A DNA stretch of 32,000 bases. It comes from Neisseria perflava (GTDB taxonomy: Bacteria > Pseudomonadota > Gammaproteobacteria > Burkholderiales > Neisseriaceae). The stretch spans positions 2,074,637-2,106,636 of the forward strand of contig NZ_CP079818.1 in the NCBI RefSeq assembly GCF_019334725.1, written 5' to 3'. The position numbers and the translations under genes were made by a program. Shown one piece after another: positions 1 to 32,000 of the stretch (position 1 is its first letter; every line of letters starts with the position of its first letter). The notes under the pieces were generated by a model. That model worked only from the letters and a program-made list of their open reading frames with translations, did not search any database and had not been told where the DNA came from.

Positions 1-7923: not shown

Positions 7924-8985
7924 ATGAAAAAAATACTGTTCGGCCTGACCGCCGCCCTTTTAACTTCAGCCGCTGCTGCAAACACACTTATTCCAGACGT
8001 CTCCCCCGCCTCTTCCGGACAACACGTCGTTATCAATATTACGCAACAGCGTTTGTTCCTCTACGACAACGGTAAACTGAGCAAAATTTATCCTGTTGCC
8101 GTCGGCAAAGCCATGACCCAAACCAATCTGGGCGAACATAAAATAGGCGCAAAAGCCTACAACCCGGTTTGGCATATCCCTAAATCCATCCAAAAAGAAC
8201 GCAATGACGGAGTTAAAAGCGTACCGGCCGGCCCGAATAACCCGCTGGGCCCGGTATTTGTCCGTCTTGGCGACCCTAAATTAAGCCTTGGCATTCACGG
8301 CACCAATGCCCCTGCCAGCGTACCCGGCGTCCGCAGCCATGGTTGCGTGCGCATGAAATCGCCTGACGCATTGGAATTCGCCAAAACCATCGCAACAGGT
8401 TCTCCTGCCTCCGTTATCTATCAAATGGCAAGTCTGAACGAAGATGCCAACCAAAACTTGTGGCTGGCTGCCTATCGCGACCCATACGACAAGAAAAACC
8501 TTGATACGGCTGCCCTGAAAAAAAGCATTACTGCCTGGGCAAAAGCGCACGGCAAAACCATTCCTGCCGCACGTGTGGATGCAATCCTGAAAGGACGCAC
8601 CGGCGCAGCAAACTGTCTGACCTGCGCCAAAGGTGTGAAACTCAAATCGCCTTTGAAGTCTTTGGCATGGACCAGCGGCACGGATGCTTACAGCAAACCT
8701 AAAGTCATGCCGAAACCGGCTCCTGCTAAAGATGTGGTATTGCCTCAAGGAACTGAAATCGAAGTCGATGCTACCGACGATACAAACAAGGCAGCATCCG
8801 AACCGAAACAAAGCGTTCGTCCGACTCCGGTGAAACCGGCAAAACCTGCTGCCAAACCGGCAACCACTCCGGCCGATACTCCTGCTTCTGTGCCTAAAGC
8901 CGCTTCCGAACCGGCTACTACCCCTGCCTCTTCCCCTGCGAAAGATGCTCCGACAAGCAGCGAACCTGCAGATTTGTTGTTCTAA
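7924..8985 (+). CDS. L,D-transpeptidase (YkuD domain) with signal peptide and a Pro/Ala/Thr-rich C-terminal tail
   Basis: The signal peptide is MKKILFGLTAALLTSAAAA. The YkuD active site is IHGTNAPASVPGVRSHGCVRM. The last ~100 aa are low complexity (PAKPAAKPATTPADTPASVPKAASEPATTPASSPAK). Confidence 0.85.
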   Translation: MKKILFGLTAALLTSAAAANTLIPDVSPASSGQHVVINITQQRLFLYDNGKLSKIYPVAVGKAMTQTNLGEHKIGAKAYNPVWHIPKSIQKERNDGVKSVPAGPNNPLGPVFVRLGDPKLSLGIHGTNAPASVPGVRSHGCVRMKSPDALEFAKTIATGSPASVIYQMASLNEDANQNLWLAAYRDPYDKKNLDTAALKKSITAWAKAHGKTIPAARVDAILKGRTGAANCLTCAKGVKLKSPLKSLAWTSGTDAYSKPKVMPKPAPAKDVVLPQGTEIEVDATDDTNKAASEPKQSVRPTPVKPAKPAAKPATTPADTPASVPKAASEPATTPASSPAKDAPTSSEPADLLF

Positions 8986-9007
8986 GCAGAACAAAATACA
9001 TAGCCAA

Positions 9008-9039
9008 AGGCCGTCTGAAATGAATTTTTCAGACGGCCT
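9008..9039. terminator. Inverted DUS pair acting as a bidirectional terminator between the L,D-transpeptidase gene and queC
   Basis: AGGCCGTCTGAA (9008..9019) and TTCAGACGGCCT (9028..9039) form a 12-bp stem. A T-run follows on the plus strand. The flanking genes converge. Confidence 0.7.
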
Positions 9040-9080
9040 TTTCGTACAACTGGATATTGGAAATATATGCCCCTCTTAAT

Positions 9081-9740
9081 TCAGACGGCCTTTTTACTTT
9101 CCAAATATTCCGACAAACCGCACTCGCGCAAAATACAGCTTGGGCATTCATGACAACCACCAACCACGCCGTTATAACAGGTATGCGTGTGCTCACGAAT
9201 ATAATCCAATGCACCCATTTCATCTGCCAGCGCCCATGTTTGCGCTTTGGTTAAATACATCAAGGGCGTATGGATTTGAAAAGCGTAATCCATGGCCAGA
9301 TTCAGCGTGACATTCATCGACTTGACGAACACATCGCGGCAGTCGGGATAACCGGAAAAATCGGTTTCGCACACGCCGGCAATAATATGGCGTATTCCCT
9401 GCCCTTTGGCGTAAATGGCGGCATAAAGCAAAAACAAAGCATTGCGTCCATCTACAAATGTATTGGGCAGGCCGTCTGAAGCTGTTTCAATGGATGCCGT
9501 ATCATCCATCAAGGCGTTATGTGTAATCTGTTGCATCAGGCTCAAATCGAGTACTGTCTGCTTCACGCCCAAATCTTGGGCAATCCAACGCGCGCGCTCC
9601 AATTCGATGGCGTGGCGTTGCCCATATTGAAAAGTGATGGCCTGCACATTTTCACGGCCATATGTTTGAATTGCCTGAATCAGGCAGGTTGTTGAATCCT
9701 GCCCGCCCGAAAAAATAACGAGGGCCTGCTGTTTTTCCAT
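9081..9740 (-). CDS. queC: 7-cyano-7-deazaguanine synthase QueC
   Basis: The PP-loop is [13 protein letters not shown]. The C-terminal zinc cysteines are [18 protein letters not shown]. The last codons and the stop (AAG GCC GTC TGA) are themselves a DUS. Confidence 0.95.
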
Positions 9741-9746
9741 AGTAAA

Positions 9747-9786
9747 TTCCTAGTTTTGTTAACGCGGGAGGTTTGCGAACCGCGTG
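9747..9786 (-). promoter_or_regulatory. preQ1-I riboswitch in the queC 5' leader
   Basis: Minus strand reads CACGCGGUUCGCAAACCUCCCGCGUUAACAAAACUAGGAA-UUUACU-AUG. P1 is ACGCGG/CCGCGU with a 12-nt loop UUCGCAAACCUC. The A-rich tail UUAACAAAACUAGG contains the Shine-Dalgarno AGGA. It is nearly collinear with the T. tengcongensis preQ1-I aptamer (CUGGGUCGCAGUAACCCCAGUUAACAAAACAAGG). Confidence 0.8.
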
Positions 9787-9860
9787 ATTCGAAGATTGAC
9801 GGATTATAACGGATTTCGTCTATAATCACGGCACTTCATTTTCTTTTATATAGCATAATC

Positions 9861-10460
9861 ATGAGCATTTACGCCCTGAAACCAAAATTCCAAAACCTAT
9901 TGCGCCCCATTGTTAAGCGACTGTATCAAAAAGGTATTACTGCCAATCAGATTACCCTGTTTGCCTGCGCCGTTTCTATTTTGATCGGTTTGCTTTTAGC
10001 ATTGTTTGCTGGTGTATCCACACTATTCTGGCTTTTACCGATCTGGTTGTTTGTCCGTATGGCGCTGAATGCGATGGACGGTATGCTGGCACGGGAGTTC
10101 GGCCAACAATCGGCATTAGGCGGTTATTTGAATGAAATCACTGATATTGCCGCAGATGCTGCTTTGTATCTGCCTTTTGCCTTTATCGCGCCCTTCGGCG
10201 GCGTACAAATTGCCCTGTTTATTTGGCTGGCGGCAATGACTGAATTTTGCGGCGTTTTGGGACAAGTCCATGGCAACGGCCGTCGTTATGACGGACCATT
10301 CGGCAAAAGCGATCGCGCATTCTTTATCGGCGCATTGGCAGTATGGTATGCAATTGCCGGCAGCTTCCATTCGCTTTTCTATATCCTTATGTGGCTGGCC
10401 TGCGCGGCATTGGTTTATACCTGCTACAAACGTGTCATCAATGGCTTGAAGGCCGTCTGA
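9861..10460 (+). CDS. CDP-alcohol phosphatidyltransferase family protein
   Basis: 199 aa and polytopic. The motif is MDGMLAREFGQQSALGGYLNEITDIAAD, i.e. DG-x2-AR...G...D-x3-D. The first Asp and one spacing are non-canonical. The stop codon is supplied by a DUS (AAG GCC GTC TGA). Confidence 0.75.
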   Translation: MSIYALKPKFQNLLRPIVKRLYQKGITANQITLFACAVSILIGLLLALFAGVSTLFWLLPIWLFVRMALNAMDGMLAREFGQQSALGGYLNEITDIAADAALYLPFAFIAPFGGVQIALFIWLAAMTEFCGVLGQVHGNGRRYDGPFGKSDRAFFIGALAVWYAIAGSFHSLFYILMWLACAALVYTCYKRVINGLKAV

Positions 10461-10538
10461 AACTTGTCCACGTTCTTGGGTTAATCATCATTGATTAAAA
10501 TATTTAAACCCATCACCCCGTTTTACTGAAAACAAAAA

Positions 10539-10578
10539 AGGCCGTCTGAAACCATAAACTATCGGTTTCAGACGGCCT
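10539..10578. terminator. Inverted DUS pair acting as a bidirectional terminator
   Basis: AGGCCGTCTGAA (10539..10550) and TTCAGACGGCCT (10567..10578) lie between convergent genes. An A-run and a T-run flank the pair. Confidence 0.7.
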
Positions 10579-10600
10579 TTTATTCAGTAGCCAAGATAAC

Positions 10601-12463
10601 TTATTGTTTACCCAGTTGGCTGTAATCTACCAACATATACTTGGCAGTAATTTTCTGCGAAGCATTGCCTTCATCGCCCATCAAAATCATTTGAGGCTTG
10701 CCGTTAACGGTAATTGAATCGACGGCTTCAACGTTGGTAATGTGTTGCAGATTAGGCAAAGAGATTTTTTGCGGTTCATCGGTCGGATTACCGCTCCAAG
10801 TCCACAGTTGTGAGAATTTCTGTCCATTCTCATCCTTCACTTCATTAGCGATCACGTAGGTTTTCAAAACAGGATCATAGTTGAGGGAACGGATACCGCC
10901 GCCATCAATATCAATCACGGCCACTTCGTCAAACTCAGGCTTGGCATTGCGCTCAAATACATCTTTCGGATTGCTGATAAACGCGACCAAAGCCATGTTG
11001 TTGAACTCAGGATCACGGAAGCCCAAAACAAGACGTTTTTTCACTGGATCAAACGCCATGCCCTCAATATTGATTTCTTCAAAAGAAACCTCTGCCTTGG
11101 TTCGCTCGCGAATCAAATCATGCAGCTTGTGATCGGTTTCCAAAACCTGCGTCAGATTGTCGTAGCTGGTCAGCCCCAACACATTGCCGTCTTGGATTTT
11201 AAAGCGCATCAGGTGTTCGCGGTCAGGCGATCGGTTGCCTTTACGGGTGCGTGAGTGTGAAGTCATTGCGTAGATAAAGCCTTCATCGTCGCGCGCCAAA
11301 GCCTCCAAGTCGCTGAGACGGCGTTTGAAACCGGTAATCACGCGCGTATCCAATGCCTCGTCTTCTACAAACCTGCCGGTTTTATCAATGCTGATGATAC
11401 TGAATGCATGGTTGGGTTCGTCTTCCGCGATCAGCAACTTACCGTCCGGAAGCTGTTGTACGGCAGAAGGCTCAAATACGCCGTTAAACATATTGATACC
11501 CAGCGAACGCAACTCTGCCGCGTTGTTGGCCGGAGGCATCAGCAATGACGGCAATGTTTTTACGCCGATAAATGCCGCCAGCGAAGCCAGCAAGCCCCAG
11601 CGGAATACCGCGTAAGATAAGTTAATGTATTTGAACTGTTTATCCGCCAACAAACCGAGCCAGTAAAGATGGTCGCTCATCTTTTCATAGATTTGTTTAC
11701 GATCGCCCATAATCTCCTGCATCATTTCCCAATATTGATCTTTTTGCAGTTTCACACGGTCTTCATAAATCAAAATATTGGGTTGGCTGCCGCCAAAAAA
11801 GCGCGTTTCGGTACTACTGAGGCGGGTTTTCAAATCCCGCAGTTTCGAACGGCCGCGGATGAAATCCTTAAACCATGTACGCGCCGCCTGCATTTTACCG
11901 ATACGTTCCGGCGAAGCAGAAAGCAATGCAAACACGATAGATGCTGCGGCAGTAATCATAAACGTACTGGCCGGAATCAAAAATTCGGGCGACGATGAAA
12001 AAATAAACGCGCCCGAAATCATCAGCGCAGAAACAATAAAACCATTCAGCGAAATCATAATATTTGCTTTGGTTGCCGCCAGCGCCAACAATTCCATCTC
12101 CGAGCGTACGGCATTGCGGAACATGGTTTCCACGCCCTTATTCGTACCCAACAGATCAGACGCATTCAAATCCTCGGCTTTATTTTTTTTCTTTTTCGCC
12201 TTGTCTTTTTTGCGTTTGGCCTTCTTCTCGTTTTTTTCAGACGGCATTTCAGGATGTTCAACTACATCCTGACCTTCTACTGCTTCCTGAATTTCTACCG
12301 CGTCAGCCACAACCTCAACTTCGTTTTCAACAACACCGTTTTGCTTGTGATCCCACAAATCAACATCCTGTTGGGATTCTGCAGATGTGCCGTCGTTTAA
12401 AGGTTTGCCTTGGTCGCCCATCTGCTTCTGCCGGCCATTTTCCTTCCAATCATTCAAATCCAT
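10601..12463 (-). CDS. Large membrane protein: charged low-complexity N-terminus, DUF5706/PycTM-like transmembrane module, beta-rich C-terminal domain
   Basis: I prefer the ATG at 12463 (MDLNDWKEN...), which has GGGAG 7 nt upstream, over the GTG at 12487. The Lys-rich run is KKAKRKKDKAKKKKNK. The segment NAVRSEMELLALAATKANIMISLNGFIVSALMISGAFIF...ITAAASIVFALLSASP...DHLYWLGLLADKQFKYINLSYAVFRWGLLASLAAFIG resembles the DUF5706 (Pycsar TM effector) pattern from memory. The C-terminal ~290 aa is soluble and beta-rich (INIEGMAFDP..LVLGFRDP). Confidence 0.6.
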   Translation of the reverse strand: MDLNDWKENGRQKQMGDQGKPLNDGTSAESQQDVDLWDHKQNGVVENEVEVVADAVEIQEAVEGQDVVEHPEMPSEKNEKKAKRKKDKAKKKKNKAEDLNASDLLGTNKGVETMFRNAVRSEMELLALAATKANIMISLNGFIVSALMISGAFIFSSSPEFLIPASTFMITAAASIVFALLSASPERIGKMQAARTWFKDFIRGRSKLRDLKTRLSSTETRFFGGSQPNILIYEDRVKLQKDQYWEMMQEIMGDRKQIYEKMSDHLYWLGLLADKQFKYINLSYAVFRWGLLASLAAFIGVKTLPSLLMPPANNAAELRSLGINMFNGVFEPSAVQQLPDGKLLIAEDEPNHAFSIISIDKTGRFVEDEALDTRVITGFKRRLSDLEALARDDEGFIYAMTSHSRTRKGNRSPDREHLMRFKIQDGNVLGLTSYDNLTQVLETDHKLHDLIRERTKAEVSFEEINIEGMAFDPVKKRLVLGFRDPEFNNMALVAFISNPKDVFERNAKPEFDEVAVIDIDGGGIRSLNYDPVLKTYVIANEVKDENGQKFSQLWTWSGNPTDEPQKISLPNLQHITNVEAVDSITVNGKPQMILMGDEGNASQKITAKYMLVDYSQLGKQ

Positions 12464-12629
12464 ATCATGACTCCCAACATCAAACACTTTGAATTAAATG
12501 GAAAATAAAAAACATATTTAGTTCATTTATTTTAGGTAATTTACATGCCGCTTACATTCTTTAAATACCTAAATAGCAAACTGCCGCAGAACCCCAAAGT
12601 CCTGCGACAATCCGCCTTGCATCAAAATA

Positions 12630-12914
12630 TTAATAGTCGATGCGTTCTTTAATAATTTTCAAATCAGGATAAGACAAAACAATGTCGTACTCACGACCAT
12701 CTTTAAAAGCCTCGATATCCAACACAGGCTGGCCTCGACGGCTATCGGCTTCAACATCGTGAACTTGATAGCCGCGTTGCTCCAACATTTTTACGGCTTT
12801 AGCACGGTTTTGCTCGAAGTTTTTGTCGCTGTAGATTTTGTGTTCAATGTAATCGCTGGCACCGGCAGTAGCAGCAGACAAAGCAACGATGGCGGTCAAT
12901 AAGAATTTTTTCAT
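12630..12914 (-). CDS. Small secreted PepSY-domain protein
   Basis: I prefer the ATG at 12914 (MKKFLLTAIVALSAATAGA signal peptide), which has AAGGA upstream, over the TTG at 12932. The mature part (LEQRGYQVHDVEADSRRGQPVLDIEAFKDGREYDIVLSYPDLKII) fits the PepSY pattern. Confidence 0.6.
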   Translation of the reverse strand: MKKFLLTAIVALSAATAGASDYIEHKIYSDKNFEQNRAKAVKMLEQRGYQVHDVEADSRRGQPVLDIEAFKDGREYDIVLSYPDLKIIKERIDY

Positions 12915-13010
12915 GTTTGATTTCCTTTTCAAATGTGTATTCGGGTTTCGATGGATGTATTAAAACACAGTAAAATTAGCAGTTAATTAGTGCTTGGTTA
13001 AACGCAGTAA

Positions 13011-13039
13011 AGGCCGTCTGAAAACTGTTCAGACAGCCT
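13011..13039. repeat. Inverted DUS pair (one arm imperfect) in a divergent intergenic region
   Basis: AGGCCGTCTGAA (13011..13022) faces TTCAGACAGCCT (13028..13039). Both neighbouring genes point away from it, so it terminates neither of them. Confidence 0.8.
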
Positions 13040-13145
13040 TTAACCTTAATTATCAAATTTCAAACGTATTGCCCAAGTGTAAATCCGGAGAGTTAGAAAC
13101 AATGAAAAGCCTGCAGCGAATATTCACCCAACAAACGGACAAATC

Positions 13146-13898
13146 ATGAACAAATTTTGCGAAATCACCTTTTGCCAACAAATCGGCAGCAACAAACAGC
13201 ACAACCAAGATGCCCTTTTTAACGGCGAACAAGTGTTTCAATATAAACTCAAAACCGCTGAAACACGTCTTGAAACCCGTCCACGCTTTATCATCGGGAT
13301 AGCCGACGGCATTTCCAATAGCAATCGTCCCGAAAAAGCCAGCAAATCAGCCATGCACCTATTAAGCCATACAACCAAACTCAGCCGTCAAACCATCAAT
13401 CATGTACAAACCGCTTTATCTAAAGAGTTGGCAGAGGATTATTTTGGTTCCTCAACCACTTTTGTTGCCGCCGAAATCGACCAAACCACCGGCAAAACCG
13501 AAATCATCAGCGTAGGCGACAGCCGCGCCTATTTGATTGATACACAAGGAAAATGGAAGCAACTGACCCAAGATCACTCGATACTCTCCGAATTGCTGGA
13601 TGGTTTGTCGGATAAAAAAGAAGAAGGGTTTGCCACCATATATGGCGGCGTTTCTTCTTATCTAGTAGCAGATTATTCCGATTTCCAAGACAAAATGTGC
13701 CATGTCGAGCTTACGCTTAAAGCAGGAGAAAGCCTGCTGCTTTGTTCAGACGGCCTAAGCGACGCTCTTTCAGAAGAAATAAGAGAAAAAATTTGGCAAC
13801 AATATGATAACGATAAGTCCCGTCTGACTGTATTTCGTAAATTAATTGCGAAACAAAGAGTTTATGATGATATGTCGGTAGTAGTTTGCCGATTGTAG
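13146..13898 (+). CDS. PP2C-family Ser/Thr protein phosphatase
   Basis: 250 aa. PP2C motifs appear in order: HNQDA, IGIADGIS, SVGDSRAYL, LLCSDGLSD and YDDMSVVV. It has no Shine-Dalgarno of its own, and its ATG overlaps the stop of a 15-codon upstream ORF. One DUS lies inside the SDGL motif codons. Confidence 0.8.
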   Translation: MNKFCEITFCQQIGSNKQHNQDALFNGEQVFQYKLKTAETRLETRPRFIIGIADGISNSNRPEKASKSAMHLLSHTTKLSRQTINHVQTALSKELAEDYFGSSTTFVAAEIDQTTGKTEIISVGDSRAYLIDTQGKWKQLTQDHSILSELLDGLSDKKEEGFATIYGGVSSYLVADYSDFQDKMCHVELTLKAGESLLLCSDGLSDALSEEIREKIWQQYDNDKSRLTVFRKLIAKQRVYDDMSVVVCRL

Positions 13899-13939
13899 TC
13901 TATAATGTTTACCTATTTTTCATACTAAGGGGTATCTAT

Positions 13940-15256
13940 ATGAGCATAGAAAAAGCAGAAATACTCAAGATTGATGACATATTTAAATTAAATTTGAGTA
14001 TCCCTAATTATCAAAGACCATACAAATGGACAATTAAAAATGTACAACAATTAATCGATGACCTGCTCCAAAATTTTAGAGAGGGGAAAAAAATATATCG
14101 CATCGGCACAATTGTTTTAAATAAGGATAAAGACTGTTCTGAAATATCTGAAATAGTAGATGGCCAACAACGGCTTATTACACTCTCGTTATTGCTTCAT
14201 AAACTGGGGAAGGATGATGTGTCTCTTTTAGAAGAAAAACTGAATCATAGCATCAGCAAAAATAATATTACAACGAACTATAATTTTCTCAAAAACTATA
14301 ATTTCACAAATAAATTTAAGGATTATCTCCTTAACAGGTGTGAAATGGTTTGTATCGAATTAGATGACTTAGATGAGGCTTTTCAATTTTTTGATTCACA
14401 AAATGCCAGAGGCAAACCTTTAGAATCTTATGACCTCTTAAAAGCTTATCATTTAAGAGACATGAGAGATAAAGACGAGAAGGTCATTCACCAATGTGTC
14501 GAACGCTGGGAAAAATCTGCAATGTCTAACGATATAAATAATTTAGATAAAATTATCAACTATATCTTATTTAGACTTCGCCGCTGGCATTATAAAGAGA
14601 ATGCAGAAATATTTACATCAGATGAATTAGATACATTTAAAGGCGTTCATGAAAAAGTTGATTATCCTTACTTACATGGAATATTAGCTACTCATGCCAT
14701 ACAAAAATTATCACATGAAAATCCATTTTTATATCGATCGATATCAGCATTTCAAGCCACACAAGTGCTAATTAATGGAAAATATTTCTTTGATTACATT
14801 GAAAATTATACGGCCATCTATGAAAAACTATTTAAAGAAAAGGATGGGTTGTTAGATAAAATTCATTCTATTAATGGAATTGATTTAGAAAAAGGAGTAA
14901 TGGCTTTTTTAAACAATCATAAATACAGTTATCGAACTGGTGATAAATACATTAGAAATTTATTTGAATGTACCGTATTGTTATACTTTGATAAATTTGG
15001 AGCAAGCCATTTTGAAGAATTTATAACAAAAGCTTTTCTATGGGCTTATCGTACTCGGGTAGAATCTCAGCGTATTACCTTTAAGACCATTGAAAATAAA
15101 GTTCATGATATAGCTGGATTAATTTCTTATATTGAAAAATCCATTACCCCCGAACAAGTCATGCGTTTTATTCAACAAACCGAAAAAGTCAATTTTTCAA
15201 AACATGTAGATCCTAAAATAAAAGAGATTTTGGAAATTAAAGATGAAAACAAATAA
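13940..15256 (+). CDS. DUF262 (ParB-like/GmrS-like) domain protein without a nuclease domain
   Basis: I prefer the ATG at 13940 (MSIEKAEILK...), which has AAGGGG 7 nt upstream, over the track start at 13886. The DUF262 signatures IPNYQRPYKWT and IVDGQQRLITLSLLLH are present. No His-Me/HNH-like motif is seen. The gene is very AT-rich. Confidence 0.8.
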   Translation: MSIEKAEILKIDDIFKLNLSIPNYQRPYKWTIKNVQQLIDDLLQNFREGKKIYRIGTIVLNKDKDCSEISEIVDGQQRLITLSLLLHKLGKDDVSLLEEKLNHSISKNNITTNYNFLKNYNFTNKFKDYLLNRCEMVCIELDDLDEAFQFFDSQNARGKPLESYDLLKAYHLRDMRDKDEKVIHQCVERWEKSAMSNDINNLDKIINYILFRLRRWHYKENAEIFTSDELDTFKGVHEKVDYPYLHGILATHAIQKLSHENPFLYRSISAFQATQVLINGKYFFDYIENYTAIYEKLFKEKDGLLDKIHSINGIDLEKGVMAFLNNHKYSYRTGDKYIRNLFECTVLLYFDKFGASHFEEFITKAFLWAYRTRVESQRITFKTIENKVHDIAGLISYIEKSITPEQVMRFIQQTEKVNFSKHVDPKIKEILEIKDENK

Positions 15257-17207
15257 TAATTACGTAAAAACATTAACCATAAATGAATTATTGAATAAAG
15301 ACAGATATATTATTCCTATTTATCAACGTAATTACGCATGGGGAGATGATGAAATCAGCCTTCTTATCCAAGACCTATGGAATGCATATGAGAAAAATGA
15401 GAAAAATAAGAATAATTATTATATTGGCAGCTTAGTCATTTATAAAAGAGGAAATGGAGATTTAGAAGTCATAGACGGACAACAACGATTGACCACACTG
15501 ACTTTAATCATGCACTACTTAAAATCAATGCACTACTTAAAATCAGATACCTTTGTTAGAAATGTATACTTTGAGCATAGAAATGACTCCGACTATGCCT
15601 TAGGACATCTTGACTCTGACTCCATACCTGATATTTTTAAAAATGCTTTAAAATCAATAAAAAAATATTGGGAAACTGAGAGAACAGAAAAAGAAGGAAG
15701 GTGTTTGGCAGAGTTCTTACAAGAAAACGTTAAAATTATTAGAACCGAAGTACCCAAAGACACCGACCTCAATCATTACTTTGAAATTATGAATACGCGG
15801 GGAGAGCAATTAGAAAAACATGAGATTATCAAGGCTACTTTGATGAAGGTTTTAGACACAGATAGTGAGCGCTCTATTTTTGCCAAAATTTGGGATGCGT
15901 GTTCTGACATGAGCCGATATGTTGTAATGGGAATTAACCCTTCACTTAGAGAAAATATTTTTGGCAAGAATTGGGAAAATACTATCCCAACAAAATTTAA
16001 TGAAATTATTGAGAATATTGCTGATGCAGAAAAGACTCAACATTCAGATACCGGCCCCGCAAATGAAGAACAATCAATTCTTCAATTAATAATAGACGAT
16101 AAGGAGCATCCCCACCCTTCACAGGAAAAAGAAAACGGGCTGACAGATGGGCGTTTTAATTCTGTTATTGATTTCCCTAACTTCTTAATGCATATCTTGA
16201 AAATTTATCTAGAAAAATTTCCTACCGGCATTAACAAAGTTACCTTTAAAAAGATTTCTCTGGATGAAAAAGAACTTTGGCATGCTTTTGACAATGAAGA
16301 CTGGAACAAAGAAAAGATCGTAAATTTCATAGATACATTGCTATCTTGTCGGTATTTATTTGATAAATATATTATTAAATCAAACTCTTTACGCTCAGAA
16401 AATGAGCATTGGTCTTTATGGGAAATTAAAAAAGAAGAATCAAAGAATTATTCCTATAAAAATGTTTTTGGTATCGACAATGGCAATTCCACTGATACTG
16501 AAGAAACCAATGACAAAACTAAGAACGCAATAATGTTGCTTTCTATGTTTCATGTTTCTAATCCATCCCGAATATATAAAAACTGGCTATATGCTACATT
16601 GCGTTGGTTATTCGAGAATAAGAAAAGTATTACTCAAGAAACATATATTCAGTTTCTTGAAAATCTTTGCGATAAATTTTATTTTGAAAACAACTGCAAT
16701 GGAAACAGGGATTTTATGAAAATTATCTTAAATGATAATTACACCATCTCTTCAGTACATAAGACTTGGAATGATGGAGTAAACGTCCCAAATTTTGTAT
16801 TTAATCGATTGGATTATCAATTATGGAAATATCCGGAAAAAGTAGAAGACTTTTCAGACAAGAAACAATCTATCTGGAAAAATTTTAGATTTAGTTTTAG
16901 AAGCTCGGTTGAGCACCATTACCCACAAAATCCCTCTCAAGATTCTCGCCTAGATAAATTAGATACAAATGTCTTAGATAATTTTGGCAATCTTTATTTG
17001 TTATCTCAAAGTAAAAATTCCCGTTTAAGTAATTTACCTCCAAATTTGAAACGGCAGTATTACGAAAAAGAGGTTGCTTATGATAGTTTGAAACAAGCCA
17101 TTATGATGAATTATCCAAACTGGACAGAAAGTGAGATAAAAGATCATGAGGAAAAAATGCTAAAAATCTTAAACGAACCACTGACTGACTCATCGTATCA
17201 ACCATAA
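15243..17207 (+). CDS. GmrSD-like type IV restriction-type protein (N-terminal DUF262, C-terminal DUF1524 His-Me finger nuclease)
   Basis: The DUF262 signatures are IIPIYQRNYAWG and VIDGQQRLTTLTLIMHY. The C-terminal DUF1524-type motifs are SSVEHHYPQNP and LDNFGNLYLLSQSKNSRLSN. It overlaps the upstream gene by 14 nt. The gene is very AT-rich. Confidence 0.85.
   Translation: MKTNNNYVKTLTINELLNKDRYIIPIYQRNYAWGDDEISLLIQDLWNAYEKNEKNKNNYYIGSLVIYKRGNGDLEVIDGQQRLTTLTLIMHYLKSMHYLKSDTFVRNVYFEHRNDSDYALGHLDSDSIPDIFKNALKSIKKYWETERTEKEGRCLAEFLQENVKIIRTEVPKDTDLNHYFEIMNTRGEQLEKHEIIKATLMKVLDTDSERSIFAKIWDACSDMSRYVVMGINPSLRENIFGKNWENTIPTKFNEIIENIADAEKTQHSDTGPANEEQSILQLIIDDKEHPHPSQEKENGLTDGRFNSVIDFPNFLMHILKIYLEKFPTGINKVTFKKISLDEKELWHAFDNEDWNKEKIVNFIDTLLSCRYLFDKYIIKSNSLRSENEHWSLWEIKKEESKNYSYKNVFGIDNGNSTDTEETNDKTKNAIMLLSMFHVSNPSRIYKNWLYATLRWLFENKKSITQETYIQFLENLCDKFYFENNCNGNRDFMKIILNDNYTISSVHKTWNDGVNVPNFVFNRLDYQLWKYPEKVEDFSDKKQSIWKNFRFSFRSSVEHHYPQNPSQDSRLDKLDTNVLDNFGNLYLLSQSKNSRLSNLPPNLKRQYYEKEVAYDSLKQAIMMNYPNWTESEIKDHEEKMLKILNEPLTDSSYQP
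15510..15545 (+). repeat. Perfect 18-bp in-frame tandem duplication inside the GmrSD-like gene
   Basis: ATGCACTACTTAAAATCA occurs twice in tandem (15510..15527 and 15528..15545), encoding MHYLKS-MHYLKS just after the DGQQR helix. Confidence 0.95.
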
Positions 17208-17308
17208 TCGGCACTTAACACATCTCTTCGTCCGTCTATCGGATAATCATTGCATTTATTCGATATGTCATGATACTGTTCAAAAAATATGACTATTAGG
17301 AGTTTCTC

Positions 17309-19051
17309 ATGTCCGAACAACAAAAATTCTTTTCTACCCAAGACGGGACTTCGCTTTTCTACCGCTATCGCCCTGCTGCCGATGGTTCTTTCGATAAAGC
17401 CATTGTGCTGTTTCATCGCGGGCATGAGCATTCCGGCCGGATGATGTTTGTTGCCGATGAGCTGGGTTTCAACGATTTTTCCTATTTTGCTTGGGATGCG
17501 CGTGGTCATGGTTACAGCCCTGGTGAACGTGGCGATAGTCCGAGTATCGGCACTTCGGTTGCAGACGTAGATGATTTTATCCGACACATTCAAAGCGAAT
17601 ACGGCATCAAACCTGAAAACATCTGCGTGATTGCACAAAGTGTCGGAGCGGTATTGGTTTCTACTTGGTTGCACGATTACGCGCCGAAAATCCGTTGCGC
17701 CGTATTGGCTTCGCCTGCGTTCAAAGTCAAACTCTATGTTCCGTTTGCCCGTACCGGTTTGAAAATGATGCAAAAATGGCGTGGCAATTTCTTTGTCAAC
17801 AGCTATGTCAAAGCCCACTATCTGACCCACAATGTCGAACGTCAAAAAAGCTACGACAACGATCCGCTTATTGCCCGCGCTATTTCTGTGCGCATCCTGC
17901 TGGGTTTATATGAAGCGGCCGAACGCGTCGTTGCCGATGCACAAGCGATTACTACGCCTGTACAACTGTTGATTTCAGGCAGCGATTGGGTTGTTCATCA
18001 CAAACCGCAACACGATTTCTACAACCGTTTGGGCAGCCATATTAAAGAACGCCATATCCTGCCCGGTTTCTACCACGACACTTTAGGCGAGCAAAACCGT
18101 GAAATCGCGTTTATCGAAATGCGCCGTTTTATCCGCGAGCGTTTCAATCAGCCTTTGCAACAAGTCGATCTGACTCAAGCGCACTTATTTGGAGACAGCC
18201 GTCGCGAAGCTGACGAACTGGCGACGCCTTTGCCTGTTTGTACGCCTCGCGGCGCATTCTGGGCAATATATCGCGCCTCGCTCAAACTGGGTTCGCGCTG
18301 GAGTGAAGGCTTGAGAATCGGTCAAGAAACAGGTTTTGATTCGGGCAGCACATTGGATTATGTCTACCGCAATCAACCGCAAGGCAGCAATGCTTTCGGT
18401 GTATGGGTGGACAAATACTATCTTAACGCTATCGGCTGGCGCGGCATTCGCCAACGCAAAGTCAATATCGGCAAAGCCATTCAGACGGCCTCAGCCAAAC
18501 TGCGTGAAGCAGGCAAACCGGTACACGTTTTGGATATCGCATCCGGTCATGGCCGCTATGTATTGGATGCCCTGACTGCCGACACATTGCCTAATTCCGT
18601 ACGCTTGCGCGATTACAGTCCGATTAATGTCGAAGCCGGTCGCAAGCTGATTGCCGAGCGCGGCTTACAAGACACGGTTACCTTCAATGAGGTCAATGCC
18701 TATGACCGCGCCAATTATCACGATTTACAGCCGCGTCCTACCCTGGGCATCGTCTCCGGCCTGCACGAATTGTTTGCCGACAATGATTTGATTTTGAACT
18801 CGCTCTACGGCTTTGGAGAAGCCATTGAAACCGGCGGCTACCTGATCTACACCGGCCAGCCGTGGCATCCGCAACTGGAAATGATTGCCCGCGCCCTGAC
18901 CAGCCACAAAGCAGGCAACCCAAACTGGGTAATGCGCCGTCGCAGTCAGCAGGAAATGGATCAGCTGGTTGAAAAAGCCGGTTTTGAAAAAATCCATCAA
19001 TGGATAGACGAAGACGGTATTTTCACCGTGAGCTTGGCAGTGAAGAAATAA
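17309..19051 (+). CDS. Bifunctional alpha/beta hydrolase (lysophospholipase/monoglyceride lipase-like) / class I SAM-dependent methyltransferase
   Basis: AGGAG lies 6 nt upstream of the ATG. The N-terminal half has VLFHRGHEHSGR, ARGHGYSPGERG and the nucleophile elbow AQSVGA. The C-terminal half has SAM motif I, VLDIASGHGRYVLDAL. Confidence 0.8.
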   Translation: MSEQQKFFSTQDGTSLFYRYRPAADGSFDKAIVLFHRGHEHSGRMMFVADELGFNDFSYFAWDARGHGYSPGERGDSPSIGTSVADVDDFIRHIQSEYGIKPENICVIAQSVGAVLVSTWLHDYAPKIRCAVLASPAFKVKLYVPFARTGLKMMQKWRGNFFVNSYVKAHYLTHNVERQKSYDNDPLIARAISVRILLGLYEAAERVVADAQAITTPVQLLISGSDWVVHHKPQHDFYNRLGSHIKERHILPGFYHDTLGEQNREIAFIEMRRFIRERFNQPLQQVDLTQAHLFGDSRREADELATPLPVCTPRGAFWAIYRASLKLGSRWSEGLRIGQETGFDSGSTLDYVYRNQPQGSNAFGVWVDKYYLNAIGWRGIRQRKVNIGKAIQTASAKLREAGKPVHVLDIASGHGRYVLDALTADTLPNSVRLRDYSPINVEAGRKLIAERGLQDTVTFNEVNAYDRANYHDLQPRPTLGIVSGLHELFADNDLILNSLYGFGEAIETGGYLIYTGQPWHPQLEMIARALTSHKAGNPNWVMRRRSQQEMDQLVEKAGFEKIHQWIDEDGIFTVSLAVKK

Positions 19052-19059
19052 AAAAATAA

Positions 19060-19096
19060 AGGCCGTCTGAACAATTCTTTAACTTTCAGACGGCCT
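19060..19096 (+). terminator. Inverted DUS pair (terminator or attenuator) between co-directional lipid-cluster genes
   Basis: AGGCCGTCTGAA (19060..19071) and TTCAGACGGCCT (19085..19096). Confidence 0.55.
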
Positions 19097-19106
19097 TATT
19101 TAAACC

Positions 19107-20405
19107 ATGTACCTATCCATGAAACCCTCCCTAAAAACCTCCCTGCTCAAGCTGATTTTAGTTGGCGCACTGTTCTACACCAGCTACGGCCTATCCAACC
19201 ATTACGCGGCGTCGCTGGACTATGTGCCTGAAATCGCTTTTACATGGGAGAGCAATATTCCGTTTTGGGCATGGACGATTGTGCCTTATTGGTCGCTAAA
19301 CCTGATGTATACCGCGGCATTTTTTCTTTGCCGTGATACACATGAACAAAACCGATATGTAGCGCACCTTGTAGCCGCCCAACTGATTGCAACTGTTTGC
19401 TTTGTACTGTTTCCGCTGCGTTTCGGGTGGCCTAAACCGCCTGCCGATGGGCTGTCAGGCTGGCTGTTTGATTCATTGGCTGCATTTGATTTGCCGTACA
19501 ACCAAGCGCCATCTTTGCATATCGCGTTGGCGATTATCGTGGGTGCATTTTATTGGACGCGCTTTCCCAAAATCCGCCTGCCGCTTTTCTTATGGCAAAG
19601 CCTGATTGCCTTGTCGGTACTGACGACTTATCAACATCATTTTATTGACGTGCCGACCGGAGCATTGCTTGGCTGGCTGGTGTTGTGGGCTTTCCCGCGT
19701 CAGATGACTTCGCCGTTAAAACTGGGCTCGATTAATGTACACTCAAGAAAGATTGCGTTGCTGTATTTGCTTGGCGCGTATTTGATGGCTTTGCCTGCGC
19801 TGCTGGGTGGTGTGTGGCTGTGGTTGATATGGATTAGCGTGTCTTTGCTGATGGTGGCCTTTGCCTATTTGACTGGGAATGCAAACATATTCCAAAAACA
19901 GGCTAACGGTAAATTATCGGCGGCAGCGACGGTTTTACTATTGCCTTATCTGGTGGGCGTACGGCTAAACATGGCGTATTGGTTACGCGGTAAGGCGAAA
20001 ACGGCACAAGTCCGCCATGATGTATGGATTGGCAGCGTTTTGGGAATTTCAAACCATCTGCCTGCCGTATTGGATGTATGCGCCGAATATCCCTGCCGTA
20101 GCTATCAAGGAGAATATCGCTCCCTACCTTTACTGGATATGGTAACGCCGTCTGAAAACGATTTGGTTCAGACGGCCTTGATATTGGAAACCTTGCGCCA
20201 AAAACACGGCAAAGTGCTGATATGCTGCGCTTTGGGTTATGGAAGAAGTGCCGCAGTGGTGCTGACGTGGCTGCTGGTCTATGGTGGCTGCAAAGACTTG
20301 GCACAAGCGAAGGCCGAACTCAAACAGGCTCGGCCGCAAATGGTATTATCGCCGGCCACTGCCCAAGCAGTCGAAGCTGCGGCCAACCGTTTAAAACAAG
20401 GATAA
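19107..20405 (+). CDS. Fusion of a PAP2-like membrane domain (sphingomyelin-synthase-like PAP2_C motifs) and a dual-specificity phosphatase domain
   Basis: The protein is 432 aa with about 8 hydrophobic helices. The motifs PSLHIALA and YQHHFIDVPTGALLGW resemble the SGH and H-x3-D-V motifs of PAP2_C/SMS-type enzymes. The C-terminal CX5R P-loop is LICCALGYGRSAAV. An alternative start exists at 19119. Confidence 0.75.
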   Translation: MYLSMKPSLKTSLLKLILVGALFYTSYGLSNHYAASLDYVPEIAFTWESNIPFWAWTIVPYWSLNLMYTAAFFLCRDTHEQNRYVAHLVAAQLIATVCFVLFPLRFGWPKPPADGLSGWLFDSLAAFDLPYNQAPSLHIALAIIVGAFYWTRFPKIRLPLFLWQSLIALSVLTTYQHHFIDVPTGALLGWLVLWAFPRQMTSPLKLGSINVHSRKIALLYLLGAYLMALPALLGGVWLWLIWISVSLLMVAFAYLTGNANIFQKQANGKLSAAATVLLLPYLVGVRLNMAYWLRGKAKTAQVRHDVWIGSVLGISNHLPAVLDVCAEYPCRSYQGEYRSLPLLDMVTPSENDLVQTALILETLRQKHGKVLICCALGYGRSAAVVLTWLLVYGGCKDLAQAKAELKQARPQMVLSPATAQAVEAAANRLKQG

Positions 20406-20782
20406 TGATGGACAACGCAACCGATAGCCGTATTATTGCCCACCTGCTCTCTACCGCACATTATGTTGCCACCTGTAACGCCTTACTGCTCGCCTTGTCG
20501 GTAAAATATGGTGGTGCATGGTTTGCGGTGCAACTTGTCTTGGCAGCGGTTTTGCTGTACTGCCATATCCGCATTCACTTCGACCACCGCGTGTTCCAAG
20601 ACTTTGCCGACAACCGCTACTCTCCTGAAGACTTTGACTACGCCTTACAGCAAAACGGTTTGCGTCAAATTTCAGGCAGCCGTACGTTGACCCAACGGAT
20701 AAACGGTGCACTTTCCCTATGGCGCAACTGCTTATACCTGACCGCCGCCCAATTTTTAATTTTGCTTATCCAAAGCATTTGA
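20405..20782 (+). CDS. Small membrane protein, translationally coupled to the upstream phosphatase gene
   Basis: The ATG at 20405 shares its A with the upstream stop (TAATG). The product is MMDNATDSRIIAHLL... (125 aa) with two to three hydrophobic segments. The upstream part of track ORF 20222..20782 overlaps the preceding CDS and is unlikely to be coding. Confidence 0.55.
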   Translation: MMDNATDSRIIAHLLSTAHYVATCNALLLALSVKYGGAWFAVQLVLAAVLLYCHIRIHFDHRVFQDFADNRYSPEDFDYALQQNGLRQISGSRTLTQRINGALSLWRNCLYLTAAQFLILLIQSI

Positions 20783-20845
20783 TTATTTTTGCTGATTTAC
20801 CCAAACCGAATCCTTAGCGGTATCTCACTCCCAAAGGCAGAAACA

Positions 20846-21553
20846 ATGAAAAACTTCCTCAAAAAACAACTTGCCTGGCTGACCGACCAAGCCTTGTGTC
20901 TGTCGGTCTCTTTTCTTACGGGCGTACGCCCTAAAAGTCCGCGCGAGCTGACATTCAATCAGCACCAAAAGGTCTATTACGCCAATCACGGCAGTCATGG
21001 TGATTTTGTGTTGGTGTGGATTTCCCTGCCCCGCCGCTGGCGCTTGTCCACGCGTCCAGTCGCCGGTTCGGATTACTGGCTGACAAGCAAACTCAAACGC
21101 TTCATCATTCAAAACGTTTTCAACGCCTTGCTGATTCCGCGCCATAGCGATAATCCGCAAGCAATTACCGAACAGATGAAAGACGCGCTAAACGCAGGCG
21201 ACTCCTTGATTATTTTCCCTGAAGGCACGCGTAATACTGACGACAACACTATCCTGCTGCCGTTCAAGTCCGGCATTTATCATCTGGCAAAAAGCAAACC
21301 CGATACCGAATTTGTGCCGATTTGGATAGACAACATCAGCCGCGTACTGCCCAAAGGCAAAATCCTGCCTATCCCGCTTTTGTGTGAAGTATATATCGGA
21401 CAGCCGCTCACCTTGCAGGAAAACGAAGACAAAGACAGTTTTTTGACACGCAGCCGTGAAGCACTGCTGGCACTCAGGCCGTCTGAAAACGACCGCAGCG
21501 AGCCTCGCCAAAATGAATCTGAAGTTCATCAAAATAAAGGAGGACAAGCATGA
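20846..21553 (+). CDS. Lysophospholipid (1-acyl-sn-glycerol-3-phosphate) acyltransferase family protein
   Basis: The H-x4-D motif is NHGSHGDF and the FPEGTR motif is present. I prefer the ATG at 20846 (MKNFLKKQ...) over the TTG at 20789. Confidence 0.8.
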   Translation: MKNFLKKQLAWLTDQALCLSVSFLTGVRPKSPRELTFNQHQKVYYANHGSHGDFVLVWISLPRRWRLSTRPVAGSDYWLTSKLKRFIIQNVFNALLIPRHSDNPQAITEQMKDALNAGDSLIIFPEGTRNTDDNTILLPFKSGIYHLAKSKPDTEFVPIWIDNISRVLPKGKILPIPLLCEVYIGQPLTLQENEDKDSFLTRSREALLALRPSENDRSEPRQNESEVHQNKGGQA

Positions 21554-22539
21554 GCCTTTCTACGACTTCCCAAAAAATCATTGTCGAACAAGCCTCCACT
21601 CATTTGACTCCGCAAGCCAGCTATATTTTTGTCGGCGTGTTTGTCGTATTGTGTTTTGCCAGCATCATCGGACAATGGCTCAAGCGCAAAAATGGCGCAG
21701 ATAATGCCACCATCGCCAACCTCAACGCCCGCATTTACGCATGGTGGCTGATGACGCTGGTGTTGCTGGGCGCGTTTTGGTTCGGCAAAATCGGGACGGT
21801 TGTACTGTTTTTCCTGATTTCATTTGCCGCACTACGCGAATTTATGACCCTCGTCTATCGCCGCCGCAGCGACTATTACAGCATGGTTGTCTGCTTTTAC
21901 CTGCTGCTGCCGGTGCAATACTATTTCGTCTATGACGGCTGGTATGGCATGTTCAGCATTTTTATTCCGGTTTACGGCTTTTTGATACTGCCGATTATTG
22001 CCAGCCTCAGCGGCCAAACCGCGCATTTTTTGGAACGCGCCGCCAAAACGCAATGGATGGCGATGATTTGCATATTCTGTCTGTCCCATGTTCCGGCGCT
22101 GATGTTTCTGGACTTGGACGGCTTCGATAATAGCAACAATATCCTATTGCTGATCTTCCTGATTGGCGTAGTGCAAGTATCGGATGTGTTGCAATACGTT
22201 TGGGGCAAACTGATTGGCGGTGCAAAAATCATGCCTTCGCTTTCGCCGTCAAAAACTATTTCCGGCACTGTCGGAGGTATTTTGTCGGCCACAGCCATTG
22301 CCGCGCTAATGGCGCCGATTACGCCGTTCTCCCACGGCCAAGCGGCCGTTATTGGCTTTATCGTCTGCCTGATGGGCTTTTTTGGCGGCCTAGTTATGTC
22401 TGCCATCAAACGCGATTACGGTGTCAAAGACTGGGGCAATATGATACGCGGCCACGGCGGTATGCTTGACCGCGTGGATTCGATTTGTTTTGCCGCACCC
22501 GTGTTTTTCCACATCACCCGTTATTTCTGGAACGGCTAA
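21550..22539 (+). CDS. Phosphatidate cytidylyltransferase (CdsA family) paralogue
   Basis: The start overlaps the upstream stop (ATGA). The motif SPSKTISGTVGG and the C-terminal signature KRDYGVKDWGNMIRGHGGMLDRVDS are present. At 329 aa it is longer than my recollection of the housekeeping CdsA (~265-285 aa). Confidence 0.85.
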   Translation: MSLSTTSQKIIVEQASTHLTPQASYIFVGVFVVLCFASIIGQWLKRKNGADNATIANLNARIYAWWLMTLVLLGAFWFGKIGTVVLFFLISFAALREFMTLVYRRRSDYYSMVVCFYLLLPVQYYFVYDGWYGMFSIFIPVYGFLILPIIASLSGQTAHFLERAAKTQWMAMICIFCLSHVPALMFLDLDGFDNSNNILLLIFLIGVVQVSDVLQYVWGKLIGGAKIMPSLSPSKTISGTVGGILSATAIAALMAPITPFSHGQAAVIGFIVCLMGFFGGLVMSAIKRDYGVKDWGNMIRGHGGMLDRVDSICFAAPVFFHITRYFWNG

Positions 22540-22544
22540 ACTTC

Positions 22545-22575
22545 AGGCCGTCTGAAAGCTGTTTTCAGACGGCCT
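22545..22575 (+). terminator. Inverted DUS pair terminator after the CdsA-like gene
   Basis: AGGCCGTCTGAA (22545..22556) and TTCAGACGGCCT (22564..22575), followed by TTT. Confidence 0.7.
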
Positions 22576-22646
22576 TTAATGCATGAAACTGCCAGCCCTG
22601 CCGATTCGTTATACAATACGCGACATTGTTATTACATACACACAAC

Positions 22647-23267
22647 ATGAATAAACCCTCTCCAATCTTTCCCATTTTTCTTGCTACGATTATCTTTGCC
22701 CTCATTGTTTGGTCAGGCATCAATCCCCATGACCGCGCGGTTTGGTACGCCGAAATCATCCCTGTAGCATCCGTATTCTTCCTGCTGGTTGCCACCTACC
22801 GCATTTTCCGCTTCAGCAACCTGGCCTACTTATTCATGAGTTTCTGGCTCATCATGCATTCCATCGGTGCATACTACACTTTTGCCGATGTGCCATTTGA
22901 ATCCATCAACCGCTTTGTCGAGCCAATTTTGGGCGAAAACCGCAATCATTACGACCGTATTGCTCATTACATCATCGGCTTTTATGCCTACCCGATGGCC
23001 GAGTGGCTGCTGCGCCGCAAGCTGTGCAATCTGCCGTTGGCCTTATTTTTCTCCCTGTTCTTCATTATGAGCGTAGCTGCCGCCTATGAAATCATCGAAT
23101 GGCAATATGCCGTTATCGACGGTGGAGAAGCCGGACTGGAATTTTTGGGTTCTCAAGGCGATATTTGGGACGCGCAAAAAGACATGCTTGCCGATACTTT
23201 GGGCGCGTTAACCTCGCTGTTTATTTTTGTGTTTACCCGTCCCGATAAACGTTTGGGTTCCTCTTAA
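22647..23267 (+). CDS. DUF2238 (YjdF-like) inner membrane protein
   Basis: I prefer the ATG at 22647 (MNKPSPIFPIFLATIIF...). The protein is polytopic. The motifs INPHDRAVWYAEIIPV and YDRIAHYIIGFYAYPMAEW match my memory of the DUF2238 family. Confidence 0.65.
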   Translation: MNKPSPIFPIFLATIIFALIVWSGINPHDRAVWYAEIIPVASVFFLLVATYRIFRFSNLAYLFMSFWLIMHSIGAYYTFADVPFESINRFVEPILGENRNHYDRIAHYIIGFYAYPMAEWLLRRKLCNLPLALFFSLFFIMSVAAAYEIIEWQYAVIDGGEAGLEFLGSQGDIWDAQKDMLADTLGALTSLFIFVFTRPDKRLGSS

Positions 23268-23287
23268 ATATATCTCTTTAAAATAAA

Positions 23288-23318
23288 AGGCCGTCTGAAA
23301 CAGATTTTCAGACGGCTT
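23288..23318 (+). terminator. Inverted DUS pair terminator after the DUF2238 gene
   Basis: AGGCCGTCTGAA (23288..23299) and TTCAGACGGCT (from 23307), followed by TTTTTT. Confidence 0.65.
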
Positions 23319-23493
23319 TTTTTCATTTTTCTATCGGTATTATTGTAAAAATTAATAAATGCGATAGTTAAAAACATAAGCTGATTTTGAAACAAAATCC
23401 GTCATCAAAATTTTAAGCACATGAAATATATAAAAAACAACATCTGTTAAGGTTTTGTAAACAATATGCCTACGTCAACCTGAATTTTTCGAT

Positions 23494-23535
23494 TTGATTT
23501 AAGTCAGCATATCTTGTGTCATTAATCCATAAAAT
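23494..23535 (+). promoter_or_regulatory. Candidate class II FNR-dependent promoter of ubiUVT
   Basis: TTGAT-TTAA-GTCAG (23494..23507) matches the TTGAT-N4-ATCAA consensus at 8 of 10 positions. TAAAAT at 23530..23535 falls exactly at -12..-7 if the box is centred at -41.5. The predicted leader is about 58 nt. Confidence 0.4.
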
Positions 23536-23599
23536 ATTCGGAATTCTACAAAATATTGATTAACCCGATAGAGGTTATCATCAAGACGAGGAACACAAA

Positions 23600-32000: not shown

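Follow-up and report, generated by a model that had tools for sequence, protein, structure and literature searches.

The 32-kb Neisseria window (the whole stretch of DNA that was analysed) contains a low-GC islet with two overlapping DUF262 genes and, upstream of them on the same strand, a gene for a PP2C-family Ser/Thr phosphatase. This arrangement raises the question of whether the phosphatase and the DUF262 pair work together or only lie side by side. An earlier note on this DNA had suggested a dedicated three-gene module and, as a fallback, insertion of the islet alongside a PP2C gene that was already in place. Its description of the open reading frames matched ours exactly for all three genes, for the 41-nt spacer between PP2C and the tgvA-like gene and for the 14-nt overlap of the tgvA-like and tgvB-like genes (Table 1). 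No terminator-like site was found in the 41-nt spacer.

Table 1. Features of the PP2C-tgvA-like-tgvB-like locus in window coordinates.
Feature	Position	Strand	Basis and remarks
Colinear with Haemophilus parainfluenzae: PP2C, tgvA-like and most of tgvB-like	13129..17042	+	blastn
PP2C-family Ser/Thr phosphatase gene	13146..13898	+	250 aa; Pfam
AG-DUS inside PP2C	13745..13756	-	DUS scan; on codons of the invariant CSDGL catalytic motif
Presence/absence segment: last 10 nt of PP2C, spacer, both DUF262 genes, 38 nt beyond	13889..17245		blastn
tgvA-like gene, DUF262 + DUF7834, no nuclease domain	13940..15256	+	438 aa from ATG; Pfam
DGQQR of tgvA-like	14159..14173		residues 74-78
tgvB-like gene, DUF262 + DUF1524 His-Me finger	15243..17207	+	654 aa; Pfam
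DGQQR of tgvB-like	15474..15488		residues 78-82
In-frame 18-nt tandem duplication in tgvB-like (MHYLKS MHYLKS)	15510..15545	+	sequence
His-Me finger motif VEHHYPQN of tgvB-like	16908..16931		core EHHYPQ
Second His-Me motif of tgvB-like, GNLYLLSQSKNSRLSN	16986..17033		GNLYLL..N..N

The Pfam check upheld the assignment of the products to the DUF262, DUF1524 and PP2C families and added DUF7834. The tgvA-like protein matched GmrSD_N (DUF262, 112 bits) and DUF7834 (198 bits), and the tgvB-like protein matched GmrSD_N (117 bits) and GmrSD_C (DUF1524, 52 bits). Only the tgvB-like protein combines DUF262 and DUF1524 in one polypeptide, by which membership in the GmrSD family was judged; the tgvA-like protein does not. 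Homology between the two is confined to the DUF262 domain (hhalign). As noted earlier, the DGQQR motif occurs in both proteins and the His-Me finger in the second alone. In the tgvB-like alignment (A4), E557-H558, N583, N592 and N597 were invariant. The MHYLKS duplication is missing in most tgvB-like orthologues.

The published system closest to this layout is TgvAB (VC1767/VC1766) from VPI-2 of Vibrio cholerae, a two-protein type IV restriction system of the GmrSD family described in 2024, whose defence requires both proteins, H571/N602 and DGQQR, and whose target is glucosyl-5hmC DNA (bioRxiv 10.1101/2024.04.05.588314; PMC11411939). V. cholerae TgvA likewise matched GmrSD_N and DUF7834 (132 bits) and no DUF1524 in Pfam. 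In BLASTP, the tgvA-like protein was 30% identical to TgvA, and the tgvB-like protein was 28% identical over residues 21-377 to TgvB, of which the first 399 residues were taken into the comparison. Judged by motif, the His and Asn residues of the tgvB-like protein probably correspond to H571/N602 of V. cholerae TgvB. The two proteins are 90% and 87% identical to QCL69238.1, a tabulated TgvA homologue, and QCL69239.1 of N. flavescens, respectively, and these orthologues constitute hit 316 in Table S5 of homologues (PMC11411939). The nuclease-less DUF262 partner, which had been considered unusual, thus belongs to the published TgvA/TgvB layout. PADLOC gave no full-length match to a known system, only partial N-terminal matches to HEC-06/Orf5/SspE, and those of the tgvB-like protein to HEC-06 and SspE span only about the first 100 residues. 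A sequence search found no solved structure; the predicted model of the tgvA-like protein matched SspE best, though weakly. Judged from sequence, the DUF262 pair is the Neisseria version of the TgvAB system, and the earlier reading of the pair as GmrSD-like type IV restriction stands.

The phosphatase matched the Pfam families PP2C_2, SpoIIE and PP2C, each above the cut-off, and its metal-binding residues are intact (D22, D54-G55, G124/S126, D143-H144, D202-G203 and D241), with D22, D54, D202 and D241 invariant across the subfamily alignment. The subfamily profile matched the solved bacterial PP2Cs tPphA/Stp1/PstP (E about 1e-21). The protein scored 75 bits, short of the 230 required of an Stp1/IreP equivalog, and PADLOC matched it to PDC-M21C at E=9e-4. 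The subfamily is small, with only 14 cluster representatives at E<1e-30 among 1.84 billion proteins; the cluster with the Neisseria PP2C has 1461 members and a representative of 265 aa, and the closest relatives of the Neisseria PP2C outside the genus are Pasteurellaceae genes.

In base composition the islet stood out, as had been reported, the pair having 31% GC against 47% in the rest of the window. GC was 0.313 over the presence/absence segment, 0.430 in PP2C and 0.467 in the remaining window, and no other 3.4-kb stretch of the window fell under 0.414. The low-GC 3' tail of PP2C that had been noted is real but does not mark a junction, because pair-less Neisseria alleles and Haemophilus also have this tail. 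The 32 kb hold 33 DUS cores of the AG-DUS dialect, and the DUS scan confirmed that none lies between 13757 and 18479. The chance of zero DUS in the islet alone was P(0) of about 0.02; as a largest-gap statistic the gap is weak, an equal length being reached in 16.5% of random placements. Codon comparison indicated that the DUS within PP2C arises through four synonymous differences from Haemophilus, whose PP2C bears its own USS in place of the DUS.

The block shared with H. parainfluenzae is 71.4% identical over 3956 columns to positions 7984-11801 of the Haemophilus locus L001 (blastn). Homology begins 17 nt before PP2C does, in Haemophilus within the 3' end of a sirtuin gene. Haemophilus and Aggregatibacter share with the window the order of the genes, the spacer and the junction between PP2C and the pair, with a nucleotide identity of about 70%. 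The order of the Haemophilus slot is FtsK-gamma, sirtuin, PP2C, cassette, double AAA+ ATPase. Among 41 Haemophilus-type loci, the cassette between PP2C and the AAA ATPase was a TgvAB-type pair in 18, another GmrSD/DUF262 protein in seven, PDDEXK_4 in nine, Mrr_cat in three and DUF1643 in four. Several cassette types occurred with either PP2C allele class, the cassette not being tied to the PP2C allele. Actinobacillus has sirtuin-PP2C without any DUF262 gene. This gene order makes PP2C the conserved gene at the left border of a variable, putative defence slot in Pasteurellaceae.

In Neisseria, presence of the pair at the locus is polymorphic. All 16 pair-less Neisseria loci broke in blastn at 13888 and 17246, and in all of them an identical 93-bp filler replaces the segment. 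The pair-less allele loses the last three PP2C codons and then reads 16 codons into the filler, the frame staying open. The native C-terminus at residue 250 is common to the window and Haemophilus, and within Neisseria no allele but the pair-bearing one has it. The pair-less allele, with some 78 nt of filler, is a replacement and not a clean deletion, so that the polarity rests on indirect arguments.

The dS values between the window and Neisseria locus L015 were 0.19 for PP2C, 0.20 for tgvA and 0.16 for tgvB, compared with 0.165 for the flanking hydrolase gene. The window and L015 carry two deeply diverged pair-bearing PP2C alleles, and the pair-less PP2C is nested beside the window allele (dS 0.05, against 0.19 to L015). 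Since the islet and the flanking core gene show equal dS among Neisseria strains, the horizontal acquisition proposed earlier holds for the foreign origin but not for the recent date. Between Neisseria and Haemophilus, dS was alike for all three genes, at 1.4-1.8, which is near saturation and makes the argument for the same age weak. PP2C has a GC3 of 0.43 in Neisseria and 0.30 in Haemophilus, the pair 0.24-0.30 and 0.21-0.22, respectively; the larger rise in PP2C could mean different residence times and speaks against a joint transfer.

On this evidence we consider it fairly probable that the locus is a TgvAB-type pair with a PP2C gene that was transferred en bloc as the border gene of the slot and is not a dedicated third subunit. 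PP2C and the pair would have arrived together from Haemophilus-like bacteria. The joint arrival is supported by the colinearity across the boundary of PP2C and the pair, the similar dS of the three genes, the shared C-terminus at residue 250, the closeness of the pair-less PP2C to the window allele and the identical filler of the 16 pair-less loci. By analogy with TgvAB, recognition of hypermodified DNA would depend on both DUF262 domains (ParB/sulfiredoxin-like, NTP-binding, with DGQQR), cleavage of the recognised DNA would be the task of the DUF1524 His-Me finger in the tgvB-like protein, and the tgvA-like protein (DUF262 plus DUF7834) would be the obligatory non-catalytic partner. The border gene and one cassette would have moved from the slot into the lineage of N. 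subflava, N. flavescens and N. perflava, early enough for the islet to diverge along with the core genome, and PP2C would have gained its DUS in Neisseria. A single replacement event would later have removed the pair in many strains, leaving PP2C with a foreign C-terminal tail. The pair probably acts in defence as TgvAB does, and its substrate and the need for both proteins may also be those of TgvAB; it counts against this reading that these two are extrapolated at only 28-30% identity.

Passive linkage does not easily explain that PP2C relatives at only 32-41% identity adjoin such enzymes in unrelated neighbourhoods. PP2C might instead be a functional accessory of the adjoining modification-dependent nuclease or glycosylase, the Neisseria trio being a minimal modular version. 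Its candidate roles are to protect the activity of the enzyme from phage kinases, to gate the enzyme or to dephosphorylate a phage DNA-modification intermediate. Although tiny, the subfamily recurs next to enzymes of this kind in lineages whose flanking genes differ, the Haemophilus slot among them. In Pelistega-like contigs, directly after rpoC, PP2C is followed after 12 nt by a GmrSD_N+GmrSD_C protein (657 aa) and a GmrSD_N protein (829 aa), an unrelated DUF262 pair. In locus L151, PP2C lies with an FtsK-gamma-like protein and a PDDEXK_4 nuclease, in L235 with a weak UDG-like protein and in L234 with a weak GmrSD_C fragment. The catalytic residues of PP2C are invariant, its omega is 0.08-0.2, and it lies close to the pair on the same strand with no terminator-like site between. 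However, either part has been lost without the other: a PP2C pseudogene adjoins an intact pair in Aggregatibacter, in L015-L018 the PP2C frame stops early while the adjoining pair is intact, and PP2C is kept in pair-less Neisseria and beside five further types of cassette in Haemophilus. This PP2C was found on none of 887 plasmid records with TgvA-like genes, V. cholerae TgvAB is functional in E. coli as two genes (10.1101/2024.04.05.588314; PMC11411939), the cassette type is independent of the PP2C allele, and the subfamily members in L105, L023 and L233 have no nuclease neighbour. Furthermore, no Hanks-type kinase domain was found among the called genes of related loci, including the flanks of orthologous PP2C-pair loci. 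We consider an accessory role rather unlikely. It also seems unlikely that the phosphatases of the subfamily form the fixed component of a modular anti-phage locus, in which they would support or control interchangeable effectors against modified DNA and of which the Neisseria trio would be a minimal version. The candidate companions in such a locus are often the FtsK-gamma winged-helix protein, the sirtuin and the double AAA+ ATPase, and the candidate effectors are the TgvAB pair, single GmrSD, Mrr, PD-(D/E)XK and the UDG-like enzyme. Because PP2C occurs without the pair and the pair without PP2C, and PP2C also beside other cassettes, an obligate PP2C-DUF262-DUF262 module is unlikely. Of the link drawn earlier, the non-random adjacency recurring in distant lineages is retained and the dedicated module is not favoured.

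The fallback, in which PP2C was resident in Neisseria and the pair inserted alongside later by chance, is very improbable. It agrees with the DUS of PP2C, with its GC above that of the pair and with the predominance of the pair-less type among Neisseria sequences in the 1461-member cluster, but four synonymous changes on a conserved motif suffice for the DUS. The colinearity with Haemophilus spans PP2C and the pair, the nearest relatives outside the genus are Pasteurellaceae, the native 250-aa C-terminus belongs to the pair-bearing allele, and the pair-less PP2C is nested next to the window allele, one of two deeply diverged pair-bearing alleles. It is likewise very improbable that phage defence has ceased to be the role of the pair in Neisseria and that the pair acts mainly as a barrier or filter on transforming DNA with foreign base modifications, or survives as a selfish or decaying remnant. 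In favour of this idea, the host has natural competence and is rich in DUS, strains differ in whether they have the pair, and the tgvB-like gene, which contains an in-frame duplication, diverges quickly (86% amino-acid identity between strains, omega 0.37-0.39). Against this, both reading frames are intact with all catalytic motifs, omega of the pair is 0.14-0.17 over long distances, and type IV enzymes of the GmrSD family are established anti-phage systems.

With KKP, a prophage defence and lysogeny module composed of the PP2C phosphatase PfpC and the kinases PfkA/PfkB (PMC11341870), the locus shares a PP2C-family phosphatase in an anti-phage setting. However, two Ser/Thr kinases adjoin the KKP phosphatase and none was found in the loci related to the Neisseria PP2C. 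The slot itself recalls the Neisseria minimal mobile elements, in which conserved flanking genes enclose exchangeable cassettes, and its cassettes were plausibly exchanged by transformation and flank homology. Conserved flanks with alternative cassettes in between are also known from the defence genes carried inside Hma and type I R-M systems, where GmrSD-like genes are typical cargo (bioRxiv 10.1101/2024.01.29.577857). Here, the cassette is framed by FtsK-gamma/sirtuin/PP2C at its left and by an IetA-like double AAA ATPase at its right. No description of this frame as a defence system was found in the literature, and only its left border gene would have been brought across into Neisseria. The tgvB-like protein shares the fused DUF262-linker-DUF1524 layout and the motifs of the single-chain enzymes Eco94GmrSD, BrxU, SspE and HEC-06, but these act alone or with BREX/Ssp, whereas the Neisseria locus adds a DUF262-only partner. 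From TgvAB the Neisseria pair differs in its identity of only 28-30%, its location outside any type I R-M operon and the PP2C gene ahead of it. It resembles TgvAB in its adjacent overlapping genes, with DUF262+DUF7834 without nuclease first and DUF262+DUF1524 second, in the DGQQR of both proteins and in the His-Me H and N residues of the second.

The PP2C gene and the two DUF262 genes were found at the coordinates that the earlier note had assigned to them, including a spacer of 41 nt between the PP2C and the tgvA-like gene and an overlap of 14 nt between the tgvA-like and the tgvB-like gene. The proposed family assignments (PP2C, DUF262, DUF1524) were supported by Pfam, and all quoted motifs were present in the sequence. 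Exact PP2C and tgvA-like protein sequences were found in NCBI Neisseria records of the perflava/subflava group. Profile comparison confined the homology between the tgvA-like and the tgvB-like protein to the N-terminal domain. AlphaFold2 modelled the tgvA-like protein with a mean pLDDT of 63 and with values under 50 for residues 172-287; Foldseek searches of the PDB gave a weak match to SspE (E 2.7e-3, TM 0.26) and, for the N-terminal domain, sulfiredoxin/ParB-like matches. Promoter and terminator scans revealed no excess of sites and none within the PP2C-tgvA spacer; a perfect TATAAT without a scored -35 element was noticed by eye at 13901-13906.

Features of the PP2C locus and its surroundings in the window
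Feature	Position	Length	Remarks
Gene of PycTM-type protein	10601-12487 (-)	628 aa	An orthologue has Pfam PycTM (transmembrane domain of Pycsar effectors)
DUS followed by imperfect inverted copy	13011-13045		aggccgtctgaaaactgttcagacagcct; about 100 nt upstream of PP2C
PP2C gene	13146-13898	250 aa	Pfam PP2C_2, SpoIIE and PP2C, each above the cut-off
DUS within PP2C	13745-13756		On the invariant CSDGL codons
First DUF262 gene (tgvA-like)	13940-15256	438 aa from ATG	Pfam GmrSD_N (DUF262) and DUF7834
Second DUF262 gene (tgvB-like)	15243-17207	654 aa	Pfam GmrSD_N and GmrSD_C (DUF1524)
Tandem duplication in tgvB-like gene	15510-15545	18 nt, twice	Exact and in frame (MHYLKS x2), just past the DGQQR motif; missing in most Neisseria orthologues
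Site of extra insert	19096-19116		0.9-kb insert with a 195-aa ORF in the related loci L008, L010 and L013
Second presence/absence polymorphism	23341-25687	2.3 kb	Two U32-peptidase-like genes, which we take to resemble ubiU/ubiV

In V. cholerae, TgvA contains DUF262 only whereas TgvB contains DUF262 and DUF1524, and defence needs both proteins (2024; bioRxiv 10.1101/2024.04.05.588314; PMC11411939). This defence, which depends on the DGQQR motif in both proteins and, within TgvB, on H571 and N602 of the His-Me finger, restricts T-even phages via glucosylated 5hmC and is functional in E. coli as two genes (same papers). For comparison with the window proteins, the first 399 residues of TgvA and of TgvB were taken from Table S5 of PMC11411939. 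V. cholerae TgvA has the same domains, GmrSD_N and DUF7834, as the tgvA-like protein. In BLASTP, the tgvA-like protein was 30% identical to TgvA and the tgvB-like protein 28% identical to TgvB (residues 21-377). Match 316 of Table S5 (PMC11411939) is an N. flavescens pair with 90% and 87% identity to the window proteins; through these orthologues the window pair is already catalogued as a TgvAB homologue. By sequence, the pair is of a known kind, a predicted TgvAB-type type IV restriction system. The PADLOC models HEC-06, SspE and Orf5 cover only the first ~100 residues. TgvA-cluster members of 648-656 aa were considered as PP2C-TgvA fusions and proved to be TgvB-like proteins. The phage collection contained no member of the PP2C subfamily and no tgvA-like gene, and a literature search on DUF7834 returned nothing relevant.

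The closest relatives of all three proteins outside Neisseria belong to Pasteurellaceae. Window positions 13129-17042 aligned with H. parainfluenzae contigs as one block of 71% identity that runs across the PP2C-tgvA spacer and begins 17 nt upstream of PP2C, inside the end of the Haemophilus sirtuin gene. Protein identity to Haemophilus was 76% for PP2C, 69% for the tgvA-like and 60% for the tgvB-like protein; between the two genera, each of the three genes had a dS of 1.4-1.8, close to saturation. The gene order in Haemophilus is FtsK-gamma (66 aa), sirtuin (281 aa), PP2C, TgvA-like, TgvB-like and double AAA+ ATPase (683 aa), the end of the sirtuin abutting the start of PP2C and the ATPase giving IetA-like matches. 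Farther upstream, Haemophilus-type loci contain a cluster of WYL, NT5C, sirtuin and OGFr_N genes. On one metagenome contig (L102), a PP2C relative of 45% identity directly follows a full-length ftsK; the free-standing FtsK-gamma gene of Haemophilus may be a carried-over 3' end of ftsK.

A search of metagenomes for the subfamily motif NQDALFNG yielded 120 loci. Among these were 41 Haemophilus-type loci in which PP2C was complete and the contig ran far enough downstream, and every one of them had a filled slot in front of the ATPase; the single-slot hotspot as a whole was noted in L001-L006, L021 and L113-L232. The cassettes between PP2C and ATPase were TgvAB-type pairs of several alleles, whose TgvA-like proteins are 44-71% identical to that of the window (18/41), a PDDEXK_4 nuclease (9/41), single GmrSD or other DUF262 proteins (7/41), a DUF1643 protein (4/41) and a Mrr_cat nuclease (3/41). 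The GC content of the slot, measured in eight loci that hold cassettes other than TgvAB, was 27-32%. Each of the two PP2C allele classes was found with several cassette types, which marks PP2C as the fixed left border of the slot and not as a specific partner of TgvAB. Most likely, PP2C travelled with the pair as border gene of a Pasteurellaceae defence slot.

Base composition set the pair apart from its surroundings, as the earlier note had observed: segment 13889-17245 has 31.3% GC, PP2C 43.0% and the remaining window 46.7%, and no other 3.4-kb stretch of the window falls below 41.4%. The pair stays at about 30% GC whatever its host; PP2C follows its host more closely. Among the 33 DUS cores of the window, mostly of the AG-DUS dialect, none lies in 13757-18479, as had been claimed. 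The chance of zero DUS in the islet alone is about 0.02; a DUS gap this long, however, occurred in 16.5% of random placements, so that the argument from DUS is supportive only. The DUS of the Neisseria PP2C differs from the Haemophilus sequence by four synonymous changes. The Haemophilus PP2C carries its own USS (position 8135 of L001), and the TgvAB-like pair has no uptake sequence in either genus. The DUS upstream of PP2C and its inverted copy, which lie at the left margin of the locus, together have a terminator-like shape.

In Neisseria, the locus between the PepSY/PycTM gene pair and the hydrolase-methyltransferase gene exists in two states: L015-L018 bear the pair (92-94% nucleotide identity to the window), and L007-L014 have PP2C alone. 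The dS between the window and L015 was 0.19 for PP2C, 0.20 for the tgvA-like and 0.16 for the tgvB-like gene, close to the 0.165 of the flanking hydrolase, indicating that the islet is as old as the split of these strains. Of the recent horizontal acquisition proposed earlier, the horizontal part stood and the recent part did not; acquisition appears from sequence comparison to be horizontal yet old. A single junction is common to all 16 pair-less loci, where homology to the window breaks off at 13888, with the last 10 nt of PP2C outside it, and restarts at 17246, with an identical 93-bp filler in between. No resemblance of this filler to the islet or to any of the Haemophilus cassettes was detected. 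Because the junction precedes the stop, the PP2C frame of these loci continues for 16 codons within the filler, to 266 aa, whereas the window PP2C ends at residue 250, as is also the case in Haemophilus and in most subfamily members. Moreover, the pair-less PP2C is nested beside the window allele (dS 0.05) and not outside both pair-bearing alleles. These features speak against the earlier note's fallback, insertion of the islet next to a resident PP2C gene, and the pair-less state is read as the probable result of a single replacement event that removed the pair and later spread. Elsewhere in these loci, the PycTM-protein gene is broken into pieces in L015-L018, which lack window positions 11491-11868, and the segment with the U32-peptidase-like genes is replaced in seven loci: L007, L009, L011 and L012 have 58 bp in its place, and L008, L010 and L013 have a stretch of similar length.

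The idea of a strict three-gene PP2C-DUF262-DUF262 module was not supported, since its parts occur separately. In A. actinomycetemcomitans the pair is intact, the upstream PP2C is frameshifted and truncated, and ATPase fragments lie downstream; none of 887 plasmid records with TgvA-like genes, mostly from Klebsiella, contained the PP2C subfamily; and in Actinobacillus a bona fide sirtuin overlaps PP2C without a DUF262 gene. The PP2C of L015-L018 has a premature stop seven codons before its end. The PP2C subfamily, in which the catalytic residues are invariant, has very few members: a search of 1.84 billion proteins gave 14 cluster representatives at E<1e-30. Distant members again adjoin DNA-targeting enzymes, in differing genomic settings. 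On the Pelistega-like contigs L108-L110 (PP2C 39% identical to the window by BLASTP, 41% in the cluster search), the order is rpoC, PP2C, 12 nt, GmrSD_N+GmrSD_C (657 aa) and GmrSD_N (829 aa), these proteins resembling the window pair in the DUF262 domain only. PP2C stands between an FtsK-gamma-like protein and a PDDEXK_4 nuclease in L151 (37%), between WYL and two unknown proteins, one weakly UDG-like, in L235 (35%), and after WYL, Nmad2, Nmad3 and OGFr_N in L233 (37%), where the slot is empty and the double AAA ATPase comes next. Other members, on short contigs, have a sirtuin or ftsK upstream. A contig scan with the PP2C alignment, which used a generic PPM peptide pattern, gave 5 true subfamily members and none from Neisseria among the 80 matches listed; a profile homologue search, dominated by near-identical H. 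parainfluenzae variants, contained no distant members. Since this neighbour pattern exceeds the prediction of simple linkage, a functional tie of the PP2C subfamily to the adjoining DNA-targeting enzymes is retained, albeit as an improbable reading. No description of the subfamily beside such enzymes was found in the literature, and searches on Nmad2/Nmad3/OGFr and on PP2C+SIR2+WYL gave nothing relevant.

With the window, the TgvAB class gains an example from a commensal Neisseria, in which a defence cassette and its border gene would have passed from one naturally competent inhabitant of the human mouth and throat to another. The Haemophilus slot, with at least five kinds of modification-dependent nuclease between fixed flanks, offers a compact natural system for cassette exchange and is suited for testing a defence role of the flanking phosphatase, sirtuin and ATPase genes. 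If these act in defence, a kinase-less PP2C would join the defence toolkit. KKP, a PP2C defence module already described, has two kinases as its defining partners (PMC11341870), whereas no kinase was present among the called genes of related loci, the orthologous flanks of the PP2C-pair locus included. The nuclease-less DUF262 partner of the window pair, regarded as unusual in the earlier note, corresponds to the published TgvA/TgvB arrangement.
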